NCBI GenBank assembly: GCA_012838635.1
Contig: DUOW01000005.1
Coordinates: 15,555-79,554 of the forward strand
Reading direction: 5' to 3'
DNA from: Acholeplasma sp.
GTDB lineage: Bacteria; Bacillota_I; Bacilli_A; ML615J-28; CAG-698
DNA: 64,000 nt
The notes under the pieces were generated by a model. It had not been told where the DNA came from and did no database searches. It saw only the letters and a program-made list of their open reading frames with translations. This document shows positions 1 through 64,000 of this stretch, one piece after another. How positions within the stretch are numbered: the first letter of the stretch is position 1; each line of letters starts with the position of its first letter. The position numbers and the translations under genes were made by a program.

Positions 1-441
1 ACGGAAAATTAATTCTTCAAGAATTGGAGCGAAAATTACAATAGAAATAATCATCACCAAACCATATTTACTTGCAAGCATTACTTCTAAACTTTCTTGG
101 TTTTCTGAAGTCCCTTCAATCCCCAACTTTTCATAAATGACCCCTACAATACCCGATAAGAAGAAAATAGCCATAACCCCAGCTACAATTAAACCAATTG
201 TAAGTAAGATATTCTTCTTTGTCTTTTGCCAATCTTCAATAAATAATTGTCTTGTAAAATAAAGAGCAAGTGCCAAAACCGGAAACAATCCTACTGTTTG
301 AGCAAAAATCCCAATGGTAACAAACTCAGGAGCATCTAAGGCTATTCCTTGAGCAGCAGCATAAGTAAAGAAAAGCAAAAAGAACCATAATAAATGGTTA
401 AAACTACTGTTAAATTTTACTAATTTTTTTGTACTTGCCAT
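1..441 (-). CDS. CPBP family intramembrane metalloprotease (CAAX protease-like), 3' end runs off the window
   Basis: ATG at 439-441 on the minus strand, preceded by AAAGGAG. My own translation is hydrophobic and polytopic and ends in the CPBP signature E-E-L-I-F-R. It is not in the ORF track because it is truncated by the window edge. Confidence 0.55.
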   Translation of the reverse strand, partial: MASTKKLVKFNSSFNHLLWFFLLFFTYAAAQGIALDAPEFVTIGIFAQTVGLFPVLALALYFTRQLFIEDWQKTKKNILLTIGLIVAGVMAIFFLSGIVGVIYEKLGIEGTSENQESLEVMLASKYGLVMIISIVIFAPILEELIFR

Positions 442-518
442 AATATCACTCCTTTTGCTATTATATCATATTTTCCTAAATTTACTAACCTTTTTATAAA
501 AAAGTAATAGTTTAACTA

Positions 519-2423
519 TTACTTTCTTAATTTAATTTCTTCTTTTATTTGTTTGATAAATTCTTTTAAACTTACAGTTGTTTGTTCTTGGCTACCATAC
601 TTACGATAAGTTACTGACTTATCCTCTACTTCTTTATCACCAATTACAATTTGATATGGAATCTTTTTTGTTTGCGCTTCTCTAATTTTATATCCTAATT
701 TTTCATCACGATAATCACTTTCAAAATTAATTCCTTGTTTTAAGAATTCCTTTTCTAGTTTTCTTACATATTTGCTATGAAGATCAAGATTAACTGGAAT
801 TAATTTTACTTGAACTGGAGCTAGCCATGTTGGGAAAGCACCACCATAATGTTCAATTAAGATACCAATAAATCTTTCTAGCGAACCATAAATAGCACGA
901 TGTAGCATAACTGGTCTAACTTTTGAACCATCTTCAGCTACGTATGTTAAGTCAAACCTTTCTGGTAAGTTCATATCTAACTGAATTGTCCCGCATTGCC
1001 AAATTCTGTTCATTGAATCTCTAATCTTAAAGTCTAGTTTAGGACCATAAAAGGCACCATCACCAGGATTTAATTTATAGTCTTTTCCAGCTTTCTTACA
1101 AGCTCTTGCTAAAGCTTTTTCTGAATAATCCCAAATTTCAATTGAACCAATATATTTATCAACCGGTCTTGTAGATAGTTCAATATGGTATGTTAAACCA
1201 AATGTGCTATAAATCTCATCAAATAATTTAATTAAACTTACAACTTCTTTTTCAATTTGGTCTTTTCTCATAAAGATATGGGCATCATCTTGAGTAAAAG
1301 ATCTAACTCTAAATAAGCCAGATAAAGCACCACTAGCTTCATATCTATGAACTAGTCCTAATTCTCCTACTTTCAAAGGAAAATCACGGTAAGAATGAAT
1401 ATCGCGTTTATAAACTAACATTCCCCCTGGACAGTTCATTGGTTTAATCGCAAACTCTTTGTCATCAATTTTAGATGTATACATATTTTCTTTATAGTTA
1501 TACCAGTGTCCAGAAATCTCCCATAAGTCCTTACTTAACATAATTGGTGTTACAATAAACTCATATCCTTCTCTTTTATGAACTTTATACCAATAGTCTT
1601 CTAAGTTCTTTCTTAGAGTTAACCCTTTTGGTAAATAGAAAGCAAAACCAGGACCATATTCACTAATCATAAATAGATCTAATTCCTTACCTAATTTACG
1701 GTGATCCCTTTTAGCTCTTTCTTCTAAATCGTGTAGATGACCATCTAACTCTTCTTTAGAAAAGAAACATGTACCATAGATTCTTTGTAATTGTTTGTTG
1801 TTTGAATCTCCTCTCCAGTAAGCACCACTAACACTTAATAGTTTAAAATGTTTTAATAAACTAGTATTAATTACATGAGGCCCTCTACATAAATCTAAAT
1901 AATCGCCTAATTTATAAATTGTAATTACTTCACCTTCTTCAAGTTCATTAATTAACTCTTGTTTATAAGGACAATCTTTAAAAACTTCTAAAGCTTCTTT
2001 TTTAGAAACTTCTTTTCTTTCAAAACTATAGCCTGCACCAACTTGTCGATTCATTTCTTTTTCAATAACTTTTAAAGACTCTTCATCAAACTTCTCACCA
2101 TCTAAATCAACATCATAGTAAAAACCTTCTTCAATTGCAGGTCCAACGCCAAATAAAGCTTTTGGATAAAGCTTTAAAATAGCACTAGCCATTAAATGAC
2201 TACAAGAATGTCTTAATACTTCTAATGCTCTTTCATCATCTTTTGTAACAAGTTCTAATGTAGCATCTTTTAAAATTGGTCTTTTTAAATCATAGGCCTC
2301 ATCATTTACTAAAGCATAGACAGAATTTTTTAAAAGCCCCTTAGAAATTGAACTAGCAATATCATAGGCATTTATTCCCTTTTCATATTCTTTTATTGAT
2401 CCGTCTAAAAATTTAATTTTCAT
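519..2423 (-). CDS. thrS: threonyl-tRNA synthetase
   Basis: 634 aa with a TGS-like N-terminus, class II aaRS core motifs and an anticodon-binding C-terminus. It lies downstream of a Thr T-box leader. Stop codon is TAA. Confidence 0.95.
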   Translation of the reverse strand: MKIKFLDGSIKEYEKGINAYDIASSISKGLLKNSVYALVNDEAYDLKRPILKDATLELVTKDDERALEVLRHSCSHLMASAILKLYPKALFGVGPAIEEGFYYDVDLDGEKFDEESLKVIEKEMNRQVGAGYSFERKEVSKKEALEVFKDCPYKQELINELEEGEVITIYKLGDYLDLCRGPHVINTSLLKHFKLLSVSGAYWRGDSNNKQLQRIYGTCFFSKEELDGHLHDLEERAKRDHRKLGKELDLFMISEYGPGFAFYLPKGLTLRKNLEDYWYKVHKREGYEFIVTPIMLSKDLWEISGHWYNYKENMYTSKIDDKEFAIKPMNCPGGMLVYKRDIHSYRDFPLKVGELGLVHRYEASGALSGLFRVRSFTQDDAHIFMRKDQIEKEVVSLIKLFDEIYSTFGLTYHIELSTRPVDKYIGSIEIWDYSEKALARACKKAGKDYKLNPGDGAFYGPKLDFKIRDSMNRIWQCGTIQLDMNLPERFDLTYVAEDGSKVRPVMLHRAIYGSLERFIGILIEHYGGAFPTWLAPVQVKLIPVNLDLHSKYVRKLEKEFLKQGINFESDYRDEKLGYKIREAQTKKIPYQIVIGDKEVEDKSVTYRKYGSQEQTTVSLKEFIKQIKEEIKLRK

Positions 2424-2665
2424 TTTCTCCTCCTTAATATAAAAAGTCCTTAAAAATATCTTTTAAGGACGAATTTTTCGCGGTACCACCTTAATTTGTA
2501 TTAAAAATACACAGCTTAAATAGGATCTAACGCTCCTTATACGGATACTTTTTAAGCATCAACTCCATGGTAGTAACTATTAAAACCTTGGTATTTTTTC
2601 ACCAACCAAATACTCTCTACTTTTACTAGTAATTAATAATCTTGTCCACTTCTTTGTTTATTTAT
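2424..2665 (-). promoter_or_regulatory. T-box riboswitch leader, threonine-specific (ACC specifier)
   Basis: On the minus strand the conserved T-box sequence AATTAAGGTGGTACCGCG (reverse complement of 2476-2493) is followed by the terminator GTCCTTAAAAGATATTTTTAAGGAC+TTTTT (2441-2475), then AGGAGG and the thrS ATG. Stem I carries an AGAGA motif and a loop GAAAAAATACCAAGG holding an ACC codon followed by a purine. Confidence 0.85.
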
Positions 2666-2666
2666 T

Positions 2667-2697
2667 TAGTTTATTATATCATTATTTTTCTAATAAG
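2667..2697 (-). promoter_or_regulatory. sigma-A type promoter for the thrS leader (TTGTCT-17-TATAAT)
   Basis: Reverse complement reads TTGTCT, a 17-nt spacer, then TATAAT, located just upstream of T-box stem I. Confidence 0.5.
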
Positions 2698-2708
2698 ACA
2701 AACAAAAA

Positions 2709-3530
2709 CTATCCTAAACGATAATTTTTATCATCTAATTTTACTTCGTCAACCATTTCTTTAATTCTTGTGTATAATCTATTACCAGCAATATCACTAC
2801 TTGCAGCTAACTCTTTTCTAATTTCTGATAAAGAAGAATTAGAAGTAAAAATAACTGGTAGGTTCATTGTCATTCGGTATTGTAAGATTGCTGTTAATGC
2901 ATCATCTCTTACAAACGGCGTTAATGAAGAGACACCAAAATCATCAAGTACCAAAACAGGTGCTTTTTTTATTTTAAGAATTAAGCTTTCCGTATTACTT
3001 TCTTGAAAAGAAGTTTTTAAATTACGAACTAAATCAGGAAAGAACACAAATAATACTTTTTCTGTTTGGGCAATACGTTGAGCTAAATGCATAGCAATAT
3101 AAGTTTTACCAACTCCATAAGAACCATAAATATATAATCCTTTAGTATACTTCCCATCTTGATAATTTTTTAAAAACTGCGCTACTTTAGTAAGCACCAT
3201 CATTCTAGCATCGTTTGTATATAATTCTTTTACTTTAGGCTCATAATCATAATACATAAATTCCAACATCCCCGCACCTTCTCCTTGAAGGGGAATAGAT
3301 ACCAAACTTATTCTACCATCATCATAAGCAAGTTCAACAGTATTATTACCATATTCTTCGATATATTGTTCTTTATTTTCTTTAAACAATTGATGGTGAT
3401 TATAGATATCAAAAAATGTTCCAAAGTTATTTAAGATATCTTCATCAGAAAGTTTATGCTTTTTTAAAAAAGCACTAATTTCTTTATCTTTCTTAAACTC
3501 TTGAATTATTTTACTAACTTCTTTATTCAT
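2709..3530 (-). CDS. dnaI: primosomal protein DnaI (helicase loader, AAA+)
   Basis: 273 aa with Walker A GSYGVGKT and a Walker B DD. Follows the dnaB(initiation)-dnaI order seen in Firmicutes. Confidence 0.85.
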   Translation of the reverse strand: MNKEVSKIIQEFKKDKEISAFLKKHKLSDEDILNNFGTFFDIYNHHQLFKENKEQYIEEYGNNTVELAYDDGRISLVSIPLQGEGAGMLEFMYYDYEPKVKELYTNDARMMVLTKVAQFLKNYQDGKYTKGLYIYGSYGVGKTYIAMHLAQRIAQTEKVLFVFFPDLVRNLKTSFQESNTESLILKIKKAPVLVLDDFGVSSLTPFVRDDALTAILQYRMTMNLPVIFTSNSSLSEIRKELAASSDIAGNRLYTRIKEMVDEVKLDDKNYRLG

Positions 3531-3536
3531 CTTAAA

Positions 3537-4844
3537 TCACCCTAATATCTTTTTAATATCAGCTTCTAATTTAGCTTTTTCTTCTTCCGTTAAATTATCA
3601 AAATATTCTTGTTCTTGCTTTTGCTTTTCTTGATCATGAGCTTCTGTTTCTTGTTCATACTGATCCATCCACTCTGGTCTTACACCTTGTTTTTTACCGG
3701 TATATTTGGCCGTTCCACCTTTAGGTTGTTCCTTTAATTGTTTAGTATGAAGAAGCGCGCTTTTAGTATCTTTAACTCCTTTACGAGCCCATTCATTAGC
3801 TACTTTCTCAAAATAGTTATAGGAAGGCATTGTTCCTTCTTTTTCATTTAAAACATAATAAAGCAAAACATTAACAACTCCTCTAGCTAAACCTAAATCT
3901 GAAGTTAATCTTTCTAAAGTTCTTAGTTCGGTTTTAGATGCTGTAATGCCACTTAAACTTTCTAAAATGTTTTTTGGAGAATTGTTTTCTAAAATATTTA
4001 CAAGTTCAAATAATGTATCATCTTGCTTACTAGAAACAAAAGCATCTGGCTCTTTGGTAACAAACTTTGTTTGAACTTTTTTGTTTTGTTTTTGCGCTTT
4101 TAAAGTGTAAATCTTCTCTGCGCTTTCACCAATCTTAGATAAAGGTAGGTCATTATTTTCAATTACTACATCTTCAATAACTTGTTTCATTTCTTGAACA
4201 TTTAAATCATAAGTATAAGCTACATTGATAATCTTATTTTTTAACTCTTGATCATCAAAAACGGCACTTGGAATGATTGCTTCATCAAACTCCATTTTGA
4301 ATAATAAATAATCAAACTTATCACCTTTTATATTAATATTATCTTTAATCTTATTAAAGAACAACTTTGCAAAAGGATCATCTTCTTCTTTAAAATCTTT
4401 CACATATACTTCATCAAAAGTTTTGCTAATATTTGTATATCCTCTAATTTTATAATTTAAATTCTTAGTAATATTTTCCACTTCTACTGCACCAATTTTC
4501 TCTGTCAAGAACTTAGAAAGTAATCTGTTATCTAGAAAAGACGCAACAGTTAGTGGTTGTTTTAAGTAGAAATAATAGCCTTTTTCTTCATCAAAATAAG
4601 TTTCAACTAAACTTAAAGCATTTAGTTTATTTAAAGCTTCTTGGAAGAAATGGTCATTATTAAAATTCAAACTATCAAGGACTGTCCTAACATCATATGT
4701 TTCCTTATTCTCATATGTCATTAGCAAGTGATATAAAGCAAAACTGTCAATCCCAATCAAAGGTAGATATAGTTTAGTTAAAGCAAAACCAGCTTCTCCT
4801 GATAATTCAAAATTTTTATAAACTCTAAAATTTGTATGTTTCAT
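3537..4844 (-). CDS. replication initiation and membrane attachment protein (B. subtilis DnaB type, DnaB_2/DnaD-like domains)
   Basis: 435 aa with an acidic/Lys-rich C-terminal tail. Immediately precedes dnaI as in Bacillus. Confidence 0.7.
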   Translation of the reverse strand: MKHTNFRVYKNFELSGEAGFALTKLYLPLIGIDSFALYHLLMTYENKETYDVRTVLDSLNFNNDHFFQEALNKLNALSLVETYFDEEKGYYFYLKQPLTVASFLDNRLLSKFLTEKIGAVEVENITKNLNYKIRGYTNISKTFDEVYVKDFKEEDDPFAKLFFNKIKDNINIKGDKFDYLLFKMEFDEAIIPSAVFDDQELKNKIINVAYTYDLNVQEMKQVIEDVVIENNDLPLSKIGESAEKIYTLKAQKQNKKVQTKFVTKEPDAFVSSKQDDTLFELVNILENNSPKNILESLSGITASKTELRTLERLTSDLGLARGVVNVLLYYVLNEKEGTMPSYNYFEKVANEWARKGVKDTKSALLHTKQLKEQPKGGTAKYTGKKQGVRPEWMDQYEQETEAHDQEKQKQEQEYFDNLTEEEKAKLEADIKKILG

Positions 4845-4853
4845 ATCTTACCC

Positions 4854-5216
4854 CTAATAAAGACTAACACCTTTATAGTTTAACTTTTTATCAAAAGTTT
4901 GGTATAGCCTTTCAATAATTTTTTGACCTCTTCCACGAGGGAAAATGAACTTCGTAGTTATGGCAAGATCAATTGCAACTTCGTTAATCTTCGTTTCAAC
5001 TAAAATTACAATTAACGAATACTTACTTGTTTCAAACAAAATTTCATTAAACTTTTTATTGTCTGAAATTAGTTTTCCTCCTTCTTCTTCAATCAAATTA
5101 TAAACTACTTTTCTTACATCATCTAAACGATTACGGTAATATCTAGTTCTTAATGATTGAATGTGATGGTTTTCCTTTGTTTCAAAATTGTTACTAAAGA
5201 ATTTTTTAAAACCCAT
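4854..5216 (-). CDS. hypothetical protein, 120 aa (occupies the position of nrdR but has no zinc ribbon)
   Basis: ORF with 1-nt spacing to coaE and 9 nt to the dnaB-type gene. Contains no CxxC pairs. I recognise no family. Confidence 0.45.
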   Translation of the reverse strand: MGFKKFFSNNFETKENHHIQSLRTRYYRNRLDDVRKVVYNLIEEEGGKLISDNKKFNEILFETSKYSLIVILVETKINEVAIDLAITTKFIFPRGRGQKIIERLYQTFDKKLNYKGVSLY

Positions 5217-5217
5217 T

Positions 5218-5787
5218 TTACCCTCCTATTTCTTTTAATACTTTTTTTATTTGTTTTTTTGTGTAGTAAAAACAACGACTATTATCAATAACATAATTGC
5301 CATATTTAGCTTTCTCCTCGCTTGACATTTGCAAGCTAATTAATTTTTTTGCTTCTTCTTCACTAATTTGGTTTCTTTTTCTTAACCTTTTTATTTGTGT
5401 TTTTAGGTCAATAGCAATAACCATTATTTTATCTACAAGTTCTATAAAGTTGGTTTCTATTAATAAAGGCACTTCAATAAAAGTTAGCCCTTCACTTGGA
5501 ATTTGCGCCTTTAAATTAAAGTAAATTAAAGGATGAGTAATTGAGGTAAGTTTTTCTAAAGCTTCGGGATTATTAAAAACGAGCTCCCCTAAAAGCTTTT
5601 TATCTACTTTACCATTTACTACTACATCAGCACTAACTTTATTTTTAATTTCTAAAGCAACATCAGGATCATGCAATACTTTAGTATTTTCTTCATCAGC
5701 TGATAAAACTTTGTAACCTAAACTTTTTAAATAATTCGCTACTTTTGTTTTACCTGAAGCAATTGATCCTGTTATTCCGATAACCAT
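5218..5787 (-). CDS. coaE: dephospho-CoA kinase
   Basis: N-terminus IGITGSIASGKT (P-loop); 189 aa. Confidence 0.9.
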   Translation of the reverse strand: MVIGITGSIASGKTKVANYLKSLGYKVLSADEENTKVLHDPDVALEIKNKVSADVVVNGKVDKKLLGELVFNNPEALEKLTSITHPLIYFNLKAQIPSEGLTFIEVPLLIETNFIELVDKIMVIAIDLKTQIKRLRKRNQISEEEAKKLISLQMSSEEKAKYGNYVIDNSRCFYYTKKQIKKVLKEIGG

Positions 5788-5789
5788 CT

Positions 5790-6611
5790 TTACTCCTTTT
5801 GGCAGTTTTCGCAGTAATATGTACTCCTACCACCTATTTTTATATTTTTAAGATCTCTTCCACACACTGGACATTTTTCTTTAGTATGAACTAAAAGTTC
5901 ATTTTGAAAAAGACCACTAATACCACTTGATGAATAAGACCTAATTGTTGTCCCACCTAAACTAATTGCTTTTTCTAAGACAACTTTCGTATACTTAATA
6001 ATTTTACTTATTTCTTCATCAGTTAAAAGCTTACCTAACTTTTGAGGATGAATTTTTGCCATAAACAAAATCTCATTGGCATAGATATTCCCAATCCCTA
6101 CAATTATCTCTTGATCAAGCAGTAATTGTTTGATTGTTTGCTTTCTTGTTTTGAACTTTTCTTTTAAATAAGCTAAAGTTAAATCACTACTAAAAGGTTC
6201 TACTCCTAATTTCCCTAACGGTTCTGTTTTTAATAGTTCTTCATAACTTAAATTAAGATATAAATGCATCGTTCCAAATTTACGAACATCATGATATCTT
6301 AAAGTCTTACCACTTTTTAAATGAAAGATAATATGTTCATGTTTTTCTAATGGTTCGTTTGTTTTTAAAAAGTATTTTCCTTCCATTCGCAAATGAGAAA
6401 TTAAAAAACCATTAGTAAGTTTAAAAATTAAATATTTCCCGTAACGTAAAACATCTTGAATTTGCTCACCCTTGATTTGTTTTTTAAATAAAGCAACCAT
6501 TGGATGTTTGATAATTCTTTCATATAAGATATCTACATCAATAATTTCTTCCCCAACAACTAAATGTTTTAAGGTATTACGGACTGTTTCAACTTCTGGT
6601 AATTCTGGCAT
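5790..6611 (-). CDS. mutM: formamidopyrimidine-DNA glycosylase
   Basis: N-terminal MPELPEVE and a C-terminal zinc finger CPVCG...CENCQ. Confidence 0.95.
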   Translation of the reverse strand: MPELPEVETVRNTLKHLVVGEEIIDVDILYERIIKHPMVALFKKQIKGEQIQDVLRYGKYLIFKLTNGFLISHLRMEGKYFLKTNEPLEKHEHIIFHLKSGKTLRYHDVRKFGTMHLYLNLSYEELLKTEPLGKLGVEPFSSDLTLAYLKEKFKTRKQTIKQLLLDQEIIVGIGNIYANEILFMAKIHPQKLGKLLTDEEISKIIKYTKVVLEKAISLGGTTIRSYSSSGISGLFQNELLVHTKEKCPVCGRDLKNIKIGGRSTYYCENCQKE

Positions 6612-6612
6612 C

Positions 6613-7113
6613 TTAAATGTACTTAACCAAATCCTTATTATAACGGTCGATAAACTTTAGGGCATCTTTATCTTTAGGATAACCTAAAGCAATCCCTACA
6701 GCAGGAAGATGTTTTTCTGGTAAATTAAAATATTCAGAAATGGCATCTTGTTTTGCAGGGTTATGAAATGTAGATAACCAACAAGAACCAAGACCTAGAT
6801 GTGTTGCTTCAAGTAAAATGTTCTCTGTTGCTGCTGAAGCATCTTGCTCAGTTTGTTTTGGTGCTACATGTTCTTCATTTCTTACAAAGATAATAATTAA
6901 TCCACCTGCTTCACCTACCATCTTATAACCAGGCACTTTTTCTGCAATCTCTTTTAAAACTTCTCTTTTATTAATTGCAATATAGTATAAAGGTTGTTGG
7001 TTTCTTGCACTTGGTGCTTGCATACCTGCTCTTACTAATTTTTCTAGCTCGCTATCAGATAGTAGTTTATCTTCAAATACTCTTACGCTTCTTCTAATTT
7101 TAATTTCTTTCAT
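6613..7113 (-). CDS. nitroreductase family protein
   Basis: 166 aa with an RRSVR..F motif, typical nitroreductase fold sequence and a conserved SxRNxQP block. Confidence 0.8.
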   Translation of the reverse strand: MKEIKIRRSVRVFEDKLLSDSELEKLVRAGMQAPSARNQQPLYYIAINKREVLKEIAEKVPGYKMVGEAGGLIIIFVRNEEHVAPKQTEQDASAATENILLEATHLGLGSCWLSTFHNPAKQDAISEYFNLPEKHLPAVGIALGYPKDKDALKFIDRYNKDLVKYI

Positions 7114-7122
7114 TTCTTTCTC

Positions 7123-9744
7123 CTATTTTGTTTCATACCAATTTTTACCATAGTTAATATCAATAACTAAAGGTACATTTAACTTAATCACATTTTCCAT
7201 TTCTTCTTTAATAATACCTTTTAAGATATCTAATTCATCTCTCTTTACATCAAAGACTAATTCATCGTGAACTTGAGCAATTAATAGTGATTCTAAATTA
7301 GCCTCAATCATTTTAGCTTTTACTTTATTCATTGCTAGTTTAATAATATCAGCTGCTGTCCCTTGAATTGGCGCATTCATTGCTGTTCTTTCCCCAAAGT
7401 TTCTTAAGTTGATATTGGGACTATTAATATTATCAATATATCTTCTACGGTTAAGTAAAGTTTTCGTATATCCTTTTTCTCTAGCACTAGTAACTTGATT
7501 ATCTAAGAACTCTTTTGCTCCGTGGAAAATCTCAAAATAACGTTCAATATAATCACCAGCAGCTTTAGGATTAATATTTAAGGCTTCAGATAGGCCCCAA
7601 GCACTCATCCCATAGATAATCCCAAAGTTAATCGTCTTAGCATCTCGTCTTTGGCCTGGTTGTACCATATTGTAATCAATCCCATAAATACTTGCGGCTG
7701 TTGCTTTATGAATATCTAAACCTTGATTATAGAATTCAATCATCTTAGGATCTTTAGATAAAGATGCTAGCACTCTTAATTCGATTTGCGAATAGTCAGC
7801 ACTTAAAATTAAGCCATCTTCAAAACGAGAAATAAAAACTTTTCTAATTGCTTGACCTGTTTCTGTCCTGATTGGAATATTTTGAATGTTAGGTTCAACT
7901 GAAGATAGTCTTCCTGTTGTTGTTAAGGCTTGTTTATAAACAGGATGTAAGAAATTTTCTTCATCCTTTACTTCAAGTAAGCCATTTACATATGTAGTAA
8001 TTAGTTTATTATAAGATCTATATTCTAAAATAGCTTGAGCAATCGGATAGCGATAAGCTAGCTTTTCTAAAACTTCTGAGTTTGTAGAATAGCCGGTTTT
8101 AGTTTTCTTGTAAACAGGAAGTTTAAGTTTTTCAAACAAAATCTCTCCTAACACTTTATAAGAATTTAAGTTAAACCTTTCGCCTGCATACATAAATACT
8201 TCTTCTTGATATTTATTTGCTTCTATTTCAAACTCTTTCCCAATTTCTTTTAGTTTCTCAGGATCAATTAGTAAACCACAAATTTCCATATCACCTAAGA
8301 CTTCAGATAACTCGATTTCAATTTTAAACAACTCTTCTAATTCGTTTGCTTTTAATTCTTCTAAAATTGGTTGTTTTAGTTTATTAATTAAATCATTTTT
8401 AGTAGCTGCATACTGAGAATAGATATCTAAACTAGGGATTTGATACTTTTTATTTTCTTTATATATTGTATCATAATGAGGAATATTTGTTTCAAGGAAA
8501 TTTTTTGCTACAACTTGAATATCATCATTGCTATAGCTTGGATTAATTAAATATGCTCCAAGTAATAAATCAAATGTAACATTTTTTAATATAATTCCTC
8601 TTTGTTTTAAAACAGCATAAGTTTTCTTATAATCAAATAAGTTTACCTTAGTTTCATTATTACTTAAGATTTCATGCAATGACTTATTTTTCAATAAAAC
8701 ATCTTTTGAGACAAAAAGTTGATGTTTCTTATCTTTAATTGCTAGTCCTAGAATTTGATTGTTGTAGTAGTTTTGATAGAAAGTTTCTAAAGAAATAGTT
8801 ATCTCTTTATCTAACTTACTAAAATCATAATTTACATCTTCTACAATCTCTAAATCTAGATTTTCTGCTAACTCTCCTTGATCTGATTTTTTCATTAAAC
8901 TATTAAATTCCATTTCTTTATAGAAACGATATAGTTTAGGATGTTCATAATTTCGATAATTTAATTCTTCTATTTTATAAGGAATATAAGCATCTTTTAC
9001 TAATGTAGCAAGGTACTTAGTTTTATAAGCAGCATCTTTCCCCTCTTCTAAAAGAGTTTTTGTTCTTCCTTTAACATCTTCAATATTTAAATAAATATCA
9101 TCTAAATCTTGATAGTCAGTAAGTAATTGAACAGCTGTTTTAGGGCCTATACCTCTAATACCTGGCAGGTTATCAGATGAATCTCCGATTAAACCTTTAT
9201 AGTCAGTTACTTGATAAGGATAAATATTGTTTTTTTCTTTAAAGTTAGCTACATTATTTTCATCTAAATCTTTAACTCCGGATTTAGTTAAGTGAACTGT
9301 GATTTTATCATCAACTAATTGAAGTAAGTCTTTATCACCAGATACGATATTAATTTGATCAAACTCATCTTTACACAAATTGGCCATTGTGGCAATTAAA
9401 TCATCGGCTTCATAATCTAAAGACTCATAGTATTTAATTTCTAAAACATCTAAATATTCTTTAACATAAGGAATTTGCACCTTTAACTCTTCTGGTAGTT
9501 TTGTTCTTGTTCCTTTATATTCTTTATATTCTTGATGACGGAATGTTTGCTTACCTGCATCAAATGCTACAAAGACATAATCAATATCTTTTTTCTCTAA
9601 CAAGCTATTAATCATATTTACAAATCCGAAAATAGCATTTGTATATAACCCTTGAGAAGTTTGCATCATTTTACCTGTATAGTATGTAGCATAGAATGCT
9701 CTAAACATTAAACTATTGCCATCAATTAAAGTTATCTTTTTCAT
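7123..9744 (-). CDS. polA: DNA polymerase I
   Basis: 873 aa with a 5'-3' exonuclease N-terminus, polymerase motifs (DYSQIELR, QVHDELV) and an AAGGTGA RBS. Confidence 0.95.
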   Translation of the reverse strand: MKKITLIDGNSLMFRAFYATYYTGKMMQTSQGLYTNAIFGFVNMINSLLEKKDIDYVFVAFDAGKQTFRHQEYKEYKGTRTKLPEELKVQIPYVKEYLDVLEIKYYESLDYEADDLIATMANLCKDEFDQINIVSGDKDLLQLVDDKITVHLTKSGVKDLDENNVANFKEKNNIYPYQVTDYKGLIGDSSDNLPGIRGIGPKTAVQLLTDYQDLDDIYLNIEDVKGRTKTLLEEGKDAAYKTKYLATLVKDAYIPYKIEELNYRNYEHPKLYRFYKEMEFNSLMKKSDQGELAENLDLEIVEDVNYDFSKLDKEITISLETFYQNYYNNQILGLAIKDKKHQLFVSKDVLLKNKSLHEILSNNETKVNLFDYKKTYAVLKQRGIILKNVTFDLLLGAYLINPSYSNDDIQVVAKNFLETNIPHYDTIYKENKKYQIPSLDIYSQYAATKNDLINKLKQPILEELKANELEELFKIEIELSEVLGDMEICGLLIDPEKLKEIGKEFEIEANKYQEEVFMYAGERFNLNSYKVLGEILFEKLKLPVYKKTKTGYSTNSEVLEKLAYRYPIAQAILEYRSYNKLITTYVNGLLEVKDEENFLHPVYKQALTTTGRLSSVEPNIQNIPIRTETGQAIRKVFISRFEDGLILSADYSQIELRVLASLSKDPKMIEFYNQGLDIHKATAASIYGIDYNMVQPGQRRDAKTINFGIIYGMSAWGLSEALNINPKAAGDYIERYFEIFHGAKEFLDNQVTSAREKGYTKTLLNRRRYIDNINSPNINLRNFGERTAMNAPIQGTAADIIKLAMNKVKAKMIEANLESLLIAQVHDELVFDVKRDELDILKGIIKEEMENVIKLNVPLVIDINYGKNWYETK

Positions 9745-9861
9745 ATCATCACCTTATTCTTATTTTACCATATTTTACTATGTTTTACTACTTAGAAAAC
9801 AAAAATGTTTTGGTATTTTTAAGGAATATGGTGTATAATAGAAACATTAGTGGAGGTTTAC

Positions 9862-11250
9862 ATGAATGTTATTCAAATTGTAGCATTAGTACTCTTTTTA
9901 ATCATGTATGTATTAATGCTAGTATTCAGTGAAAAAAGACCTTATATCACTAGTGGTGCCGCAATAATTTTTATTGTCTTAATGGTAATAAATTTTATTG
10001 TTTATCAAGATAATAGTTTTGGAGAGGCGTTAGGCGCTACAGCAAAAACTGCTTTTACAGATTTAAGTTCTTGGAACGTGCTACTAATGATAGCAGGTAC
10101 AATGGGAGTTGTGGCACTATTTATTGAGTCAAAGATGCCAAGTTTAATGGCAGATATAATTATTAATAAAGTGCCTAATGTTAAGTGGGCAATGGTTGGT
10201 TTAGCTTTATTTGCAAGTTTAATTTCTGCTTTTATAGATAACGTTGCTACAGTATTAATGGTTGCACCAGTTGCAATGACGGTATGTAAGAAATTGGAAA
10301 TTAATCCGGTGCCTGGTATTATCGCAATTGCGATTTCATCAAACTTACAAGGTGCCGCAACATTAGTAGGTGATACTACTTCGATTCTATTAGGACAAGA
10401 AACAGGAATGAACTTTGTAGATTTCTTCTGGTTAAACGGAAGACCTAACCTTTTCTTCATTGTTCAAGCAGGAGCACTTACATCAGCATTTGTTTTACTA
10501 TTTATCTTTAGGAAATATACTCAACCTTTAGAACAAGTAGAAAAAACTAAAGTTACTGATTATTTTCCATCATTCTTATTATTAGGAATTATCGTATGTT
10601 TGATTATTGCTTCATTCTTTACTATCCCAGTTCCTTGGTTAGATAGTTTAAAGAATGGTATTATCTGTATTACTATTTTCCTTATCGGCTTTATTAGAAA
10701 ACTTATTAAAACAAAAGAAAGCAAAAAAGAAGTTACTAAAGAAGCTGTTAAATCATTAGATTTTGAAACATTAATTTTACTATTTGGTTTATTTATCGTA
10801 ATTGGTGGTTTAGGAGCTTTAGGCATTATTGGTAAAATTGGTGATGCATTTAATAATATTGCTCATTCTCTAAATATGAGCCCTAATGCAACAATCTTTG
10901 TTTTATATACAATGATTGTGTTTGTTTCAGTAATCATTTCGTCGTTTGTAGATAACATTCCTTATGTTATGACAATGTTACCTGTAATTACTGCCCTACT
11001 TCCAGGCTTAGGTTTAGCCCCTGGAGATAACAAAGCATATCTATTATACTTTGGTTTATTAATTGGAGCTACATTAGGCGGTAACTTAACACCAGTTGGG
11101 GCAAGTGCAAATATTACTGGTATTGGTATGTTACGTAAAGAAGGATATGAAGTTAAAACAAGTACTTTTATGAAGATTAGTGTTCCATTTACTTTAGTTG
11201 CTGTATTTACAGGCTGGGGTCTATGTTATCTAATCTGGGGTATTTGGTAA
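9862..11250 (+). CDS. ArsB/NhaD-superfamily ion permease (putative anion/Na+ transporter)
   Basis: Polytopic membrane protein with an internal repeat topology typical of the ArsB/NhaD/CitMHS group. GGAGG lies 5 nt before the ATG at 9862. The ORF track starts at a GTG at 9850 that has no RBS. Confidence 0.6.
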   Translation: MNVIQIVALVLFLIMYVLMLVFSEKRPYITSGAAIIFIVLMVINFIVYQDNSFGEALGATAKTAFTDLSSWNVLLMIAGTMGVVALFIESKMPSLMADIIINKVPNVKWAMVGLALFASLISAFIDNVATVLMVAPVAMTVCKKLEINPVPGIIAIAISSNLQGAATLVGDTTSILLGQETGMNFVDFFWLNGRPNLFFIVQAGALTSAFVLLFIFRKYTQPLEQVEKTKVTDYFPSFLLLGIIVCLIIASFFTIPVPWLDSLKNGIICITIFLIGFIRKLIKTKESKKEVTKEAVKSLDFETLILLFGLFIVIGGLGALGIIGKIGDAFNNIAHSLNMSPNATIFVLYTMIVFVSVIISSFVDNIPYVMTMLPVITALLPGLGLAPGDNKAYLLYFGLLIGATLGGNLTPVGASANITGIGMLRKEGYEVKTSTFMKISVPFTLVAVFTGWGLCYLIWGIW

Positions 11251-11265
11251 AATATAAATATCTAA

Positions 11266-11295
11266 AAGCTTAAGGATTTACCTTAAGCTTTTTTA
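11266..11295 (+). terminator. rho-independent terminator
   Basis: AAGCTTAAGG-attta-CCTTAAGCTT followed by TTTTTT. Confidence 0.8.
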
Positions 11296-11331
11296 TTTGC
11301 TATAATTTTACAATGCCTATAAAGTCCTAAA

Positions 11332-11360
11332 TTGACAAATACTCATCATCGTGTTATAAT
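11332..11360 (+). promoter_or_regulatory. consensus sigma-A promoter for ktrB-ktrA (TTGACA-17-TATAAT, TG-extended)
   Basis: TTGACA at 11332-11337, a 17-nt spacer, and TGTTATAAT ending at 11360. Confidence 0.7.
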
Positions 11361-11385
11361 ATTTATCATAAAAGAGGATAAAATA

Positions 11386-12714
11386 ATGGAAAAGAAAAAG
11401 AAAATTTCACCATTTTTAATAATTATAATTAGTTTTGTGGCAATAATATTTATTGGTACGATTCTTTTATTACTACCTTTTGCCACAAAAGAAGGAATTA
11501 AACTGAAGTTTATAGATGCTTTATTTATGTCTACTTCCTCTGTTTGTGTGACAGGGTTAACATCAACTACTACTTCTATTTATGACACATTTACTTTGTT
11601 TGGTCAAATAGTAATCTATGTCTTAATTGAAATTGGTGGTTTAGGATTTGTGAATATCTCAATGTTTGTCTTATACCTTTTGGGATTAAGAATCAATCAA
11701 GCTGACCGCTTTTTATTAAGAGAAGTCTTAAACTTAGACTCAACTAGAGGAATTTTAAAACTACTTAGAGCTACTTTCTTAATTAGTTTTCTTTTCCAAC
11801 TATTAGGGGCAATTGTGAATTTCTTGATTTTTAGAAATGATTTCCCTCTTGGTAGAGCAATTTGGATTAGTATTTTCCATGCTGGATCAGCTTTCAATAA
11901 TGGCGGTTTAGATGTTATAGGTAGTGAATCATTAATGGCTTATAAAGACCATCTCCTTCTAAACTTAAACACAATGGCTTTAATTATCTTAGGTGGTATT
12001 GGTTTTATCGTAATCTATGAGATCTTCTTATATCCTAAAACAAAAAAACTATCTATTCATACAAAAATCGTTTTGAAAATGACTTTATTATTACTAGTGT
12101 TAGGTACTGTTTTATTAAAAATTACTGAAGGAAGTGGTATGACTTGGCTTCAAGCAGCCTTTCAAAGTGCTACCGCTAGAACTGCAGGATTTAGTACTTA
12201 TGACTTTACAAAAATTTCTCTTCCTGGTGCTTTAATCTTTTGTGCTTTAATGTATATTGGAGCATCACCTGCAGGTACTGGAGGCGGTATTAAAACAACT
12301 ACTTTCTTCACTGCTACAAAATACATTGGTGCTTTTGCGAAAGGTACAAGACCTATTACTCACAAAAGAGAAATCTCAAAAGATTCTATTTCTAAAGCTT
12401 TTGTTTTGATTGTTCTTTCAATCGCGTATCTTACTACTATTGTGTTCTTTATCTCGATTATTGAAGAATTAAATACCTCAAGTGATACAAATTTAATCAA
12501 AATTATGTTTGAAACACTATCTGCTTTATCTACTGTAGGTAACTCCGAAGGTATTACCCCTACACTACATTGGTTAAGCAAAATCCTTATTTCAGCTTCA
12601 ATGTTGATTGGTCGTTTAGGCCCAATTACAATTATCAGTTTATTAAATAAACGTTGGAACAAAGAAGGTACAGATCCTGTAACTTATTTAGAAGAAAAAA
12701 TCATTATTGGTTAG
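11386..12714 (+). CDS. ktrB: TrkH/KtrB family potassium uptake membrane subunit
   Basis: Multiple selectivity-filter-like motifs (GLT, GFS, GTGGG). AAGAGGA RBS before the ATG at 11386. The ORF track's 5' extension to 11332 lacks an RBS. Confidence 0.85.
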   Translation: MEKKKKISPFLIIIISFVAIIFIGTILLLLPFATKEGIKLKFIDALFMSTSSVCVTGLTSTTTSIYDTFTLFGQIVIYVLIEIGGLGFVNISMFVLYLLGLRINQADRFLLREVLNLDSTRGILKLLRATFLISFLFQLLGAIVNFLIFRNDFPLGRAIWISIFHAGSAFNNGGLDVIGSESLMAYKDHLLLNLNTMALIILGGIGFIVIYEIFLYPKTKKLSIHTKIVLKMTLLLLVLGTVLLKITEGSGMTWLQAAFQSATARTAGFSTYDFTKISLPGALIFCALMYIGASPAGTGGGIKTTTFFTATKYIGAFAKGTRPITHKREISKDSISKAFVLIVLSIAYLTTIVFFISIIEELNTSSDTNLIKIMFETLSALSTVGNSEGITPTLHWLSKILISASMLIGRLGPITIISLLNKRWNKEGTDPVTYLEEKIIIG

Positions 12715-12725
12715 GAGATATAAAA

Positions 12726-13388
12726 ATGAAAAAAACTATTGCTGTTTTAGGTTTAGGCCGTTTTGGCTTGGGCTTAGTACAAGAATTAAACAAATTAAAT
12801 GTAGATATTATCGCTATTGACATCAATGGTGCTAATGTCCAAAAAGCAGGTGAGTTTGTAGAGAATGCTTTTATTTGCGACTCTACAGACGAAGATGCTT
12901 TAAGAGAAATTGGAATTGAAAATGTAGACCATGCAGTTGTTGCTTTTGGCTCTAATTTTCAAGCAAGCCTAATTACTGTAATCACTCTAAAAGAAATGGG
13001 GGTAGAAAAAATAACAGTAAGAATTGATGATGAAAAATACGCTTCTGTTATGCAAAGAATTGGTGCAACAGATATCATCGTTCCCCAAAAAATTGCTGGT
13101 ATCCAACTTGCAAACAAACTTGTTTCTGATAGCTTTACAAACTACTTCAATTTATCAGAAGATTATGTTGTTGTTCAATTATCAGTAAACATGACAATTC
13201 AACCAATTAACCTTAAAACATTAAACTCAAGAAATGTTTTTGGAATTAACTTACTTTTAATCAAAAGAGAAAACAAATACTTCTCGCCTACAGGCGATGA
13301 CTCAATTCTACCGGGTGATGAAATCTTTGTTTTAGGTACGAAGAAAAACATCCATAAGTTTGATGAATACATTAATGAAAGGGTATAA
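12726..13388 (+). CDS. ktrA: TrkA/KtrA potassium uptake regulatory subunit (RCK_N + RCK_C)
   Basis: IAVLGLGRFG Rossmann motif. Start at 12726 after GGAGA. The C-terminal RCK_C domain is the known c-di-AMP binding module in KtrA homologs. Confidence 0.85.
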   Translation: MKKTIAVLGLGRFGLGLVQELNKLNVDIIAIDINGANVQKAGEFVENAFICDSTDEDALREIGIENVDHAVVAFGSNFQASLITVITLKEMGVEKITVRIDDEKYASVMQRIGATDIIVPQKIAGIQLANKLVSDSFTNYFNLSEDYVVVQLSVNMTIQPINLKTLNSRNVFGINLLLIKRENKYFSPTGDDSILPGDEIFVLGTKKNIHKFDEYINERV

Positions 13389-13389
13389 T

Positions 13390-13830
13390 ATGAAAAAAGT
13401 ATTGCTAATTGTTATTCTATTGTTTAGTATGTCTTTACTAACTTCGTGCTCAAAAGATAAAAAAACTTATACTTGCTTTGAATATACTGACTCAACAAAA
13501 CTAAAAGGTATAGAACAATTTACAACTGTTGATATGCTTAAAGATACATATAAAGAAATCAAGTTAGTTTTAAATTACAAAGATCATACTTTTATCAGAA
13601 CTGGTAAATTTAAAGAAGATATTGCTGATGAAGTACATACAGGTACTTTTATAGAAGAAGAAAACAAATTAATCTTTAGCTACGATAATGCTTTAAAACA
13701 ACATTTTGAAACTGAATGGGGTAAAGAAGAATATGTTTTTGTAGGGAAAGAATTACATATGAGACTTGAAAGAGGAACAACAGCACCATCTGGAAATGTT
13801 TATGGTCCTCTTGTAATGAAGTATAAATAA
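13390..13830 (+). CDS. hypothetical lipoprotein
   Basis: Signal peptide MKKVLLIVILLFSMSLLTSC matching a lipobox. Confidence 0.6.
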   Translation: MKKVLLIVILLFSMSLLTSCSKDKKTYTCFEYTDSTKLKGIEQFTTVDMLKDTYKEIKLVLNYKDHTFIRTGKFKEDIADEVHTGTFIEEENKLIFSYDNALKQHFETEWGKEEYVFVGKELHMRLERGTTAPSGNVYGPLVMKYK

Positions 13831-13840
13831 CTAAAATAAA

Positions 13841-13869
13841 AACACATTAGATAAACTAATGTGTTTTTT
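13841..13869. terminator. bidirectional rho-independent terminator
   Basis: AACACATTAG-ataaa-CTAATGTGTT flanked by A-runs and T-runs. Lies between convergent genes. Confidence 0.8.
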
Positions 13870-14623
13870 GTTCTTCTATTTCATCTATTACTTCCAAAGT
13901 TTCAACTTCAGTAAATTTATGTACAAATGGTGATATTCTCTTATATACTAAGAAAGTAATTAGATTAATTGTTACTGATAAAATCGTATTAAATGGTAGT
14001 GCCGCAAAAAGTAAATACTTACCCATATAATTATTTTCATTTACTCCAGGAATCACACTAATCACTTTAATAAAATTCTCTACCTCACCATTAAAGAATA
14101 ACTTGATATATGTTGGGATAATTAAAAGATAATTAATTAATACAGCTGTTGCTACCCAAGCAACATTACTTACAACAAGAGCGATCATCGCTCCTTTTTT
14201 TGTTTTATAGTGTTGATAGATAATAGAAGCAGGAACAACTGTCACTAAGCCAATAATTAAATCAGCAATCTCTCCTACATATACTGAATCAGTTGTCAAA
14301 ATTCCAAACAAAAATCTTAACAATAACATCGCAACACCCGCAATTGGTCCTAATGTAAATCCACCAATAATAATCGGCAAGTTAGAAAAATGAATTTTCA
14401 AAAAAGGGGGAAAGAAAGGTAAAGGAAAATTAATCTTATATGCTACAACAGAAAAAGCACTAAAGATAGCAATCAAAATCATTACTTTTAACTCATTCCT
14501 TCTTTTGTTTAAACTATTAACTTTCTTTTCAGATTTTTTGTTTTTAATTAAAGCAAGAACTAATAGTAAAACTAATAATCCTATCGATACACTAATTAAA
14601 ACAATTTTTAAAGTTTCGCTCAT
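13856..14623 (-). CDS. ribU: riboflavin transporter, ECF S component
   Basis: Multi-TM small membrane protein resembling ECF S components. Directly downstream of an FMN riboswitch. GGAGG lies before the ATG at 14623. Confidence 0.75.
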   Translation of the reverse strand: MSETLKIVLISVSIGLLVLLLVLALIKNKKSEKKVNSLNKRRNELKVMILIAIFSAFSVVAYKINFPLPFFPPFLKIHFSNLPIIIGGFTLGPIAGVAMLLLRFLFGILTTDSVYVGEIADLIIGLVTVVPASIIYQHYKTKKGAMIALVVSNVAWVATAVLINYLLIIPTYIKLFFNGEVENFIKVISVIPGVNENNYMGKYLLFAALPFNTILSVTINLITFLVYKRISPFVHKFTEVETLEVIDEIEEQKTH

Positions 14624-14635
14624 ATATGCCTCCAA

Positions 14636-14803
14636 TAAAAAAGCTCGTGAAAATCTCCACGAGCAAAAACAGATCTATTATAATAGATTCTTCTTTCATC
14701 TAGACTGTTACTATCGGTTTTGGAGTTGCACCAAATCATGATTCTAAACGAACCTCGCAGACTTTACTGCCGGTCGGGAATTACACCCTGCCCTGAAGAT
14801 TTA
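14636..14803 (-). promoter_or_regulatory. FMN riboswitch (RFN element) with intrinsic terminator
   Basis: Minus strand reads CTTCAGGGCAGGGTGTAATTCCCGACCGGCAGTAAAGTCTGCGAGG ... ACAGTCTAGATGAAAGAAG, matching the conserved RFN core. Followed by the hairpin GCTCGTGGAGATTTTCACGAGC and TTTTTT (14636-14666). Confidence 0.9.
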
Positions 14804-14815
14804 TTAAGATAGTCT

Positions 14816-14843
14816 ATTATATCCTATTTATTGTTATTTGTCA
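14816..14843 (-). promoter_or_regulatory. consensus sigma-A promoter for the FMN riboswitch-ribU transcript
   Basis: Reverse complement reads TTGACA (14838-14843), a 17-nt spacer, then TATAAT (14816-14821). Overlaps the 3' end of the ABC permease gene. Confidence 0.7.
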
Positions 14844-16066
14844 AATATAATTCTTTCACTTCTAAATGCTCTAACTAGTAACATAACAATGATACCAATA
14901 AAAACAATTGATGAACCGACAGTTGCAAGAACACCACCAACTGTCAATTTAAATGAAATTAAATCTGATAATAAAACATTTAAATTAAAGATAGGAACAA
15001 AATATTTTCCAAAGCCTAAGCCTAAATCAGTTGTTGATGAGGCAACTCCTAGCATAATACAAACGATATACAAAGGCATTGCATAACCTGAAGCTTGTTG
15101 TGGATTCTTTCCTAATGTAGAACAAATTAAAACTAAAATTGAAACAGTGAAAGCTATAACAATTAGAATTAATAATAACATCATATAGTCACCAAAACCA
15201 TATCCAAGTTCTGCTGTTAAATCAATACCAAACATATTTTCTCCACCTACAAGCGTACTTGCTAACATTCCTATAAATGAAGATGCAGCTACAAGTAAAG
15301 ATAAGATACTTGTTGATAACGTTTTACCTATAATAATTTGCTCTCTACGAACTGGCATCATTAATAATGATGCTAATGTTCCTCTTTCTTTTTCACCAGC
15401 AATCGCATCAACACCAATACCTAATGTACCAGAGAAGATAATAATCATTAACATCATTGGTAACATCATCGCTAATACCATTATATTTTGACTAACTTCA
15501 TCTAAAATACTTTCCATTTGGTAAGTAAAGATTTCAGTTGTTTTACCTACACTACCTAACTCTTGATTAACTAAAAAGTTTTTATAAGCAGCGATGAAAT
15601 AATATAAAGATTGAGCTGTTGGAGTTAAAAACTCATTTTGATTATTATATAGTATCTTAACATTTGGTAAATCTTCTGGTGCTGTTTCATTAGTAACAGC
15701 TGTTGCTTTTTCATAAAAACCTTGATCAAAAACAATCATAATATAGTGTTCATCTTCTTTCATTTTTGCTTCTAATTCAGGTCTTGTATATTCATAATCA
15801 GAATAAACAAATTTAACTGTAGAATCTAAGACTTTATTTTGTGATCCCGAAACTTGAAATTCTTCAAATCCTGCTGGAGCATCATAAACATAAACAATCT
15901 TCTCTTTTTCTTGTTCTTTATCAATTTGTCTATTAATAATTACCGAAATTGTTGTATACACTAAAAAGAAAATTAACCCTGGAAGTAAGATCGTAGTAAA
16001 TAAAGTTCCCGGAAACTTAAGAACTTTGTCTAAATCTTTTTTAGCTATTGCCCAAGTTTTTTTCAT
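14834..16066 (-). CDS. ABC-2 family transporter permease
   Basis: 410 aa. An N-terminal TM, a large extracytoplasmic domain, then a 5-6 TM bundle. Overlaps the ATPase gene by 4 nt. Confidence 0.7.
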   Translation of the reverse strand: MKKTWAIAKKDLDKVLKFPGTLFTTILLPGLIFFLVYTTISVIINRQIDKEQEKEKIVYVYDAPAGFEEFQVSGSQNKVLDSTVKFVYSDYEYTRPELEAKMKEDEHYIMIVFDQGFYEKATAVTNETAPEDLPNVKILYNNQNEFLTPTAQSLYYFIAAYKNFLVNQELGSVGKTTEIFTYQMESILDEVSQNIMVLAMMLPMMLMIIIFSGTLGIGVDAIAGEKERGTLASLLMMPVRREQIIIGKTLSTSILSLLVAASSFIGMLASTLVGGENMFGIDLTAELGYGFGDYMMLLLILIVIAFTVSILVLICSTLGKNPQQASGYAMPLYIVCIMLGVASSTTDLGLGFGKYFVPIFNLNVLLSDLISFKLTVGGVLATVGSSIVFIGIIVMLLVRAFRSERIIFDK

Positions 16067-16839
16067 TTTGTTCCTTCCTCCTTATATAATCTAATAAATA
16101 CGTCTTCAAGATCACGTGAAGGAACAGAGTTCATAACATTCTCTACCGTATCGCAAACAACAAGTTTTCCATTAAATATTAACCCTACACGATCACATAA
16201 TTTTTCTACAAGACTCATAATATGAGTACTGATAATTATTGATTTACCTTGCTCTTTTAGTTCTAATAAATAGTCAGTAACAATTTTAGCTGTGTAAACA
16301 TCTAACCCATTAGTAGGTTCATCAAAAACAATAATTTCTGGTTGATGAACTAAGCTAATCGCAACCGAAACTTTTTGTTTCATACCCGTAGATAAATCAC
16401 CAATTTTAGTATCACTAAATTCTCCAATTTCAAAACGAGTAAATAAGTCTTCTTTTCTAGCTGCTGCTACATCTTTTGGTACATCATGTAAGTTAGAATA
16501 ATAATCAAACAAATAGTTTGGAGTAAACTTATCTTCTAGCTTTAATTCGCTTGTTAGAAAAGCCAACTTTTTCTTAATTTTAATTTCTTCAGAAATATCA
16601 ATTCCTTTAATTGTAATTTTACCAGAATCTGGTTTAATTAAAGTTGAAATACAACGAAGAGCTGTTGTCTTTCCGGCTCCGTTAGGACCAACAAGACCAA
16701 AGATTTCCCCTTCATAAGTTGTAAAACTTATGTCGTTTACTGCTATTTTTTTCTTGTCTTTTGTTTTTAAAGTTTTCATTTGTTTCGCAGAAAGCTTAAA
16801 CGATTTAACGAGATTCTCAACAACAATTACTTCTTTCAT
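16063..16839 (-). CDS. ABC transporter ATP-binding protein
   Basis: Walker A GPNGAGKTT, signature LSTGMKQK and a Walker B IIVFDEPT. The ATG at 16839 overlaps the miaB TGA as ATGA, and AAGGAGA lies upstream. Confidence 0.85.
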   Translation of the reverse strand: MKEVIVVENLVKSFKLSAKQMKTLKTKDKKKIAVNDISFTTYEGEIFGLVGPNGAGKTTALRCISTLIKPDSGKITIKGIDISEEIKIKKKLAFLTSELKLEDKFTPNYLFDYYSNLHDVPKDVAAARKEDLFTRFEIGEFSDTKIGDLSTGMKQKVSVAISLVHQPEIIVFDEPTNGLDVYTAKIVTDYLLELKEQGKSIIISTHIMSLVEKLCDRVGLIFNGKLVVCDTVENVMNSVPSRDLEDVFIRLYKEEGTK

Positions 16840-18266
16840 TCTTTTAATTCTCCTTTCAAATGCCAAGTGTATGCTTTTGTTATCTTAACTTCCACAATCT
16901 TTCCTATTAAAGATTCATCTCCATTAAAATTAACTAATTTATTATGTTCTGTATAACCAGATAATTTATCTTCATCTTTATCACTAAAGCTGTCAACTAA
17001 TACTTTCACAACTTTATTTTCAAATCTCTTATTTCCTTTTAAGAACCCTTTATTAATTTCTTCATTTAATTTGTAAAGTCTTTCTTTTGCCTCTTCTTCC
17101 AAAATATTACTTTCATATTTAAAAGCTGGAGTTCCTTCTCTTTTGGAAAAGATAAAAGTATATGCCCCTTCAAAATCAGCTTCTTTTACTAAAGATAAAG
17201 TCTCCAAATAATCTTCTTCTGTTTCACTTGGAAAGGCAACGATAATATCAGTAGTTAAAGAGATACCAGGAACATGCTCTCTTAATTTTGTAACCTTTTC
17301 TAAATAGATTTCCCTAGTATACTTACGATTCATCTTCTTTAAAACAGCATTACTTCCAGACTGAACAGGTAAATGTAAGTGAGGCATAATGTTATCATAT
17401 TTACCCATAACTTCAATTGTTCTTAAATCTAAATCACGAGGATGAGATGTTGTAAATCTAATTCTTGGAATCTTTGTTTGCGCAATCGCTTCAAGTAAAT
17501 CTCCAAAACCAAAATCACCATCATGATAAGCATTTACGTTTTGTCCTAGTAAAGTAACTTCCTTATATCCTGCTTTTACTAAAGCATTTATCTCATTTAA
17601 GATATCTTCTTTTCTTCTTGATCTTTCTTTTCCCCTTGTATAAGGAACGATACAATATGTACAAAACTCATCACAGCCATACATAATATCAACCCAAGCT
17701 TTAATTTTATGATCTCTTACCTTAGGCATTCCCTCAACAACATCACCTTCAACCGAAAAAACTTCAAGAACTTTTTCTTTGTTTTTGAAGATTCTCTTTA
17801 GATATTGTGGCAAATGATTGATATTGTGTGTTCCAAAAATTAAATCAATTTCTGGATGTTTTGCTTTTAAAGTATTGATTGTTGCTTCTTCTTGCGGCAT
17901 GCAGCCACACATCCCAATTATTAAATTATGATTTGTTTTCTTTAAACTTTTAATTCTTCCAATTTCCCCAAAAGCACGATCTTCTGCTGTTTTTCTCACA
18001 GCACAAGTGTTTAATAAAATTAAGTCTGCTTCTTTTTCTTCCTCTGTTTCTGTAAAATCTAAAGCATTTAAAATCCCTCTGATTTTTTCACTATCTGATA
18101 AATTTGCTTGACAACCAAAAGTTTTAAGTAAATAGGTTTTCCCCCTCCCAATACCTAATTCTTCAACAGCAAATTCGAATTTAGAATATTCAGTTTCATC
18201 TTTAGTTCTTTTACGAGCACAGTTTAGAGATGGTTCAATATAGTTTTTCTCTAGACGATTTTTCAT
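16836..18266 (-). CDS. miaB: tRNA-i6A37 methylthiotransferase (radical SAM, MiaB-type)
   Basis: TFGCQAN in the MTTase N-domain, a radical SAM CxxxCxxC (CDEFCTYC) and a C-terminal TRAM domain. The N-terminal extension resembles B. subtilis MiaB (YIEPSL..ARKR..E.EY). Stop codon is TGA. Confidence 0.75.
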   Translation of the reverse strand: MKNRLEKNYIEPSLNCARKRTKDETEYSKFEFAVEELGIGRGKTYLLKTFGCQANLSDSEKIRGILNALDFTETEEEKEADLILLNTCAVRKTAEDRAFGEIGRIKSLKKTNHNLIIGMCGCMPQEEATINTLKAKHPEIDLIFGTHNINHLPQYLKRIFKNKEKVLEVFSVEGDVVEGMPKVRDHKIKAWVDIMYGCDEFCTYCIVPYTRGKERSRRKEDILNEINALVKAGYKEVTLLGQNVNAYHDGDFGFGDLLEAIAQTKIPRIRFTTSHPRDLDLRTIEVMGKYDNIMPHLHLPVQSGSNAVLKKMNRKYTREIYLEKVTKLREHVPGISLTTDIIVAFPSETEEDYLETLSLVKEADFEGAYTFIFSKREGTPAFKYESNILEEEAKERLYKLNEEINKGFLKGNKRFENKVVKVLVDSFSDKDEDKLSGYTEHNKLVNFNGDESLIGKIVEVKITKAYTWHLKGELKE

Positions 18267-18272
18267 ATCTAG

Positions 18273-18305
18273 ATTATATCATAAAGGATATAACTTAACA
18301 AGACA
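18273..18305 (-). promoter_or_regulatory. promoter with extended -10 (TGATATAAT) ending about 6 nt before the miaB ATG (leaderless-type)
   Basis: Reverse complement reads TTGTCT..TATGATATAAT-ctagat-ATG. No SD sequence. An in-frame stop lies 15 nt upstream of the ATG. Confidence 0.5.
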
Positions 18306-18340
18306 AATAATGTAAAAGTTTTGTATGTTTTTTCATCAAA

Positions 18341-18368
18341 ACAATAAAAAATAAGAGGCAAGCCTCTT
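18341..18368 (-). terminator. rho-independent terminator of the antiporter-PII operon
   Basis: AAGAGGCAAGCCTCTT hairpin with a U-tract on the minus strand. Confidence 0.7.
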
Positions 18369-18415
18369 ATTTTATTTTCAAATATTTTCTTTAATCACCT
18401 ATTTAAAAGGTAGGT

Positions 18416-18775
18416 CTATTTTGGTTTTTTAGGTGATAAAGGATAAATTCCTGAAACCGGAACAGTAAACATAAAACCTACAGTTTTTTGTCTCGATCTT
18501 TCAACGATCTTTTTTACTGAAGTAACTACTTTTTCTAAAGTTTCTTCATCCGGTATAACTGTAAAAATAGTTTTAGAATTTTGTTGGATATCTTTTGTTT
18601 CAACTTTAAATAATCCACCACTTAAAAGACCGCCAAGTCCATCTCTTTTAAGAATAGCTGCTGCCATTCCTTCTGAGTCGATAATTGTCGCTCCTCTAAC
18701 TTTTAATGTTACAAACTCTTCTAAAATTTCATCTAGATACACTAAATCGTTTAATACAATAAATAATACGTTCAT
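18416..18775 (-). CDS. small PII-like (GlnB-superfamily fold) protein of unknown function, cotranscribed with the antiporter
   Basis: 119 aa with a beta-alpha-beta-beta-alpha-beta pattern (MNVLFIVL / LVYLDEILEEF / RGATIIDSEGM...). AGGAG RBS. 11-nt gap to the upstream antiporter gene. The fold assignment is from sequence pattern only. Confidence 0.4.
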   Translation of the reverse strand: MNVLFIVLNDLVYLDEILEEFVTLKVRGATIIDSEGMAAAILKRDGLGGLLSGGLFKVETKDIQQNSKTIFTVIPDEETLEKVVTSVKKIVERSRQKTVGFMFTVPVSGIYPLSPKKPK

Positions 18776-18786
18776 AATTTATTCTC

Positions 18787-20148
18787 CTATTCTTGTGGAA
18801 CCAAGTCTTCCACACTTGATAATTCTTGTAATTTATCAAGACCACCAATTTCTCCTGCCTTAGATATTGCAATCTTCGCAAAGATAGGTCCTGTCGTTTC
18901 ATATACTAAAATGCTTAACATAATGATTGTGGAAATAATTGAATACATTGTTGGTAAAGTCTTACCTACAATTACTAACAAGCCAATAGAAATTCCACCT
19001 TGTGGCAATAACCCCAACCATAACCACTTACGAACATTAGGGTCGCTTTTAGCAATTCTTGCCCCTACATATGTACCAACATATTTACCTACACCTCTAC
19101 CTACAATGTACACTAATGCTATAATAGCAATCATCCATTCTACTCTTAAAATTCCTAAATCTAAACTAGCACCAGCCATTGTAAAGAATATAATATAGAA
19201 TGGTGTTGTAAAGTCATTAACTGCTGAAAATGTACGATCTGGTCTTCGAGCAAGATTAGCAATCATTGCTCCAGTAACAATACTAGATAATAGCGATGAA
19301 AGACTAATCCCATATTGCCCTAATAGTTTTTCATGATTTAATAAGTTAAATAACCCTACAGTAAGGATAATTGCGGCTACAGCTAAAATTTGAATATTAT
19401 CTCTTTCACAATCAAACTTCCTTGCTGCTAAAGATAATACTAGTCCAATTAGAGCACCTATCATCATTGAACCAAATACTTCAATAAATGGTTTAGTAAT
19501 CATCAGCCATAATGGCATTTCAACTCCTGGTGATGGTACTAAAATTTGGGCAATAGAAATAAAGAAACCAAAAACAATAATGCCAAAGATATCATCTAAA
19601 GCCGTAATAGGTAAAATTGCTTTTGTAACTGGTCCATAAACACGATATTGTCTAATAACCATTAAAGTTGCAGCTGGCGCCGTTGTCGCTGACATACTTG
19701 CAAGAATCAAAGCCATCGAAATATTCGGCTTAGCAAAAGGCTCATAAGTTAAGATTCCATGTGCCTCATTAAAACTTTGCGGTTTTGGTACAACAAGCAT
19801 TAATACAAACACAAATAATACTGCCCCCAATACCTCAAAAAAAGTAAGGATTGTAATTTCCTTCCCTTGCTTTTTAATATTGGCAATATTAAACTCACTC
19901 CCAATACTAAAAGCAATAAATGCTAAAGCCATCTCACTAATAAACCTTAAAGTGTCTTGATCATCAGCATTAATTATTCCTTTAAAACCAGGAATGATTA
20001 ATCCTAACGATGGCCCTAGTAATACACCAAAGATTAAATAACCAGAAACATTTGGTAATTTTAAAGCTTTGGCCACTTGTCCACCAATAAAGCCAACAAT
20101 TAAAACAATTGCGACTTTAACTAAAACGTTAAATAATACGTCATTCAT
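18787..20148 (-). CDS. cation:proton antiporter (CPA1/CPA2 family, Na+/K+:H+ exchanger) lacking any RCK/KTN domain
   Basis: 453 aa, about 12 TM, with an N-terminus typical of Kef/NhaP-type exchangers. GGAGGG RBS. Directly downstream of a c-di-AMP riboswitch. Confidence 0.8.
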   Translation of the reverse strand: MNDVLFNVLVKVAIVLIVGFIGGQVAKALKLPNVSGYLIFGVLLGPSLGLIIPGFKGIINADDQDTLRFISEMALAFIAFSIGSEFNIANIKKQGKEITILTFFEVLGAVLFVFVLMLVVPKPQSFNEAHGILTYEPFAKPNISMALILASMSATTAPAATLMVIRQYRVYGPVTKAILPITALDDIFGIIVFGFFISIAQILVPSPGVEMPLWLMITKPFIEVFGSMMIGALIGLVLSLAARKFDCERDNIQILAVAAIILTVGLFNLLNHEKLLGQYGISLSSLLSSIVTGAMIANLARRPDRTFSAVNDFTTPFYIIFFTMAGASLDLGILRVEWMIAIIALVYIVGRGVGKYVGTYVGARIAKSDPNVRKWLWLGLLPQGGISIGLLVIVGKTLPTMYSIISTIIMLSILVYETTGPIFAKIAISKAGEIGGLDKLQELSSVEDLVPQE

Positions 20149-20171
20149 TTGTCTTTCCCTCCGTTTAAACT

Positions 20172-20322
20172 AATAAAAAAACGCATAACTAAAGTTATAC
20201 GCTTAATCACTCCTATGAGGTTAGCTGACGGGTTCAGGCAATTAAGTTGCCTTACGCTTTAATTAAGCGATTCGCCCCAAGACTTTGGTCCCCCACCCGA
20301 ATGATTCGGAGTTCATTATCAC
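20172..20322 (-). promoter_or_regulatory. cyclic-di-AMP riboswitch (ydaO/kimA class) with intrinsic terminator
   Basis: Minus strand reads GAACTCCGAATCATTCGGGTGGGGGACCAAAGTCTTGGGGCGAATCGC ... CCTGAACCCGTCAGCTAACCTCATAGGAGTG. This matches the ydaO conserved blocks (GGGGACC.., GGGG.GAATCGC, CCCGTCAGCTAACCTC.TA.G). Followed by the terminator GCGTATAACTTTAGTTATGCG + TTTTTTT (20174-20203). Confidence 0.85.
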
Positions 20323-20443
20323 TCTACCAAATTTTTCCTATTTTGTCAAGTACAGCCTAACAACTTAACTTGTTTTAATTTACAGTTATTTATATTGTAT
20401 ATTATAAAAGCTTGTGCTAAAATATTGTTGTTAGAGGTGAAGT

Positions 20444-21484
20444 ATGAAAAAATATTTACTTTATTTTGCTCTTCATTATCCAAAATCAGAAATTGAAGAC
20501 TATCTTAAAATGATCCACCAAAGTGAATATCACCTAGACGAAACTATTACAACTGATAGTTATGCCTTTCTAGTGGAAGAATATGAACAAGTAAAACCAA
20601 ATAATAAGTACTTATATGAATATATAAGCGAAGATGTCGTTAGAGTTAACCTTGGAAATTACAAAGCTTCCGAATTCTCACTGCACTACTTATTTGATTC
20701 TTTTAAAGAAACAATTAACTCTAATCAAGGCTCTAAAGAAAATATTGATCAAAAACTAGAACTACTTTTAGAACTAATCAAAACAAAAGAAATAGACCTA
20801 GATTACAATGATGCTTTAGAAAAAATTGAAGCTTATAAAAAGGCAGGTTATCCTGCCATACATCATAGTGAAGCCTTCAAAAAAGCTTATGATCCTCATT
20901 ACCGAATTATCCAAAGTTCAAATTTAACACCAGGATTAAAAGAATTCAATTTGTTTTATTATTTAGATAATTTAATTAAAGAAAAGAAAACTTTAATCTT
21001 AGCAATTGATGGTAGGTCAAGTTCAGGAAAAACAACAATAGCTAATACTTTAAAAGAAAAATATAATGCTACAATTATTCATATTGACCATTTCTTTTTA
21101 CCAAACTTCTTAAAAACAAAAGAAAGACTTCAAGAAGTAGGTGGCAATATTAACTATGAAGAAATTGAAAAAGTTTTAAAAGAAATTAAACATAATAGTA
21201 CCTATACTTATCAAGCTTTTGATTGTAAACTTCAAGAGTATTATCCAGAAACAGTTGAAACTTCTAATATCATTATTTTTGAAGGTGTTTATAGTATGCA
21301 CAAAAACTTACTTCCATATTATGATAGTACAATTCTTTTAACTTTAAGTAAAAAAGAACAACTAAGTCGTCTAAAACAAAGAGAAACTCCAAGTGGCTAC
21401 TTGCAATTCTTAAATGAGTGGGTACCATTAGAAAATGAATATTTTACTGATGAATTATATAAAAAAAGCGGGATTGTTATTTAA
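20444..21484 (+). CDS. uridine-kinase-family P-loop kinase with an uncharacterised about 175-aa N-terminal domain
   Basis: The C-terminal half (DGRSSSGKTT ... YQAFD..Q.Y ... IIIFEGV ... LTLSKKEQLSRLKQRE) matches Udk/PRK family motifs. I do not recognise the N-terminal half. TGCTAAAAT extended -10 and AGAGGTGAAG RBS. Confidence 0.55.
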   Translation: MKKYLLYFALHYPKSEIEDYLKMIHQSEYHLDETITTDSYAFLVEEYEQVKPNNKYLYEYISEDVVRVNLGNYKASEFSLHYLFDSFKETINSNQGSKENIDQKLELLLELIKTKEIDLDYNDALEKIEAYKKAGYPAIHHSEAFKKAYDPHYRIIQSSNLTPGLKEFNLFYYLDNLIKEKKTLILAIDGRSSSGKTTIANTLKEKYNATIIHIDHFFLPNFLKTKERLQEVGGNINYEEIEKVLKEIKHNSTYTYQAFDCKLQEYYPETVETSNIIIFEGVYSMHKNLLPYYDSTILLTLSKKEQLSRLKQRETPSGYLQFLNEWVPLENEYFTDELYKKSGIVI

Positions 21485-22040
21485 TCCCGTTTTTTCTTAC
21501 TAAATTATAAAAATCTTCATTAGTAATACTATATACTTTTACATCATGGATACCGCCATCATAGGCTAAGTATCCTTTTCTTTTAATTCCTTCAAAAATT
21601 AAATTAGCTTTTTCTAAAACTTTTTGTGATGCTTCGTTTTCTAAATAAGTATAAGCTTCAATTCTTTTTAAATTAAGAACATCAAAACCCCAAACAATAA
21701 TAGTTTTAGCTGCTTCAGTTGCATAACCTTGATTCCAATATTCTGGATTCAAACAAAACCCAAGTTCTGCTTTATGATCTTTTGTATAAGAGTGAAGTTC
21801 AATTGTGCCAATCATTTTATTTGTTTCTTTTAAAACAATCGCAAATACTCCTAATTGCCCAAACCTAATTTTGTCGCGAAACATCTTAATCATTATTTTT
21901 GTCTCTTTTTCATTTACATGAGGTTTCCAACCAGCTAAAGGTCCAATATTAGGAAGTCTTGCAAACTCATAAAAATCATGGATATCTTTATCTTCAATTA
22001 AACGAAGGATTAATCTTTCAGTTTCTATTTTAGGTAACAT
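21477..22040 (-). CDS. GNAT family N-acetyltransferase (RimJ/RimL-like)
   Basis: 187 aa with the N-terminus TERLILRL typical of the RimL subgroup. Carries an acetyl-CoA binding motif region. Confidence 0.75.
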   Translation of the reverse strand: MLPKIETERLILRLIEDKDIHDFYEFARLPNIGPLAGWKPHVNEKETKIMIKMFRDKIRFGQLGVFAIVLKETNKMIGTIELHSYTKDHKAELGFCLNPEYWNQGYATEAAKTIIVWGFDVLNLKRIEAYTYLENEASQKVLEKANLIFEGIKRKGYLAYDGGIHDVKVYSITNEDFYNLVRKNGIK

Positions 22041-22049
22041 TTTATCCTC

Positions 22050-22826
22050 CTATTCAATAATTCGAATTGTTTCTATTTTCGAAACCTTTTTTAATTGTTC
22101 ATCATAATCAACTAAGATTGCTGAAAATTGCGTCTTACCATCATTTTCTGGTTCAAATCTTAAAGTGTTTTGGCCTAAGAAACGTTTAAGAATGATATCT
22201 TTTTTAACTCCAATCACGCTTTCTAAAGCACCAGTCATCCCAACATCAGTAATATAAGCTGTTTTACCATTTAAAATACAAGCATCATTTGTTTGTACAT
22301 GTGTATGAGTTCCAAAAATAATATCAATTTTACCTGTAAAATAATGACCAAAAGCTATAACTTCGCTTGTAGCTTCCCCGTGAAAATCACAAATGTAGAT
22401 ATCACTTTTAGTATTTTCTAAGATCTCTTCCACAACCAAAAACGGATTCTTAATATTATTGCCATGCATAAAGATTTGACCTAAGACTTGAATAACAGTT
22501 ATTGTAAGGTTGTTATAGTTTTTTGTTACAAAACCTACACCATATTCAGTTTCAATATTTGCTGGTCTAACAATATTCTTAGCTTCGTTAATATAATTAA
22601 AGATATCTTTGTTATGAAAAGCATGATTACCTAAAGTAACAACATTAACTCCTTGTCCTAAAAGCCATTTATAATGATTCTCATTCATTCCTTTTCCGTG
22701 AGATATATTTTCTCCATTAACAATTAAAAAATTAATTGTTTCTTTTTCTTTAATTTTAGCTAAGCCAGATGTAAAAGCTTTTCTTCCTAGTTTTGAATAA
22801 ATATCTCCTACAATCAATATTTTCAT
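22050..22826 (-). CDS. ymdB: YmdB-family metallophosphoesterase (2',3'-cyclic nucleotide phosphodiesterase)
   Basis: Strong similarity to B. subtilis YmdB along the whole length (GDIYS..., GENISHGKG, GNHAF, GTHTHVQT, YITDVGMTG). Follows the rny-ymdB order. Confidence 0.9.
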   Translation of the reverse strand: MKILIVGDIYSKLGRKAFTSGLAKIKEKETINFLIVNGENISHGKGMNENHYKWLLGQGVNVVTLGNHAFHNKDIFNYINEAKNIVRPANIETEYGVGFVTKNYNNLTITVIQVLGQIFMHGNNIKNPFLVVEEILENTKSDIYICDFHGEATSEVIAFGHYFTGKIDIIFGTHTHVQTNDACILNGKTAYITDVGMTGALESVIGVKKDIILKRFLGQNTLRFEPENDGKTQFSAILVDYDEQLKKVSKIETIRIIE

Positions 22827-22894
22827 TAAAGTCTCCTTCTAGAATACAAATATTATATCATATTTTTAAAAAAAAGGAAATGATTACTCATTTC

Positions 22895-24481
22895 CTATTT
22901 CGCAACTTTATTTACCCTTGTTTCTCTAATAACTGTAATCTTAATTGTACCTGGGTAAGTAAGTTCTTTTTCAATTTCTTTCTTTAAGTCTAGAGCTAAT
23001 TTCTCTGCTTGAGCGTCATTAATCTCAGTTGGTTTAACCATAACTCTGATTTCACGACCTGCTTGAAGTGCATAAGTACGCTCTACACCTTTGTGTTTTG
23101 AAGCTAAGGCTTCTAGGGCTTCTAAACGTTTGATATATGCTTCAATCGATTCGTTTCTTGCTCCTGGACGAGCAGCAGAAATAGTGTCAGCAGTAGCCAC
23201 TAAAACAGCAATAATTGAATTAGCTGTTTCATCTCCATGATGGCTTAATACGGCATCAATAACTTCTGGTCTTTCACGATATCTTCTGACAATATCAGCA
23301 CCAAGCTCTACGTGACTTCCTTCCATTGTAGTATCTACGGCTTTTCCAATATCGTGGAATAGGCCTGCACGACGAGCTACGATTTCGTTTTCCCCAATTT
23401 CGACTGCTAGGTTACCAGCAATCATGGCAACTTCAATTGAGTGGGCTAAAGCATTTTGACCATAACTAGTACGGAATTTTAATTTTCCAAGTAATTTTAC
23501 TAATTCTGGATGAACACGGCCAACGCCTGTATCATATACTGCTTTATCTCCAGCTTCTTTAATTTCAAGTTCCATTTCTTTTTCAATTTTTTGAACTATC
23601 TCTTCAATTCTTGTTGGTTGAATTCTACCATCAGAAATTAAAGCTTCTAAAGTTCTTCGAGCAACTTCTCTTCTAACAGGATCAAAACAAGAAACAACGA
23701 CAGCTTCTGGTGTGTCATCAATAATTAAATCAACTCCAGTTGCAGCTTCTAAAGCACGGATGTTTCTTCCTTCTCTTCCTATTATCCTTCCCTTCATTTC
23801 ATCATTAGGTAAGTTAACTACAGAAACAGTTTGTTCTGCTACAATCTCGCCAGCATAAGTTTGAATAACTTGTGTTAAAAGTTCTTTTGTTTTCTTACGA
23901 ACTTCAGCGTTTGCTTTGTCAACCCCCTCTTTTACAATCTGAGATATTTCTAAATCCATTTCTTCTTCAACTTTTTTTAGAACTATCTCTTTCGCTTCTT
24001 CTTTGTCCAGTTTAGAAATTTCCAATAATTTTTCTGTTTGTTCTTGAACTAGTGTCTCCACTTTGCTAGTTTGTTCTTCTAATTCTACTTTTTGCTTTTC
24101 TAAAGTTTCTTCTTTGCGAGAAATAGCACTTTCTCTCTTATCAAGATTAATGCTACGATTATCTAATCTTTCTTCTCTTTGATTTACTTTATTTTCTAAA
24201 GAGTTTAAGTAATTTGTACGTTCTCTATTTTCTTTTTCAAATTCTTGTTTTAATAGATGAACCTCTTGTTTGGCATCAAGTATCAATCCCTTTTTATATT
24301 CATCAGCTTCTTTTTGAGCAACTTCTAAATACGCTTTGGCAGACTCACCGGCTTTTTTTAGTTTGGAGCGAACTAAGTAATAGCCTAATGCAAATCCCCC
24401 ACCAAGTAGCAATATGGAGCCTAGAACAATTAATAATACTGTCACAGCAACAGGTAGTGCCATAACAACTAAATCGTTCAT
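22895..24481 (-). CDS. rny: ribonuclease Y
   Basis: N-terminal TM, a coiled coil, then KH and HD domains (HSIEVA..., LFHDIGK). GGAGGT RBS before the ATG at 24481. Stop codon is TAG. A terminator hairpin follows. Confidence 0.95.
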   Translation of the reverse strand: MNDLVVMALPVAVTVLLIVLGSILLLGGGFALGYYLVRSKLKKAGESAKAYLEVAQKEADEYKKGLILDAKQEVHLLKQEFEKENRERTNYLNSLENKVNQREERLDNRSINLDKRESAISRKEETLEKQKVELEEQTSKVETLVQEQTEKLLEISKLDKEEAKEIVLKKVEEEMDLEISQIVKEGVDKANAEVRKKTKELLTQVIQTYAGEIVAEQTVSVVNLPNDEMKGRIIGREGRNIRALEAATGVDLIIDDTPEAVVVSCFDPVRREVARRTLEALISDGRIQPTRIEEIVQKIEKEMELEIKEAGDKAVYDTGVGRVHPELVKLLGKLKFRTSYGQNALAHSIEVAMIAGNLAVEIGENEIVARRAGLFHDIGKAVDTTMEGSHVELGADIVRRYRERPEVIDAVLSHHGDETANSIIAVLVATADTISAARPGARNESIEAYIKRLEALEALASKHKGVERTYALQAGREIRVMVKPTEINDAQAEKLALDLKKEIEKELTYPGTIKITVIRETRVNKVAK

Positions 24482-24627
24482 ATCTACCTCCATCATTTAA
24501 TATATCTGATTTTTTTAAATAGTTTATATAAATATCTAATATAATTATACACCAAATAACCCCTTTAGTCAATTAAAAGATTTGAAGCCTTTTTCTTATT
24601 CATAAAAAATAGTCTTGACAATCAAGA

Positions 24628-25614
24628 CTATTCTTTATATGCTTCTCTAACTTTATCTTCAATTTCTTTTGAAAGATTTGGATTTTCTTCTAAATATTTC
24701 TTCACATTTTCTTTTCCTTGGCCTAATTTCTCATCATTATATGAATACCAAGATCCAGATTTCTTAATAATGTCTTTATCTACTGCCATATCAATAATTT
24801 CTGCAGTACGAGAAATACCTTTACCATAAATTAAATCTACTTCACATACTCTAAATGGTGGCGCTACTTTATTCTTTACAACTCTAACTCTTGTTAGGTT
24901 ACCTATTGGATCTCCTTCACTTTTTAATTGTTCAATACGTCTAACATCTAAACGAATTGTAGAGTAAAACTTTAAGGCTCTACCACCAGTGGTAGTTTCT
25001 GGGTTTCCAAAGAAAACTCCTACTTTTTCTCTAATTTGGTTAATAAAAATCGCAATGGTTTTTGTTTTAGAAATAACACCACTTAACTTTCTCATTGCTT
25101 GACTCATAAGTCTAGCTTGCAAAGCTACATGAGCATCTCCCATATCACCATCAATTTCAGCCTTTGGTACTAAAGCTGCTACAGAGTCAATGACAATAAT
25201 ATCAATTGCTCCACTTCGAATTAAATACTCAGCAATCTCTAAAGCTTGTTCTCCCGTATCTGGTTGCGATAAAATTAAATTATCAATATCAACTCCTAAA
25301 GTAGCAGCATACTTAGGATCTAAAGCATGCTCAGCATCAATAAAAGCAGCATAACCTCCTGCCTTTTGTGCTTCCGCAATCGCATGTAAAGCAAAAGTGG
25401 TTTTACCTGAACCTTCAGGTCCATAGATTTCTACAATCCTTCCTCTAGGGTATCCCATTACACCTAAAGCGATATCTAATTTTAATGATCCAGATGAAAT
25501 AACTTCGATATCTCCGATAGAATGATCACCAAGTTTCATTACTGAACCTTTACCATATTCTTTTTCTATTTGCTTGAAGGCTTCCTTCAAGGCTTGTTCT
25601 TTTTCTTTTGACAT
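24628..25614 (-). CDS. recA: recombinase RecA
   Basis: GPEGSGKTT Walker A and canonical RecA sequence. Terminator hairpin AATAGTCTTGATTGTCAAGACTATT right after the stop. Confidence 0.97.
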
Positions 25615-25624
25615 TTAAATCCTC

Positions 25625-26227
25625 CTATTTTGACTTTAAGATTACGTCTTTATTTTTAATAAAATAATCAATTCCTGATACAAGTGTAGTTAGACCAGCA
25701 AAGCTAATTAAAACAAGTGCAGTTATATCTTTCGTATTTGCTCCAATAAAAGTAAATGGATAACATTCTAGTAATAAAAAGATTACTAAAATCATTTGCG
25801 ATACTGTTTTAATCTTCCCTAGTTTACTTGCAGCAATCACAACATTGTTTTGCACTGCAATTAGCCTAATTCCAGTAACCATAAACTCTCTAGCTACAAT
25901 TAAAATTAAAACAAATCCTAACGGAAATCCAAAAGCTGTCATTTTACCTTGTTCTAAAAGAATTAGCAATGTAGAGATGACTAAAATCTTGTCAGCTAAA
26001 GGATCCATAAACTTGCCAAAATCGGTAATTAAATTGTATTTCCTTGCAATATGTCCATCTAAAAAGTCTGTAAAAGAGGCAATCAAGAAAATTATTAAAA
26101 TAATAAAGTTTCCTACTGTTACTTCTTTAAAAACATAAATTTCATAAAGTGGACTAATTAATGATACAATAATAATTAAGGGAATTAAGGCAACTCTAAA
26201 TAATGTTAGTTTATTTGGTAAATTCAT
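25625..26227 (-). CDS. pgsA: CDP-diacylglycerol--glycerol-3-phosphate 3-phosphatidyltransferase
   Basis: NLPNKLTLFRV and a D..DG...R...T..G...DP.AD CDP-alcohol phosphatidyltransferase motif. Confidence 0.9.
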   Translation of the reverse strand: MNLPNKLTLFRVALIPLIIIVSLISPLYEIYVFKEVTVGNFIILIIFLIASFTDFLDGHIARKYNLITDFGKFMDPLADKILVISTLLILLEQGKMTAFGFPLGFVLILIVAREFMVTGIRLIAVQNNVVIAASKLGKIKTVSQMILVIFLLLECYPFTFIGANTKDITALVLISFAGLTTLVSGIDYFIKNKDVILKSK

Positions 26228-26267
26228 ATCTCACACCTTCTATATATTATATTATACTATAAAACCT

Positions 26268-27362
26268 TTAATTTATAAAGAACTTTAATTTTCTTAAAAT
26301 ACTTTTTGCAGCTGTTAAGCCAGAGATAATCGCAAAGCCAAAATTGAATCCTCCACACCTAGCATCAATATCCAAGATTTCCCCAACTATATATAAATTT
26401 GGTTTTAGTTTTGAGGAGAAATCATAATTAATTTCCTTTAAGTCTAAACCACCTTTAGTAATTTGGGCTTCTCCATAACTATTTAAACCTGAAACAGTAA
26501 AACGAAAGTCTTTTAATTGATGAAGGATATCTTTCCTTTTTTTGACCTCTATTGCTAACATTTTTGGAAGAAGAGAGCATAAAAATTCATCTTCGTCTTT
26601 AAATTTAGCTTTTAATTCTTTTAAGTCTGCTAAAGAATATTCAGGAGTTAAATCAAAACTTACCTCACATCCTGCTTCATAATAACGAGAAAGATCTAAA
26701 ACAACAATTCCTGATATAGCATCACTTCTAAATTGTACTTCTCCTTCATCAACGGCTAAAACTTTATTACCCTTTAAAATCTTGGCTTTTACTTTAAAGC
26801 GAATACCTTTTAAAGGTCTTAAGTCTTCTTTCACTTTTAAAGTTGTTAGAGCAGGAATAAGAGGTGTTATTTTATGCCCTAGGCTAGTTAAGTAGTCATA
26901 ACCATCATATTTACTTTGAGCGTAACTTCCCGTTGCAATTATCGTAATTCCGGTTAAATCTAAAGTGTCTCTCAAAGAAGTTACAACTTTGATATCTAAT
27001 TCTTTAAGTTTGTTTACATAAGCAGTTAAAACCGATGTTGCTTTTTCGCTATATGGATATAGCCTTCCAGAATCATCTTCTCTTAGAACTAAACCTAAAT
27101 CTTCTAAAACAAACTCTTTTAGATCTTGACTATTAGTTTCTTTTAAGACTTCTTCTATAAATAAAGAATTATTATAATTACTACTATCATCTAAATAAAC
27201 ATTACTTATATTACATTTACCATTTCCTGTTTTTAAGATCTTTTGGCCAACTCTAGTATCTGCTTCATATAAAGTAATATCTAGCTTTGGATTTCTTTTT
27301 TTTAAATAAATGGCCGCTGTCATCCCTGAAACACCAGCACCATAGATATTTATTTTATTCAT
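26268..27362 (-). CDS. HI0933/BaiN-like NAD(P)/FAD-dependent flavoprotein
   Basis: GAGVSGMTAA dinucleotide-binding motif. Size and C-terminal motifs are typical of the TIGR00275 family. Confidence 0.7.
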   Translation of the reverse strand: MNKINIYGAGVSGMTAAIYLKKRNPKLDITLYEADTRVGQKILKTGNGKCNISNVYLDDSSNYNNSLFIEEVLKETNSQDLKEFVLEDLGLVLREDDSGRLYPYSEKATSVLTAYVNKLKELDIKVVTSLRDTLDLTGITIIATGSYAQSKYDGYDYLTSLGHKITPLIPALTTLKVKEDLRPLKGIRFKVKAKILKGNKVLAVDEGEVQFRSDAISGIVVLDLSRYYEAGCEVSFDLTPEYSLADLKELKAKFKDEDEFLCSLLPKMLAIEVKKRKDILHQLKDFRFTVSGLNSYGEAQITKGGLDLKEINYDFSSKLKPNLYIVGEILDIDARCGGFNFGFAIISGLTAAKSILRKLKFFIN

Positions 27363-27384
27363 TTTCCACCTCTAGTTTTTTTCC

Positions 27385-27413
27385 TTGCTTTTTTATAAAT
27401 TATTTGGTATAAT
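27385..27413 (+). promoter_or_regulatory. sigma-A promoter for rpsT (TTGCTT-17-TATAAT)
   Basis: TTGCTT at 27385-27390 and TATAAT at 27408-27413. Confidence 0.6.
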
Positions 27414-27440
27414 ACTATAGATAAATATTGGAGGGAACTT

Positions 27441-27710
27441 ATGGCAAATATTAAACAACAAGCTAAACGTAATATTACAAATGAAAAAAGAAGACTACGC
27501 AATGTTTCTTTAAAATCATCAGTACGTACAGCTATTAAAAAAGTAGAATTAGCTATTTCTAATGATAACTACGAAGAAGCTTTAGAACTTTACAAAGTTG
27601 CAGCTAAGAGACTTGACACTGCTCAAGGCAAAGGTGTATACCATAAAAACTCAGTTGCTAGAAAAAAATCTCATCTTTGTAAGGCTATCAATAAAATAGC
27701 ACCAAAATAA
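27441..27710 (+). CDS. rpsT: 30S ribosomal protein S20
   Basis: MANIKQQAKRN... canonical S20 sequence. Confidence 0.95.
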   Translation: MANIKQQAKRNITNEKRRLRNVSLKSSVRTAIKKVELAISNDNYEEALELYKVAAKRLDTAQGKGVYHKNSVARKKSHLCKAINKIAPK

Positions 27711-27730
27711 GTCGTGATAAACGGCTTTTT

Positions 27731-28690
27731 TTATAGACTAAATAACAAAAACTCTAAACCAGTATCTGGTTCTATTTGAAAAGATTTAATCTTGTAATCA
27801 AGTTCAGCAAACTTTTGAATAAGTTCTGCTGCTCTTTTTTTATCTAAATTACGCGCATCTCGCATTAAATAATATGCTCTACCAGGAGAAATATCTAAAG
27901 CCTCCGCAATCTGATTTTGTTTATAATTTTTCTCCACCAATAACTTTACTAAATAACAGTCTTTTAAATTCTTACTAGACATACTTACTAATTGAACTGG
28001 ATCAGCTTGATTAGAGGCAACTAAATCGTGATAAACTTCAATTGCTTTTGTTTTGTTTTTGTCCATAATTGCATTAGTAAAGCTGAAGATATCTTTTTCT
28101 AACTCTTTTGTAGTTAGTTTGATAACATCTTCTTCTGTAACTTCATCTTTACCTAAACAATATAAAAGTAGTTTATCAATTTCATTACTTGCATTAATTA
28201 AATCTGTCCCTGTTCTGCTTAAAAAAGTTTGGGCTGCTTTTTGGCTAATCTTTAATTTGTTTTGAGAAAACTGTCTAATTACCCAACCAACAAACTCAAC
28301 ATCAGATAAAGCTTGGCTTTCTTCTTTAATCGCTACTTTTAATAAAACCTTCACAACTTCTTTACGGTTATCTAACTTTAAATTGCTAGCGTCGATAATA
28401 AGGATTGTGGAAGGACTAGGGTTATTTAAATACTTCACAAATAATTTAGTATCGTGTTCGATATCTAACTTAGCTGATGTTAGAAAATTGGGGTGTCTTA
28501 AAACAACAATCTTTTCTTCACATAAGAAAGGAGTCGTTTGGGCATCTTCAATCGCAAAACTAACATTCTTTTCTTCCATATCATAAAAGTTGATATTATA
28601 TTCATCAGCGACTGATTCTTTAATAATTCTTTCTATTTTGACTTTGTTTAGATATTCTTCATTTCCTAAAAATAAATATACTTTAGCCAT
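27731..28690 (-). CDS. holA: DNA polymerase III delta subunit
   Basis: 319 aa, size and sequence pattern of HolA. Lies between comEC and rpsT as in Bacillus. Confidence 0.8.
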   Translation of the reverse strand: MAKVYLFLGNEEYLNKVKIERIIKESVADEYNINFYDMEEKNVSFAIEDAQTTPFLCEEKIVVLRHPNFLTSAKLDIEHDTKLFVKYLNNPSPSTILIIDASNLKLDNRKEVVKVLLKVAIKEESQALSDVEFVGWVIRQFSQNKLKISQKAAQTFLSRTGTDLINASNEIDKLLLYCLGKDEVTEEDVIKLTTKELEKDIFSFTNAIMDKNKTKAIEVYHDLVASNQADPVQLVSMSSKNLKDCYLVKLLVEKNYKQNQIAEALDISPGRAYYLMRDARNLDKKRAAELIQKFAELDYKIKSFQIEPDTGLEFLLFSL

Positions 28691-28734
28691 ATTTTACCTC
28701 TTGTTTATATTTTACCATATTTATCAAAATACTG

Positions 28735-30843
28735 CTATTGATTTAGATAAGTAAATTTTTTATTTTTATAGATAATTGTATAATGAAGGTCAGTCCTATA
28801 AGTCTTAATACCAAAACTATTTAATCTTGTAATTGTCTCATGATCGGGGAAAGCAAAAGATTTAACTCTACCAGTTTGAATAATAGCATATTTTGGTTTT
28901 AAAAACCTTAGAAGATTAGGTGAGGTCGCTGTTTTTGAACCATGATGTCCTACTTTTAAAACATCAACACTATCTTTAAAACCATTTAATCTTGCTTCAC
29001 CAGTAGTTACTAAATCACCTAAAAATAAAAAATTAAGTTCACTTCTTAAAAAAGAAATAATACTATTATTATTTTCATCTAAATCTTGATGTTGTGGGGG
29101 ATATAAAATAAGTTGATCTCTTCCTAGTTTTATTAAATAAGGAGAGCTAATTTTGATTTGTCTAGGAAAAGATAAACTTGATAGTGAAGACGTAATGATT
29201 TTTTTTACTCTAATCGCCTCACAAATATCCTTTGCTTCCCCATAGTGGTCAAAATGATCATGAGTTATGATAAGATAGTCTAAACTATAAACACCTGTCT
29301 TTTTTAAAAAACTACTAACCTTTTTCCCTTGTCCTGTTCCGGTATCAATTAAGATTTGCTTTGTTCCTTTTTGAATTAAAATCGACTCCCCGTTATAAAG
29401 ATCTAAAAATGTTACTTTTAAACTTGTAGTACTACTTTGAAATAAAATAAAACAAGAAAAAAGAAAAAGAAAGGAAGCTAAAACTATTTTTCTTAATTTT
29501 AACTTCCTCAAACTAAAAAAGAAAACAAAAAAACCATAGTAAATAAGAGCATGATAGATCTTAAAATAAGGTAGAGGAATACAAATTTTAATTTGACTGG
29601 CAAAGAGGTTATTAAGAAATAAGAAGCCTTGAACTAACAAATTATAAAATTTATTTAAAAAAGGCAAAAACAAAATAACAAACGATAACGGAAGCAAAAT
29701 TTCCAAAACCAAAAAAATAAAGACAACATTTACAAAAGGCGATAATAAATTAACCTCTGAGTTAATATTGGCAATTATCGGTAAAGTTACAATAACAGCG
29801 GCAGCAGAAATTATAATCGTTTGGATTAAACTGCTTTTATCTTTCACTAAAGTTGTAATCAACACAATGATAGCAGTTACAATAAAACTCAACTGAAAAC
29901 TCAAATTAAAAAAATAACAAGGATTAATAATAAGCATAAAAATAAATGCTAGTGAAAGCAAATCTAAAGTTTTTAAATGTAACTTATACTTCTTATTTAC
30001 TGTATGCATTAAATACATAAGTACAGCCCTTAATACTGAAGGCAAAAAATTTGTAAGAAATAGATAAATAATTAATAGTGAAGATACGATTTTATCTTGA
30101 TGTTTTGCTTTAGAAAAAACTTTTATTAAAAAGTAAGTAATGATATTTACATGGGCACCAGAGATGGCAAACAAATGAGAAGTCCCATTTATTCTTAAGT
30201 CAGATGCAAAATCTAAAGTAAAACTTTTACTATCTCCAATAACTAAACCTTTAATAATCATATTACCAGGCTCTTTAAAATACTTATCAATATAATTAGC
30301 TATTAATTCTCTTAAGTATAAATAAGAGAATCTTTTTTTTGTTTTAATAACAGAACTAGCATTAATAACTTTCGAAATTCCTTGATGTTTTAAATACTCT
30401 TTGTAATCAAAATCATAAGGTATTCTAACATCATCAATAACTACTTCTTCCCCTTTAAATTTAACATAATCTAAAACACTATATTCTGTTTCTAAATCTG
30501 TATAAACCATAATTTTATACCAAGATTTCTTAACAGTTAATGTTTGGCTTGCATCACTTTTTTTAATATTGATAATTTGGCCTTCTAAGTAATGATGTTC
30601 TTGAGTTTGAAGCAATAATTTTAGTAGATAGATAAAGATAATTAAAAAAGCGATAGTTATGATTGTATAAAATATTGCTTTTGCTTTTTTGTAAATATAA
30701 ACTAAATAAACTAAAGTTACGAAAATAACTATATAATGTTTAAGTGAAAGTAAAAATAAGACAATCCCTAAAGCAACTAAAAAGTAGTTATTTAATAACT
30801 TTTTATACAGTGATTTGTTCTTTAATTCTTTCAAAAAGAGCAT
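28735..30843 (-). CDS. comEC: DNA internalization competence protein ComEC/Rec2 (membrane channel + C-terminal MBL domain)
   Basis: Polytopic competence domain. C-terminal HxHxDH (THDHFDH) metallo-beta-lactamase motif. Confidence 0.85.
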   Translation of the reverse strand: MLFLKELKNKSLYKKLLNNYFLVALGIVLFLLSLKHYIVIFVTLVYLVYIYKKAKAIFYTIITIAFLIIFIYLLKLLLQTQEHHYLEGQIINIKKSDASQTLTVKKSWYKIMVYTDLETEYSVLDYVKFKGEEVVIDDVRIPYDFDYKEYLKHQGISKVINASSVIKTKKRFSYLYLRELIANYIDKYFKEPGNMIIKGLVIGDSKSFTLDFASDLRINGTSHLFAISGAHVNIITYFLIKVFSKAKHQDKIVSSLLIIYLFLTNFLPSVLRAVLMYLMHTVNKKYKLHLKTLDLLSLAFIFMLIINPCYFFNLSFQLSFIVTAIIVLITTLVKDKSSLIQTIIISAAAVIVTLPIIANINSEVNLLSPFVNVVFIFLVLEILLPLSFVILFLPFLNKFYNLLVQGFLFLNNLFASQIKICIPLPYFKIYHALIYYGFFVFFFSLRKLKLRKIVLASFLFLFSCFILFQSSTTSLKVTFLDLYNGESILIQKGTKQILIDTGTGQGKKVSSFLKKTGVYSLDYLIITHDHFDHYGEAKDICEAIRVKKIITSSLSSLSFPRQIKISSPYLIKLGRDQLILYPPQHQDLDENNNSIISFLRSELNFLFLGDLVTTGEARLNGFKDSVDVLKVGHHGSKTATSPNLLRFLKPKYAIIQTGRVKSFAFPDHETITRLNSFGIKTYRTDLHYTIIYKNKKFTYLNQ

Positions 30844-31333
30844 TAGAAATACCCGTTACATTCATAATGTCCTCAATCTTTTTAAATCTTCCATGTTGTT
30901 CACGGTAAGTAACTATTGCTTTAGCTTTAGTTTCCCCAATACCTGATAGTTCCATTAATTGTTCTACTGTTGCATAGTTAATATTTATAATCTTGTTTTC
31001 TGTTATTGTACTACTTTCACCTTTTTTAGAAACAATAATAACTTCGCCATCACTTAAAACTTTGGCTAAGTTTAAATCAGCTCCATTAGCATCTTTTGTA
31101 AAGCCGCCAGATAATTCAATTAAATCATTAATTCTCGAACCTTGTTCTAAAATATATAAACCAGGATGATAAACTTCTCCTTTAATCTCAACAACAATAT
31201 TCTCAATCATTACTTCTCTTCTTTCATCAATAGGATCTTCTGTTTTAGGTTTACTCACAAGACTAATAATAATGCCTGCTACAATTAAACCTACAACAAC
31301 ACTTACAATAATAATTATTTTTTTCTTTTTCAT
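30803..31333 (-). CDS. comEA: competence protein ComEA (membrane-anchored helix-hairpin-helix DNA binding)
   Basis: N-terminal TM, SLBB-like middle region and a C-terminal HhH domain (ATVEQLMELSGIGETKAKAIV). Overlaps comEC by 41 nt. There is no comEB between them. Confidence 0.85.
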   Translation of the reverse strand: MKKKKIIIIVSVVVGLIVAGIIISLVSKPKTEDPIDERREVMIENIVVEIKGEVYHPGLYILEQGSRINDLIELSGGFTKDANGADLNLAKVLSDGEVIIVSKKGESSTITENKIININYATVEQLMELSGIGETKAKAIVTYREQHGRFKKIEDIMNVTGISNALFERIKEQITV

Positions 31334-31481
31334 TGCTAGCTCCTTTTACTTATATATTATAAAAAGTTAAGTCCTTTTACTTTTATTTTTACCTAAAATG
31401 TGCTATACTATTAATGAAAAGATATCTAATCATATTTTAAGATACGGATATTTAATACGATTTTAGATAAGAGGAGGGCCT

Positions 31482-33683
31482 ATGAAAAATGTATTAAAAC
31501 TATTCTTTTTACTGTTTATAGCTTTTTTCCTTGTTAGTTGTAACGGGGATGATAAACCAGAAAAAACTATAACCACTCTTACTCTTTCTACTACTAAACT
31601 TGAATTAGTTGAAGGAGAAACAGGACAAATTGAAGCTGTTGCAAAAACAGACAAAGATGAAGCTGTTGCTATTACTTATGAAGTTAGTGATCCAACAATC
31701 GCTAGCGTAAATAGTTCAGGTAAGGTTACAGCAATCAAAGAAGGTAGTACAACTGTAACTTTAACAGCAAACGATAAAACAGCTACATGTACTATCACTG
31801 TAACTAAGGAGGAAGTTGTGGAACCACCAGTAGTAGAACCAAAAGTAACTTTTGCCGTTTCGGAAATTACAATAGAATTGGATGTAAATCCTGAATATAC
31901 ACTAACTCCAAAATTAGTTGGTGAAGCTGAGTTATCATATGCAATTGATCATGAAGATGTTCTTAGCATTGAAGGCAATAAAATTACAGCTTTAAAAGTT
32001 GGTAATGCTGTTGTAACTGCTACTTATGGTGAATCTACTGCTACAATAAATGTAACTGTAGTAAAACAATTCTCAGTTAGTTTAGATCAAGAAATCAATG
32101 AAGGTGATGAAGTATCAGCTTATGTAAACGAACCACTTTCATTAGTTATTGTAGATAAAACAGATATCGGTATTGGTGTTGAATGTACAAGTAGTGATAA
32201 AACAGTTGCTACAATCACAAATTCAGGAGTTATTACTCCACTTGCTGAAGGTACAACTACCATTAAAGTTCAATCAATTACAACTCCTGCACTAGTTAGA
32301 ACTTTCCAACTTGTTGTAGGACATAAACCATTACAAAGTTTCTCATTTAGTTATCCAGATAATATGGAAACTAGTGGCGGACCTTATGATGTTAATGTAG
32401 AATTAAATCCAGTAAGTGCTAAAAACGACATTAGATTTGAATTAGTTGAACCAACTTCGATTCTTACTTTAAGACCATTAAATGGTCAAGTAATCGTAAA
32501 CGATAAAATTGGTTTTGCAAAAATCCGTGCTTATTCACAATCTAATCCAAATATTGAAGCACATGCTGTTATTGAAATTAATTTTAGTATGGTTGACTTA
32601 ATTAACTATTTAAATCAACCTCTAACAGTTGCTCAAAATATTATGCTAATTGGCTGGCAAACAGTTAATAACCCACCACATCCAGTTGAACCAATGTATG
32701 GTAGTATAAACAAATATTTATTTGATGAACATAGAGTTGTTTATAACTGGATGAAACCAGGAACAGTGGGCTATGTAGAATATGAAACAGGATCTCCAAA
32801 TCCAGTAATGTTCGTTACTGTTCATGACGTAGGCGGAAATGCAGCAGGTGAAACAGCCGAGGCAATTTCTAATTATTGTAACTCAAATGCTGAAGTATCA
32901 TATCACTATACAGTTGATGATTCTGAAGCATGGCAAAATATTGAACATGGTAGAGCTGCATGGCATGCAGGTTGCGGTCAAAATTTAAGTGGATTTTCAT
33001 ATTTAGATACAGGTATCCCATACGATATTACACGTGCTCGTCCAGCTGTAGATGTTTCAACTGATGGCTACTTAACAATTAACGGAGAAAAGAGTTTAAT
33101 TAAACTTCCACTTGCAGGAAATAGACAAGCTACAAAAGCTGATTTCCCTAGCATCGGTTTAATGTTCTTTGAAAGAAATGGTAACTATTATACTACTACT
33201 TTATACTGGAACACTACTTATCAAACTATCTCTAATAAAGGTGGTAATGACTTATCAGTAGGTATTGAGTCTTGTATTAACAAAGGTGGGGATTTATATC
33301 AAACATGGCAAAGACTTGCTAAATTAGTTGCTAATATCCTTTATGAACATAACTTAGGCTTAGATGCAGTTAGCCAACATAACAACTGGTCTGGAAAAGA
33401 TTGTCCTGGAACAATGAGAAGAGCAGGTTATTGGGATCACTTCATGACTTTAGTTGAAGCTGAATTATTAGTTTTAAAACAACTAGAAGGTTATGAAATT
33501 ACACTTGAACTTGTTAATGACGCTGATAAAGAATATGTAAACGATCGTGGTCGTGTATTAAAACTTCCAGCAACTAGAAGAACAATTAACTATAACTTCA
33601 AGTTGAGAAAAGATGGAGTATCTTACTCATTCCCTCAAACTTCAGTTATTCTTGCTGCATCAGAAATTAAACCTGTAATTTAA
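31482..33683 (+). CDS. lipoprotein with tandem bacterial Ig-like (Big_2) domains and a C-terminal N-acetylmuramoyl-L-alanine amidase (Amidase_2/PGRP) domain interrupted by an insertion
   Basis: Lipobox LVSC. Repeated Big_2-like segments (GETGQIEA..., ...VTAIKEGSTTVT). Amidase_2 motifs VTVHDVGGNA, SYHYTVDD..AWQNIE...AWHAG and a distal HNNWSGKDCPG separated by about 120 aa. Confidence 0.6.
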   Translation: MKNVLKLFFLLFIAFFLVSCNGDDKPEKTITTLTLSTTKLELVEGETGQIEAVAKTDKDEAVAITYEVSDPTIASVNSSGKVTAIKEGSTTVTLTANDKTATCTITVTKEEVVEPPVVEPKVTFAVSEITIELDVNPEYTLTPKLVGEAELSYAIDHEDVLSIEGNKITALKVGNAVVTATYGESTATINVTVVKQFSVSLDQEINEGDEVSAYVNEPLSLVIVDKTDIGIGVECTSSDKTVATITNSGVITPLAEGTTTIKVQSITTPALVRTFQLVVGHKPLQSFSFSYPDNMETSGGPYDVNVELNPVSAKNDIRFELVEPTSILTLRPLNGQVIVNDKIGFAKIRAYSQSNPNIEAHAVIEINFSMVDLINYLNQPLTVAQNIMLIGWQTVNNPPHPVEPMYGSINKYLFDEHRVVYNWMKPGTVGYVEYETGSPNPVMFVTVHDVGGNAAGETAEAISNYCNSNAEVSYHYTVDDSEAWQNIEHGRAAWHAGCGQNLSGFSYLDTGIPYDITRARPAVDVSTDGYLTINGEKSLIKLPLAGNRQATKADFPSIGLMFFERNGNYYTTTLYWNTTYQTISNKGGNDLSVGIESCINKGGDLYQTWQRLAKLVANILYEHNLGLDAVSQHNNWSGKDCPGTMRRAGYWDHFMTLVEAELLVLKQLEGYEITLELVNDADKEYVNDRGRVLKLPATRRTINYNFKLRKDGVSYSFPQTSVILAASEIKPVI

Positions 33684-33702
33684 TAGATATTTAAAAAAAC
33701 AA

Positions 33703-33730
33703 AAGAGACTTTTAAAAAGTCTCTTTTTTT
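33703..33730. terminator. bidirectional rho-independent terminator
   Basis: AAGAGACTTTTTAAAAAGTCTCTT flanked by A-runs and T-runs, between convergent genes. Confidence 0.8.
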
Positions 33731-33742
33731 TATACCTTCACC

Positions 33743-35950
33743 TTACATAAAATCAAATGGTGTAATCTCTCTTTTATCTTCTAATCTTTCTTTTAGCTTT
33801 GTTTGTCTTTGATCATCCATTTTAGTAATACCCATTGCTAGATAATTAACAGAACCTAACATAACTAAAAACTTTTTAGCTCTTGTAATTCCTGTATAAA
33901 TTAACTTCTTTCTTAGCATTATATAATACTGAGAGGTAATCGGCATAACTACTAAATCAAACTCACTACCTTGTGCTTTATGAATAGTAATTGCATAAGC
34001 TAGCATTAAGTCGTCTAACTCTTCTAACTTATACTTTACAATCCCTGAATCAAACTCAACTTCTAAACCAGTAATTTCGTTTTCTGATTTTGTAAAACGA
34101 TAAACCTTACCAATATCACCATTCATAATATCTTTCTCACTGCGATTTACAAGTTGTAAGACTTTATCACCAACTCTAAAAGAATGATTAAATCTTTTAA
34201 TCTCTTCATCAACTAAAGGATTAAACTTTTCTTGTAAAGCATTATTAATATTATGAATTCCATTTTCACCGCGATACATAGGCACCAATACTTGAATATC
34301 TTTGATTAAATCCATTCTTTTATTTACTGCTCTTTCTAAAACCTCAATAATGCCATTAATAATTTGGTCTTTTTCTAAAGCAATAAAACTCCAATCAGAA
34401 CTATTCTCCCTAAAGTATTCTGGTAAGTATCCTTCATTAATACTATGAGCTAAGTTTACAATAGCTGATCCTTCTTCCTGACGATAAATATCGTGAAGAT
34501 GAGTAACTTTAAAATAATCTGATTTTATCAAATCATTTAAAACATCTCCTGGGCCAATTGATGGTAATTGATCAGCATCCCCAACAATCACCAATCTAGT
34601 TTTTGGTGTTAATGCAGATACCAATCTATTTGCTAGTTCGATATCTACCATTGAAAACTCATCTACAATTACTAACTCAGAATCAATTAAAGCATCTTCG
34701 CCATATCTAAAGATATCTCCACCTTCATAACCTAAAAACTTATGAATCGTCATTGCCTCTTTACCAGTAATCTCTTGCATTCTTTTAGCTGCTCTACCCG
34801 TAGGTGCTAGTTGAGCAATACTTAAATCACTTGCCTTATAGTAATCTTGGAAACAATAAATAATTCCTTTAATAATCGTACTTTTACCAGTACCAGGTCC
34901 CCCTGTAATGATTGACACTTTATTTAATAAAGCATTACTAATTGCTTCTTTTTGTTCTTTGCCATATGAAAGACCAAACTTCTTTTCCGCTTTTTCAATT
35001 AAGCTTTTAGTATCAATATTTATCGTTTCACCTTCAGCTAAAGTTTTAATTTTAAAAGCAAAACTCTTTTCTGAATCATAAACTTTCTTTAAGAAGATAT
35101 CTTCATCTTCAATAATAATCTTTTTCTCTTTACTTAAATCTTCTAAAAATGAATTAAATTCTTTAAAAGCTATTTCCCAAGTTCTTAATTCTTTATTGAT
35201 TCTTTCATATAAGTCTTCTTTTTTAAAATATGTATTACCAAAACTATAAGTTAATTCTTTTAATAAATACATAATTAAGGCTTTTAGTCTTAAAGGTGAT
35301 GATTCTTTAAAACCTAAACTTAAAGCAATTTGGTCAGCTCTTTTAAAACCGTAACCTTCAACTTCATCAATTAACATATAAGGATTGGCTTTAACTATTT
35401 CATAAGCATCATTACCATAAGTGTTAATGATTTTTAAAGCAGCAGTCATTGTTAGCCCTAAATTAAGAAAAGCAACTGTTGTTTTACGAGAATGAGCATT
35501 TTCTTGTAAGACTTTTACTATTTCTGCTTTATTAGTAGCAGTTAATCCTTTAACTTCATCTAAACTTTTTGGATCATTTAAAATAACATTAATGCAATCT
35601 TGCCCTAAAGTATGATAAATTCTTGTAGCTTTTTGTTTTCCAATTCCTGTAAATAAATCGCTTGATAAATAATTCACAATACCTTCTAAGGTATTAGCTA
35701 CAATTCTTTCAAAATGATTTGCTTGAAACTGATAGCCATAATCTGTATCTTTAAACTGTCCTGTAAATTCATATAACTCATCTTTAAAAGGTTTACGATC
35801 AAAATTAGATGTTACGGTAAGCGTAAGAGTATATTGTTCTTCAATAATCTCTTTCATCTCAGGATCATTATGATCTAATGTTATTTGAACAATTCCAAAA
35901 TTGTTTTTAAAATAAATAACTTTAGAAATTATACCACGAACTACACCCAC
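33743..35950 (-). CDS. recD2: ATP-dependent RecD2-like DNA helicase (YrrC)
   Basis: N-terminal OB region. Helicase motifs GGPGTGKST and a DE box (VIVDEFSM). GTG start overlapping the mnmA stop (TAGTG). AAGGAG lies 9 nt upstream. Confidence 0.85.
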   Translation of the reverse strand: MGVVRGIISKVIYFKNNFGIVQITLDHNDPEMKEIIEEQYTLTLTVTSNFDRKPFKDELYEFTGQFKDTDYGYQFQANHFERIVANTLEGIVNYLSSDLFTGIGKQKATRIYHTLGQDCINVILNDPKSLDEVKGLTATNKAEIVKVLQENAHSRKTTVAFLNLGLTMTAALKIINTYGNDAYEIVKANPYMLIDEVEGYGFKRADQIALSLGFKESSPLRLKALIMYLLKELTYSFGNTYFKKEDLYERINKELRTWEIAFKEFNSFLEDLSKEKKIIIEDEDIFLKKVYDSEKSFAFKIKTLAEGETINIDTKSLIEKAEKKFGLSYGKEQKEAISNALLNKVSIITGGPGTGKSTIIKGIIYCFQDYYKASDLSIAQLAPTGRAAKRMQEITGKEAMTIHKFLGYEGGDIFRYGEDALIDSELVIVDEFSMVDIELANRLVSALTPKTRLVIVGDADQLPSIGPGDVLNDLIKSDYFKVTHLHDIYRQEEGSAIVNLAHSINEGYLPEYFRENSSDWSFIALEKDQIINGIIEVLERAVNKRMDLIKDIQVLVPMYRGENGIHNINNALQEKFNPLVDEEIKRFNHSFRVGDKVLQLVNRSEKDIMNGDIGKVYRFTKSENEITGLEVEFDSGIVKYKLEELDDLMLAYAITIHKAQGSEFDLVVMPITSQYYIMLRKKLIYTGITRAKKFLVMLGSVNYLAMGITKMDDQRQTKLKERLEDKREITPFDFM

Positions 35951-37059
35951 TAGTATAATCTCCTTATGTTATCTTGATAAACTTCATCAATAACTGCTCC
36001 ACCTAACATTTCATCTCCTTGATAGAAAACAACTGCTTGCCCTGGTGTTACAGCTCGAAATGATTCATATCTTACTTCTATCTTTTCTTTATCTATTCTT
36101 TTAACTTTTGCCTTAACTGCCTTACTTCGATATCTAAATTGAGCTAATACTTCAATTTCCTCAAAATCTTCTTTTAACCAGTTAAAACTAGAAGCATAGC
36201 ATTTATTAGAGTATAAGTATTCTTGGTCTTCTTGATAGCCTACTAAAAGCACATTTCTTTTAACATCTTTACCTAAAACAAACCAAGGTCCTTTATCTCC
36301 ACCTAAACCTAAGCCTTTTCTTTGACCAATTGTATAATACATTAACCCTTCATGCTTACCTACAACTTCACCTCGTAAAGTTTCCATATTACCAACTTGA
36401 GCAGGAAGGTAATTTTTTAAGAACTTATCAAAATCTCTTTCACCAATAAAACAAATTCCTGTAGAATCTTTCTTATCAGCAATATTAAGTTTATATTTTC
36501 TTGCAATTTCCCTTACTTCCTTTTTAGTTAGATCGCCTAAAGGAAACAAAGATTTTTCCAATTGCTTTTTAGTTAACATACAAAGAAAGTAACTTTGATC
36601 TTTATTTCGATCTTTTCCTCTAAATAGTTTTAAGGGATTATGAGTAATCTTAGCATAGTGTCCCATCGCAATATAATCAGCATCCATTTCCATTGCCTTT
36701 TCTAAAAAACATTTAAACTTGATTTCACTATTACATAAAATATCAGGATTAGGGGTACGATACTTTTTATATTCTTCAATAAAATGTGTAAAGACTTTAT
36801 TCCAATATTCTTCCACGAAATCCACCCTATGAAGTTTAATCCCTATAATTTTGGCAGCTTCTACGGCATCATTATAGTCTTGTTCTTGAGGACAAATATC
36901 GTCTGGATTATTAGGGTTACCTAAAATATCGTAATTAAGCATTGAGTCCCAATTACGCATAAACATCCCCTCTACATCATATCCTTGTTCTTTTAAAATA
37001 ATTGCACTTACTGCTGAGTCAACCCCACCACTAAATCCTAAAATTACTTTCTTTTTCAT
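35950..37059 (-). CDS. mnmA: tRNA 2-thiouridine(34) synthase
   Basis: SGGVDS PP-loop motif and catalytic cysteines, characteristic of MnmA. Confidence 0.9.
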   Translation of the reverse strand: MKKKVILGFSGGVDSAVSAIILKEQGYDVEGMFMRNWDSMLNYDILGNPNNPDDICPQEQDYNDAVEAAKIIGIKLHRVDFVEEYWNKVFTHFIEEYKKYRTPNPDILCNSEIKFKCFLEKAMEMDADYIAMGHYAKITHNPLKLFRGKDRNKDQSYFLCMLTKKQLEKSLFPLGDLTKKEVREIARKYKLNIADKKDSTGICFIGERDFDKFLKNYLPAQVGNMETLRGEVVGKHEGLMYYTIGQRKGLGLGGDKGPWFVLGKDVKRNVLLVGYQEDQEYLYSNKCYASSFNWLKEDFEEIEVLAQFRYRSKAVKAKVKRIDKEKIEVRYESFRAVTPGQAVVFYQGDEMLGGAVIDEVYQDNIRRLY

Positions 37060-37067
37060 AATAACCT

Positions 37068-39047
37068 CTATTCTAATTCGGCTTTAATTTCAAAAATAAT
37101 ATCTCTTAAAACCATTGCTTGTTCAAAGTCTAAATCTTTAGCTGCCTTTTTCATTTTTTCTTCTAAAGATTTAATAACTTTTCTTCTTTCAACTGTACTT
37201 AAATTAGCTAGTTTATTTAAATCATAAGTTTTTAAGTCTTCCTCTAATTCTCTTGTAATAACAAACTCATCTTGGATATCTTTATAAATAGTTTGAGGAA
37301 CAATGTTATGTTCCTTATTATAACTATCTTGAATATCTCTTCTACGATATGTTTCATTAATCGCATTTTCCATTGATTTAGTTATACTGTCTGCATATAA
37401 AATAACCATACCATTGACATTTCTTGCAGCTCTACCAATCGTTTGAATTAAAGATGTTTCGCTTCTTAAGAATCCTTCTTTATCAGCATCTAAAATGGCA
37501 ATTAACGATACTTCAGGAATATCTAATCCTTCTCTTAAAAGGTTAATACCAACTAAACAATCATAAACACCTAGTCTTAATTTTCTTATTATTTCTAATC
37601 TTTCTAAAGCTTTAATTTCTGAATGTAAATAAGCAACTTTGATATCTAACTCTTTTAAGTAATGTGTTAAATCTTCAGCCATTTTAATTGTAAGAGTTAG
37701 AACTAAAGTTCTTTCATTTTGACTAATTCTATTTTTAATTTCTTTGATTAAATCTTCAATTTGACCTTCACTTGGCTTTACCAAAACAATTGGATCTAAT
37801 AGGCCAGTTGGTCTAATGATTTGTTCTACAATCGCTCCACTTCTTTCTTTCTCATATTCAGAAGGAGTTGCACTTACATAGATAACTTGATCTAACTTTT
37901 GATTAAATTCAGCAAATGTTAAAGGTCGATTATCTAAAGCAGATGGTAATCTAAATCCGTTTTCAACTAAACTTAATTTTCTTGATCTATCTCCATTATA
38001 CATCGCTCTTACTTGAGGTAAGGTAACGTGTGATTCATCTACAATCAACAAAAAATCTTTTTTAAAGAAATCAACTAAAGTATAAGGAGTTTCTCCTTCT
38101 TCCCTTAAGCTTAAATGGCGAGAATAGTTTTCAATTCCTGAGCATGAGCCAATCTCTTCTAACATCTCTAAATCATATTTAGTTCTTTGTTCAATTCTTT
38201 GCGCTTCTAATAGTTTTCCTTGTTTTTGGAAACTAACTATTTGTTCTTCTAATTCTAGCTTTATTCTTCTAATTCCTTCTTCTCTTTTAGAAGAGCTTGT
38301 AGAAAAGAGAGTTGCAGGAAAGATATTAATAACTCTTGTTTCTTTGATTTTGTTTCCTGTTAGGCTATCTAAAATTAAGATTCTTTCAATCTCATCATCA
38401 AAATACTCAATTCTAACTGCAGCATCTTTTTCATGAGGAGGAATAATATCGATAGATTCTCCCCTTACTCTAAACGTACCTCTTTTAAACTCATAATCAT
38501 TTCTTAAGTATTCCATCTTAACTAACTTGTTTATCAAATTAGAACGAGAGTAGATATCGTTTTGCCTTAAAGTAAGCATGTTTTCTAAATAGTCTTCGGG
38601 ATTACCAATACCATAAATACAAGAAACCGAAGCAACTACAATTACATCATCTTCAGTTAAAAGTGATGTAACAGCAGAATGTCTCATTTGGTCAATATCA
38701 TCATTAATTGATGAATCCTTTTCAATATATAAATCCTTAGAAGCTACATAAGCTTCTGGTTGATAATAATCATAGTATGAAATAAAATATTCAACTCTAT
38801 TTTCAGGAAAGAATGTTTTAAGTTCGCTATATAGTTGCCCTGCTAATGTTTTGTTATGAGCTAAAACTAGAGTCTTTTTACCTATATTTTTAATTACATT
38901 GGCAACTGTATAAGTCTTACCTGTTCCTGTTGCTCCTAAAAGAGTTTGTTCTTTCATGCCTGCTTTTAAATTCTCAGTTAATTCTTTAATTGCTTTAACT
39001 TGATCACCTTTAGGTTCATAATTACTTTTTAAAATAAACTTACTCAT
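37068..39047 (-). CDS. uvrB: excinuclease ABC subunit B
   Basis: GATGTGKT Walker A, helicase motifs and a C-terminal UVR domain. Confidence 0.95.
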
Positions 39048-39050
39048 AAT

Positions 39051-39824
39051 TTAAACCTCTATTATAGGTAATGATTGATATTGTCTTGCAATATAGATAT
39101 CTCCTTTAAAATTTAAAGGTTTAATAATATCTCTTGCAATCTCTTCATCACTATTACATTCTTCAGAAACGTGAGCTAAAACAATTACTTTAGTTCTGGA
39201 AGTTAAATGCTCTTTAAGTAAATGATATGTAGCAGTATTACTCATATGTCCTTGGGCACTTAAGATTCTATCGATTAACATTTGGTGTCGATCACTGTTA
39301 ATTAAAGTATCAATATCATGATTAGCTTCAATTACTAAAGCATCAGTTGCTTCTAAAAGTGAAGTATACTTTTTTGGGAAAATACCTGTATCAATAGCAA
39401 TCATCAATGTTTTTTCTTCACAAATAAAACAATAACCAAAACAAGGAAAATCATGAACAAGTTGTAATGGTACAACAGAAAAGTCTAATATATTATATAA
39501 AGCATCAGCTTCTAATACTTTAGTATTTTCTAAAGAACTATAATATTTATATTTTGCATCTAAATGCTTATGTGTATCTAAACTTGCATAAATTGTGGCA
39601 TTAGTTTGTTTTAGAAATTGTGTTAACCCATATATATGATCAATATGACTATGTGTTAAAAAAAGAGCATCAACCTTATTTAAGTCAATTCCTAACTTTT
39701 CTGCCTTGTCTTTAGCTTTAGTATAAGCTATACCTATATCAACTAAAATCTTATGATTCTTAGTTTCAATATAAATACAGTTTCCTTTTGATCCACTAGC
39801 TAGTACTACAAACCTCATCTTCAT
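39051..39824 (-). CDS. MBL-fold metallo-hydrolase (YycJ/WalJ-like)
   Basis: HSHIDH motif and an overall beta-lactamase fold pattern. Confidence 0.7.
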   Translation of the reverse strand: MKMRFVVLASGSKGNCIYIETKNHKILVDIGIAYTKAKDKAEKLGIDLNKVDALFLTHSHIDHIYGLTQFLKQTNATIYASLDTHKHLDAKYKYYSSLENTKVLEADALYNILDFSVVPLQLVHDFPCFGYCFICEEKTLMIAIDTGIFPKKYTSLLEATDALVIEANHDIDTLINSDRHQMLIDRILSAQGHMSNTATYHLLKEHLTSRTKVIVLAHVSEECNSDEEIARDIIKPLNFKGDIYIARQYQSLPIIEV

Positions 39825-39867
39825 TTTCTCCTTATTTTAATTATATAATGTTTAGCATATTTTTTCA

Positions 39868-39900
39868 AGAAAAAGGGCATTAGATATCTAATGCCTTTTC
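39868..39900 (-). terminator. rho-independent terminator after the PrsA-like gene
   Basis: Minus strand GGCATTAG-atat-CTAATGCC followed by CTTTTTCTT. Confidence 0.65.
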
Positions 39901-39910
39901 TTTATTTTTA

Positions 39911-42595
39911 TTAATCAAGATGTGCTTTATAAATTAAAGCATCTTGTCCATCTTTTAATACAATTCCTAAGAACTTTTGATAGTCTGCATTTGAGAAATC
40001 TGCTTCTTTAAAATCAAATGTTAGTCCTTTTTGTTTAGTAGTTAGGATATGGCTATTGTTCTTAGTAGCATCTTCTTTAAGACCTTTTAACCAGAATTCA
40101 GCAACTGTCTTTTGATCTGAATCTTTAATTGTATCGCCGTTTAGATACTTTGTAGCAAGTTCAAATGTTGGGAATGTGTATTCAACATCATCAACTTTAT
40201 AAGTTGCAAGTGGATATGTCTTAGTATTTACATAAACATGATAACCAAATTCAGTTACTAAGTGTTCCCCAATTGCTACTGTTACGCCAAAGATTTGGTC
40301 TTCAGTACTATCAGGATTTAAATCCCAAACTTTTTTAACACCTTCATTAAATGCTTCTACCATTCCGCCAGATTGTCCTGGAAGTTTATATTCAAAAACA
40401 TTTAGGTTTTCATATTTAACTTTTAGACCTGCAGTCTTGAATTTAGAAACATCAATCATTCCATCTAAATCATATTCCATATCATTAATTGTAAAGACAG
40501 GTTGTGAAGCAGCATCTTGAGGTAAGTGTGCTTGGAATAAAGGTGCATCAGTAAATGCTTGGGTAATCTTATCAAATTGAGCTTTGTAATCACCTTTAGC
40601 AACTAAGTAAGCTTGTACTTGTGCATATAACTCTTCTGCAAGTTCGATTTGTTTTGGAGTCCAATCTTTTGGATCTACTAATTTTTCATTATCGGCAGTT
40701 GAATTTTCTTCATCTACAATATAGATTAATAAATGATAACCACTTACTTTATAATATTTGTCTTTAACATTTTCCATATTTTTCATATAATACTCAGTCC
40801 AAATTGGATCAGTTTCACTAATTAATGAAAAATCTGTATATGGTTTAGTAGCTTCAGCTGATAATTGTTCATATAACAATCTAATTTTTACTTCATCTTC
40901 ATTGTTAGCTTGGAATCTATATTTCATATAGTCTGACCAAGACATATAAGCTGAATAGTTTGCATATTGAGCTTTCTCATCGGCGAACTTAGTTTTGATT
41001 TTAGCCCATGCTTTTTTATCTAATACTCTTTCATTTTTCACATCATAAATCTTATTAATCTCAGGATTGTTTAGTACTCTTTGGAAATTAATTTCATTAA
41101 TAGCTACATTCATTCCATAGTCGTTATTTAATTTATGATAGAAATCTTCTACTGAATATTCAATATCACCAAACTTAGCAATTAGATCTTTGCTTCTAGC
41201 TTTGCTTGTTTCAAATTCAGCTTTATGTGTATTTGCTTGTGATTTATAATAAGTTTCAATTTCTTTATCATATAAAACTAAATCTTTTGTAGCACGTAAG
41301 TGATACATTGCTTTAGTTACGTAAGATGAAGTAAGTGTATCTTTCTTTAACTTTTCAATAACTTTATCTTGAACTTCTTCTAAAGTTGGTTTAGAAATAG
41401 TTTTAATTTTGATAAATGAGACAAACTTTTTACCACTATCTAAAGACATAAAGTAGTTTTTAAACCATCTTTGGTCTTTATCTACTACTGATGTTTCTGA
41501 ATCATAAGCTTTAAAGTTCATTACATCTGATAATACAGCAGTACCGATAGCTTTTAATTCATCTTCAGTATACAATAAAGCATTCTTTGGATCATCACTA
41601 ATCTCTCCATCTTCATCTTTAATAACTTCTTGGTGGAAAACATAATGACCATCAGCATCAATAGTGTATTGTACACCTTCTTTTAATGTTAATGTTTCTG
41701 TTGGATAATCAGTTACTTTATAACTATTTAATGTATTATATAAATCAATAAAAGCTTTGATTGTTTCTTCTCTTGTTAGTTCTTCTTCAGCTTGTTCTTC
41801 ATTAGGAATTTTTACCCATTTAGTATAAGAATCTGGGATAAGAACACCATTTTCGTCTTTTTCTTGATCTTTAATTTTATATCCTAATTGTTCTAAAGCT
41901 GAATAAGCTTCTTTACGTGTTGGATATTCAATTATAAGTGCGAAATATGTATCTTTGTATAATGAATTATATTTAGTTTCAATTGCAGATTTAGTAAAAT
42001 ATTTTTCTGTATCATCTTCAGCTTCAGCATCTTTTTCTTCAATTTCTTTTTCTAAGAAATCAGCTGCATAAGCTTTCTTTGCAAGTTCTAAATGATAGTA
42101 TTCTTTAATTTTCGCTTCTGTTCGTAAGCCTTGAATATATCTTGCATCATAGAATTTTGCTTCAGCTTCAGCTTTTTCTTCGGCTGTTGCTTTATCTAAA
42201 TCTAAATCTTTATACATTTCTTTTTCAAGTTCTTCTTGGATTTCTGCGTCTGTAACTTGAGCTAGATAATTCTTTTCACCATTTTCCAAAATTTCACGAT
42301 CTAATGTTTCAAGTAAAGCATTTACTCCATATTGATCTTTTAATAATGAATACATTTCACCTTTTGTTAAATAGTATTCATTATCTCCTTCACCTACTAC
42401 AACGTATTGGCCATCTGCATCTTTAATCATTGGCGCTTTACGATTGTTTTTTGCCACTGTTGAAGCAACTGCAATAACAACAATTACTAAAACAACTAAT
42501 ACAACAGGCAAAGTACTTAACAATATTGTTTTAGGACTTATCTTTGGCGCGTCCTTTTGTTTATTTGCCTTGTTTTTTACTCTTCTTCTTTTCAT
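39911..42595 (-). CDS. unusually large membrane-anchored PrsA/SurA-like foldase: N-terminal TM, SurA_N-like chaperone domain, long acidic linker region, parvulin-type PPIase domain split by an insertion
   Basis: 894 aa. N-terminal TM helix. The segment DGQYVVVGEGDNEYYLTKGEMYSLLKDQYGVNALLETLDREILE resembles the PrsA N-domain. Parvulin motifs SGYHLLIYIV and GGMVEAFNEGVKKV...FGYHVYV lie about 120 aa apart. Position is next to yhaM, as for B. subtilis prsA. Confidence 0.5.
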   Translation of the reverse strand: MKRRRVKNKANKQKDAPKISPKTILLSTLPVVLVVLVIVVIAVASTVAKNNRKAPMIKDADGQYVVVGEGDNEYYLTKGEMYSLLKDQYGVNALLETLDREILENGEKNYLAQVTDAEIQEELEKEMYKDLDLDKATAEEKAEAEAKFYDARYIQGLRTEAKIKEYYHLELAKKAYAADFLEKEIEEKDAEAEDDTEKYFTKSAIETKYNSLYKDTYFALIIEYPTRKEAYSALEQLGYKIKDQEKDENGVLIPDSYTKWVKIPNEEQAEEELTREETIKAFIDLYNTLNSYKVTDYPTETLTLKEGVQYTIDADGHYVFHQEVIKDEDGEISDDPKNALLYTEDELKAIGTAVLSDVMNFKAYDSETSVVDKDQRWFKNYFMSLDSGKKFVSFIKIKTISKPTLEEVQDKVIEKLKKDTLTSSYVTKAMYHLRATKDLVLYDKEIETYYKSQANTHKAEFETSKARSKDLIAKFGDIEYSVEDFYHKLNNDYGMNVAINEINFQRVLNNPEINKIYDVKNERVLDKKAWAKIKTKFADEKAQYANYSAYMSWSDYMKYRFQANNEDEVKIRLLYEQLSAEATKPYTDFSLISETDPIWTEYYMKNMENVKDKYYKVSGYHLLIYIVDEENSTADNEKLVDPKDWTPKQIELAEELYAQVQAYLVAKGDYKAQFDKITQAFTDAPLFQAHLPQDAASQPVFTINDMEYDLDGMIDVSKFKTAGLKVKYENLNVFEYKLPGQSGGMVEAFNEGVKKVWDLNPDSTEDQIFGVTVAIGEHLVTEFGYHVYVNTKTYPLATYKVDDVEYTFPTFELATKYLNGDTIKDSDQKTVAEFWLKGLKEDATKNNSHILTTKQKGLTFDFKEADFSNADYQKFLGIVLKDGQDALIYKAHLD

Positions 42596-42668
42596 ATTAA
42601 AACACCTCTTTGTATTTCACAATATTAATATTTTACCATAACTTACCAAATATATCAAGTATTTTTTA

Positions 42669-43610
42669 CTAATCTAAGTCAGGTAAATAAAATGCTCGGC
42701 GATTAAAAGCAATAACTGGTTGACTATATTCACCTTTAACCCCATCTTTTAATTCTTTTTCTAAAGCTCCCATTCTTGAATCAGCAAAGTCGCATAAAAA
42801 CACAACATATGCTTCAGGTATCGTTGGTTCTTTTGGTGAACCAAACTCTAAAAATCCATGATGAGAAATAACAATGTGCGCTAGCATTAAGTATTCCTCA
42901 GATTCTTCTAACTCTAACTCTTTTGCTTTCTCGTGTAATAAATTAGAAGTCATAACGATATGTCCTAATAAATTACCTGGTTTTGTATATTCTCCGGTAT
43001 CTTTTTCCATTTCTTTAATTTTACCAAAATCATGAAGCAAGATCCCACCATAAATTAAATCTTTATTTAAAAAAGGATAAAGCTTAATATATGTATCAGC
43101 TAAAGTAAGCATTGAATAAACATGATAAGCTAACCCAGAAACATAATTATGATGAACTGATTTAGCAGCAGGATGAACAAAAAAAGCTTCAAAATCTTCT
43201 TTTAAAACTGCTAGTACTAACTTCTTTATATTAGCATTTTCAATTTTTAAAACATAATTCATTATCTTTTCTTTTAGTTCTTCTACTGAAAACTTTGCAT
43301 ATTCAAAAAATTCTTCTAGTTTATATAAACTAGAATCTGCTTCAGCTAATTCTTTTAAATTAAATTGTAATTTACCTTGATAGTCTTTCATTTGACCTGA
43401 ACAATTATAAATTTTACCATTTTCTAAATGCTCGCGAATACTATCAGTAACATTCCAAATTTTAACTTCTAAAATTTTTTCACCATCAAATCCTAAAGCA
43501 TTAACATAATCGGCTTGACTTGTAGTTTTACGGTATTGAACATTTATTAGTCTTAAAATCAAATTATTAACTTCATCGCCTGCACGATAATCTTTAACTT
43601 TTGTTCTCAT
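42669..43610 (-). CDS. yhaM: 3'-5' exoribonuclease YhaM (OB-fold + HD domain)
   Basis: N-terminal OB fold, HD motif LLHDFGK. 313 aa matches YhaM size. Confidence 0.85.
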   Translation of the reverse strand: MRTKVKDYRAGDEVNNLILRLINVQYRKTTSQADYVNALGFDGEKILEVKIWNVTDSIREHLENGKIYNCSGQMKDYQGKLQFNLKELAEADSSLYKLEEFFEYAKFSVEELKEKIMNYVLKIENANIKKLVLAVLKEDFEAFFVHPAAKSVHHNYVSGLAYHVYSMLTLADTYIKLYPFLNKDLIYGGILLHDFGKIKEMEKDTGEYTKPGNLLGHIVMTSNLLHEKAKELELEESEEYLMLAHIVISHHGFLEFGSPKEPTIPEAYVVFLCDFADSRMGALEKELKDGVKGEYSQPVIAFNRRAFYLPDLD

Positions 43611-43621
43611 ATTTATCTCCT

Positions 43622-44842
43622 TTATTCTTTATAAATGCTTCGAAAAACATTATATTCTTTTTTATGACCTAAGATTTCATTTAGTCTAGCAATCGCATAA
43701 GTCTTTAGTTCTTCTCTGTCATTATCTAACTCTTTTGTAATAACTTTGTATTCCATCTCCTCAACAATCTTTGGTAAGAAATCTCCCGAAACATTGTTTG
43801 TAAGGACTAAGATATCTTCTCCTTTAAAAGCTAAATCACAAGTACCTTTTATTGGTAGTTTGTTATACTTTGTTTTTAATTTTCTTGGTTTTACATATCT
43901 TTTTGAAAGTAACAAATTAGCATTGTTTACTTTTAAACAATTCTCTAAACCATAAGTATATAATACTAAATCAGGGAAATCAGCTTTACTAGTTGCAGCA
44001 ACTAAATTAGTTAACTGTTCTACTTGTTTCATGTTTTCAAAAAAGTTTTCAAAAACAGTAGGAATTGTATTGTTAGCTACAAAACTAGCAATCGCTAATG
44101 TTTCAAAATCAACTTCAATATATCTATTAGTTAAACGTTTAAGTGGTTTTTGGAAGAAAGGAATATATTTATAGATTTTAGTTTTCTCAATATATTTAAT
44201 TGCTAATTTTAAGTGCTTTCCTTCAAAAATCTTTTTAACTTCCCTGACAACTAAATAATCTAATTGTAAATCCTTTAAGTATTTAGCTCTTGAACTTAAA
44301 GCATTCACAGTTTTAAAAGTAGGTCTAAAACCCAACTCACTAATTAAACGAATTGTTCTTAAGATTTTAATTGGATCGTCTTTAAATCTTTGCTTAGCAT
44401 TACCAATAGCTCTTAATTTTTTTCTACTTAAATCACGATAACCATTTAATGTATCTGTAAGCATATTGCCATTATTCATTGCTATGGCATTAATTGTAAA
44501 GTCTCGCGAAACTAAATCTTCTTGTAAACTTTCTGAATAGTGCAGTCTCTTAATTTTCTTTTTATCTTTCTCAGATGCTTTTCTAAACGTACTAATGAAA
44601 AAGACTTCTGCTTTATAAAATAATGCTAATTTATTTTCATCAATTACAGTTGTCTCATGATTCTTTAGGCACTTTTTAATTTGGTCTAAATTAGCACTCG
44701 TAATAATATCTATTTCCGAAAAAGGTATATCTAAAAGGATTGAGCGAACAACACCACCAACAAAATACGCTTGGTAACCATTCGTATTTAAAACAGTTAG
44801 AATTTCTCTACCCTTGTTGATATATTCTACGTTGGTATTCAT
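43622..44842 (-). CDS. cca: CCA tRNA nucleotidyltransferase
   Basis: GGVVRS...D.D nucleotidyltransferase motif; polyA polymerase head domain. Confidence 0.85.
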   Translation of the reverse strand: MNTNVEYINKGREILTVLNTNGYQAYFVGGVVRSILLDIPFSEIDIITSANLDQIKKCLKNHETTVIDENKLALFYKAEVFFISTFRKASEKDKKKIKRLHYSESLQEDLVSRDFTINAIAMNNGNMLTDTLNGYRDLSRKKLRAIGNAKQRFKDDPIKILRTIRLISELGFRPTFKTVNALSSRAKYLKDLQLDYLVVREVKKIFEGKHLKLAIKYIEKTKIYKYIPFFQKPLKRLTNRYIEVDFETLAIASFVANNTIPTVFENFFENMKQVEQLTNLVAATSKADFPDLVLYTYGLENCLKVNNANLLLSKRYVKPRKLKTKYNKLPIKGTCDLAFKGEDILVLTNNVSGDFLPKIVEEMEYKVITKELDNDREELKTYAIARLNEILGHKKEYNVFRSIYKE

Positions 44843-44959
44843 TCTCTCACCTTCTTCCTATTATATATTATATCAAAAAAGATTCATCTTTTCCATATTA
44901 ATTATTTCTTTTAACTTGAGTTTTTCTCTCTTTCCCTATATAATTTAATTGGTGATAAT

Positions 44960-45550
44960 ATGAAAAGAATAACAGGGGCAATTTCTAATCAAATCACTGT
45001 TAGAAAGAGTGATTTTATCTGTACATTAATTCCTGTAAATAATGTAAATGAAGCTTTAGAACAATTAACTTTATTAAGAAAAAAATATTATGATGCAACT
45101 CACAATTGCTATGCTTATATTGTAGAAGACGGGATTAAGTATTCTGATGATGGTGAACCAAGTCAAACAGCAGGTCTTCCTATTTATAATGTTTTAGAAA
45201 AAAACGAACTTACAAATATCTTAGCTGTAGTTACAAGATACTTTGGTGGAATCTTACTTGGCGCTGGAGGTTTAGTTAGAGCCTACGCAAAAGCAACAAC
45301 TGAAGCTTTAGCTGTAGCAGAGATTGTAGAAATTAATACCTATCAAAAAATCTTAGTTACAATTGATTATCCAAAAGTAGATATCTTAATTAATAAAATT
45401 GAAGCAGAACCAATTGAAAGACAATTTGGAAAAGATGTAAAAATGACATATCTTATTTTAGAAAATCAAGTAGATTCTTTTGTAAACTTAATCCAAGAGT
45501 TAACTAACGGTGATGCAAAAATAGAACTATTAGAAAAAAGCACATTTTAA
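44960..45550 (+). CDS. yigZ: YigZ/IMPACT family protein (UPF0029)
   Basis: Conserved GEPSQTAG...LLGAGGLVRAY motif. Confidence 0.8.
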   Translation: MKRITGAISNQITVRKSDFICTLIPVNNVNEALEQLTLLRKKYYDATHNCYAYIVEDGIKYSDDGEPSQTAGLPIYNVLEKNELTNILAVVTRYFGGILLGAGGLVRAYAKATTEALAVAEIVEINTYQKILVTIDYPKVDILINKIEAEPIERQFGKDVKMTYLILENQVDSFVNLIQELTNGDAKIELLEKSTF

Positions 45551-45567
45551 AATGTGCTTTTATTATT
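45539..45567. terminator. bidirectional rho-independent terminator
   Basis: AAAGCACATTTTAAAATGTGCTTT palindrome with flanking T-runs and A-runs. Confidence 0.75.
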
Positions 45568-45574
45568 TCTAGTT

Positions 45575-45817
45575 TTACTGAATAATATTTTGAAGTAAGC
45601 TAATAAACTCAACAAAGATATAAGCAATTAATCCCCCAACAATAATTGACACCAATAAAACTAAAGTTCTAATTTGCCAAGTAGAGCGTGCTTTAAATAT
45701 TTTTGAATAATCTACTGCTCCTAAAGCTCGGTATGTAATAATAGCAACAATAACCAAAATTACTAAAAACCAAGCTAATTTAACAATCGCTACTGTTAAT
45801 TCATCCATTGTTTTCAC
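45575..45817 (-). CDS. small two-TM membrane protein (DUF1146/YwzB-like)
   Basis: 80 aa with two hydrophobic helices. Overlaps the downstream adenosyltransferase gene by 17 nt. Confidence 0.5.
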   Translation of the reverse strand: MKTMDELTVAIVKLAWFLVILVIVAIITYRALGAVDYSKIFKARSTWQIRTLVLLVSIIVGGLIAYIFVEFISLLQNIIQ

Positions 45818-46319
45818 CTAGATCTACATATCTTCCTAATACAAAGAAATAGTCAGATAAACGATTTAAATATTTTAAAACATTACTATCCACTTTATGT
45901 TCTAAAGCATACTTAACAACTAATCTTTCTGTCTTTCTTGTTGTTGCACGAGCATTATGAACAAAAGCAGCAGCTTTAGAAAACCCAGGTAAAATAAAAT
46001 CATTTAAAGGAGGTAGTTTGCTATCAAGTAAATCTATCTCTTTTTCTAATTCTAAGATATCTTCATCTTCAATTAATGCTTTTTCACTAACAATTGAGTA
46101 ACTAAGAGTAAATAATAATCTTGTGATTTGCTCTAAATAATCTCTATATTTTTCTTCTTTCAAAAATGAACGAGCAAGCATAATTGAAGTTTGTAATTCA
46201 TCAACTGCTCCTTCGACAAAAATAACTAAATCACTCTTTAAAACTTTACCATTAACAGTTCTAGTTTCTTTGTTATCGCCTTGTTTTGTATAAATCTTGG
46301 CTTTTTTATTTTGTTCCAT
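45801..46319 (-). CDS. ATP:cob(I)alamin adenosyltransferase, PduO/YvqK type
   Basis: [12 protein letters not shown]...[10 protein letters not shown] matches the PduO-type N-terminal signature. Confidence 0.75.
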
Positions 46320-46935
46320 AAAGACGATCCCCGCAATCTCCTAGGCCTGGAACGATATATCCATTATCATTTAATTTTTCGTCTAAGGCAGCTAAGAAAA
46401 TATTTACGTCAGGGTGTTTCTCTTGTAAAGCTTTTACTCCTTCTGGTGCACCTACGATGCCTACGTAGCTAATATCTTTGGCATTTCTCTTCTTTAGTAA
46501 GTCAATTGTATGACTCGCACTTCCTCCAGTTGCTAGCATTGGGTCTACAACTAAAATTGTAGCTTCATCTAACTTGTCTGGTAATTTTACGTAGTATTCA
46601 TGTGGTAGTAAAGTTTTATCATCTCGATACACGCCTACATATCCTACTTTCGCAGTTGGAATTAATTTTAAAATTCCATCAACCATTCCAATTCCAGCAC
46701 GAATGATTGGAACAATTACAACTTCTTTAGCTAAGACTTTCCCTTTCATTGTTGCAATTGGTGTTTTAACTTTTTTCTCGACAGTTGGTAGATTTCTTGT
46801 AACCTCATATGCCATCAACATACTAATTTCCTCAACCGTTTCACGGAAATCTTTAGTACCAGTTTCTTCATTTCTAATTAAAGTTAACTTGTGATGCATA
46901 AGAGGGTGATTGAAAATTACTAATTTACTTTCCAT
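46306..46935 (-). CDS. upp: uracil phosphoribosyltransferase
   Basis: [11 protein letters not shown] and a PRPP-binding motif [21 protein letters not shown] before the ATG at 46935. The ORF track's extension to 46944 has no RBS. Confidence 0.9.
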
Positions 46936-46971
46936 ATTTGGCACCTCTTTCTTTTATAAATTATAACACAA

Positions 46972-47000
46972 AACAATTCATTTTTAAAGAAAAAAAGAGC
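46972..47000 (-). terminator. rho-independent terminator after tsaC
   Basis: AGAGCATAATGCTCT followed by TTTTTTT on the minus strand. Confidence 0.7.
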
Positions 47001-47001
47001 A

Positions 47002-47583
47002 TTATGCTCTTATTTTTATTTGTCCTTCACGAACAACTTTTATTGTCTCTCCAGTCACATCAATTACAGTAGATGGTACTGAAGAAAATATTTCTTTATC
47101 AGTAATTAAATAATCAATTTGCGAACCAAAAACTTCTTTAATATCATTCAAAGTGTTAAGTTCTTTTGATCCATGAAGATTAATTGACGTTGTTGCTAAA
47201 GGCCCAAAATGTCGAAGGAGTTTTAAAGCAACAATTGATAGCGGCATTCTAAAAGAAACCGTATCTTTATTAAAAGGTAATTCTAAATCGGGTTTTTTAA
47301 GAAAAATAACAGTTAATGCTCCTGGCCAGTCTTCTTCTAAAATTTCTCTTACTGACTTAGGAATTTTTAATACGTACTGTTTTACTTGATCAATTGAAAA
47401 ACATAAGTTGGCAAGTGGTCGATCATAAGGTCTTTGTTTGATATCAAAAATCTTTTTAATACCTTCATAGTCATCAATCAAAGCCCCAATACCATAAACA
47501 GTATCCGTAGGAAAAACTACTACTTTTCCCTTTAAATCTTTTTTACCTAAATTTAAAAATTCTTTTAAACTTAACTCTTCCAT
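47002..47583 (-). CDS. tsaC: L-threonylcarbamoyladenylate synthase (Sua5/YwlC/TsaC family)
   Basis: VFPTDTVYGIG motif typical of the YrdC domain. Confidence 0.85.
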   Translation of the reverse strand: MEELSLKEFLNLGKKDLKGKVVVFPTDTVYGIGALIDDYEGIKKIFDIKQRPYDRPLANLCFSIDQVKQYVLKIPKSVREILEEDWPGALTVIFLKKPDLELPFNKDTVSFRMPLSIVALKLLRHFGPLATTSINLHGSKELNTLNDIKEVFGSQIDYLITDKEIFSSVPSTVIDVTGETIKVVREGQIKIRA

Positions 47584-48566
47584 AATTTGCTGATCTCCTC
47601 TAAATAATCATCAACAGTTATTAAGTTTTTATCTTTCAAATACATCAATTTTAAAGTAATTTGATTTTTATCTTCTTCACTTAACTGAGAATAGTCACTA
47701 GAAAATCCTTCTTTTTCTAAATAATCTTTAATATTAAATTCAGAATATTCAGCTTCAACATCTCTTTCATAACGTTTATATACTTGAGTAGCATCTTCTT
47801 TTGCTACAATCGGAGTTCCATTTTCACCTACTTCTTCAACTGTAATTGTATCAGGATCAACTTCAATAATTGGTTTTTCAATCTCTCTAGAAAGGAAATT
47901 ATCATATTCATTGCTATGAATAAATTTCTCAAAATCAAAATCTGATTCATCTTTCTTTTTAAAGACACCTTTTTTCTTACGATAAAAATAAATAATAATA
48001 GTCAAACTAACAATTGCAGCCGCAATTAATAAACTAATAATTAATGCTAGCCAGTTTACTTTCAAAATCTTAAACCTATAAGCAGTTTCTAAAGATGACA
48101 TTGATACTCCCTTCCCTAAACCAGTATTAGAAGCTAGACGAATTTCCTCTTCTGTTTTTGAGCCAAAACTTAATTTGAAAGGTAGACTTTGCTCATGACC
48201 AGCTTTATCACGAATTAGAAATGTGTATGTTGAATCGGGTTTGATTTTAAATCCCAAAACATAAACATCTCCTCTACCTGTTTCTGGCATTATCTGTCTT
48301 ACTTTTGTCTTTTCGTTGACTAAAGTAATGTAATAAGATCTACTTACATCATTGAAAAAGAAAACTCCATAAACTATTTCATCATCTACAATTCCTTCCA
48401 CAACAGCCAAACTATAATAACTATTCTCATAATCTACAATATAAGAATAATAATCATAACCTTTATTAATGTCAGCTTCAAACTCCGCTCTTGCTGTAGC
48501 TACTGGAGTAGTTAAACTTAGAAAAAAAGTCAATATTAAGTTAAGTATTATTTTCATTGTTATCAC
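47571..48566 (-). CDS. hypothetical bitopic membrane protein (signal peptide, about 150-aa extracytoplasmic domain, one TM, acidic cytoplasmic tail)
   Basis: Signal sequence ending in ATARA. TM segment LALIISLLIAAAIVSLTIIIYFY followed by RKKK. I recognise no family. Confidence 0.45.
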   Translation of the reverse strand: MITMKIILNLILTFFLSLTTPVATARAEFEADINKGYDYYSYIVDYENSYYSLAVVEGIVDDEIVYGVFFFNDVSRSYYITLVNEKTKVRQIMPETGRGDVYVLGFKIKPDSTYTFLIRDKAGHEQSLPFKLSFGSKTEEEIRLASNTGLGKGVSMSSLETAYRFKILKVNWLALIISLLIAAAIVSLTIIIYFYRKKKGVFKKKDESDFDFEKFIHSNEYDNFLSREIEKPIIEVDPDTITVEEVGENGTPIVAKEDATQVYKRYERDVEAEYSEFNIKDYLEKEGFSSDYSQLSEEDKNQITLKLMYLKDKNLITVDDYLEEISKLWKS

Positions 48567-49371
48567 CTTCTATCATAACTACTCTTGGAATTGAGTTAAA
48601 ATCTAAATAAATTTTGGCTTCAGCGCCTAAATATTTTTCAGCATATTCTTTTACCTTAGAATTTTGATTAATTCCTATTTCAAAAAAGATTAAATACTTA
48701 TCATTTAGATATCTACTTATTTGTTTTAGAATTTTCTCATAATAGTATAAACCTTCATTTTCAGCAATCAAAGCTAGTTTTGGTTCTTGCAAAACATACT
48801 GGCTTAATAAATCATCCTTTTTTACATAAGGAGGATTAGAAACAATAAGATCATATTTACAAGTTACATTGCTAAACAAATCACTTTGGATAAAGTTGAT
48901 ATCTACTTTGTGATATCTTGCGTTTTTCCTTGCAACTTCTAAAGCACTAATGCTGATATCTACTGCATCAATTATAGCATTTGGTAATAACTTTTTCAAA
49001 GTAATTGCTAAGTTTCCTGACCCAGTACCAATATCTAAAATACGATAGCCTTTAGTTTTATCAACATGCTTTAAAATAACATCAATTAAAATCTCACTAT
49101 CAAAACGAGGAATTAAAACATCTTTAGTTACCCAAAACTTATCACCATAAAAGTAAGCATATCCTAATAAATATTGAACAGGTTCGCCATTTAAATATTT
49201 ACTAATTAAAGTTTCTATTTTATCTAAATTGCTAACTTGTTTATTATAATTTAAAATCAAGTCTTGTTTAGAAAATTTATTAACTTCTAAAACAATTAAT
49301 TCGATAGCTGATAGTTCTTGATCTTTATTTAATTTTGTTTTGTATTTTTGAAATAATTCTTGATAAGTCAT
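48541..49371 (-). CDS. prmC: release factor glutamine N5-methyltransferase
   Basis: NPPY motif (VSNPPYV) and a SAM-binding motif DIGTGSG. Confidence 0.9.
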   Translation of the reverse strand: MTYQELFQKYKTKLNKDQELSAIELIVLEVNKFSKQDLILNYNKQVSNLDKIETLISKYLNGEPVQYLLGYAYFYGDKFWVTKDVLIPRFDSEILIDVILKHVDKTKGYRILDIGTGSGNLAITLKKLLPNAIIDAVDISISALEVARKNARYHKVDINFIQSDLFSNVTCKYDLIVSNPPYVKKDDLLSQYVLQEPKLALIAENEGLYYYEKILKQISRYLNDKYLIFFEIGINQNSKVKEYAEKYLGAEAKIYLDFNSIPRVVMIEGDNNENNT

Positions 49372-50438
49372 TATACTTCTTTTTTCGATAATTGTCTTCT
49401 TTGATTTTCTGTAATTAAAGCTTCAATAATCGGGTCTAATTTACCATTCATTACACGGTCTAATTGTTGGATAGTAAAGTTGATTCTGTGATCAGTTACC
49501 CTATTTTGAGGATAGTTATATGTTCTGATTTTTTCAGAACGATCACCAGTACCAATTTTTGCTAATCTTTCCTTTCCAACTTGTTGTTCTTGTTCTTGAA
49601 GTGCATGTTCATACAATCTTGCTGCTAAAAGTTTAAAAGCTGTTGCTTTGTTTTCGTGTTGACTTCTTCCATCTTGGCATTGAACAACAATTCCAGTAGG
49701 CATATGTGTTAAACGAATAGCTGATTCGGTTTTGTTTACATGTTGACCACCAGCACCACCTGAGCGATAAGTATCAACGCGAACATCATTTAAATCTAAA
49801 TCAACTTCAACTTCATCAACTTCAGGCATTACTAAAACAGTAGCTGTCGATGTATGAATTCTTCCGCTTGCTTCTGTTTCTGGAACTCTTTGAACACGAT
49901 GGGCACCAGATTCATATTTTAAAAATGAATAAACACTATCGCCATTAATCATAAACTCAATCTTAGAAAATCCGCCTGCATCTGAAGGTTCAGAGTTGAT
50001 AACTTCAATTGTCCAGCCTTTCTCTTCCGCATACTTAGAATACATTCTAAATAAATCCCCAGCAAAAATATTAGCCTCATCTCCACCAGCAGCTCCTCTA
50101 ATCTCACAAATAATGTTTTTATCATCTTGAGGATCTTGAGGTATAAGTAAGATTTTTAACTCTTCTTCTACTTTTAAGATTTCTTCTTTAACACCTTCAA
50201 TTTCTAGCTTAGCAAGTTCTGCTATTTCTAAATCATTTCCGTTAATTAGACTTTCTAAAGATTTCTCTTCTTCTAATAAAGAGCGATAACTCCTAGACTT
50301 AGTTACAATAGTTTCTAGTCTCTTTTGTTCTTTACTTAAGTCTTTGACTTTTTTAAGATCAATTGCGATTTCTGGCATCATTAATAAATTGCAAATTTCT
50401 TCGTAACGGTCTTCTATTATTTGTAATCTTTCAAGCAT
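49371..50438 (-). CDS. prfA: peptide chain release factor 1
   Basis: GGQ motif (SGGAGGQHVNK) and PxT-region sequence. Confidence 0.95.
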   Translation of the reverse strand: MLERLQIIEDRYEEICNLLMMPEIAIDLKKVKDLSKEQKRLETIVTKSRSYRSLLEEEKSLESLINGNDLEIAELAKLEIEGVKEEILKVEEELKILLIPQDPQDDKNIICEIRGAAGGDEANIFAGDLFRMYSKYAEEKGWTIEVINSEPSDAGGFSKIEFMINGDSVYSFLKYESGAHRVQRVPETEASGRIHTSTATVLVMPEVDEVEVDLDLNDVRVDTYRSGGAGGQHVNKTESAIRLTHMPTGIVVQCQDGRSQHENKATAFKLLAARLYEHALQEQEQQVGKERLAKIGTGDRSEKIRTYNYPQNRVTDHRINFTIQQLDRVMNGKLDPIIEALITENQRRQLSKKEV

Positions 50439-51763
50439 TATCTTTTATCCTTATCTTCTGTAAACTTTAAGATATGTTTGAAGAATGTAATATCCATAAT
50501 ACCAGTTCTACCATGTCTATTCTTTTCAACTTTTAGTTTTAAGTTAGCAGTTTTTTGATTTCTTTCTTCATCTTCTTTATTGCTATAAATAAACATAACA
50601 ACGTCAGCATCTTGTTCAATACTTCCTGATTCTCTTAATTGAGCTAAGTTTGGCTCACCATCAGGTTTAGCAGCTGTTCTATTTAATTGTGATAAAGCAA
50701 TAATTGGAATATCAAGCTCCATCGCTAAAACTTTTAATGATCTAGAAATTGCCCCAACAATCTCCGCTCTTGTAGAAGAACGTCTTGGATTATCCAAATC
50801 AATTAATTGTAAGTAGTCAATGATAATTAAATCTAATTTACCATTTCTCTTTAAACTACGACATTGAGCCATAATATCAAAGATGTTAGCACTATTACTA
50901 TCATCTAAATATAGATTAAATCTATCGACTTGTGATTTAGCTGTTAGAATACTAGAAATTTCATTAGATGTTAATTGACCTTTATTAATCTTATCGTGAT
51001 CTACTGCTGACTCTGTACTAATTAGTCTCTTAACGATTTGTTCTTTACCCATCTCTAGAGAAATAAACGCTACATATTTTTTTTGTTTACATGCTGCAGA
51101 AGCAAAGTTTAAAGCTAGTGCTGTTTTACCAACACCTGGACGAGCAGCTAAAATGATTAATTCTTGTTTTTTAAAACCTGATAGAATTTCATTTAATCCT
51201 TTAAAGCCTGTATCAATACCAATCAACTCATTTTTGTTTTGCATTCTTTGGTTTATTTCATCAATAACTCCTGGAGTAATTGAATCTACTTTTGTAAGTT
51301 GATTAACTGATCTTTTGTTTAAAACATTTTTTACTAATCTTTCTGTATTATTTAAGATATCATCTGTTGCAAAACGGCCAGATAAAATATCGTTAGAAAT
51401 ATTAGATAACGTATGATAAAGTTCTCTTTGTAATGATTTTTCTTTAATTGTAGCTGCATATGTATCCCAACGAACATATGTTGGCAGAATATCAATTAAA
51501 TAACCAATATACTCAATACCACCTGATGCTTCAAATTTCTTTTCTCTTTTTAACTCTTCAATAACATTTGTATAGTTAATCTCTTGGTGATTTTGGTATA
51601 ACTTTTCCATTGCTTCCATAATATTCTTATGGCGCACGTCATAGAAATGTTCAGAATGAACACTATTTACGATAGCTGAAGCTTCTTGAGGATTAATTAA
51701 AGCTGAAGCTAAAATATATTGTTCTGATTCGATACTATAAGGTAATTGTCTTACTTCTTCCAT
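50438..51763 (-). CDS. dnaB: replicative DNA helicase (DnaB family; dnaC in B. subtilis nomenclature)
   Basis: Walker A ARPGVGKT and the RecA-like helicase C-domain. Position after rplI as in Bacillus. Confidence 0.95.
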   Translation of the reverse strand: MEEVRQLPYSIESEQYILASALINPQEASAIVNSVHSEHFYDVRHKNIMEAMEKLYQNHQEINYTNVIEELKREKKFEASGGIEYIGYLIDILPTYVRWDTYAATIKEKSLQRELYHTLSNISNDILSGRFATDDILNNTERLVKNVLNKRSVNQLTKVDSITPGVIDEINQRMQNKNELIGIDTGFKGLNEILSGFKKQELIILAARPGVGKTALALNFASAACKQKKYVAFISLEMGKEQIVKRLISTESAVDHDKINKGQLTSNEISSILTAKSQVDRFNLYLDDSNSANIFDIMAQCRSLKRNGKLDLIIIDYLQLIDLDNPRRSSTRAEIVGAISRSLKVLAMELDIPIIALSQLNRTAAKPDGEPNLAQLRESGSIEQDADVVMFIYSNKEDEERNQKTANLKLKVEKNRHGRTGIMDITFFKHILKFTEDKDKR

Positions 51764-51765
51764 AA

Positions 51766-52209
51766 TTATTCCTTTCCAACTACATAAACAGTTAATTTAG
51801 CTTTAACTTCAGGATGAAGATCAACCGTAACTACATATGTTCCTAAAGCATTAATGTCTTCTTTAATAATCTTTTTGCGATCTAAAGTAATATCGTATTT
51901 TGCTTTATATTCATCAACTATCATTTTACTACTTACAGAGCCAAAGATTTTTCCTTCTTTGCCTACTTTAACACCAATTGTAACTGGGTTTCCTTCAATC
52001 TTGTCGCGTAGTTCTTTCATTTCATTCTCTTTACTTAAAGCTAAACGTTTCTCTTTTTCTTTTTCTTTTTCAAGTTCTTTAATATTATCTACTGTTGCCA
52101 TAATCGCTTGACCACTACGAATAAGGAAGTTTCCATATCCACTCTTAACATCGATAATATCGCCTTTTTTACCTTTACCTTTAACTTCAGTCGTAAGTAT
52201 AATTCGCAT
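51766..52209 (-). CDS. rplI: 50S ribosomal protein L9
   Basis: 147 aa, MRIILTTEVKGKGKKGDIIDVKSGYGNFLI canonical L9. Own RBS GAGGAGGA 4 nt before the ATG at 52209. No stop codon separates it from the upstream gdpP frame. Confidence 0.9.
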   Translation of the reverse strand: MRIILTTEVKGKGKKGDIIDVKSGYGNFLIRSGQAIMATVDNIKELEKEKEKEKRLALSKENEMKELRDKIEGNPVTIGVKVGKEGKIFGSVSSKMIVDEYKAKYDITLDRKKIIKEDINALGTYVVTVDLHPEVKAKLTVYVVGKE

Positions 52210-54204
52210 TGAATCTCCTCCTCTCTCTTCTGAAATATCAATTTCTTTTAGAAGCAATTCTCTTGCTTCTTCCACATCTACTCCTCTTAACTGGCAGGCA
52301 GCATTATTATAATGGCCACCTCCACCTAAGGCTTCCATAATTAGTTGCACGTTAGTTTCATCTAAACTACGAGCACTAATTCCTATTTCATTATCCGAAA
52401 TTCTACCTAAACAAAACGACGCTTTAATTCCTTTAATCTCTAAAACATCATCAGCTACTTTAGCTAAAAACTGTCTTGGATTAGCATCATCTTTGATTGT
52501 AGCAATTCCATACTTTTCTTTATAAATCATAACGTTAGATAAAACAGTAATTCTCTTTTCATATTCGTCATAATCTTCACGCAAATATTTCTTTGCAAGT
52601 TGTAGCTCACCACCATAAGTTTGTAGTCTTGATAAAACGTTAAACGTTCTATAACTTGCACGATACATTAAGTCGTTAGTATCTACTAAAATACCCATTA
52701 CCATCCATGTTGCTTCAGCACTACTTACTGTAATATCTTTATCAATAAATTCATACATCTCCACAATTAACTCAATTGATGAAGATGCAGATGATGTTTG
52801 ATAGATATAATCATATTTATCAACTAAGAACTTACCAGGACGGTGATGGTCAATTACAGCTACATGTTTAGCTTTTTTATAAAGTTTTGGTTCCATCAAA
52901 ATCTTTTGGTTTTGAACATCGACAATTATTAATAAATCATGAGTTTTAATATCTCTAATTGCTTTTTTAGTACTAATTAAATAGTCAAGTGTAGCCGTAT
53001 GTTCTCTTTGAATAATTGAATATAAATACTGAATTGTTTGATCTACTTTATCTAAGTCAAAAACAATTTTTGCTTCTTTGTTATAAGCTGTGGCAATCTT
53101 TTGTACAGCAATTGCTGCCCCAAAAGCATCAGCATCAGCATCAATATGTGTCATAACATAAACTTTATTAGCCTTAAGAATTAATGATACTAATTCTTCA
53201 GCTTTAGTTCTTACATAAACAGGAGATCTACTTTCAAAAGAAGCAGTCTTTCCCCCAAAGTAAGAAACTTCTCCATATTTATTTAAAACACATTGGTTTC
53301 CACCACGATTTAAAGCTAATTGTAATTGTGCTTCAGCTAAAGCAAATAACTCAACATAACTTAAATCAGCATTATCAGCAATCGCAACTCCAATTGATGC
53401 ACTTGATCTAATATCTTCTTTCAAACAATATGACTTAATGTCATCAATTACTTTAAATTCATCTTTCACAACTTCTTTAAGTTGTTTTTCGTTTAATAAA
53501 ATTAAATATTGGTTGTCACTATAACCTTTTAAGTAGATTCCAAACTTGCCACACCAATCACTTAAAATACCAATGATGTTACTCATCTGTGATGATCTTT
53601 CTTGCGCATCAAAGCCAGATAAAGCATCATTTAAGTTATCTAAGTTAATAATACCAGCAGATAAAGTATGATCTGCATATTTTTGTGTTAAGTTATGAAA
53701 ATCCGTAACGTCAGTTAAATAAACGATGTTTTCTTCCATTAAAACTTTACATGAAAAAATAGATCCATATAAACTAATTTCAAACTCTTCTTCATTGGAT
53801 AAGTTGTAATATAAATCTGAGCTAATGTTTTCGATTTTAACATCAACTAATTCGCTTAAGAAAATTTCCTTAGCATAAGCATTAGCCCATTGAATTGTTT
53901 TGTTTTTATTATAGACAATAATACCAATAGGTAATTTATTAAAAGCTGTTTCTCCACCTTTTTTAACACGGTAAGAAATTGAGTTCCATAACTCATACCT
54001 TTGTTCTAACCATTGCATTTTTCTAAACTTCTTATTCCCAACATTTAAAACAAAAACTGTCGTAAATGATGCTGCGACAATAACTAAAGCAACATAAGTT
54101 AGCCATTCGTTTATTTCCCCAAAAATAGCTGTGAAAATAAGTACGAAGCAAGAAGCTAAGAAAAGCATTAAAGATATTATTCTATAGACTAATGTATTTC
54201 TCAT
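52210..54204 (-). CDS. gdpP: GdpP/YybT-type c-di-AMP phosphodiesterase (2 TM, PAS, degenerate GGDEF, DHH/DHHA1). It lacks its own stop codon and reads in-frame into rplI
   Basis: Two N-terminal TM helices. DHH motif region (HIDADADAFG) and DHHA1 GGGGH. 665 codons up to the rplI ATG. The six-frame ORF continues for 812 aa. Confidence 0.8.
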
Positions 54205-54296
54205 AAAATCACCATCTTAACTATATTATTATACCATAACTAGAAGTAAAAATAAACTCTTTATCTTAAAAACCAAATAAAAAAGAGTAGCATAAA

Positions 54297-54518
54297 CTAC
54301 TCTTTCACAAATGGTAATAACGCCATATGACGTGCTCTTTTTATTGCTACAGCTAATTGTCTTTGATAGATAGCTTTTGTTCCTGTTGATCTTCTTGGTT
54401 TAATTTTACCACGATCAGTAACGAATCTTCTTAATAATTCGTAGTCAGTCCAATCTATCTTTTCAATTTTATTATCTGTAAAATAGCAACTTTTTCTTCT
54501 TCTTGGTCTAAATGCCAT
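54297..54518 (-). CDS. rpsR: 30S ribosomal protein S18
   Basis: Canonical S18 sequence (RRKSCYFT...). Terminator hairpin after the stop. Confidence 0.95.
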
Positions 54519-54532
54519 TTATTAAAACCTCC

Positions 54533-54994
54533 TTAAAATGGTATATCATCGTCAGTGATACCTAAACCAGCTTGCATTTCTTTAAATGGGTCTTCTTGTT
54601 TACGTGGTTCTGGTTCTTGGTTAAAATCAAACGGATAATCTTGATTAAATGGTTGATATCCTTGAGAGCCACCTGATGATTTTGGTTCTAAGAACTCAAT
54701 CGCATTAGCTAATATTTCAGTAATATAAACCATTTTATTATCTTGATCTTGATAACTTCTTGTTCTAACCTCACCATCTATTCCAATTAGACTTCCTTTA
54801 CGCATATAACGAGCTAGGTTCTCTGCTTGAACACGCCATGCAACACAGTTTACAAAATCTGCTTCACGATTGCCTTGACGGTTCACATAATTACGGTTAA
54901 CAGCGATTGTGAAAAAACAATAACTGATTCCGCTATTGGTTTTTTTAAGTTCTGGATCTTTTGTAAGTCTTCCTGTTAATACAACTTTATTCAT
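54533..54994 (-). CDS. ssb: single-stranded DNA-binding protein
   Basis: OB fold sequence MNKVVLTGRLTKDPEL and a C-terminal acidic tail DDDIPF. Confidence 0.95.
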   Translation of the reverse strand: MNKVVLTGRLTKDPELKKTNSGISYCFFTIAVNRNYVNRQGNREADFVNCVAWRVQAENLARYMRKGSLIGIDGEVRTRSYQDQDNKMVYITEILANAIEFLEPKSSGGSQGYQPFNQDYPFDFNQEPEPRKQEDPFKEMQAGLGITDDDIPF

Positions 54995-54996
54995 AA

Positions 54997-55278
54997 TTAA
55001 TCCCTCACTAAAATGTGTCTGATAATATCTTCTCTGATATTACAAATACGGTTATATTCACTAACCGCCTCTGGTGTAGCTTCTACTCTAAACTTTACAT
55101 AATAACCTTTTTTAAGATCATTAATTTCATAAGCTAAATCTCTCATACCCCATTCATCAATTTCCAAAACACGACTTTCATGTTCTTCAAAAATCTTAGC
55201 AATCTCACTAACAATTGTTTTGAATTCTTCCTCAGTGTGTTCAGGATGAATGATGTACATACCAGTATATTCTCTCAT
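54997..55278 (-). CDS. rpsF: 30S ribosomal protein S6
   Basis: Canonical S6 sequence. AGGAGGTGG RBS. Confidence 0.95.
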   Translation of the reverse strand: MREYTGMYIIHPEHTEEEFKTIVSEIAKIFEEHESRVLEIDEWGMRDLAYEINDLKKGYYVKFRVEATPEAVSEYNRICNIREDIIRHILVRD

Positions 55279-55347
55279 TCTTCCACCTCCTTCTGGTCTT
55301 TTGGCTTTTATTTAAATAAAAGCAAGGACGAATTTTCATTCTTAGTT

Positions 55348-55376
55348 ATTATATACTATTAAGCCTTTTTTGTCAA
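55348..55376 (-). promoter_or_regulatory. consensus sigma-A promoter for the rpsF-ssb-rpsR operon (TTGACA-17-TATAAT)
   Basis: Reverse complement reads TTGACA (55371-55376), a 17-nt spacer, then TATAAT (55348-55353). Confidence 0.7.
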
Positions 55377-55412
55377 TTATTTCCTTTAAAAAATCACTAG
55401 TTTTAAATAAAA

Positions 55413-55445
55413 TAAAGAGTTAACTTATAAAAGTTAACTCTTATT
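55413..55445 (-). terminator. rho-independent terminator after the P-type ATPase gene
   Basis: AAGAGTTAACTTTTATAAGTTAACTCTT followed by a T-rich tract on the minus strand. Confidence 0.7.
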
Positions 55446-55473
55446 ATATATTATCTAATTATTAAATATTTAA

Positions 55474-58056
55474 CTAGTTTTCTTGATGTTCTTGCTTAGA
55501 AATAATTCTTAATTTTTGAAATGCCCAATAAATAAAGTTCAAAACTAAGTAAATACCAAAACCAAAAACTAAAACTAATAAAATTTCTGGTAATTTTAAA
55601 CCTACATATCCTAACTTTAAAAAATCATTTAAAAATACTACTATGAGAATTGCTCCTGCTGCTGAGACAACGAAAACTAAGAATCTATATAAATTAAATG
55701 GCCTTGATGCAAAATAAAGTACATAGAACATAATAATTGTTGTTACATATAATGTAACAGTCGTATAACCTTCAGGAGTTTGTAAAACCGTGAATCCTTC
55801 TATGCTTGTTAGGAAATGAATAATAATATGAGCAAACAAAACTGTTAATGCTCCAGGTAAAACATTTCGCAAAACATTAGTAATAAATTTTCCTTTAATT
55901 TTTTCTGTATTAGGTTGTAGAGTGAGCAATGTTGCCGCAAGCCCAATTACAGGCCATTCAAATGGCATAAGTTGATTTGGACTAAATGGATATGCCCTTC
56001 TAACAATTAAATAGAAAATTGTTAGTAAAATTGTAAACAATGTTTTTGTTAGGAATAATACTGCTGTACGTTGAATATTGTTTGTAACTCTTCTTCCTTC
56101 AGCTACAACTTCAGGCATTGCCGAAAAGTTTGATTCAAGTAAAACGATATGTGATACGTGCTTAGTAGCATCACTACCACTAGCCATTGCGATACTACAA
56201 TCTGCTTCTTTTAAAGCTAAGATGTCATTAACACCATCACCTGTCATCGCAACAGTCTTTTTATTCATCTTAAATGTTTGAACTAAAAGTTTCTTTTGGT
56301 AAGGTGAAACTCTACCAAATACATTGTATTCAGTAGCCGCTGCTACAACTTCTTCATCTGTAAGGCCATCTAGACTAATATAACGAGATGCTCCACTAAC
56401 TCCTGCTCTTCTAGCAATTTCTGAAACAGTAATTGGGTTATCTCCACTAATTACTTTTACATCAACTTCATTGTTTTTAAAATATGCGATTACTTGTTCA
56501 GCATCATCTCTAATATGATCTTGAATCGCAATAACAGCAAGAGCTGTTGTTGATTTAGGACGAGAATCTGGATTAATGTTACTCTTAGTATGAGCTAAGA
56601 CAATAACACGACATCCTTGCTCCGCAAACCTTTCAACTCTTTTTTGAATCTTGGCATAGTTTGTTTCATTCAAAACAATTTCTGGAGCACCAATAACATA
56701 ATATCCTAGTTTTCCAAAACTAACTGCACTATATTTTCTTTGCGAAGAAAATGGAATAATACCATCTGCTTTTAAAATTGAGTTTTTACCATAATGTTCA
56801 ATTAAAGCATTACTAGTAGCATTGCTTTCAGGAAAAGCATTCATCATTGAACCAATAATCTCTCTAATTGTATAGTCGCCTCTATTTTCTAACTGCACGC
56901 TGTCAATAACTTTCATCGTACCATCAGTAATTGTACCAGTTTTATCTAGACATAAGATATCTATTTTTGCTAGCATCTCAATACAATATAACTCTTGAAC
57001 TAAAACTTTCTTCTTAGCTAACCTAATAACACTAACTGTTAAGGCAACTGTTGTTAGTAAGAATAGTCCGGCTGGGATCATCGAAATCATAGCTCCAGTT
57101 GTACTTTTAATTGCTTTGTTAAGGTTGTCACCATTGTAACTATTAATAAATGTTAAGGCAGCTAAAGGAATAATAATAATTGATACAATTTTTAAAATTA
57201 AGTTTAATGAATTTAAGATATCTGATTTTGCATTTTTATGCTTTTTAGCACCTGTTGCTAGTTTCTCTACATAACTTGTAGATCCAACTTTGTCAGCAAT
57301 CGCAAGCCCTGTTCCCCCAACAACATAACTACCAGAATATAAAATATCACCAACTCTTTTGTTAATTGCGTGTGATTCACCAGTAATCAAAGATTCATTA
57401 ACTTCAATCGTTCCTTCTTTTAAAATACAGTCACAACCAATTTGTTTCCCCGATTTAAAAACTAAAACATCATCTAAGACTACCTCATCAACAGGAATAT
57501 CTACTTTCTCTCCACCTCTTATAACTGCCGCTGTAGGAGCAAACATTAAAGATAACTGATCTATTTGTTTTTTTGCTCTGATTTCTTGAACAATTCCAAT
57601 AATCATATTTGACAAAACAGTTCCTAAGAATAGTAAATTATAATATTCCCCAATTGCAATTAAAACTATCGCTATTCCAAAAAACAACATATTAAAGAAA
57701 GTAAAGATATTTGTGACAAAAATCATAGCAATTGATTTACCAACTTGAGTGTCTGGACTATTAGCCAATCCTTCAGTATGTCTTTGTTCAACTTGTTCTT
57801 CAGTTAATCCTTTTTTAAGATCAACTTTAAAACGAACAATATCTTCTTCATTAACAATATATCCTTGCTTTTCTCTAATTTTACGAATTTTAGCACGAGC
57901 TCTTTCTTCAGCTTTAGCATCTTTCTTTAACTGTCTTTCGTATTTTTTACTTTCCGCAAGCAATTTTTTGTCTTCAAGTTCGAGTTGTTTATTTAATTTT
58001 TTTGCTTCTTTTTTCTTTTTTGAATCCTGCTTACGAGGATTCTTTTTATTAGACAT
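55474..58056 (-). CDS. cation-transporting P-type ATPase (P2-type, Ca2+/Mg2+-like) with an about 100-aa Lys/Glu-rich N-terminal extension
   Basis: DKTGTIT phosphorylation motif, TGES, MTGDGVNDILALK and 10 TM helices. N-terminus MSNKKNPRKQDSKKKKEAKK... is highly charged. Confidence 0.85.
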   Translation of the reverse strand: MSNKKNPRKQDSKKKKEAKKLNKQLELEDKKLLAESKKYERQLKKDAKAEERARAKIRKIREKQGYIVNEEDIVRFKVDLKKGLTEEQVEQRHTEGLANSPDTQVGKSIAMIFVTNIFTFFNMLFFGIAIVLIAIGEYYNLLFLGTVLSNMIIGIVQEIRAKKQIDQLSLMFAPTAAVIRGGEKVDIPVDEVVLDDVLVFKSGKQIGCDCILKEGTIEVNESLITGESHAINKRVGDILYSGSYVVGGTGLAIADKVGSTSYVEKLATGAKKHKNAKSDILNSLNLILKIVSIIIIPLAALTFINSYNGDNLNKAIKSTTGAMISMIPAGLFLLTTVALTVSVIRLAKKKVLVQELYCIEMLAKIDILCLDKTGTITDGTMKVIDSVQLENRGDYTIREIIGSMMNAFPESNATSNALIEHYGKNSILKADGIIPFSSQRKYSAVSFGKLGYYVIGAPEIVLNETNYAKIQKRVERFAEQGCRVIVLAHTKSNINPDSRPKSTTALAVIAIQDHIRDDAEQVIAYFKNNEVDVKVISGDNPITVSEIARRAGVSGASRYISLDGLTDEEVVAAATEYNVFGRVSPYQKKLLVQTFKMNKKTVAMTGDGVNDILALKEADCSIAMASGSDATKHVSHIVLLESNFSAMPEVVAEGRRVTNNIQRTAVLFLTKTLFTILLTIFYLIVRRAYPFSPNQLMPFEWPVIGLAATLLTLQPNTEKIKGKFITNVLRNVLPGALTVLFAHIIIHFLTSIEGFTVLQTPEGYTTVTLYVTTIIMFYVLYFASRPFNLYRFLVFVVSAAGAILIVVFLNDFLKLGYVGLKLPEILLVLVFGFGIYLVLNFIYWAFQKLRIISKQEHQEN

Positions 58057-58065
58057 AGTTTCCTC

Positions 58066-58617
58066 CTATCTAATTCCACTAATTGCTTTTTCGATTCTTT
58101 TAGCTTCTTCTTTCCCAGATATTTTCTTCACAATTTCTAAAGCAAATTCAATTGTATAAGCCATTGCTCTAGCTGTAATAATGTTATTTGCTACAACTAC
58201 TTCTTTTTCTGGATAATATGAACCACTCTTTAAATATTCATCTAATCCAGGAAAACAAGTAAATTTCTTTCCTTTTAATAAACCAAGTCTACTTAATACT
58301 GTTGGGCCAGCACAAATAGCACCGATAATTTTTTGATTCATTACAAACTCTTCTACAATCTCGCTAACTAAAGCACTAGAATGAAAAGTAAGTACCGACT
58401 TTAAACCACCAGGTATAATCAAAAAGCCATATTCTTCGCTAATAACATCGCTTAACCTTGTGTCTGCTGCTACTTGTACATTATGGCTTGAAGTAACAGT
58501 TAAATCTAATCCTACACTTGCTAAAGTCACATCTAACTTAGCCCTGCGTAAAATATCAATCGTGATGATTGCTTCAGATTCTTCAAAACCATTTGCTAAT
58601 AAAACTAATCCTTTCAT
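58066..58617 (-). CDS. DJ-1/PfpI family protein
   Basis: 183 aa with a nucleophile elbow AICAGP. Confidence 0.8.
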   Translation of the reverse strand: MKGLVLLANGFEESEAIITIDILRRAKLDVTLASVGLDLTVTSSHNVQVAADTRLSDVISEEYGFLIIPGGLKSVLTFHSSALVSEIVEEFVMNQKIIGAICAGPTVLSRLGLLKGKKFTCFPGLDEYLKSGSYYPEKEVVVANNIITARAMAYTIEFALEIVKKISGKEEAKRIEKAISGIR

Positions 58618-59129
58618 TAATTGACCCTCCCTATATAATTTTTAGACTCATACTGTCCTTTTAATAACTTAACGATGTGAATAAATATTTCAACTCTAGG
58701 AACATTATTATTGGTAAAGATCCCAATAGCACCTTCTTTAGTATTAATCTCTTCTTTATTATAATGATAATTCATAATATCTGCAAGTTCTTTTCCTTCT
58801 TCATAAATTTCATTATAGATAAACTTAGGTAAAGGAATTTTTGTTCCCGATGCCAGATAAACATTATCATCTTGATCTATTAAAACCCCAAAGTTAATTA
58901 GAAATAAGATATCTTCTTCTAAACTAACACCTGCTTCTAAACCAATCCTTAACCCATCTTTTGGTAAAGCTTTAGCTCTATTGTAAGCACCTTGCATCGT
59001 TTCCTTTTCGCTTTTAGGTTGGTTAGATACCTTACTATCAGTCTTCAAAGCAATAACAGTAGCTTCCTTAAAAACTTCTCTTACTGCTTCTACTTTAGTT
59101 CTGTTTTGACTAGCGATATATACTTTCAC
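58617..59129 (-). CDS. inosine/xanthosine triphosphatase (YjjX/DUF84 non-canonical purine NTP phosphatase)
   Basis: N-terminus MKVYIASQNRTKVEAV... and E.G pattern typical of the YjjX family. Confidence 0.6.
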   Translation of the reverse strand: MKVYIASQNRTKVEAVREVFKEATVIALKTDSKVSNQPKSEKETMQGAYNRAKALPKDGLRIGLEAGVSLEEDILFLINFGVLIDQDDNVYLASGTKIPLPKFIYNEIYEEGKELADIMNYHYNKEEINTKEGAIGIFTNNNVPRVEIFIHIVKLLKGQYESKNYIGRVN

Positions 59130-60187
59130 TTCTTTAATTCAAGTAATCTTTCTTTACTAAAATCTTTTATAATTTCTAAAACAATTGCCTTTACCGCTTC
59201 TACATCCCTAACATCAATCATTGATGTATTAGAGTGAATATATCTTCCTGGCAGGCCAATTGTAATACTAAAACATCCACTACCGGCATATTGAGCTATA
59301 GCAGCATCTGTTCCCCCCATTGATAAAAAGAATTGATAATCAATCTTGTGTTTCTTTGCCAACCCTTCTACATACTCAAGCATCTTAGGATTCATAATGT
59401 TACGTGGATCATAAAATCTAATTAAAAATCCTCCATTTAACTTTCCAAAAGCATCTCCTGGTCCAGGTGTTGCATCACCAACTGGCGAAACATCAAGAGC
59501 AATAAATAGATCTGGTTCTACCATTTGTGATGATGTCTTAGCACCACGTAAACCTACTTCTTCTTGAACTGTTGCCCCACAAATTACTGTATTTGGATGG
59601 CTAATATTCTTAAGTTCACGAAATACTTCTAAAGCCATTCCTGTACCAAAACGGTTATCCCAAGCTTTAGAAACAATTCTATTTTTATTTTTTGTTATGT
59701 AATAATCATTTTCAAAAGTTAAAAAGTCTCCTGGTTTAATGCCCCACTTTTCTAAATCTTTTTTTGATTCAGCCCCTACATCAATAAATAAGTTTTCTAC
59801 TTTAATTTCACCATTAGCTCCCATATGTGGTGGTACAGAAGCAACTACACCTTTAACTTTACCTTTAGTAGTTTCGATAACAACATTTTGTGATACCCAA
59901 ACATGAGGAACAACTCCGCCAATATTAATGAACTTGATAAATCCGTTTTCTTGAAGTCTTGTAACCATACCACCAACTTCATCCATATGCCCAGCAATCA
60001 TAATTACTGGTTCATCTTTCTTTCCTCTTTTTACACCAAAAACAGAGCCTAATCCATCTCTTAAAATTTCATCAGTCTCTTTCTTGTATTCTTCTAATAA
60101 ATATTCTTTAACTAAACCTTCATCACCACTAGGACCATTTAAGTTAGTTAAGTCTTCATATAATTTCATTCTTTTCTTAGTTGTCAT
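59126..60187 (-). CDS. M42 family glutamyl aminopeptidase (FrvX/YsdC/PepA-like)
   Basis: MTTKKRMKLYEDLTNLNGPSGDEG and metal-binding HMDEVG, 353 aa. The ATG at 60187 is preceded by AAGGCGG 6 nt upstream. Confidence 0.8.
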   Translation of the reverse strand: MTTKKRMKLYEDLTNLNGPSGDEGLVKEYLLEEYKKETDEILRDGLGSVFGVKRGKKDEPVIMIAGHMDEVGGMVTRLQENGFIKFINIGGVVPHVWVSQNVVIETTKGKVKGVVASVPPHMGANGEIKVENLFIDVGAESKKDLEKWGIKPGDFLTFENDYYITKNKNRIVSKAWDNRFGTGMALEVFRELKNISHPNTVICGATVQEEVGLRGAKTSSQMVEPDLFIALDVSPVGDATPGPGDAFGKLNGGFLIRFYDPRNIMNPKMLEYVEGLAKKHKIDYQFFLSMGGTDAAIAQYAGSGCFSITIGLPGRYIHSNTSMIDVRDVEAVKAIVLEIIKDFSKERLLELKK

Positions 60188-60817
60188 TTTTACCGCCTTT
60201 ATATAATATATATTTTTATTTTCTTCTTTAAATTTTTGTTCATATTCTGTTTCAACAGAATCATTAATTTTTGAATCAAAGTCAGTACTTTGTTTTTTAA
60301 TTATAAAGTTAGTTTTACTTAAAGTAGATAAACTATAATTAAATAAATTTTCATTATCTGTCTTTAATTCTAGTACTCCCTCATTTACTAAGATATCTAA
60401 ATATTGTCTTAAAAAGTGAGGAGCTGTTAATCTTCTTTTCGCATGCCTTTCTTTAGGCCAAGGATCAGAGAAATTCAAATAGATTTTCGAAACTTCTAAA
60501 CTAGCAAAATAATCAAGTAGATTATTGGCATCAACACTTAATAAATAAATATTTTCAAGTTTAGTTTTGCTAATCATTCTTGCCGCTTTTAAAAGCACAG
60601 TATTTGACTTTTCAATTCCAATATAATTAATATTAGGATTTAAGACAGCACTTTCTTTTAAAAACTTTCCCTTACCCATCCCAATCTCTAAATGAATAGG
60701 ATTATTATTTTTAAAAAGCTCATTCCATTTTCCTTTATATTTATTAGGCTCAGCTATATAATAATCTTTAAATTCTAAGAGTTTAAGATCAGCATCTTTA
60801 ATATTCTTAATACGCAA
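60188..60817 (-). CDS. trmB: tRNA (guanine46-N7)-methyltransferase TrmB. It lacks its own stop codon and reads in-frame into the M42 peptidase gene
   Basis: 210 codons carrying TrmB motifs (IHLEIGMGKG, NFSDPWPK). The six-frame ORF continues as one 563-aa frame. Confidence 0.75.
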
Positions 60818-60819
60818 AA

Positions 60820-62175
60820 TTACTTACTTAGCTCCTTTATCGCATCAGCATAAATCATTGTACCAAGAAGACAATCTTCAACTGTAATATATTCATTAGG
60901 TTCATGAATGTTTGCTACTGTATGAGCAAATGTTGGTCCAAAAGAAACACCTTTCTTGAGAATCCTCGCATATGTTCCCCCACCAATAGTAAATGGCTTA
61001 CCTTCTTCATCATTAGTATATTTCTTATAAGAAGCAAATAATGTTTGGACTAATTCTTCATTAGGGTCTACATAATGAGGAGTTTGATCGCTTAAGATCT
61101 CAAACTTAAAACCATATTCACTAACCTCTAAATGAAGTTTCTTTAAGAATTCTTCTTTAGGAAAGTCAATTGGATATCTTAAATTTAAACCGATTTTATT
61201 TCCTTTAGGATTAATTTCAATTTTAGCTAAATTTACTGTTAGATGTCCCATTTTTTCATTTTGATAATCTAACCCCATACCTCTAAAATAAGGATCTTTC
61301 ATTTTATCACTAACAAAATTTACAACTGGGTTAGTTAAATAATCGCTCAAAAAACAAGCAAGTTTGATTGCAGCATTAACCCCTAAATAAGGAGCACTAC
61401 CATGAGCTGTTTTACCATAAACAGTTAATTTATATAAATTGTTTTCTTTACTAACTTCACCTTTAAGATCATTTTCTTTTAGATAGTCTAAAAACTCATG
61501 TTCTAAATTTTTCTTAATTAAAGCTTCGGCTTTATCAGGAACAACATTATAACGATCTCCTGCAGTAAAAGCTACAATCTCATCTTCTACATAACTAGAA
61601 ACTAAATCAATAGACATAATTCCCTTTTCTCCATGAATTACAGGAAAGGATGCATCGGGTGAAAAACCTACTTCAGGAAGCTTTTCAAACTTAGCATAAC
61701 GCCTCATACACTCCCAACCCGTTTCTTCATCAGTACCAATAATTAATCTTACCTTTTTCTTAGGCGTAAAACCTAAATCTTTTAAAACTTTCATTGCATA
61801 TAACGCACAGATAACAGGTCCTTTATCATCTATTGCCCCACGGCCATAAATCTTACCATCTACAAGTTTACCAGAAAAAGGAGGATAATCCCATTCTCCA
61901 CTTGCGGGAACAACATCAACATGACCTAAAATACCAATTATTTCATCCCCTTGACCAAAGTCTATATGTCCTGCTACATTATCTACAAGTTTAACTTCAA
62001 AACCCATTTCTTTTCCTAACTTTAAAACATAAAGTAAAGAATCTTTTGCCCCCTTACCAAAAGGAGCATCTATCGTAACAGGTGTTTCATTCTTGACGCT
62101 ATTAATTTGAATTAACTCTTGAATTGAGGTAACTAATTTCTTTTCATTCTTTTTAACTGCGTTTGTAATTTCCAT
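60820..62175 (-). CDS. pepV: M20 family dipeptidase (PepV/Sapep-like)
   Basis: HVDVVP, GRGAIDDKG and a DEE region typical of M20 dipeptidases; 451 aa. Confidence 0.8.
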   Translation of the reverse strand: MEITNAVKKNEKKLVTSIQELIQINSVKNETPVTIDAPFGKGAKDSLLYVLKLGKEMGFEVKLVDNVAGHIDFGQGDEIIGILGHVDVVPASGEWDYPPFSGKLVDGKIYGRGAIDDKGPVICALYAMKVLKDLGFTPKKKVRLIIGTDEETGWECMRRYAKFEKLPEVGFSPDASFPVIHGEKGIMSIDLVSSYVEDEIVAFTAGDRYNVVPDKAEALIKKNLEHEFLDYLKENDLKGEVSKENNLYKLTVYGKTAHGSAPYLGVNAAIKLACFLSDYLTNPVVNFVSDKMKDPYFRGMGLDYQNEKMGHLTVNLAKIEINPKGNKIGLNLRYPIDFPKEEFLKKLHLEVSEYGFKFEILSDQTPHYVDPNEELVQTLFASYKKYTNDEEGKPFTIGGGTYARILKKGVSFGPTFAHTVANIHEPNEYITVEDCLLGTMIYADAIKELSK

Positions 62176-62222
62176 CTTTAATACCTCTTATTTCATATTA
62201 TATCATTTATCTTTTTATTTGC

Positions 62223-64000
62223 CTATTTGTTTTTATTATACATTTCCATAAATTTAAGTTTAATATCTTCTACACTAAAGCCATATGCTTTTAAAACAGC
62301 TTGTGGCTTACCACTTGTACCAAATTTATTTACATTATATAAAACACCAGTACGATTGATAAATAAAGCTAAATGCATAGCTTCACTTAACTCTAAAGCC
62401 ATAATGTTTTTAGAATCAGGAATAACTTTGTTTATATATTTTTCATCTCGACTTAAAAAAACATTAACTGAAGGAATAGAGCATACTCTTATATCAATTC
62501 CTTCTTTTAATAATTCATCCTTAACATCTAAAGCTAGTTTACATTCAGAACCAGATGTTACAATAATACCATCTAATTTAGACTTTTCTTTAGCAAGTAT
62601 ATATCCACCTTTTAAAGCATCTTTAAGATGTTTACTTTTAGTAACTGTAGGAACATTTTGTCTTGTAAGGACAAAAACACTTGGGCGATTCTTATCACTT
62701 AAAGCCTTCTCCCAACAAGCAATCAGTTCATTTCCGTCAGCTGGACGGAAAACATTTAAGTTAGGAATGCTTCTAAGCATTGTTAACTGTTCAATCGGTT
62801 GATGAGTTGGACCATCTTCTCCAACTGCTAAAGAGTCATGACTAAAGATATAAAACACTTGATTTCCCATTAAAGAGGCTAGACGTATTGCCGGCTTTAA
62901 ATAATCAGAGAAAACAAAGAACGTAGAGGCAAAACCAATTAGGCCACTATGAAGACTAATACCATTAGTAATTGCTCCCATCGCATGTTCTCTAACACCA
63001 AATCTAATATTAGCTCCCTCTTTATTATCTTTTGAATAAAAACTGCTGTTAAGGCAAGCTTTTGTAGAAGAAGCTAAATCAGCAGCACCACCAAATAATG
63101 TCGGTAATTGTAAATAGATCTCGTTCATTACATCTTGATTTAAACTTCTTGTAGCTGCTACTTTATCTTCATAAAGAGGTAGTTTGCTAAAGTCAACTTT
63201 ATATTCTTTATTTAAAGCTTTTTTAAAGTTTTTATATTCTTCTGGATATTTTTTGCTATAAGCTTTTAAATCTTCTTCCCAAGATAGATATCTAATTTTA
63301 CCAACTTCTTCGCGTTTTTGATATGAATCTTTAACTTTTTTCAAAACAGTAAAAGCATCTCCCCCTAGCTTACTTCTAAATGAAGCAACTTCTTCACTTG
63401 GAAGAGGTGAACCATGAACTTTGTTTTGGCCTTCTAAACTAGAACCATGACCAATTTTTGTTTTTACTTCAATAAAATTTGGCTTATCACTAACTTTAGC
63501 TTTTTCTAAAGCTTTATCAAGTTCTTCAAGATTTTCTCCATTCTTTACTAAATAATAAGCAAAACCTAAAGATTCCATATATTCTTTAAAATCAAAAGAA
63601 ACAATATCTTTAGTTGGTCCATCTAATTGAATATCATTAGAATCAAAGATAATAATTAATTTATTCAAATTGTTATGACCTGCAAAACTTAAAGCTTCTA
63701 AAGCAACTCCTTCTTGCAAATCTCCATCACCACATAAACAGTATGTATAATGATCTACTATGCTTAAATCTTCTTTATTAAAAACAGAAGCTAGATGACT
63801 TTCAGCTAAAGCTAACCCAACTGCCATGCCAATACCTTGCCCTAAAGGACCAGTTGAAACATCAACACCATCAGTAATGCCTACTTCTGGATGTCCTGGT
63901 GTAGGTGTCCCTAGTTGACGGAAATTCTTTAAATCTTCTAAAGATATATTATATCCTGCTAAGGCTAAAGTTGCATATAGAATTGATGAGCCATGCCCTG
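62223..64000 (-). CDS. tkt: transketolase (5' end beyond the window)
   Basis: My translation of 63828-64000 continues the frame with GHGSSILYATLALAGY...GHPE...TGPLGQGIGMAVG (TPP-binding region). The ORF track shows only the portion from an internal Met. Confidence 0.9.
   Translation of the reverse strand, partial: GHGSSILYATLALAGYNISLEDLKNFRQLGTPTPGHPEVGITDGVDVSTGPLGQGIGMAVGLALAESHLASVFNKEDLSIVDHYTYCLCGDGDLQEGVALEALSFAGHNNLNKLIIIFDSNDIQLDGPTKDIVSFDFKEYMESLGFAYYLVKNGENLEELDKALEKAKVSDKPNFIEVKTKIGHGSSLEGQNKVHGSPLPSEEVASFRSKLGGDAFTVLKKVKDSYQKREEVGKIRYLSWEEDLKAYSKKYPEEYKNFKKALNKEYKVDFSKLPLYEDKVAATRSLNQDVMNEIYLQLPTLFGGAADLASSTKACLNSSFYSKDNKEGANIRFGVREHAMGAITNGISLHSGLIGFASTFFVFSDYLKPAIRLASLMGNQVFYIFSHDSLAVGEDGPTHQPIEQLTMLRSIPNLNVFRPADGNELIACWEKALSDKNRPSVFVLTRQNVPTVTKSKHLKDALKGGYILAKEKSKLDGIIVTSGSECKLALDVKDELLKEGIDIRVCSIPSVNVFLSRDEKYINKVIPDSKNIMALELSEAMHLALFINRTGVLYNVNKFGTSGKPQAVLKAYGFSVEDIKLKFMEMYNKNK

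Follow-up and report, generated by a model that had tools for sequence, protein, structure and literature searches.

Bacterial cation/proton antiporters are known to be regulated by RCK/KTN domains, by the flavodoxin-like proteins KefF/G, by pH sensing and by two-component systems. We know of no PII-type subunit among these regulators, and none was found in the literature searched. The antiporter CpaA is an exporter for which activation by c-di-AMP has been reported (PMC6488665), and PstA/DarA and SbtB are PII-like proteins established as c-di-AMP receptors (PMC4316997, PMC8654305). A sequence-only reading of the 64,000-nucleotide stretch of Acholeplasma sp. DNA analysed here (hereafter the window) had proposed a two-tier, c-di-AMP-gated K+ export module, in which a riboswitch precedes an antiporter gene and a gene for a PII-like protein, and had held the pairing of a PII-like protein with a CPA antiporter to be undescribed. 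We likewise found no description of such a pairing, or of a c-di-AMP riboswitch associated with an antiporter plus PII-like gene, in the literature searched.

The locus is a single self-contained unit running from promoter through c-di-AMP riboswitch, antiporter gene and PII-like gene to terminator, with the following features in window coordinates:

20321–20349, minus strand: promoter-like site TTGACA, 17-nt spacer, TAGAGT with a TG extension (predicted from consensus match)
20195–20321, minus strand: c-di-AMP riboswitch aptamer, ydaO class (RF00379; Rfam)
20169–20204, minus strand: intrinsic terminator forming the expression platform, with an 11-bp stem (AAGCGTATAAC/GTTATGCGTTT), a 4-nt loop and a T-run (sequence)
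20157–20162, minus strand: ribosome-binding site GGAGGG of the antiporter gene, 8 nt before the ATG at 20148 (sequence)
18787–20148, minus strand: 453-aa cation/proton antiporter (PF00999, AlphaFold2, Foldseek)
18784–18788, minus strand: ribosome-binding site AGGAG of the small gene, overlapping the antiporter stop codon (sequence)
18416–18775, minus strand: 119-aa PII-like protein of a divergent, unnamed subfamily, a candidate regulatory subunit of the antiporter
18338–18373, minus strand: terminator-like hairpin closing the two-gene operon, an 11-bp stem (hairpin 18373–18348) followed by a T-run

The promoter-like site (20349–20321) lies directly 5′ of the aptamer and, with 10 of 12 consensus matches, is the best in the region. 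The small ORF starts 11 nt after the antiporter stop codon behind its own AGGAG, just as claimed earlier and as can be read from the sequence. A miaB-like gene downstream has a promoter-like site of its own at 18301–18273.

PF00999 (Na_H_Exchanger) covers residues 15–418 of the 453-aa protein (E 3e-32), and the Pfam scan found no other domain in it, in agreement with its earlier description as a CPA-family antiporter devoid of RCK/KTN. The same is true more widely: PF00999 is the sole domain in all 120 antiporter homologues listed, and neither these nor the antiporter itself contain an RCK/KTN domain (TrkA_N, TrkA_C), the sensor built into Kef-, CpaA- and KhtTU-type systems. The possibility that nearby genes supply the missing RCK sensor was rejected, as no RCK domain was found in the six neighbouring genes scanned and the genes flanking the antiporter/PII-like pair are not conserved. 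A phmmer search of the PDB with the antiporter gave no match at E ≤ 0.001, so that a fold search was needed. The top Foldseek matches of the AlphaFold2 model (pLDDT 78.5) were NapA, MjNhaP1, PaNhaP, NHA2 and KefC, with an E value of 3e-10 and a query-normalised TM-score of 0.66 for NapA; the model thus describes an NhaA-fold antiporter. Residues D185, D186 and K355 are invariant in 27 orthologues. Together with I181 they occupy positions 5–8 of the CPA motif, as set by spacing rather than by structural alignment, and conform to the electrogenic CPA2 rule of Masrati et al. (2018), which calls for no Glu at position 5, Asp-Asp at positions 6–7 and Lys at position 8 (PMC6181914). The Asp-Asp/Lys motif is linked to electrogenic exchange of two protons per cation. 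Against NCBIfam TIGR00932 (CPA2 subfamily) the protein scored 43 bits, below the cut-off of 238.3; it represents a divergent clade rather than a curated CPA2 equivalog. The TM4 motif leaves ion selectivity ambiguous: of the patterns given by Masrati et al. (PMC6181914), both the K+-type L-S-S-T and the Na+-type A-T-x-nonpolar can be aligned to the stretch M152-S-A-T-T-A-P158.

In 78 of 78 informative genome loci the gene immediately preceding the small gene is an antiporter orthologue, in most cases 1–34 nt away. Relatives of the small protein at 30–35% identity also adjoin PF00999 antiporters, in either order, so the recurrence of small-ORF homologues beside CPA genes that had been anticipated holds for orthologues and relatives alike. 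When metagenomes were scanned with a subset of the diverse family alignment, a PF00999-type gene was adjacent, again in either order, in 66 of the 80 loci holding relatives. In about 8 loci, genes of a subfamily with 35% identity to the window protein stand first in Mrp antiporter operons, together with a PTS_EIIA_2 (PTS-EIIA) gene. Because the family adjoins antiporter genes in many bacteria, the small protein is probably an undescribed antiporter regulator. Chimeric ORFs joining antiporter and PII-like segments exist. Three further sequences were set aside: in P0152 (422 aa), PrmC methyltransferase domains precede a PII-like domain, an arrangement better explained by read-through in gene calling than by a real fusion, and the hits in P0217 and P0218, both very long proteins, are chance matches of a repeat-rich kind. 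The family comprises 529 clusters at 50% identity and spans Acholeplasmatales, human-gut Oscillospiraceae, Tissierellaceae and Aerophobetes, where its members are named “hypothetical protein” or “P-II nitrogen regulator” and, in one cluster, “predicted transcriptional regulator”. Gene adjacency does not prove physical contact between the small protein and the antiporter.

As judged from its AlphaFold2 model, the small protein has a PII fold. The monomer (pLDDT 80) is predicted as β-α-β, a long loop (residues 35–66) and β-α-β, a double β-α-β ferredoxin-like fold with the T-loop between β2 and β3; the T-loop region itself is of low confidence (pLDDT 43–52). The model matches PII proteins in fold searches, as the sequence-only reading had supposed. 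Canonical PII ranked above CutA in both of these searches, and neither a CutA-type nor an ACT-type fold was retained as the best description. The 119-aa protein scored 23.2 bits against PF00543 (P-II), below the gathering score of 25, and 50 of 60 distant relatives match PF00543 at E ≤ 0.01, the scores shown reaching about 33 bits; by sequence the family is a borderline, divergent branch of Pfam P-II. A profile of the distant members aligns full-length to PII chains in the PDB (E 4e-5). Neither the single 119-aa sequence nor the close-family profile (A1) gave a significant match to PDB chains; comparing A1 with E. coli GlnB at the profile level gave a weak, fold-consistent alignment, which was taken only as support.

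The family departs from canonical PII at the residues that contact ligands. Neither PROSITE PII signature, Y-[KR]-G-[AS]-[AE]-Y for the T-loop or [ST]-x3-G-[DY]-G-[KR]-[IV]-[FW]-[LIVM] for the B-loop, is matched by any family member in sets of 42 and 60, while the E. coli GlnB control matches both. Among the ATP contacts, K90 is replaced by I/V/F, R101 by Gly, and R103 is variable. With K90 and R101 replaced and both signatures absent, canonical binding of Mg-ATP and 2-oxoglutarate is unlikely. The Gly/Thr positions of the nucleotide cleft are kept (G27, T29, G35 and G89, E. coli numbering). At the position equivalent to R38, 42 of 60 distant members carry a basic residue, and the window protein’s own subfamily has A, S, K or R. 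G46, G54 and F56 are partly conserved in the long β2–β3 insertion at the position of the PII T-loop. Overall, conservation is concentrated in the base of the T-loop, the T-loop itself, the B-loop and the C-terminus, where PII proteins bind their ligands and targets.

Loss of the phosphate-binding residues would suit a protein that serves the stability or function of the antiporter free of ligand control, either as a structural or assembly subunit or as a cation-binding, CutA-like tolerance protein. CutA proteins are not known to have the long loop at the T-loop position, however, whereas here a long, partly conserved insertion (G46, G54, F56) occupies it. The conserved residues moreover map to the PII ligand cleft and the fold searches favour canonical PII over CutA, and we regard this explanation as highly improbable. 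A different explanation makes use of the cleft: the protein could report energy or carbon/nitrogen state (ADP/ATP ratio, AMP, 2-oxoglutarate), like GlnK, SbtB and PotN, so that an antiporter consuming proton-motive force is switched off at energy shortage. The family’s place as a divergent branch of Pfam P-II, the retained G27, T29, G35 and G89, the basic R38-equivalent in 42 of 60 distant members and the PTS_EIIA_2 protein co-encoded with the Mrp-linked subfamily are all in keeping with such a sensor. The altered K90, R101 and R103, the absence of the PROSITE signatures from 102 of 102 members checked, which makes canonical Mg-ATP/2-oxoglutarate binding unlikely, and the A, S, K or R found at the R38-equivalent in the window subfamily argue against it, and we consider it rather unlikely.

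In an Rfam scan of the whole window, RF00379 was found at 20195–20321 (minus strand) with 87.3 bits (gathering score 38 bits) and E 5e-19, covering positions 1–134 of the 134 in the model. This confirms the ydaO-class aptamer with its own terminator on which the earlier proposal was built. The terminator hairpin, an 11-bp stem at 20204–20179 with a T-run to about 20169, is directly 3′ of the aptamer; it starts about 6 nt past the 3′ strand of P1, does not overlap the paired aptamer core, and co-folds with the aptamer in the minimum-energy structure. The same terminator, beginning 10 nt ahead of the Rfam 3′ end and with varying stems, is kept in about 37 of 52 riboswitch-bearing loci; about 12 of these loci lack one, and control there may be exerted at translation. 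Because the terminator lies outside the paired core of the aptamer, we infer from this anatomy that the riboswitch is a transcriptional OFF switch; constrained and truncated folding gave no convincing antiterminator pairing, and the assignment therefore rests on layout and precedent. OFF switches of the same layout are the kdp riboswitch of B. thuringiensis (PMC6488665), a tandem riboswitch of Dehalobacter (PMC9337991) and a B. subtilis case summarised in PMC5575661. Given this OFF architecture, the operon would be made at low c-di-AMP, like K+ importers. The proposed logic of c-di-AMP-gated K+ export is not supported by this layout: an OFF riboswitch means expression at low c-di-AMP, which is hard to reconcile with an exporter activated by c-di-AMP and is the opposite of CpaA.

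The riboswitch is optional to the antiporter/PII-like gene pair. Of 69 informative orthologous loci, our own covariance model located it in 46, each time at the corresponding position; in the other 23 the gene pair stands without it. It also occurs at at least 6 more distant loci, most distant operons having none, and in the metagenome sample it is absent from 41 of 41 PII-then-antiporter loci and from all Mrp-linked loci. In the riboswitch-free loci L047, L031, L068, L009, L015, L098 and L100, a permissive Rfam scan (E ≤ 0.1) found no RNA family, and the leaders of these loci are short with a plain promoter in front. Of the two-tier design, the riboswitch is thus present in the window but is not a fixed element, about one third of orthologous operons lacking it.

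The wide occurrence of the pair without a riboswitch is consistent with the protein as a sensor of energy or carbon/nitrogen state, for which the c-di-AMP riboswitch would be an independent, lineage-specific transcriptional add-on. It argues against the idea that the PII-like protein is itself a c-di-AMP receptor, by which c-di-AMP would stop synthesis through the RNA and shut existing antiporters through the protein, a double-negative control as in KtrAB and KimA. That idea draws on the membership of the operon in a riboswitch regulon at 46 Acholeplasma-type and at least 6 more distant loci, on the PII-like precedents PstA/DarA and SbtB, and on the loss of the triphosphate contacts K90 and R101, which fits a ligand without a triphosphate. 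Against it stand, besides the 23 orthologous, 41 PII-then-antiporter and all Mrp-linked loci without the riboswitch, the absence of a PF06153 (CdAMP_rec) match in the 119-aa protein at E ≤ 1, the E value of 0.79 for PstA chains 4wk1 and 4d3g against the family profile, and the PTS-EIIA gene of the Mrp-linked subfamily, which points to a metabolic-state input. We judge a c-di-AMP receptor unlikely; its activating version, the c-di-AMP-activated K+ export originally suggested, is the less likely form and is contradicted by the OFF riboswitch.

On balance, we think it probable that the locus encodes an OFF-riboswitch-controlled antiporter with an electrogenic CPA2 motif that is gated by a dedicated PII-like subunit. 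At high c-di-AMP the folded aptamer would let the adjacent terminator form and the operon would be silent; at low c-di-AMP, which in Firmicutes-type bacteria would accompany K+ limitation or osmotic upshift, read-through would occur. Because it would be co-regulated with the other low-c-di-AMP genes of an Acholeplasma-type organism that has no cell wall, the antiporter would most likely extrude Na+, or possibly both Na+ and K+, in return for protons, and could thereby control ion content, pH and cell volume during K+ and osmolyte uptake. As fold and linkage suggest, the 119-aa protein may form PII-type signalling trimers dedicated to this one antiporter and, on the model of GlnK-AmtB, SbtB-SbtA, PII-NrtBCD and PotN, would bind a small effector in the clefts between its subunits. 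Transport would be gated by docking of its unusually long, partly conserved T-loop to the cytoplasmic side of the antiporter, perhaps to the antiporter’s conserved C-terminal tail (residues 425–444). As the triphosphate-contacting residues are lost, an effector other than canonically bound ATP/2-oxoglutarate is likelier, with AMP, ADP, a cyclic nucleotide and c-di-AMP as candidates.

Their constant association with two unrelated kinds of antiporter, CPA and Mrp, gives these proteins a clear, testable function and would widen the list of PII targets. The small protein also adds a candidate to the still incomplete set of c-di-AMP receptors, and an antiporter in the low-c-di-AMP regulon bears on how Na+/H+ exchange is coupled to K+ and osmolyte uptake in wall-less bacteria. 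A bolder generalisation, speculative and in our view rather improbable, is a new PII-type class gating CPA2 and Mrp antiporters that, in riboswitch-bearing lineages, binds c-di-AMP, so that shut-off would operate through both RNA and protein with PII in place of RCK_C.

Among described PII systems, GlnK-AmtB and PII-NrtBCD act on an ammonium channel and a nitrate ABC transporter, whereas the partner here is a cation/proton antiporter, and the Tyr51 motif, GDGK B-loop and K90/R101 contacts of GlnK/PII are all absent from the window family. The T-loop also differs, with about 32 residues in the window protein and about 19 in canonical PII. SbtB-SbtA involves a cyanobacterial bicarbonate transporter, and thus another transporter family and phylum. 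SbtA is a trimer, as PII proteins are. CPA antiporters are dimers, which tells against the gating proposed here, since the matched threefold symmetry of GlnK-AmtB and SbtB-SbtA is unavailable. SbtB further carries a redox C-terminal extension; the window protein has no cysteine and hence no extension of that kind. PotN (PDB 7o4x) is similar in that it, too, is a PII-like protein of a Firmicute whose gene lies within a transporter operon (potABCD), and it is a Foldseek match of the small-protein model (rank 48, E 9e-5). Its match to the family profile is weak (E 0.11), and it differs in being of a type above the Pfam P-II threshold and linked to an ABC polyamine importer. PstA/DarA shares the PII-like fold, the Firmicutes-type host and the c-di-AMP network, but not the sequence family, the window protein lacking PF06153 membership. 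In PstA/DarA the T-loop is short and the B-loop long, and its gene is not known to accompany a transporter gene; the window protein has a long T-loop and its gene is fixed beside an antiporter. CpaA and KhtT-KhtU, which are CPA2 K+/H+ antiporters regulated by c-di-AMP, resemble the locus in that c-di-AMP controls a CPA2-type antiporter and a cytoplasmic regulator, fused or separate, is present. They sense c-di-AMP by RCK_C, whereas the window system has no RCK and a PII-fold partner, and here, by layout and precedent, c-di-AMP would act on the mRNA and repress. The riboswitch regulons of kimA, ktrAB and kdpFABC share both the riboswitch class and the aptamer-then-terminator OFF layout; those genes encode K+ importers, whereas here the same arrangement controls an antiporter and a PII-like protein.

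The operon occupies the minus strand of the window and comprises the following features.

20349-20321, minus strand: promoter-like site TTGACA-17-TAGAGT with a TG extension, the best in the region, directly 5' of the aptamer
20195-20321, minus strand: c-di-AMP riboswitch RF00379, full model (Rfam; 87.3 bits, cut-off 38, E 5e-19)
20204-20169, minus strand: intrinsic terminator, an 11-bp hairpin (AAGCGTATAAC / GTTATGCGTTT) then a T-run, directly continuing the riboswitch sequence
18787-20148, minus strand: antiporter ORF, 453 aa, PF00999 Na_H_Exchanger at residues 15-418
overlapping the antiporter stop codon, minus strand: AGGAG of the 119-aa ORF, read in the sequence
18416-18775, minus strand: 119-aa ORF, starting 11 nt past the antiporter stop codon
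18373-18348, minus strand: second terminator-like hairpin, closing the two-gene unit

The downstream miaB-like gene has a promoter-like site of its own. Every part described in the sequence-only reading was confirmed: the ydaO-class aptamer with its adjoining terminator, an antiporter without an RCK/KTN domain (PF00999 is the sole Pfam match) and the closely spaced small ORF with its own ribosome-binding site. The interpretation placed on these parts, a two-tier c-di-AMP-gated K+/cation export module, is partly supported. The Rfam scan of the whole window gave three matches at the gathering threshold, RF00379, RF00050 and RF00230. The second is an FMN riboswitch (105 bits, 14684-14804, minus strand) directly downstream of ABC-2 transporter genes (14834-16866, minus strand), and the gene it controls is located below 14684; the third is a T-box leader (2462-2663, minus strand) at 97 bits, barely over the cut-off of 93.

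The strongest result is the partnership of the antiporter with the PII-like protein, as we refer to the 119-aa product. With one genome scanned per species, 168 relatives came up and 80 loci were kept, mostly metagenome-assembled genomes of Acholeplasmataceae, Izemoplasmatales and other Bacilli, together with A. laidlawii, A. oculi, A. granularum and Paracholeplasma vituli. In 78 of the 80, the gene immediately upstream, in the same orientation, encodes an ortholog of the window antiporter (50-88% identity), and in the other two the contig stops short of where it would be; the proposed recurrence beside CPA genes is thus borne out. The intergenic gap is mostly 1-34 nt across orthologous loci. 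The remaining neighbours in the window (miaB, kinase-like, GNAT and ymdB) recur in the closest relatives only, all four being present in the two nearest genomes and GNAT in one further; what is conserved as a block is just the two genes. At one locus (L060:1512-4980; coordinates after a colon are positions within that locus) the antiporter ortholog is apparently split, with residues 11-376 at 1542-2615 and residues 362-447 at 4723-4980, separated by ~2.1 kb, which may reflect insertion or duplication; the riboswitch is retained at 1371-1497.

The association extends to distant relatives. Three of four distant members looked up adjoin PF00999 genes, the fourth being on a contig too short to show it. 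A metagenome sample of 80 loci with relatives at ~30-45% identity held 25 in the order antiporter-then-PII and 41 in the order PII-then-antiporter, the latter non-independent as most come from a single Oscillospiraceae lineage of the human gut, in which the two genes overlap by 11 nt. In that reversed pair (L100-L138, human-gut Oscillospiraceae/Ruminococcaceae; e.g. L100:4001-5540) the PII-like gene precedes and overlaps a ~400-aa PF00999-type gene without a riboswitch, and its 90% cluster has 438 members. At L096:4001-6780 the PII-like gene is followed by two tandem PF00999-type genes. Two chimeric ORFs from the profile search, P0159 and P0169, combine an antiporter segment (C-terminal or mid-region) with a partial PII-like domain, and may represent true fusions, deletions or artefacts of assembly. 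Around eight Aerophobetes-type loci (L162:4001-6958; also L153, L155, L156, L158, L163, L164 and L166) encode, PII-like gene first, PTS_EIIA_2, MnhE, MrpF, MnhG and MnhB, an Mrp antiporter operon. Their PII-like protein aligns with the window protein from end to end at 35% identity, and the cluster with this exact sequence takes its name from Candidatus Aerophobetes. In these operons genes for a PII-like and a PtsN-like protein precede the Mrp cation/proton antiporter genes. Three high-GC members (L095:4001-5155, L109:159-1530 and L150) stand before a DUF948 membrane protein gene, with no antiporter there. That the gene is linked to antiporters of two unrelated families speaks for an action of the small protein on antiporters, beyond simply sharing a promoter with one.

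The Pfam P-II score of the 119-aa protein falls slightly below threshold (23.2 bits against 25, E 9e-5). Its AlphaFold2 model (pLDDT 80, 42 homologs) has the order beta-alpha-beta, a 32-residue low-confidence loop (residues 35-66) and beta-alpha-beta. The top Foldseek matches in the PDB were PII proteins only (GlnZ, GlnK, GlnB and TT1020; E from 4e-6, probability 1.0), supporting the predicted PII/GlnB fold. Solved PII chains also align full-length with a profile of 60 distant relatives (2gw8_A, E 4e-5). That alignment shows retention of the glycine/threonine scaffold of the nucleotide cleft (G27, T29, G35 and G89, E. coli numbering), replacement of K90 by I, V or F and of R101 by Gly, and variability at R103. 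Neither PROSITE PII signature was found in any of 102 family members; both matched a GlnB sequence used as positive control. Pfam gave no match to the CdAMP_rec (PstA/DarA) family, and PstA chains matched the family profile only at E 0.8. With the canonical signatures, K90 and R101 gone and the predicted fold kept, the small protein belongs, on model and sequence, to an unnamed and divergent PII-superfamily branch, and its effector is probably something other than Mg-ATP/2-oxoglutarate in the canonical binding mode. An exhaustive profile search with this family gave 529 clusters at 50% identity (E up to 1e-3). Weak matches to family profiles (E 0.001-0.5) include the recent PDB entries 23eo/23eq ('Signaling protein') and 9p1x, whose chains G and H (125 and 105 aa) differ from each other and are both labelled 'P-II family nitrogen regulatory protein'.

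PF00999 was the only domain in 120 of 120 antiporter homologs among those listed, named 'cation:proton antiporter' or 'KefB' at source. The AlphaFold2 model (pLDDT 78.5) matches NapA, MjNhaP1, PaNhaP, NHA2, SOS1 and KefC. Residues D185-D186 and K355 are invariant across 27 orthologs and a non-acidic residue stands four positions ahead of D185, thus reproducing the Asp-Asp/Lys motif tied to electrogenic CPA2 exchangers (Masrati et al., PMC6181914). The TM4 stretch M-S-A-T-T-A-P fits a Kef-like (K+) or a NapA/NhaA-like (Na+) reading alike. The conserved cytoplasmic tail (K425, K430, E433, G436, L437, D438, L440 and S444) is a candidate docking site.

The riboswitch terminator begins ~6 nt past the P1 3' strand, and aptamer and terminator coexist in the minimum-energy fold. 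This layout is that of the OFF-acting B. thuringiensis kdp riboswitch, whose termination in vitro rose from 27% to 63% with c-di-AMP (PMC6488665), the Dehalobacter tandem c-di-AMP switch (PMC9337991) and the B. subtilis kimA/ktrAB riboswitches (PMC5575661). By analogy, the window riboswitch would act OFF; folding revealed no antiterminator, a part that we infer. The operon would then be made at low c-di-AMP, alongside K+ importers, whereas CpaA, a c-di-AMP-responsive exporter, is reported to be activated by c-di-AMP via RCK_C (PMC6488665). A c-di-AMP-gated K+ export module is on this logic internally inconsistent, its sign being wrong. Were the PII-like protein to bind c-di-AMP, inhibition would be the consistent design, as for KtrA and KimA. 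Going by regulon logic and by volume control in mollicutes, the reading we prefer is that the antiporter would move Na+ (or Na+/K+) out against protons while a wall-less cell adapts osmotically or to low K+. Among 52 riboswitch-bearing loci, ~37 have a terminator at an equal offset, with varying stems; ~12 have none and carry a ribosome-binding site within ~30 nt, and so may be controlled at translation.

We scored 69 genome loci with enough upstream DNA using our own covariance model, for which ten copies confirmed by Rfam served as input. The aptamer immediately precedes the antiporter in 46 and is absent in 23, among them the A. laidlawii / oculi / granularum group and a set of 13 metagenome-assembled genomes related to one another. 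Seven representative riboswitch-less loci gave no match in a permissive Rfam scan. Six loci of the Acholeplasma group (L047:3380-3670, L031, L057, L051, L033 and L042) keep the pair, preceded by a plain TTGACT-17-TAAAAT promoter and ~35 nt of leader in which no RNA element is detected. Six distant antiporter-then-PII loci have the riboswitch (L105, L139, L142, L147, L148 and L152), five of them Rfam-confirmed at 74-92 bits; among the distant loci examined it occurs in no PII-then-antiporter and no Mrp-linked locus. In an uncultured Acholeplasmatales genome a c-di-GMP-I riboswitch (RF01051, 64 bits, L021:8003-8077) lies downstream of the PII-like gene at a distance of ~2.6 kb. The c-di-AMP riboswitch is therefore frequent yet optional for the gene pair, a distribution that does not favour c-di-AMP sensing by the small protein, and we consider the two-tier reading unlikely.

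Compared with canonical PII, the small protein differs in sequence but agrees in fold. PstA/DarA is a PII-like c-di-AMP receptor with no transporter gene attached, and the present protein does not match it in sequence. Within the c-di-AMP field, KhtT-KhtU and CpaA are closest, but their sensors are RCK_C and the present system has no RCK domain. We found no description of a PII-like/antiporter pairing in the full-text literature searched, which covers few subscription journals; the architecture and linkage are genuine and, within that coverage, undescribed. We regard the PII-like subfamily and its proposed class of target as new, and the riboswitch above them is already known. Functionally closest are GlnK-AmtB, PII-NrtBCD, SbtB-SbtA and PotN, in which a small PII-type protein is encoded with the transporter it gates, an operon linkage that the antiporter-PII pair shares.

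Follow-up and report, generated by a model that had tools for sequence, protein, structure and literature searches.

PrsA is the membrane-tethered extracytoplasmic foldase of Bacilli, represented in this comparison by the proteins of B. subtilis (4wo7), L. monocytogenes (PrsA1 and PrsA2), S. pneumoniae (5tvl) and E. faecium (PpiC; 9ibn). It consists of one unit of ~290–340 aa in which N- and C-terminal segments combine into an NC domain around an interposed parvulin domain, and it forms a domain-swapped homodimer. In L. monocytogenes (prsA2) and in S. aureus the prsA gene adjoins yhaM; in B. subtilis the two genes lie near each other. Two chaperones of E. coli share parts of this design. In SurA, a soluble protein of the periplasm, a single chaperone module goes with two neighbouring parvulins, inactive P1 and active P2, in the order N-P1-P2-C. 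PpiD, located beside the Sec channel, combines a TM anchor at its N-terminus with a chaperone domain in the periplasm and a parvulin that is inactive. In the wall-less M. pneumoniae the major dome proteins Mdp436, Mdp444 and Mdp489 (MG307/MG309/MG338 family; PDB ID: 9qgq) are large surface-anchored lipoproteins of 136–146 kDa and paralogues within one genome; internal duplication has given each two PrsA-like halves (SurA-like plus PPIC domain) with insertions, and catalytic residues are retained in only some of the parvulin domains. Both dome formation and Sec association have been described for the Mdps, and a recent account treats this extracellular folding apparatus, made of duplicated PrsA units, as unique to Mycoplasmas.

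The protein analyzed here, from a 64,000-nucleotide stretch of Acholeplasma sp. DNA (the window), is likewise composed of two PrsA-type units, which are fused head to tail in a single chain of 894 aa (103 kDa) with the domain order (N-P-C)-(N-P-tail). Its ORF on the minus strand opens with ATG and includes its stop codon (Table 1). A Shine-Dalgarno sequence, AAGAGGTG, was read at 42603-42610, 7 nt 5' of the ATG, and the -10 element of the promoter-like site farther upstream (42658-42630) is of the TG-extended type; both are pattern matches.

Table 1. Features of the tandem PrsA-like gene and its surroundings, in window coordinates.
Feature	Position	Strand	Basis and remarks
Whole gene	39911..42595	(-)	Tandem PrsA-like protein, membrane-anchored, 894 aa; stop codon 39911-39913; ORF list
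Promoter-like site TTGATA, 17 nt, TG-TAAAAT	42630..42658	(-)	Consensus scan and sequence read; pattern match only
Terminator-like hairpin followed by T-run	39876..39895	(-)	Directly 3' of stop codon; sequence scan
Lys/Arg-rich cytoplasmic N-terminal tail, aa 1-23	42527..42595	(-)	Clade-specific; basic-residue count
Single TM helix (signal anchor), aa ~24-46	42458..42526	(-)	Hydropathy peak, zero cysteines, family N-termini
Unit 1, N-terminal part of NC chaperone domain, aa ~58-212	41960..42424	(-)	Beta-hairpin, then helices
Unit 1, parvulin-fold domain, aa ~213-402	41390..41959	(-)	Lacks both histidines; beta-rich insertions
Unit 1, C-terminal helices and strand completing NC domain, aa ~403-465	41201..41389	(-)	hhalign, hmmsearch
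Unit 2, N-terminal chaperone segment, aa ~466-612	40760..41200	(-)	hhalign
Unit 2, parvulin domain, aa ~613-797	40205..40759	(-)	hhalign, PDB parvulin matches, conservation, relatives with Pfam Rotamase
Unit 2, C-terminal helical tail, aa ~798-894	39914..40204	(-)	No profile match to PrsA C-terminus
Upstream neighbour, YhaM-type 3'-5' exoribonuclease	42669..43610	(-)	NF010007 match; HD and OB domains

Hydropathy analysis reveals one hydrophobic stretch in the whole protein, with 11 Lys/Arg residues ahead of it within the first 50 aa; the basic tail is confined to this protein and two relatives (P0002 and P0003) in the six-sequence alignment (A1), and the pI of the entire chain is 4.9. A lipobox is impossible because the protein contains no cysteine at all; thus, unlike PrsA, which is anchored through its lipobox cysteine, it carries a TM signal anchor instead. 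The helix ends in AVAST, where many relatives have AVSCT at the same place, and a lipobox occurs in 49 of 100 full-length relatives. A first-pass annotation of this DNA pointed out the ORF, its one TM helix at the N-terminus and three parvulin motifs (quoted below), all of which are confirmed; the contrast it drew between a TM-anchored protein and the lipoprotein PrsA applies to this protein only.

Taken singly, the sequence gives little indication of its relationships. Scans of the 894-aa protein against Pfam and NCBIfam returned noise, without even a weak match, and for Rotamase, Rotamase_2 and Rotamase_3 nothing appeared up to E = 10, so that the Pfam gathering score was not reached; a single-sequence search of the PDB likewise gave only noise, and the shallow profile built from A1 matched nothing in PDB or Pfam. 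Even among relatives, Rotamase_3 is found in only 7 of 98 at E up to 0.01. The absence of significant parvulin or SurA_N hits in single-sequence Pfam scans would by itself speak against a PrsA-like protein, but it is overturned by profile and structure evidence. With the family profile, 22 PDB matches were obtained up to E = 10, every one of them PrsA or a parvulin, and a relative that is collinear with the family (P0144; probability 99.4%) has a Pfam Rotamase_3 match (E = 7e-17) at the position of unit 2. The family comprises ~137 clusters at 50% identity from Acholeplasma-like wall-less Bacilli, with full-length members of 710–1260 aa (median 892), and the homologous gene was seen at 25 genomic loci; in the Acholeplasma-type clusters, all relatives that were examined bear the NCBI name "hypothetical protein". 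The present analysis assigns a probable function and an architecture to a sizeable dark family that has no Pfam or NCBIfam entry and no curated name in its Acholeplasma-type branch.

Evidence for the first unit (aa ~55–465) comes from both structure and profiles. Its AF2 model has a pLDDT of 96.3 and a pTM of 0.86, and the top 18 Foldseek matches in the PDB are all full-length PrsA proteins (best 4wo7, E = 2.2e-6). By hhalign, unit 1 aligns collinearly over 249 columns with a four-sequence PrsA profile (probability 90%, E = 1.6e-6), and its C-terminal segment matches PrsA residues 203–251 (E = 4.4e-5), a segment matched also against 4wo7 by hmmsearch (domain 4). In the predicted structure unit 1 has the full architecture of PrsA, with N and C segments forming an NC chaperone domain that flanks a parvulin-fold domain of four antiparallel strands in one sheet and four helices. 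This parvulin-fold domain lacks both catalytic histidines throughout the family, in which respect it resembles the streptococcal and enterococcal type of PrsA; compared with PrsA by sequence it gives no signal (hhalign, E = 0.41), and its assignment rests on one predicted structure. The PrsA-N-like segment that had been placed after the TM helix is borne out by the Foldseek and profile matches. The "very long acidic middle" described at the same time is indeed acidic, but it is a folded PrsA-like unit with a histidine-less parvulin.

Unit 2 (aa ~466–894) matches the PrsA profile with a probability of 96.7% and E = 3.4e-10 (hhalign), its N-segment matches the PrsA N-domain (E = 6.5e-5), and the unit 2 parvulin of the family, taken alone, matches PrsA at E = 9.2e-7, where mismatched-domain controls give ~0.25–0.3. 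The second unit repeats the N-segment and parvulin domain of PrsA (aa ~466–797 and beyond). The C-terminus of unit 2 gives no signal against that of PrsA (hhalign, E = 0.28), and residues 838–894 were modelled with pLDDT below 50. The parvulin motifs SGYHLLIYIV (618–627), GGMVEAFNEGVKKV (743–756) and LVTEFGYHVYV (779–789) are present, and the earlier recognition of a parvulin domain with both histidine motifs stands for this unit. The first and second motifs are 115 residues apart, a spacing that had been read as a parvulin split by an insertion of ~120 aa. Instead, the canonical alpha helices lie in the intervening stretch, as does ENLNVF, the beta2 strand that corresponds to GDLGWF, together with variable loops; about 85–90 extra residues are distributed over four such loops, at about 627–649, 687–717, 737–742 and 758–778, with expansions of about 23, 31, 6 and 13 residues respectively, the fourth lying after the second motif. 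Over half of the family lacks the largest of these loops, for which the model gives a pLDDT below 50. On the alignment, the absence of this loop and its low pLDDT, the idea that one inserted domain enlarges the parvulin of unit 2 was rejected.

The parvulin of unit 2 retains two histidines and the hydrophobic proline-pocket residues, but not the Cys/Asp residue. Compared with the reference set in Pin1 numbering (His59, Cys113 or Asp, Leu122, Phe125, Met130, Phe134, Thr152 and His157; PMC12524980, Table 3), unit 2 retains H621, L731, F734, M745, F749, T781 and H786, and conservation in the family is 81% for H786, 76% for F749 and 88% for G784. The Cys/Asp position is occupied by A684, with D683 adjoining, and alanine occurs at this position in 65% of the family. 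In Mpn444 mutation of the equivalent Asp to Ala reduces activity; the prolyl-isomerase activity of unit 2 may therefore be weak or absent.

The two units can also be compared with each other. Their N-domains match at E = 1e-5 (hhalign; mismatched-domain controls ~0.3), while profile comparison of the two parvulins (E = 0.27) and of the two C-terminal segments (E = 0.22) stays at control level, and BLASTP of the N-terminal against the C-terminal half is not significant (E = 0.076). The large size of the protein is thus attributed to tandem duplication of a whole PrsA unit and not, as first proposed for its threefold length, to a client-binding domain inserted in one parvulin. AF2 prediction of the full-length protein from the six-sequence alignment was poor (pLDDT 59, pTM 0.32) and gives no dependable picture of how the units are arranged or of aa 838–894. 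For both halves, PrsA gives the best match in structure and in profile comparison. Several features depart from it: a chain with two units, large insertions in the loops of both parvulins, alanine at the Cys/Asp position of unit 2, escape from detection by Pfam and NCBIfam, and a host without a cell wall.

The genomic setting agrees with the PrsA assignment. The product of the upstream gene, which has HD and OB domains, matches the YhaM model NF010007 over residues 1–311 of 314 (E = 6.4e-80), with a score of 268 bits that is below the NCBIfam cutoff of 460 bits. A yhaM gene is found at 19 of the 25 related loci, where the gene order is kept. The position beside yhaM is the prsA position in Bacilli, an adjacency typical of the group though not strict, and the first-pass annotation named the neighbour correctly. 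The 64-kb window contains neither a second copy nor an ordinary prsA.

Taken together, these observations make it probable, with considerable confidence, that the protein is an extracytoplasmic folding factor, tethered by its TM helix to the outer face of the membrane and carrying two PrsA-like units in tandem; the PrsA-like foldase originally suggested is in this sense upheld by profile and structure matches. The uncleaved N-terminal helix would hold the protein at the outer face of the cell membrane, where, acting like PrsA, it would bind unfolded exported polypeptides leaving the Sec channel and aid their folding. Unit 2 may contribute some prolyl-isomerase activity, and unit 1 could provide a chaperone or scaffold surface; the two linked units could stand in for the PrsA homodimer as a candidate single-chain pseudo-dimer. 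In a wall-less host, the clients are presumably secreted or surface proteins and not penicillin-binding proteins. The fusion of two units, one without and one with catalytic histidines, offers a natural experiment on the function of the PrsA dimer.

The closest precedent, and the only described parallel, is in Mycoplasma, whose dome proteins act on exported proteins at the Sec channel to fold them; the likeness is one of architecture. It may go further. A tentative refinement, compatible with the folding-factor reading, is that the protein is the Acholeplasma counterpart of Mdp436/444/489, descended from a shared ancient PrsA duplication, and that it assembles, alone or with paralogues, into a folding chamber, shaped as a ring or dome, above the Sec translocon. 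Both groups are large surface-anchored proteins of wall-less bacteria, with a PrsA-like unit duplicated internally, insertions in the halves and partial retention of catalytic residues among the parvulins; in addition, nine related genomes have two paralogues at the locus, usually one with an intact and one with a degenerate pocket, which recalls the Mdp heterotrimer. Against common descent, the family profile, searched against the PDB up to E = 10, does not match Mpn444 or Mpn436, and no scan showed a Pfam family common to both groups, so that membership of the Mdp family (IPR022186) is not indicated by PDB profile search or Pfam. A homologue search from distant members (A5) recovered nothing beyond close kin of the first of them and provided no bridge to Mycoplasma, and the hhblits searches of the Mdp authors found Mdp homologues in Mycoplasmoidaceae only. 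The conserved parvulin is C-terminal in the Acholeplasma family but N-terminal in Mdp444, and the window holds only one copy. The Mdps also differ in being larger and in being lipoproteins.

Equally speculative is the corresponding evolutionary scheme, in which the double PrsA, far from being peculiar to Mycoplasma, goes back a long way in wall-less Bacilli (Acholeplasmatales, Haloplasmatales and related uncultured lineages). The family, still at the ancestral prsA-yhaM locus and recognisably PrsA-like, would on this scheme represent an intermediate between PrsA and the Mycoplasma dome proteins, and its intact and degenerate paralogues would be the subunits of a comparable folding chamber, associated with Sec and outside the cell. 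If the Acholeplasma family and the Mdps prove to be related, the former would be the link between PrsA and the dome proteins. The same design principle is in any case present in Acholeplasma-like bacteria, at the prsA locus and much nearer to canonical PrsA, and two questions thereby become testable: how exported proteins fold in wall-less bacteria, and how the dome proteins originated.

Two other readings are improbable, and to a similar degree. One takes the protein for a TM-anchored, catalytically silent chaperone that, like PpiD, docks on SecYEG with a partner protein; the TM anchor fits, yet PrsA matches far better (Foldseek E = 2e-6, against E = 0.077 and probability 0.13 for PpiD), PpiD has one unit only, half of the family are lipoproteins as PrsA is, and the locus is that of prsA. 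On domain order and scores a PpiD-like filing was accordingly rejected, as was a SurA-like one: SurA is among the structural matches and shares a chaperone module with one inactive and one active parvulin, but its scores are much weaker than those of PrsA, and here the whole unit is repeated. The other reading retains the PrsA fold in a surface protein that has lost its folding function, for example an adhesin or surface-layer component. It draws on the absence of histidines from one parvulin and of the Cys/Asp residue from the other, and on the Ig-like (Big_2) and other surface-type domains gained by some relatives; against it, most of the family keeps the two histidines of unit 2 and its proline-pocket residues, enterococcal and streptococcal PrsA proteins without the histidines remain foldases, and housekeeping synteny is retained. 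The least credible reading, a single PrsA unit with a long acidic linker and a ~120-aa client-binding domain in its parvulin, accommodates the motif spacing and the acidic middle but founders on the fact that the putative linker folds into a full PrsA-like unit with a pLDDT of 96, while the supposed insertion resolves into canonical helices, beta2 and variable loops.

The giant gene, whose open reading frame of 894 codons from an ATG was correctly called by the first-pass annotation, encodes two PrsA-like units in tandem (unit 1, aa ~55-465; unit 2, aa ~466-894), each taken as N-terminal, parvulin and C-terminal segments (N1, P1, C1 and N2, P2, C2). The first AF2 model of the protein was poor (pLDDT 59), yet the order of secondary-structure elements appears in it twice, and its best PDB matches are all PrsA. 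A separate model of residues 55-465, built from an alignment of 92 sequences, has a pLDDT of 96.3 and a pTM of 0.86, and its top 18 Foldseek matches are full-length PrsA crystal structures, led by 4wo7 (E 2.2e-6, ~400 aligned columns). What had been described as a "very long acidic middle region" therefore belongs to a PrsA-like unit that is complete and includes a parvulin-fold domain of its own. P1 has a conserved beta-rich insertion (aa 296-345) that is modelled confidently, with Y286, N287, Q309, Y310, V319 and F320 conserved.

Both units align collinearly to a PrsA comparison profile of four sequences, the reference sequence of which was verified as identical to 4wo7: unit 1 with a probability of 90% (E 1.6e-6, 249 aligned columns) and unit 2 with 96.7% (E 3.4e-10, 195 columns). 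Compared domain by domain, N1 and N2 match the PrsA N-domain (E 3.4e-6 and 6.5e-5) and each other (1e-5), C1 matches the PrsA C-terminus (4.4e-5) and P2 the PrsA parvulin (9.2e-7); no signal was obtained for P1 or C2, the last ~90 residues of unit 2, against PrsA (0.41 and 0.28), for P1 against P2 (0.27) or for C1 against C2 (0.22), mismatched-domain controls giving 0.25-0.32. On these values the parvulin domain of unit 1 is assigned solely from the structural model, and for the duplication the direct evidence comes from the N-domains, the indirect evidence from the separate PrsA match of each half.

Residues of unit 2 were mapped using the PrsA alignment and the reference residues of PMC12524980 Table 3 (B. 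subtilis PrsA numbering): H621, A684, L731, F734, M745, F749, T781, F783 and H786 correspond to His123, Asp155, Leu164, Phe167, Met173, Phe177, Thr195, Tyr197 and His200, respectively. The three motifs quoted in the first-pass annotation are present (618-627, 743-756, 779-789); the single insertion of ~120 aa said to split the parvulin domain is not borne out, as it contains both the canonical helices and ENLNVF (family consensus LGTF), the counterpart of the canonical beta2 motif GDLGWF. The domain has ~180 residues versus ~92, and the surplus consists of four loop expansions: ~23 aa after beta1, ~31 aa after helix 3, 6 aa before Met745 (only in this protein's clade) and ~13 aa before beta3. 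The 31-aa expansion was rejected as an inserted domain, being a variable loop that over half of the family lacks and that has pLDDT <50 in the first AF2 model. Conservation across the family is 60% for H621, 81% for H786, 97% for G723, 76% for F749 and 88% for G784, and the Cys/Asp position is Ala in 65%. In unit 1, His is never found at either histidine position across the family; enterococcal and streptococcal PrsA likewise have neither histidine and are still foldases (PMC12524980).

PrsA is the closest family by every score, and in architecture the nearest counterparts are M. pneumoniae Mdp436/444/489, large essential lipoproteins with a reported internal duplication and a PrsA-like organisation in each half, which form a dome above the Sec translocon (10.1101/2025.04.25.650208); PPIase activity has been demonstrated for Mpn444 and Mpn436 (10.1101/2024.09.05.611430). 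A protein of demonstrated topology, domain fold and domain homology, the tandem PrsA would, by analogy with PrsA, bind exported, unfolded chains at the surface of the membrane and promote their folding, with isomerase activity possibly added by unit 2. This activity would probably be low, because A684 sits at the Asp position and the D310A mutation lowers activity in Mpn444 (10.1101/2024.09.05.611430). PrsA is a domain-swapped dimer with a crevice formed by its two NC domains (built from the N- and C-terminal segments flanking parvulin), and the covalently joined units could form a similar crevice within a single chain. The original observation is confirmed and its interpretation partly supported.

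With one hydrophobic helix (aa ~24-46) behind a tail containing 11 Lys/Arg, the sequence is consistent with an N-in/C-out signal anchor; lipidation is ruled out because the protein (pI 4.9) contains no cysteine. The helix ends in AVSCT in many relatives versus AVAST in this protein's clade (with homologues P0002 and P0003 and loci L001 and L002), which has exchanged AVSC for AVAS, losing the only candidate lipidation cysteine. An N-terminal extension of 19 residues, rich in Lys/Arg, was also gained in this clade, which seems to have switched recently from what was probably a lipid anchor to anchoring by a helix. The family alternates between the two, since a PROSITE-type lipobox lies within the first 50 residues in 49 of 100 full-length relatives and 35 have no cysteine there. 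The contrast drawn earlier with lipoprotein PrsA therefore holds for this protein and not for its family.

Searched as a single sequence against Pfam, NCBIfam and the PDB, the protein returned noise only, and a 6-sequence profile did no better; taken literally, this is the lack of parvulin or SurA_N matches that the first-pass annotation said would count against it, and deeper evidence reverses it. When 1.84 billion representatives were searched exhaustively with HMMER, 137 clusters were recovered, of which 46 have E-values no higher than 1e-30. Full-length members (n=101) span 710-1260 aa (median 892); no ordinary PrsA-sized protein (~300 aa) stands out among the hits, and shorter ones, aligning to parts of the query only, look like fragments. 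A profile of the 101 members matches B. subtilis PrsA 4wo7 (E 1.1e-4), PpiC-type parvulin 2m08 (8.8e-4), the PrsA1 parvulin domain, Par14 and Pin1; at E up to 10 the PDB gave 22 matches, every one of them a PrsA or a parvulin. Homologue P0144 (747 aa), which aligns collinearly with the family starting at residue 1 (99.4% probability in hhalign), matches Pfam Rotamase_3 (E 7e-17) at the position of the quoted motifs, a match reached at E up to 0.01 by only 7 of 98 relatives scanned. Its Haloplasmataceae cluster, named "peptidylprolyl isomerase" at NCBI, is the exception: every relative examined in Acholeplasma-type clusters is a "hypothetical protein", as is the near-identical HHU20952.1 of the same 90% cluster ("hypothetical protein [Acholeplasma sp.]"). 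These proteins make up a tandem-PrsA family that lacks annotation and lies outside Mycoplasma. Some of the longer members (P0019 and P0141 among them; lengths reach 1260 aa) have acquired further surface-type domains, such as Big_2 Ig-like domains and GBS_Bsp-like repeats, which seem to sit as insertions in the shared scaffold.

The yhaM neighbour was correctly identified, the upstream gene matching YhaM over its whole length (E 6.4e-80; its 268 bits fall short of the 460-bit NCBIfam cutoff). A scan of one genome per species found 25 loci, all in MAGs labelled Acholeplasmataceae, Mollicutes, Tenericutes or "Bacilli bacterium", with the recurring order yigZ - CCA-adding enzyme - yhaM - giant gene - MBL-fold hydrolase - uvrB - mnmA; 19 of the loci include yhaM, and the others are truncated contigs. 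As prsA adjoins yhaM in L. monocytogenes (prsA2) and S. aureus and lies near it in B. subtilis (PMC3921577, PMC2731908), the giant gene occupies the prsA slot; the 64-kb window holds neither a second copy nor an ordinary prsA. The MBL-fold gene directly downstream (257 aa, without signal peptide) keeps this place beside the giant gene in almost every related locus, with no apparent functional link.

Nine related genomes (L003, L005, L008-L014) have two giant-gene paralogues in one locus (e.g. L010, 5935-8610 and 9528-11969), in tandem or flanking the MBL-fold gene on either side. One has ~890 aa and an "MNS...AVSC"-type N-terminus; the other has ~813 aa and begins with a lipoprotein signal peptide of the classical kind. 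The pocket set is usually intact in one paralogue; in its partner, position 621 is Gln and positions 745 and 749 are non-canonical. Loci L007 and L008 (CAZYFI010000084.1, CAYQUB010000006.1) and L021, on contigs labelled 'uncultured Bacteroidales' or 'Bacteroidaceae', are probably mis-binned; L008 has the Acholeplasma-type order giant gene - MBL - uvrB - mnmA, its uvrB and mnmA being 66-71% identical, L007 shows giant gene - MBL only, and L021 a giant-gene fragment only.

From its signals the giant gene looks well formed: the Shine-Dalgarno sequence AAGAGGTG lies 7 nt 5' of its ATG, a promoter-like site with a TG-extended -10 (a pattern match only) lies further 5', and a GC-rich hairpin and T-run follow the stop codon, in a window of ~30% G+C. 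Elsewhere, a DUF1146 membrane-protein ORF (GTG start) overlaps the end of a PduO-type cobalamin adenosyltransferase gene by 17 nt, and this pair is kept in L002, L003 and L006.

Positions in the window of the giant gene, its parts and other features
Feature	Position	Strand	Basis
Giant gene	39911-42595	-	
Lys/Arg-rich N-terminal extension and anchor helix	42458-42595	-	
P1 beta-rich insertion	about 41561-41710		
Promoter-like site	42658-42630		pattern match
MBL-fold hydrolase gene	39051-39824	-	
DUF1146 ORF	45575-45817	-	
PduO-type cobalamin adenosyltransferase gene	45801-46319	-	
T-box leader	2462-2663	-	Rfam, above gathering score
FMN riboswitch	14684-14804	-	Rfam, above gathering score
c-di-AMP (ydaO/yuaA) riboswitch	20195-20321	-	Rfam, above gathering score

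Follow-up and report, generated by a model that had tools for sequence, protein, structure and literature searches.

It has long been known that gdpP adjoins rplI, for reasons that are unexplained. It is also well established that one reading frame can yield a long and a short product by in-frame internal initiation, as in Escherichia coli with infB (IF2 alpha and beta), cheA (long and short forms) and clpB. The canonical gdpP-rplI-dnaC operon is well documented in Bacillus, Staphylococcus and Streptococcus (PMC5575661, PMC4568413). The locus described here, which lies in a 64-kb stretch of DNA that was analysed as a whole (the window), shares with that operon its gene order, that of a co-transcribed set of GdpP, L9 and replicative helicase, as well as the domain set of GdpP. 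However, the genes of the canonical operon are separate cistrons, whereas in the window the stop codon between gdpP and rplI has gone, so that a GdpP-L9 polypeptide must form. As in infB, cheA and clpB, there is an internal Shine-Dalgarno (SD) sequence with an in-frame start, and the short product would be the tail of the long one. Unlike in those genes, the short product would be a whole ribosomal protein of separate ancestry and the long one would join two unrelated proteins, both products being predicted from the sequence.

Such a fusion has been recorded before. NCBIfam holds the family NF011110 (PRK14538), named 'putative bifunctional signaling protein/50S ribosomal protein L9', and the window protein shares its colinear GdpP-then-L9 architecture, residues 34-810 matching positions 55-834 of the 838-position profile end to end in a single stretch (E=1.9e-187). 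Its score of 625.1 bits is under the curated equivalog cutoff of 707 bits, which places it on a more divergent branch than the sequences used to train the model; related fused proteins score from 362 to 751 bits, and only P0130, from Acholeplasmatales, passes (751 bits). In addition, Table S3 of Grosjean et al. (2014; PMC4014445) attaches the flag 'fusion' to rplI of Acholeplasma laidlawii (ACL_0196) and of three phytoplasmas, namely Ca. Phytoplasma mali (ATP_00177), Ca. P. australiense (PA0149) and onion-yellows phytoplasma (PAM012); in the portion of that table covered here, rplI of Spiroplasma-group and Hominis-group genomes is left unflagged. The paper gives the flag only and discusses neither the fusion partner nor an internal start. 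The flagged genes belong to the same clade as the window, to which they are likened by flag, not by sequence; the order rplI-dnaB-prfA in A. laidlawii and the phytoplasmas also matches that of the window (PMC3750655). A full-text literature search returned no study of a GdpP-L9 fusion product, the flag in Table S3 being the only mention. Annotation has, then, already recorded the GdpP-L9 fusion for the Acholeplasma/phytoplasma clade, and what appears to go beyond the earlier records that we found is the clade-wide retention of an internal start, its loss in five lineages and the independent retention of the L9-derived tail in lineages that carry another rplI. We consider it highly probable that the gdpP-rplI fusion is genuine, ancient and selectively maintained, that its single ORF gives two products and that the L9 module is under selection.

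The gdpP::rplI ORF occupies 51766..54204 (-) and, in the ORF listing, encodes 812 residues from an ATG start to a TAA stop. It contains no in-frame stop (table 11), six TGG and no TGA codons, so that a Mycoplasma-type code (TGA read as Trp), considered as a possible cause of the long frame, is irrelevant. At the junction, the GdpP peptide ...LLKEIDISEERGGDS leads directly into MRIILTTEVKGKGKK, the DNA reading GAA GAG AGA GGA GGA GAT TCA ATG CGA. Six Pfam domains were found above their gathering scores, namely PAS_GdpP (80-166), GGDEF_GdpP (186-312), DHH (347-505), DHHA1 (565-655), Ribosomal_L9_N (666-711) and Ribosomal_L9_C (728-809). The ORF listing, the junction sequence and the Pfam matches all confirm the stop-less passage from gdpP into rplI that the first-pass annotation had described.

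The GdpP moiety (residues 1-665; 52210..54204 (-)), delineated by Pfam, hydropathy, AF2 secondary structure and PDB match, consists of two N-terminal hydrophobic helices, PAS_GdpP, a degenerate GGDEF, DHH and DHHA1, in this order. The two transmembrane helices appear as Kyte-Doolittle peaks at about 5-30 and 35-55 and as AF2 helices at 4-28 and 33-90. In an alignment of 26 diverse fused homologues, both the DHH catalytic motif, D452-H453-H454 (52843..52851 (-)), and the GGGH motif of DHHA1, G628-H631 (52312..52323 (-)), are invariant; the domain set of a GdpP is complete, with both motifs. Residues 86-656 match the c-di-AMP phosphodiesterase 9n0l_A (E=5e-66), and 5xsi_A is matched with E=9e-56. 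That the organism uses c-di-AMP is indicated by a riboswitch for it elsewhere in the window (20195..20321); the GdpP moiety is a predicted membrane c-di-AMP phosphodiesterase. The L9 moiety (residues 666-812 plus the stop; 51766..52209 (-)) comprises L9_N, a long helix and L9_C. It matches both PF01281 and PF03948 as well as TIGR00158, the latter with 107.2 bits against a cutoff of 58.6, and so has the domains and the score of a bL9 protein; PDB entry 1div matches its residues 1-146 (E=7.6e-30), and the AF2 model shows the canonical two-domain dumbbell with a long helix at 705-738. No second L9 gene was found within the 64-kb window.

Were the ORF an artefact of sequencing or assembly, or the result of a recent stop mutation in this one genome, one altered base (TCA for TAA or TGA) would be enough to explain it, and outgroups carry TAA at exactly this codon. 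Yet the identical 812-aa protein is present on 12 contigs assembled independently from independent samples, all of which have the gene order of the window, rpsF-ssb-rpsR-[gdpP::rplI]-dnaB-prfA-prmC. Moreover, the fusion recurs in all relatives from 97% down to about 33% identical, with differing codons before the ATG, and both NCBIfam and the Mollicutes literature record it. The closest genome is an Acholeplasmataceae MAG, and the window's relatives are named Acholeplasma sp., Acholeplasmataceae and Acholeplasmatales by NCBI. All six domains are present in the best 120 homologues (48-97% identical), except in two C-terminally truncated fragments; the full-length members measure 806-820 aa, and their source names are of the form '50S ribosomal protein L9 [Acholeplasmataceae bacterium / Bacilli bacterium]'. 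A library grouped at 50% identity yields 45 fused clusters before an ordinary GdpP of about 650 aa appears, and the best 120 of 3310 further relatives of P0130 are all fused. An alignment of the fused proteins also served to retrieve 80 metagenomic loci, which were classified as fused or separate: all loci of at least 33% identity in which both halves are present are fused, whereas separate gdpP and rplI genes occur in loci of at most 32% identity and in an Acidaminococcaceae genome.

Exact-sequence look-up and the homologue surveys rule out a sequencing error or private mutation, and we regard an origin of this kind as exceedingly improbable. The gdpP::rplI ORF is a real fusion that typifies the Acholeplasma/phytoplasma lineage and uncultured Bacilli related to it. 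The first-pass annotation had left three explanations standing. A genuine translational fusion is supported by the comparative evidence of the 12 contigs and of hundreds of fused relatives, the most distant about 33% identical; a sequencing error is refuted by the identical contigs and the fused relatives. A stop-codon point mutation holds as an ancient origin, in view of the outgroup TAA before the ATG in the same frame, but fails as a recent or private lesion. The comparison it had proposed, for a stop between gdpP and rplI in related genomes, gave a split answer, with none at or above 33% identity where both halves are present and separate genes at or below 32%.

How the two genes came to be joined can be read from the separate-gene loci, in many of which gdpP and rplI are already in the same frame. 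Five of them (L061, L065, L069, L084 and L087) have TAA ATG, and in other same-frame loci the gdpP stop is 1-6 codons 5' of the rplI ATG, the SD of rplI lying within the gdpP tail or in a short intergenic spacer. In 43 of 48 fused proteins, 33-35 residues separate the GGGH motif from the L9 Met (34 in the window protein), a spacing equal to the median of 34 residues from GGGH to the C terminus in unfused GdpP. In the AF2 model (pLDDT 83), the last DHHA1 helix ends at residue 661, with only G-G-D before the first L9 strand. The in-frame stop-ATG arrangement of the outgroups and the equal GGGH distances suggest that the fusion arose by simple stop loss, with no linker added. In the ancestor that these outgroups imply, gdpP would have been followed by rplI in a shared frame, its stop immediately preceding the rplI ATG and its last codons holding the rplI SD; loss of this stop would have joined GdpP to L9. 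In a weakly resolved neighbour-joining tree of the GdpP part, a single clade of 49 tips holds all 44 fused representatives. Its remaining five tips are unfused and share one sub-branch with a fused protein (P0143), which suggests one ancient fusion together with a single reversal or else a second origin.

The start signals of rplI are still in place inside the fused ORF. The internal SD GAGGAGGAGAT lies at 52213..52223 (-) in the codons for E-E-R-G-G-D, with its AGGAGG core at 52222..52217 (-), where the first-pass annotation had placed an SD in the last GdpP codons (E-E-R-G-G). The motif GAGGAGGA spans 52223..52216 (-), and its AGGAGG is 7 nt 5' of the L9 start codon at 52207..52209 (-); the corresponding residue, Met666, is invariant in the alignment of 26 fused homologues. 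A free L9 of 147 aa would have its own translation start in this combination of AGGAGG and ATG. In duplex with the 16S tail (15-nt anti-SD), the internal SD has an energy of -18.8 kcal/mol, against -10.5 kcal/mol for gdpP's own start. The centroid mRNA fold leaves it unpaired, and there is no significant mRNA structure that would mask or regulate it (z=-1.4); a search inside gdpP for a sigma-70 promoter of rplI gave no excess of promoter-like matches (23, compared with 20.4 in shuffles).

The same signals are seen throughout the fused clade. In 37 distinct fused junctions, the L9 start is ATG in 35 and GTG in two, and is preceded by purine-rich SD forms such as GGAGG, GAGG, AAGGAG and GGGAG. 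The mean anti-SD duplex energy at these junctions is -8.96 kcal/mol, as opposed to -1.55 kcal/mol for 814 other in-frame ATG or GTG codons within the same fused ORFs (Mann-Whitney p=4e-24), although the junctions compared share phylogeny and such p-values overstate significance; it is indistinguishable from the -9.6 kcal/mol of the separate-gene relatives. The linker octapeptides, on the other hand, show a pairwise identity of only 20% (EERGGDS, EDGGMTT, DKGDQN, LEEEN, QEERP and others). A linker peptide that varies while SD and start are kept points to a constraint at the nucleotide level.

These comparisons bear on the possibility that the fusion is obligate, that is, that only full-length GdpP-L9 is translated, L9 being used in its fused form or after proteolytic release, with the SD-like sequence a mere reflection of a Glu/Gly-rich linker. 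The stop is indeed absent, so that every ribosome starting at gdpP makes GdpP-L9, and the modelled Gly-Gly could act as a hinge. However, the strength and spacing of the SD are kept at the level of a free-standing rplI despite the low conservation of the linker, and GTG, which would be read as Val if internal, is tolerated alongside an SD. As a ribosomal protein, L9 is needed in ribosomal amounts, while GdpP is a low-abundance membrane enzyme; such a stoichiometry also argues against an obligate fusion, with gdpP's own SD much weaker than the internal one. A further argument comes from the five lineages described below that lost both SD and start, four of which have a separate rplI; the fifth (L096) has neither a start nor an SD nor a nearby rplI for its L9 module, and keeps the obligate reading alive for some lineages. 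As a general explanation, we consider it very unlikely. We infer instead that free L9 is made by internal initiation wherever the fused ORF is the sole rplI, as it is within the 64 kb of the window. Ribosomes starting at the weak gdpP site would read through to give a membrane-anchored GdpP-L9 of about 92 kDa, whereas those starting at the stronger internal SD and ATG (52222..52207) would give ordinary free L9 for the ribosome. The earlier expectation that free L9 would still come from the internal ribosome-binding site is thus well supported by the comparative retention of SD and start across the 37 junctions.

The five fused representatives that depart from this pattern have AAG, CTG, TTA, GCA or AAA in place of the L9 start, and what is left of the SD has duplex energies between -3.1 and +0.3 kcal/mol. 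In the four with AAG, CTG, TTA and GCA (L097, L098, L100 and L101; SD -2.4 to +0.3 kcal/mol), a separate canonical rplI with an SD of -9 to -10 kcal/mol follows immediately downstream; it encodes 147-148 aa where complete and is cut by the contig end in L097. No second rplI was found within 4 kb in L096, and none of the 35 junctions that keep the L9 start has a second rplI nearby. The association between loss of start and SD and an adjoining separate rplI gives a Fisher p=5e-5, for cases that are phylogenetically non-independent. Neither a stop nor a frameshift interrupts the L9-derived tail of GdpP in the four lineages that have a separate rplI; the tail stays open over about 144-164 aa and is only 22-39% identical to the adjoining rplI product. 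A functionless tail at such divergence would be expected to gather stops, which argues that the fused L9 module is under selection, and the persistence of a diverged tail beside a free rplI suggests that this selection is independent of L9 supply. The best reading of these data is that the fused L9 module would be selected as a domain of GdpP, beyond supplying L9.

It might be argued that the fusion and its dual expression are real but that the attached L9 module has no function of its own, the fusion persisting as a neutral by-product because a stop is rarely re-created, or because GdpP folding has come to depend on the tail. The target for a harmless new stop is small, since just 3-4 codons follow the final DHHA1 helix, and the five nested unfused representatives may be reversals. 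For both reasons we give less weight to the argument, drawn from stop-prone linker codons, that the lack of reversals implies selection. The L9 module is, moreover, not known to have a biochemical role. Nevertheless, 44 clusters (at 50% identity) retain the fusion, the four lineages with their own rplI keep their diverged tails open, and a ratchet based on folding dependence would still amount to selection on the module. We therefore judge a purely neutral by-product unlikely and continue to favour a selected L9 module.

What the module does for GdpP could be either to contact the ribosome or rRNA or to serve a purely structural role within the enzyme. The KGKGKKG loop is degenerate in some of the tails that stand beside a separate rplI, and loss of this rRNA-binding loop counts against the canonical L9 site in those lineages. 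It is a tentative and rather doubtful proposal that the L9 module is a working GdpP domain that either anchors ribosomes at the membrane or docks the phosphodiesterase on the ribosome or on rRNA, and in this way physically couples c-di-AMP turnover to translation. If so, the fusion would be a Rosetta-stone clue to an interaction of GdpP with L9 or with the ribosome, one that would also explain the near-universal gdpP-rplI neighbourhood in Firmicutes. An order-wide fusion speaks, on comparative grounds, for a functional connection of c-di-AMP degradation with the ribosome, and our comparative results offer a testable hint of such a GdpP-ribosome link, for which A. laidlawii is a suitable cultivable organism. 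As regards annotation, the gdpP::rplI ORF should be given neither a 'repair' nor a pseudogene or frameshift flag; it is better labelled as GdpP/L9 with an internal L9 start, since the NCBI name '50S ribosomal protein L9' hides a c-di-AMP phosphodiesterase.

Around the fused gene, dnaB, encoding the replicative helicase (50438..51763 (-)), starts 2 nt after the L9 stop. On the upstream side, the gdpP ATG (54204) is preceded by GGTGAT (54208..54213 (-)), a putative weaker SD-like sequence. An extended -10-like element, TGGTATAAT (54228..54236 (-)), was read upstream of gdpP and could be a candidate promoter for gdpP::rplI-dnaB; it has a poor -35 and was not scored by the promoter scan. A terminator-like hairpin followed by a T-run (54281..54306 (-)) overlaps the rpsR stop. 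Elsewhere in the window, the apparent N-terminal truncation of a transketolase at 62223..63827 is merely an effect of the window edge.

The window contains a second stop-less junction, which the first-pass annotation had reported between trmB and an M42 peptidase gene, and which was found as an ORF of 563 aa at 59126..60817 (-), with Methyltransf_4 (TrmB) at 39-204 and Peptidase_M42 at 257-543. The suspicion that two such junctions might betray a systematic stop-loss problem is without support, as this fusion is reproduced in independent assemblies: it recurs in nine clusters at 87-100% identity, and is also present in a few relatives that are 40-43% identical. M42 relatives at 50-60% identity are mostly stand-alone, and NCBI labels the neighbouring TrmB protein 'Acholeplasma sp.'. 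TrmB::M42 is a real fusion, either younger or sporadic.

The later history of the fusion between the c-di-AMP phosphodiesterase GdpP and ribosomal protein L9 can be followed in metagenomic loci that encode related fused proteins. At L097, L098, L100 and L101, the C-terminal L9-derived module of GdpP has diverged and has lost both its start codon and its Shine-Dalgarno (SD) sequence. In each of them the gene directly after the gdpP fusion is a canonical, stand-alone rplI, which is preceded by a strong SD. This arrangement indicates that rplI was duplicated after the fusion and that the copies were subfunctionalised. At a further locus, L096 (GCA_040777085.1, contig JBEVUJ010323286.1), which encodes a fused GdpP-L9 (4001-6460), position 1 of the L9 part is Lys, the rRNA-binding KGKGKKG loop is degenerate and no SD precedes the L9 part. 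The immediate next gene is dnaB, and no separate rplI was found within 4 kb; either rplI is located elsewhere or free L9 is not produced.

In the window, rpsF-ssb-rpsR has a perfect TTGACA-17-TATAAT promoter (55376-55348). The stop codon of rpsR overlaps a terminator-like hairpin and its T-run (54281-54306, minus strand); these are followed, 24 nt upstream of the gdpP ATG, by an extended -10-like TGGTATAAT (54228-54236, minus strand), so that gdpP::rplI-dnaB may be transcribed separately from rpsF-ssb-rpsR. A promoter-like TTTACC-18-TATAAT at the L9 start (52174-52203, plus strand) points antisense into the gdpP 3' end, resembling the case of B. subtilis, where a gdpP antisense RNA occurs; promoter-like matches around it are no more frequent than in shuffled sequences.

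The second stop-less junction reported in the first-pass annotation, between trmB and an M42 peptidase, is likewise a real gene fusion. A single 563-aa ORF (59126-60817, minus strand) joins a tRNA (m7G46) methyltransferase (Methyltransf_4, residues 39-204) to an M42 aminopeptidase (residues 257-543) through ...YYIKAVK|MTTKKRMKLYEDL, with the internal Met at the junction preceded by 'aaaggcggtaaaaATG'. The fusion is found in close relatives and in a few relatives at 40-43% identity, while M42 stands alone in the majority.

The window also contains a c-di-AMP (ydaO-type) riboswitch (87 bits; 20195-20321, minus strand), with the gene for a transporter of the Na+/H+ exchanger family (18787-20148, minus strand) 47 nt downstream of it. 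The riboswitch shows that the organism has active c-di-AMP signalling. The N-terminal truncation of transketolase (62223-64000, minus strand) suggested by the ORF list is not a lesion; it is a window-edge effect, since the frame is open up to the edge. Other minus-strand elements include an FMN riboswitch (14684-14804) and a T-box leader (2462-2663) upstream of threonyl-tRNA synthetase (519-2423).

Follow-up and report, generated by a model that had tools for sequence, protein, structure and literature searches.

The window, i.e. the whole stretch of 64,000 nucleotides that was analysed, carries on its minus strand a single open reading frame (ORF) for a protein of 563 amino acids, in which a TrmB domain is followed by an M42 aminopeptidase. 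An earlier note on this DNA had described such a stop-less frame and had stated that both parts (TrmB, 210 aa; M42, 353 aa) are complete. Both statements hold, since one minus-strand ORF runs from position 60817 to the stop at 59126–59128 and near full-length profile matches were obtained for the two halves. The features of the locus and of a second merged frame in the window are as follows.

60820..62175, minus strand: M20 dipeptidase gene (451 aa), the upstream neighbour; its stop and the fusion ORF are 2 nt apart, and relatives share this synteny
60832..60837, minus strand: AAGGAG motif in the last part of the upstream M20 dipeptidase gene, 14 nt ahead of the TTG with which the fusion ORF begins
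59126..60817, minus strand: ORF of the 563-aa TrmB-M42 fusion; TTG start at 60817–60815, stop at 59128–59126
60188..60817, minus strand: TrmB half (aa 1–210), predicted tRNA (guanine46-N7)-methyltransferase domain, assigned by profiles, motifs and PDB matches
60193..60199, minus strand: Shine-Dalgarno (SD)-like AAGGCGG within the end of the TrmB coding region, 5 nt (TAAAA) before the internal ATG
60188..60192, minus strand: A-rich spacer TAAAA, the stretch of the frame-merging indel as judged by AAGG-to-ATG distances
60185..60187, minus strand: internal ATG (M211), the ancestral M42 start codon; in alignments it falls on the M42 start annotated at the unfused loci L009, L012 and L014
60166..60168, minus strand: ancestral trmB stop TGA (in AGA-ATG-AAA), intact and out of frame
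59126..60187, minus strand: M42 (TET-type, YtoP-like) aminopeptidase half (aa 211–563 plus stop), assigned by PF05343, fold and metal ligands
58617..59129, minus strand: gene of an NTPase_I-T family protein (170 aa), the downstream neighbour; it begins with GTG and shares 4 nt with the stop end of the fusion ORF
51766–54204: GdpP-ribosomal protein L9 read-through ORF, the second stop-less junction of the window

At the junction the codons ...TAT TAT ATA AAG GCG GTA AAA ATG ACA ACT AAG AAA AGA ATG... encode YYIKAVK followed directly by MTTKKRM without a stop; the TrmB-to-M42 junction sequence of the fusion ORF is ...YYIKAVKMTTKK... The identical NCBI protein, HHU20971.1, is named 'TrmB [Acholeplasma sp.]', and JGI records name the 563-aa fusion 'glutamyl aminopeptidase'. 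An AlphaFold model of the fusion (pLDDT 87.8, pTM 0.82) shows the final TrmB strand (residues 204–210) entering the first M42 helices directly, with no low-confidence linker in between. A search for internal promoters between the halves gave 31 consensus matches compared to 26.2 ± 6.1 in shuffled sequences, i.e. the shuffle background, and no terminator was detected between the halves on the minus strand.

The TrmB half was recognized by the equivalog profile TIGR00091 (aa 25–210, profile positions 3–192 of 194, 181.8 bits, cut-off 112.65), by NF001080 (188.9 bits, cut-off 132) and by PF02390 (aa 39–204, 151.4 bits). Its matches in the PDB are B. subtilis TrmB structures (7nyb, E = 2e-54; 2fca, E = 8e-54). 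The motifs EIGxGxG, NFSDPWPK and T153-D154, and with them the residues E44, G46, G48, N115–K122, R128–R129 and T153–D154, are invariant in eight fused sequences from three lineages. The TrmB half is a predicted m7G46 tRNA methyltransferase. A second trmB or a paralogue was not found within the 64-kb window, to which the search was confined.

The M42 half matched PF05343 over almost the whole profile (aa 257–543, positions 1–290 of 292, 309.5 bits, gathering threshold 23.2) and thus belongs to the M42 family. The PepA equivalog TIGR03107 also aligned (aa 222–558), but with 312.4 bits it stayed below the cut-off of 469.7. Therefore, the half is named here an M42 family (YtoP-like) peptidase and not PepA or glutamyl aminopeptidase; of the earlier designation 'M42 glutamyl aminopeptidase' the family stands and the glutamyl specificity does not. 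The residues H277, D279, D387, E419, E420, D442 and H528 were invariant in 43 sequences, as expected for a two-metal enzyme with a catalytic glutamate; after subtraction of 210 these metal and catalytic positions are presumably those of PhTET2. The structure model, which represents a monomer only, superimposed on B. subtilis YtoP (9a5r_A) with a TM score of 0.95 at 42% sequence identity, and it matched 9a5r_A, 5ds0, 3kl9 and 1y0r at an rmsd of 1.5–2.0 Å. By sequence the half matched 1vhe and 3kl9 in the PDB.

In relatives the operon has the order tkt, M20, trmB, M42, NTPase_I-T, DJ-1, P-type ATPase, rpsF. The ATPase call that is missing at the loci L001 and L100 reflects a 100-N scaffold gap. 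Many Acholeplasmatales- and Izemoplasmatales-like genomes have trmB directly next to the M42 gene, and in many Bacillaceae trmB lies about 1–2.5 kb upstream of it. The earlier note had counted the trmB-M42 junction as the second stop-less junction of the window, and another one is indeed present, namely the GdpP-L9 ORF.

The same 563-aa frame was found in many independent NCBI, ENA, JGI and Logan assemblies, with one member occurring on 117 contigs. It is shared by relatives down to about 87% protein identity and by species which are about 11–12% diverged in their DNA (88–89% nucleotide identity across the gene). Within this group, termed clade A, eight of eight examined genes (six distinct sequences) measure 1692 nt and contain a single terminal stop. 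The six distinct sequences share 86–100% identity at dS values of 0.36–0.57. Both halves evolve under purifying selection, with dN/dS values over clade A of 0.15–0.33 for TrmB and 0.05–0.12 for M42. As judged from these comparisons the fusion is inherited and not a fresh lesion. A miscalled stop, a possibility raised in the earlier note, is excluded, as the frame recurs in independent assemblies and in diverged species. Two 353-aa cluster members with the M42 part only (P0280, P0285) were considered as unfused variants of the clade and rejected as contig-end artefacts; the three contigs with P0280 begin 12–30 nt 5' of the internal ATG, and their upstream sequence is still in frame.

Close relatives contain trmB and the M42 gene as separate, adjacent genes that overlap on the same strand. 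These unfused loci from Acholeplasmataceae metagenome-assembled genomes (L009, L012–L016, L101) share the operon order and the position of SD and ATG with the window. Compared to the window protein their M42 proteins are 58–61% and their TrmB proteins 48–55% identical. They differ from the window in encoding a separate TrmB of 216–217 aa and an M42 protein of 355–359 aa instead of one stop-free frame. In the nearest unfused relatives with the same gene order the two genes overlap by 4, 8, 17 or 22 nt in different frames, and where the synteny is identical the overlaps are 17–22 nt in frame +1 or +2. At 16 species-representative loci the two genes were anything between 15 nt apart and overlapping by 22 nt, and the SD lay within trmB; in the unfused relatives the M42 SD is located inside the last trmB codons. 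Out-of-frame overlap with an SD inside the upstream gene is the arrangement classically associated with translational coupling.

The earlier note had proposed a comparison with orthologous loci and had favoured a decayed stop codon. The comparison revealed that the trmB stop of the unfused relatives falls inside the M42 gene in another frame. L009 trmB ends with ...KKE* at this TGA, and the window reads the same TGA only in another frame (...QLRKE*). In a DNA alignment the window lineage showed a frame-changing indel 5' of the M42 ATG, amounting to +1 nt relative to L009 and −4 nt relative to L012. Correspondingly, AAGG and ATG are separated by 8 nt in the window and at L001, by 7 nt at L009 and by 12 nt at L012 and L014. 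Consequently, a point-mutated stop was rejected: the aligned sequences differ by an indel, and the former stop, TGA at 60168–60166, is intact.

Approximately 180 loci were classified. Fused genes were restricted to three clades, A, B and C, and about 75 adjacent pairs were separate. A fourth fused lineage, D, is represented by P0129 (567 aa), for which the protein sequence only is available. The other fusions (P0026, 570 aa; P0048, P0061 and P0062, 551 aa; P0129) share with the window protein the domain order and a methionine at the M42 start, and those with DNA (P0026, P0048, P0061) also have an SD-like motif before this methionine. They are only 35–43% identical to the window protein, occur in other gene neighbourhoods and have their own unfused relatives. 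The fused lineages are Acholeplasmataceae-, Izemoplasmatales- and other Bacilli-like. The trees of the TrmB and M42 domains agree; in the concatenated analysis each fused clade joined unfused relatives with 97–100% bootstrap support, and monophyly of the fused sequences was recovered in 0 of 100 replicates. According to the phylogeny, the same junction gave rise to a TrmB-M42 fusion on at least four independent occasions. Among the best 150 matches in a library of 1.84 billion representative proteins, P0009 and P0129 were the only two-domain representatives. Clades B and C are invisible there, presumably because they were absorbed in other clusters, and fusions are therefore undercounted in this library.

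The SD-like motif AAGGCGG near the internal ATG, pointed out in the earlier note, is present, although its distance is 5 nt and not 6 nt. Its counterpart in the unfused relatives is the SD of the M42 gene. Other clade-A members have AAGGTGG in its place, so that the motif contains a central mismatch in either form. The 24 nt 5' of the internal ATG are invariant in the six distinct clade-A sequences except for this one SD base. Codons 204–211 show no synonymous change at all, and codons 212–215 vary. With six sequences this run of eight codons is statistically weak, and it is no more than suggestive of a functional internal ribosome binding site. A methionine at the equivalent M42 start is kept in lineages B and C. 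Clade B contains AAGGAG-N6-ATG; clade C, whose members are only 71% identical, contains a GGAAAGG- or GGAAGGG-type motif followed by ATG. Hence, an SD-like motif plus ATG is kept in every fused lineage for which DNA is available, which makes independent initiation of M42 plausible. As its own start codon, the fusion ORF has TTG or GTG throughout clade A, compared to ATG in unfused relatives. Given the retention of the internal SD and ATG, which are locally invariant, and the weak TTG or GTG start of the fusion ORF, the locus probably yields two products, a minority TrmB-M42 polypeptide of 64 kDa and an internally initiated free M42 protein of 39 kDa. Under this dual-product model all TrmB activity would reside in the fusion protein, which may co-assemble with free M42 subunits.

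Taken together, these observations are best explained by a real in-frame fusion of the two genes that was created by an indel, is inherited, likely gives dual products and is most likely tolerated rather than adaptive; we assign this reading a probability of roughly 0.8. Ancestrally, as today in the closest unfused Acholeplasmataceae and at about 75 other loci, trmB and the M42 gene were part of a densely packed operon and overlapped out of frame. Within the A-rich stretch, a small indel with a net effect of one base modulo 3 then brought trmB into the M42 frame. Because the frames were merged by this indel, the old stop is no longer read and ribosomes initiating at trmB continue through M42. 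Subsequently, the fused state became fixed and survived species-level divergence under purifying selection. Most likely, the fusion followed from the overlapping-gene layout as a tolerated, near-neutral by-product and not as an adaptation. Only about four lineages out of some 60 or more carry it, even though one third of indel outcomes would be in frame; selection may therefore usually act against fusion, which fits the near-neutral reading imperfectly.

An adaptive origin, in which TrmB and a YtoP-type M42 peptidase cooperate, co-localise or are needed in a fixed proportion ('Rosetta stone' fusion), would account for the fusion of the same gene pair at least four times, for its persistence over long divergence in clades A and C, for the close neighbourhood of the two genes in Acholeplasmatales- and Izemoplasmatales-like genomes and many Bacillaceae, and for a model with a pTM of 0.82 that lacks a flexible linker. 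However, the recurrence can be ascribed to opportunity, as the overlapping junction often changes its length and all three frame relations are seen. In addition, the genes are separate in most lineages, and the retained internal start suggests that free M42 is still needed. Biochemically, m7G46 methylation is not known to be connected with any aminopeptidase, and the statement of the earlier note that the pairing lacks an obvious functional logic stands, since none was found. No paper linking TrmB with M42 or YtoP was found either, and a cross-linking study of B. subtilis, which reports YtoP-YsdC, does not mention TrmB. An adaptive origin is thus regarded as unlikely. A physical or functional partnership, with TrmB docking on the tetrahedral aminopeptidase particle or being regulated or turned over by it, is similarly doubtful, although the recurrent fusions and a trmB-M42 neighbourhood shared from Bacillaceae to Acholeplasma-like bacteria may reflect one; if true, a predicted TET scaffold would carry as many as twelve TrmB domains in the fused lineages.

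It is quite improbable that the TrmB half is decaying into a non-functional leader of a working peptidase, or that the fused gene as a whole has become a pseudogene. In favour of decay, many bacteria can do without trmB, the ORF begins with TTG or GTG, and within clade A TrmB evolves faster than M42 (78–86% versus 92–95% identity). However, TrmB is the faster partner in the unfused relatives as well (48–54% versus 58–61%), its dN/dS is clearly below 1, and the eight genes contain neither internal stops nor indels. Moreover, the motifs for SAM binding and catalysis do not vary even between independent fusions, and the full-length profile match exceeds the equivalog cut-offs. A one-base homopolymer miscall in the A-run of the junction, with truly separate genes, is effectively refuted: the frame change adjoins a run of five A's and the window probably derives from a metagenome-assembled genome, but the identical frame was obtained across NCBI, ENA, JGI and Logan projects and pipelines and in relatives of 88–89% identity, and the junction sequences of the other fused lineages differ. 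The least credible idea is ribosomal or transcriptional slippage at the A-run that would restore the old frame and let TrmB end at the retained TGA. The TGA is kept out of frame with the A5 run just upstream, yet its retention is explained alone by its position within conserved Arg-Met-Lys codons of M42. A canonical slippery heptamer is absent, and five A's are fewer than the run lengths that give efficient transcriptional slippage.

We thus return to a tolerated, inherited fusion by indel; nothing in the present analysis shows that it is more than a tolerated accident. The TrmB-M42 architecture is undescribed in papers: no publication was found on such a fusion or on TrmB together with YtoP, and databases name one half only. 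Under either name, 'TrmB' or 'glutamyl aminopeptidase', half of the protein remains hidden in the annotation. For gene evolution the locus offers a clean natural case of coupled out-of-frame overlaps as fusion hot-spots, with three frame relations at one junction, at least four in-frame outcomes and a downstream start that is kept. If the fusion is the sole TrmB, a tRNA-modification enzyme would be tethered to a large self-compartmentalising peptidase.

Within the window the GdpP-L9 ORF, on which no literature was found, is a parallel case. Here too an upstream gene runs in frame into a gene, that of L9, with its own strong SD (AGAGGAGGAG) and ATG. This junction is older, as an 810-aa version of 58% identity occurs in a relative in which trmB and M42 are still separate. 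The best matches of the two halves, B. subtilis YtoP (9a5r_A, an integrative model) and TrmB (2fca, 7nyb), are separate proteins encoded by non-adjacent genes, and YtoP is reported to associate with its paralogue YsdC and not with TrmB. In bifunctional PrmC/TrmB (NF002421) TrmB is likewise a domain of a larger fusion, but there it is C-terminal and its partner is a methyltransferase; the TrmB-M42 protein scores 51.5 bits with a cut-off of 567, matches with its TrmB part only and is not a member. In mechanism, the engineered hsdM-hsdS fusion of EcoKI (PMC3510504) and the frame transitions of overlapping gene pairs (PMC3711429) belong to the same class: a short, coupled out-of-frame overlap is converted by a small indel into one polypeptide. 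The partners there are subunits of one complex, whereas TrmB and M42 have no known functional relation and their fusion is natural and recurrent.

The trmB frame of the window continues without a stop codon into the M42 aminopeptidase gene, as the earlier note had claimed. The result is one 563-aa frame in which both halves are complete, with matches over nearly the whole of the TIGR00091 and PF05343 profiles, respectively. Its features, all on the minus strand, are:

59126-60817, -, fusion ORF read from the window sequence, 563 aa, initiating with TTG at 60817 and terminating at 59126-59128
60815-60817, -, fusion ORF start codon, read as TTG (GTG at L096:934 and L103-L105:601)
aa 1-210, -, TrmB half (TIGR00091 profile positions 3-192 of 194, 181.8 bits against a cut-off of 112.65; PF02390 at aa 39-204)
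aa 211-563, -, M42 half (PF05343 profile positions 1-290 of 292, 309.5 bits)
60199-60193, -, SD-like AAGGCGG, 5 nt ahead of the internal ATG
60187-60185, -, internal ATG, first M42 codon
60168-60166, -, TGA of the type that ends trmB in the unfused relative L009, kept here and read in another frame only

The junction reads TAT TAT ATA AAG GCG GTA AAA / ATG ACA ACT AAG AAA AGA ATG AAA, corresponding to YYIKAVK/MTTKKRMK. The SD-like motif was found as proposed, at 5 nt from the ATG instead of 6 nt. The window has a G+C content of about 30%, and its ORFs are long under table 11. A protein identical to the fusion is deposited at NCBI as HHU20971.1, 'TrmB [Acholeplasma sp.]'. The M42 half missed the PepA equivalog cut-off (312 vs. 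470 bits); consequently, the name 'glutamyl aminopeptidase' is over-specific.

The 563-aa architecture turned up repeatedly in a homologue search covering 5.8 billion proteins: seven clusters from NCBI, ENA and Logan assemblies have it at 99-100% identity, P0008 (encoded on a 1.3-Mb contig of GCA_900198705.1) at 92% and P0009 at 87%. The 90% cluster of P0009 comprises 59 members; one occurs on 117 contigs, a second on 46. All eight genes examined in the window lineage (clade A; six distinct sequences) are exactly 1692 nt long with a single, terminal stop codon. An assembly artefact is ruled out by the same architecture across these assemblies and in diverged relatives. A miscalled stop, also considered in the earlier note, was not borne out, since the identical frame occurs in separate assemblies and in the relatives at 92% and 87% identity.

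Three 353-aa 'M42-only' calls within the P0009 cluster were considered as unfused variants and rejected as contig-end artefacts, because the stretch ahead of the internal ATG remains in frame: the contigs start 12-30 nt upstream of this ATG with the frame still open (KAIYYIKVVK/M). The three contigs (L181:1-31, L182:1-31, L183:1-13), which come from different samples, thus all end 12-30 nt upstream of it. Among co-occurring strains the M42 half is highly conserved and the TrmB half more variable, which likely splits the assembly graph here; the break near the ATG then yields spurious 353-aa calls.

Clade-A genes share 88-89% DNA identity (dS 0.36-0.57), with dN/dS of 0.15-0.33 for TrmB and 0.05-0.12 for M42. 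In all fused lineages compared, TrmB keeps its SAM-binding and catalytic motifs unchanged, and the metal ligands and catalytic Glu of M42 are invariant in 43 sequences. An AlphaFold model of the fusion (mean pLDDT 87.8, pTM 0.82) places the final TrmB strand at 204-210 and the first M42 helices at 213-224. Since two residues lie between them and pLDDT is >90 across the junction, the joint is predicted to be seamless, without a flexible linker. The modelled M42 half superposes on B. subtilis YtoP (9a5r_A; TM 0.95, 42% identity) and also on TET peptidases, and the TrmB half matches PDB entries 7nyb and 2fca at E = 2e-54 and 8e-54, respectively.

The nearest unfused relatives, whose M42 and TrmB show 58-61% and 48-55% identity to the window, respectively, carry an identical operon: tkt, M20 dipeptidase, trmB, M42, NTPase_I-T, DJ-1/PfpI, P-type ATPase and rpsF. 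Their trmB (216-217 aa) and M42 (355-359 aa) genes overlap by 17-22 nt in different frames. In L009 trmB ends in ...KVKKWTSKKE*, its TGA lying inside the AGA-ATG-AAA codons of M42; in L012 and L014 it ends in TAG a few bases earlier. Comparison of orthologous loci, as the earlier note had proposed, found a stop in the unfused relatives, whereas clade-A relatives have none and share the fused frame. In the DNA alignment the AAGG-to-ATG distance is 8 nt in the window and in clade-A locus L001, 7 nt in L009 and 12 nt in L012/L014, differences that amount to a net one-base frame change. As the ancestral TGA at 60168-60166 is intact and merely out of frame, the trmB stop was bypassed by an indel and had not decayed, contrary to the earlier reading.

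In 16 species-representative genomes with adjacent trmB and M42, the spacing varies between 15 nt of separation and 22 nt of overlap (the overlaps being 4 nt (ATGA), 8, 17 or 22 nt and the gaps 1-15 nt), and the M42 SD (AAGGAGG, AAGGTG or GAGG) sits within the final trmB codons. Frame offsets 1 and 2 are both common among unfused junctions; offset 0 with an in-frame stop occurs at six loci (L019, L106-L108, L114, L115). Thus, the junction is an overlap of variable length of the translational-coupling type (for such gene pairs see PMC3711429).

Other fused ORFs are P0026 (570 aa; clade B), P0048, P0061 and P0062 (551 aa; clade C) and P0129 (567 aa; clade D), which are just 35-43% identical to the window protein and lie in different gene neighbourhoods. 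Neighbour-joining trees of the two halves agree with each other. In 100 bootstrap replicates of the concatenated TrmB and M42 alignment, clade A grouped with Acholeplasmataceae MAGs (100), B with Izemoplasmatales (100), C with another Acholeplasmataceae/Bacillota MAG group (100) and D with locus L093 (97; 100 when L019 was included); monophyly of the fused sequences was found in none. Because trmB and M42 are unfused in the Bacillaceae and Listeria outgroups, four independent gains are far more parsimonious than one gain with many fissions. Among about 180 loci collected, fusion occurs in clades A, B and C only, and about 75 adjacent pairs are separate. The SD-to-ATG stretch of clades B and C differs by 1-2 nt from that of their nearest unfused relatives. 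Many Bacillaceae (L025-L086, including relatives) carry trmB about 1-2.5 kb upstream of a YtoP-like M42 gene on the same strand; the trmB-M42 neighbourhood thus long predates those Acholeplasma-like lineages whose two genes touch. Seven proteins of about 700-790 aa (P0128, P0141, P0147, P0156, P0157, P0184, P0204) have two or three M42-matching stretches. These tandem M42-M42 fusions show that, in other lineages, a large domain fused to the M42 N-terminus is tolerated.

All clade-A members use a non-ATG start for the fusion ORF, TTG in the window and L001 and GTG in L096 and L103-L105, in contrast to the ATG of trmB in unfused L009, L012, L014 and L101. Ribosomes initiating at this weak start would produce a 64-kDa TrmB-M42 polypeptide, and there might be less of it than of internally initiated M42. 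All fused lineages represented by DNA (clades A, B and C) keep the M42 SD-like motif and ATG. Within clade A, a single base varies among the 24 nt ahead of the internal ATG, and codons 204-211 show no synonymous changes, whereas codons 212-215 vary. The retained signals and invariant upstream bases make internal initiation likely, which would give a free 39-kDa M42. Neither an internal promoter nor a terminator was evident between the halves, and the 64-kb window contains no second trmB or M42 copy. The operon (58066-63827, minus strand) is packed very tightly, and no terminator-like sites were seen on that strand. The M20 stop is 2 nt ahead of the trmB start; at its other end the fusion ORF shares 4 nt with the NTPase gene, which starts with GTG and in turn shares 1 nt with the DJ-1 gene.

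The second stop-less junction flagged in the earlier note is also real and belongs to a fusion of the c-di-AMP phosphodiesterase GdpP with ribosomal protein L9:

51766-54204, -, GdpP-L9 ORF, 812 aa, full GdpP (PAS, GGDEF, DHH, DHHA1) in frame with full L9
52224-52215, -, strong SD AGAGGAGGAG, 5 nt ahead of the L9 ATG
52209-52207, -, L9 ATG, start of the L9 part

The junction at 52207-52224 reads ...EERGGDS/MRIILTTEVKGKGKKGD. The same fusion occurs at L101:16071-18503 (810 aa, 58% identity), where trmB and M42 are separate; hence, it is older than the TrmB-M42 fusion. This older, conserved fusion lends support to the view that the lineage tolerates read-through fusions at coupled junctions if the downstream gene retains its own start signal. 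No literature on GdpP-L9 was found. Elsewhere in the window, an 894-aa ORF (39911-42595, minus strand) matched no Pfam family at E <= 1e-5.

The most likely reading of the TrmB-M42 fusion is that it arose from the overlapping gene layout as a tolerated by-product. An adaptive TrmB/M42 partnership is conceivable but less likely, its support being limited to the independent recurrence of the fusion and the trmB-M42 neighbourhood. The B. subtilis interactome paper reports YtoP-YsdC and does not mention TrmB, and no mention of a TrmB-M42 fusion was found in the literature. The fusion has value for annotation and makes a neat evolutionary example. It differs from the known PrmC/TrmB fusion (NF002421), to which the window protein has no whole-length match. 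The mechanism, in which coupled overlapping genes lose the offset between their frames, is of a known kind, and the fusion is not mechanistically surprising; the hsdM-hsdS fusion (PMC3510504) is an engineered parallel.
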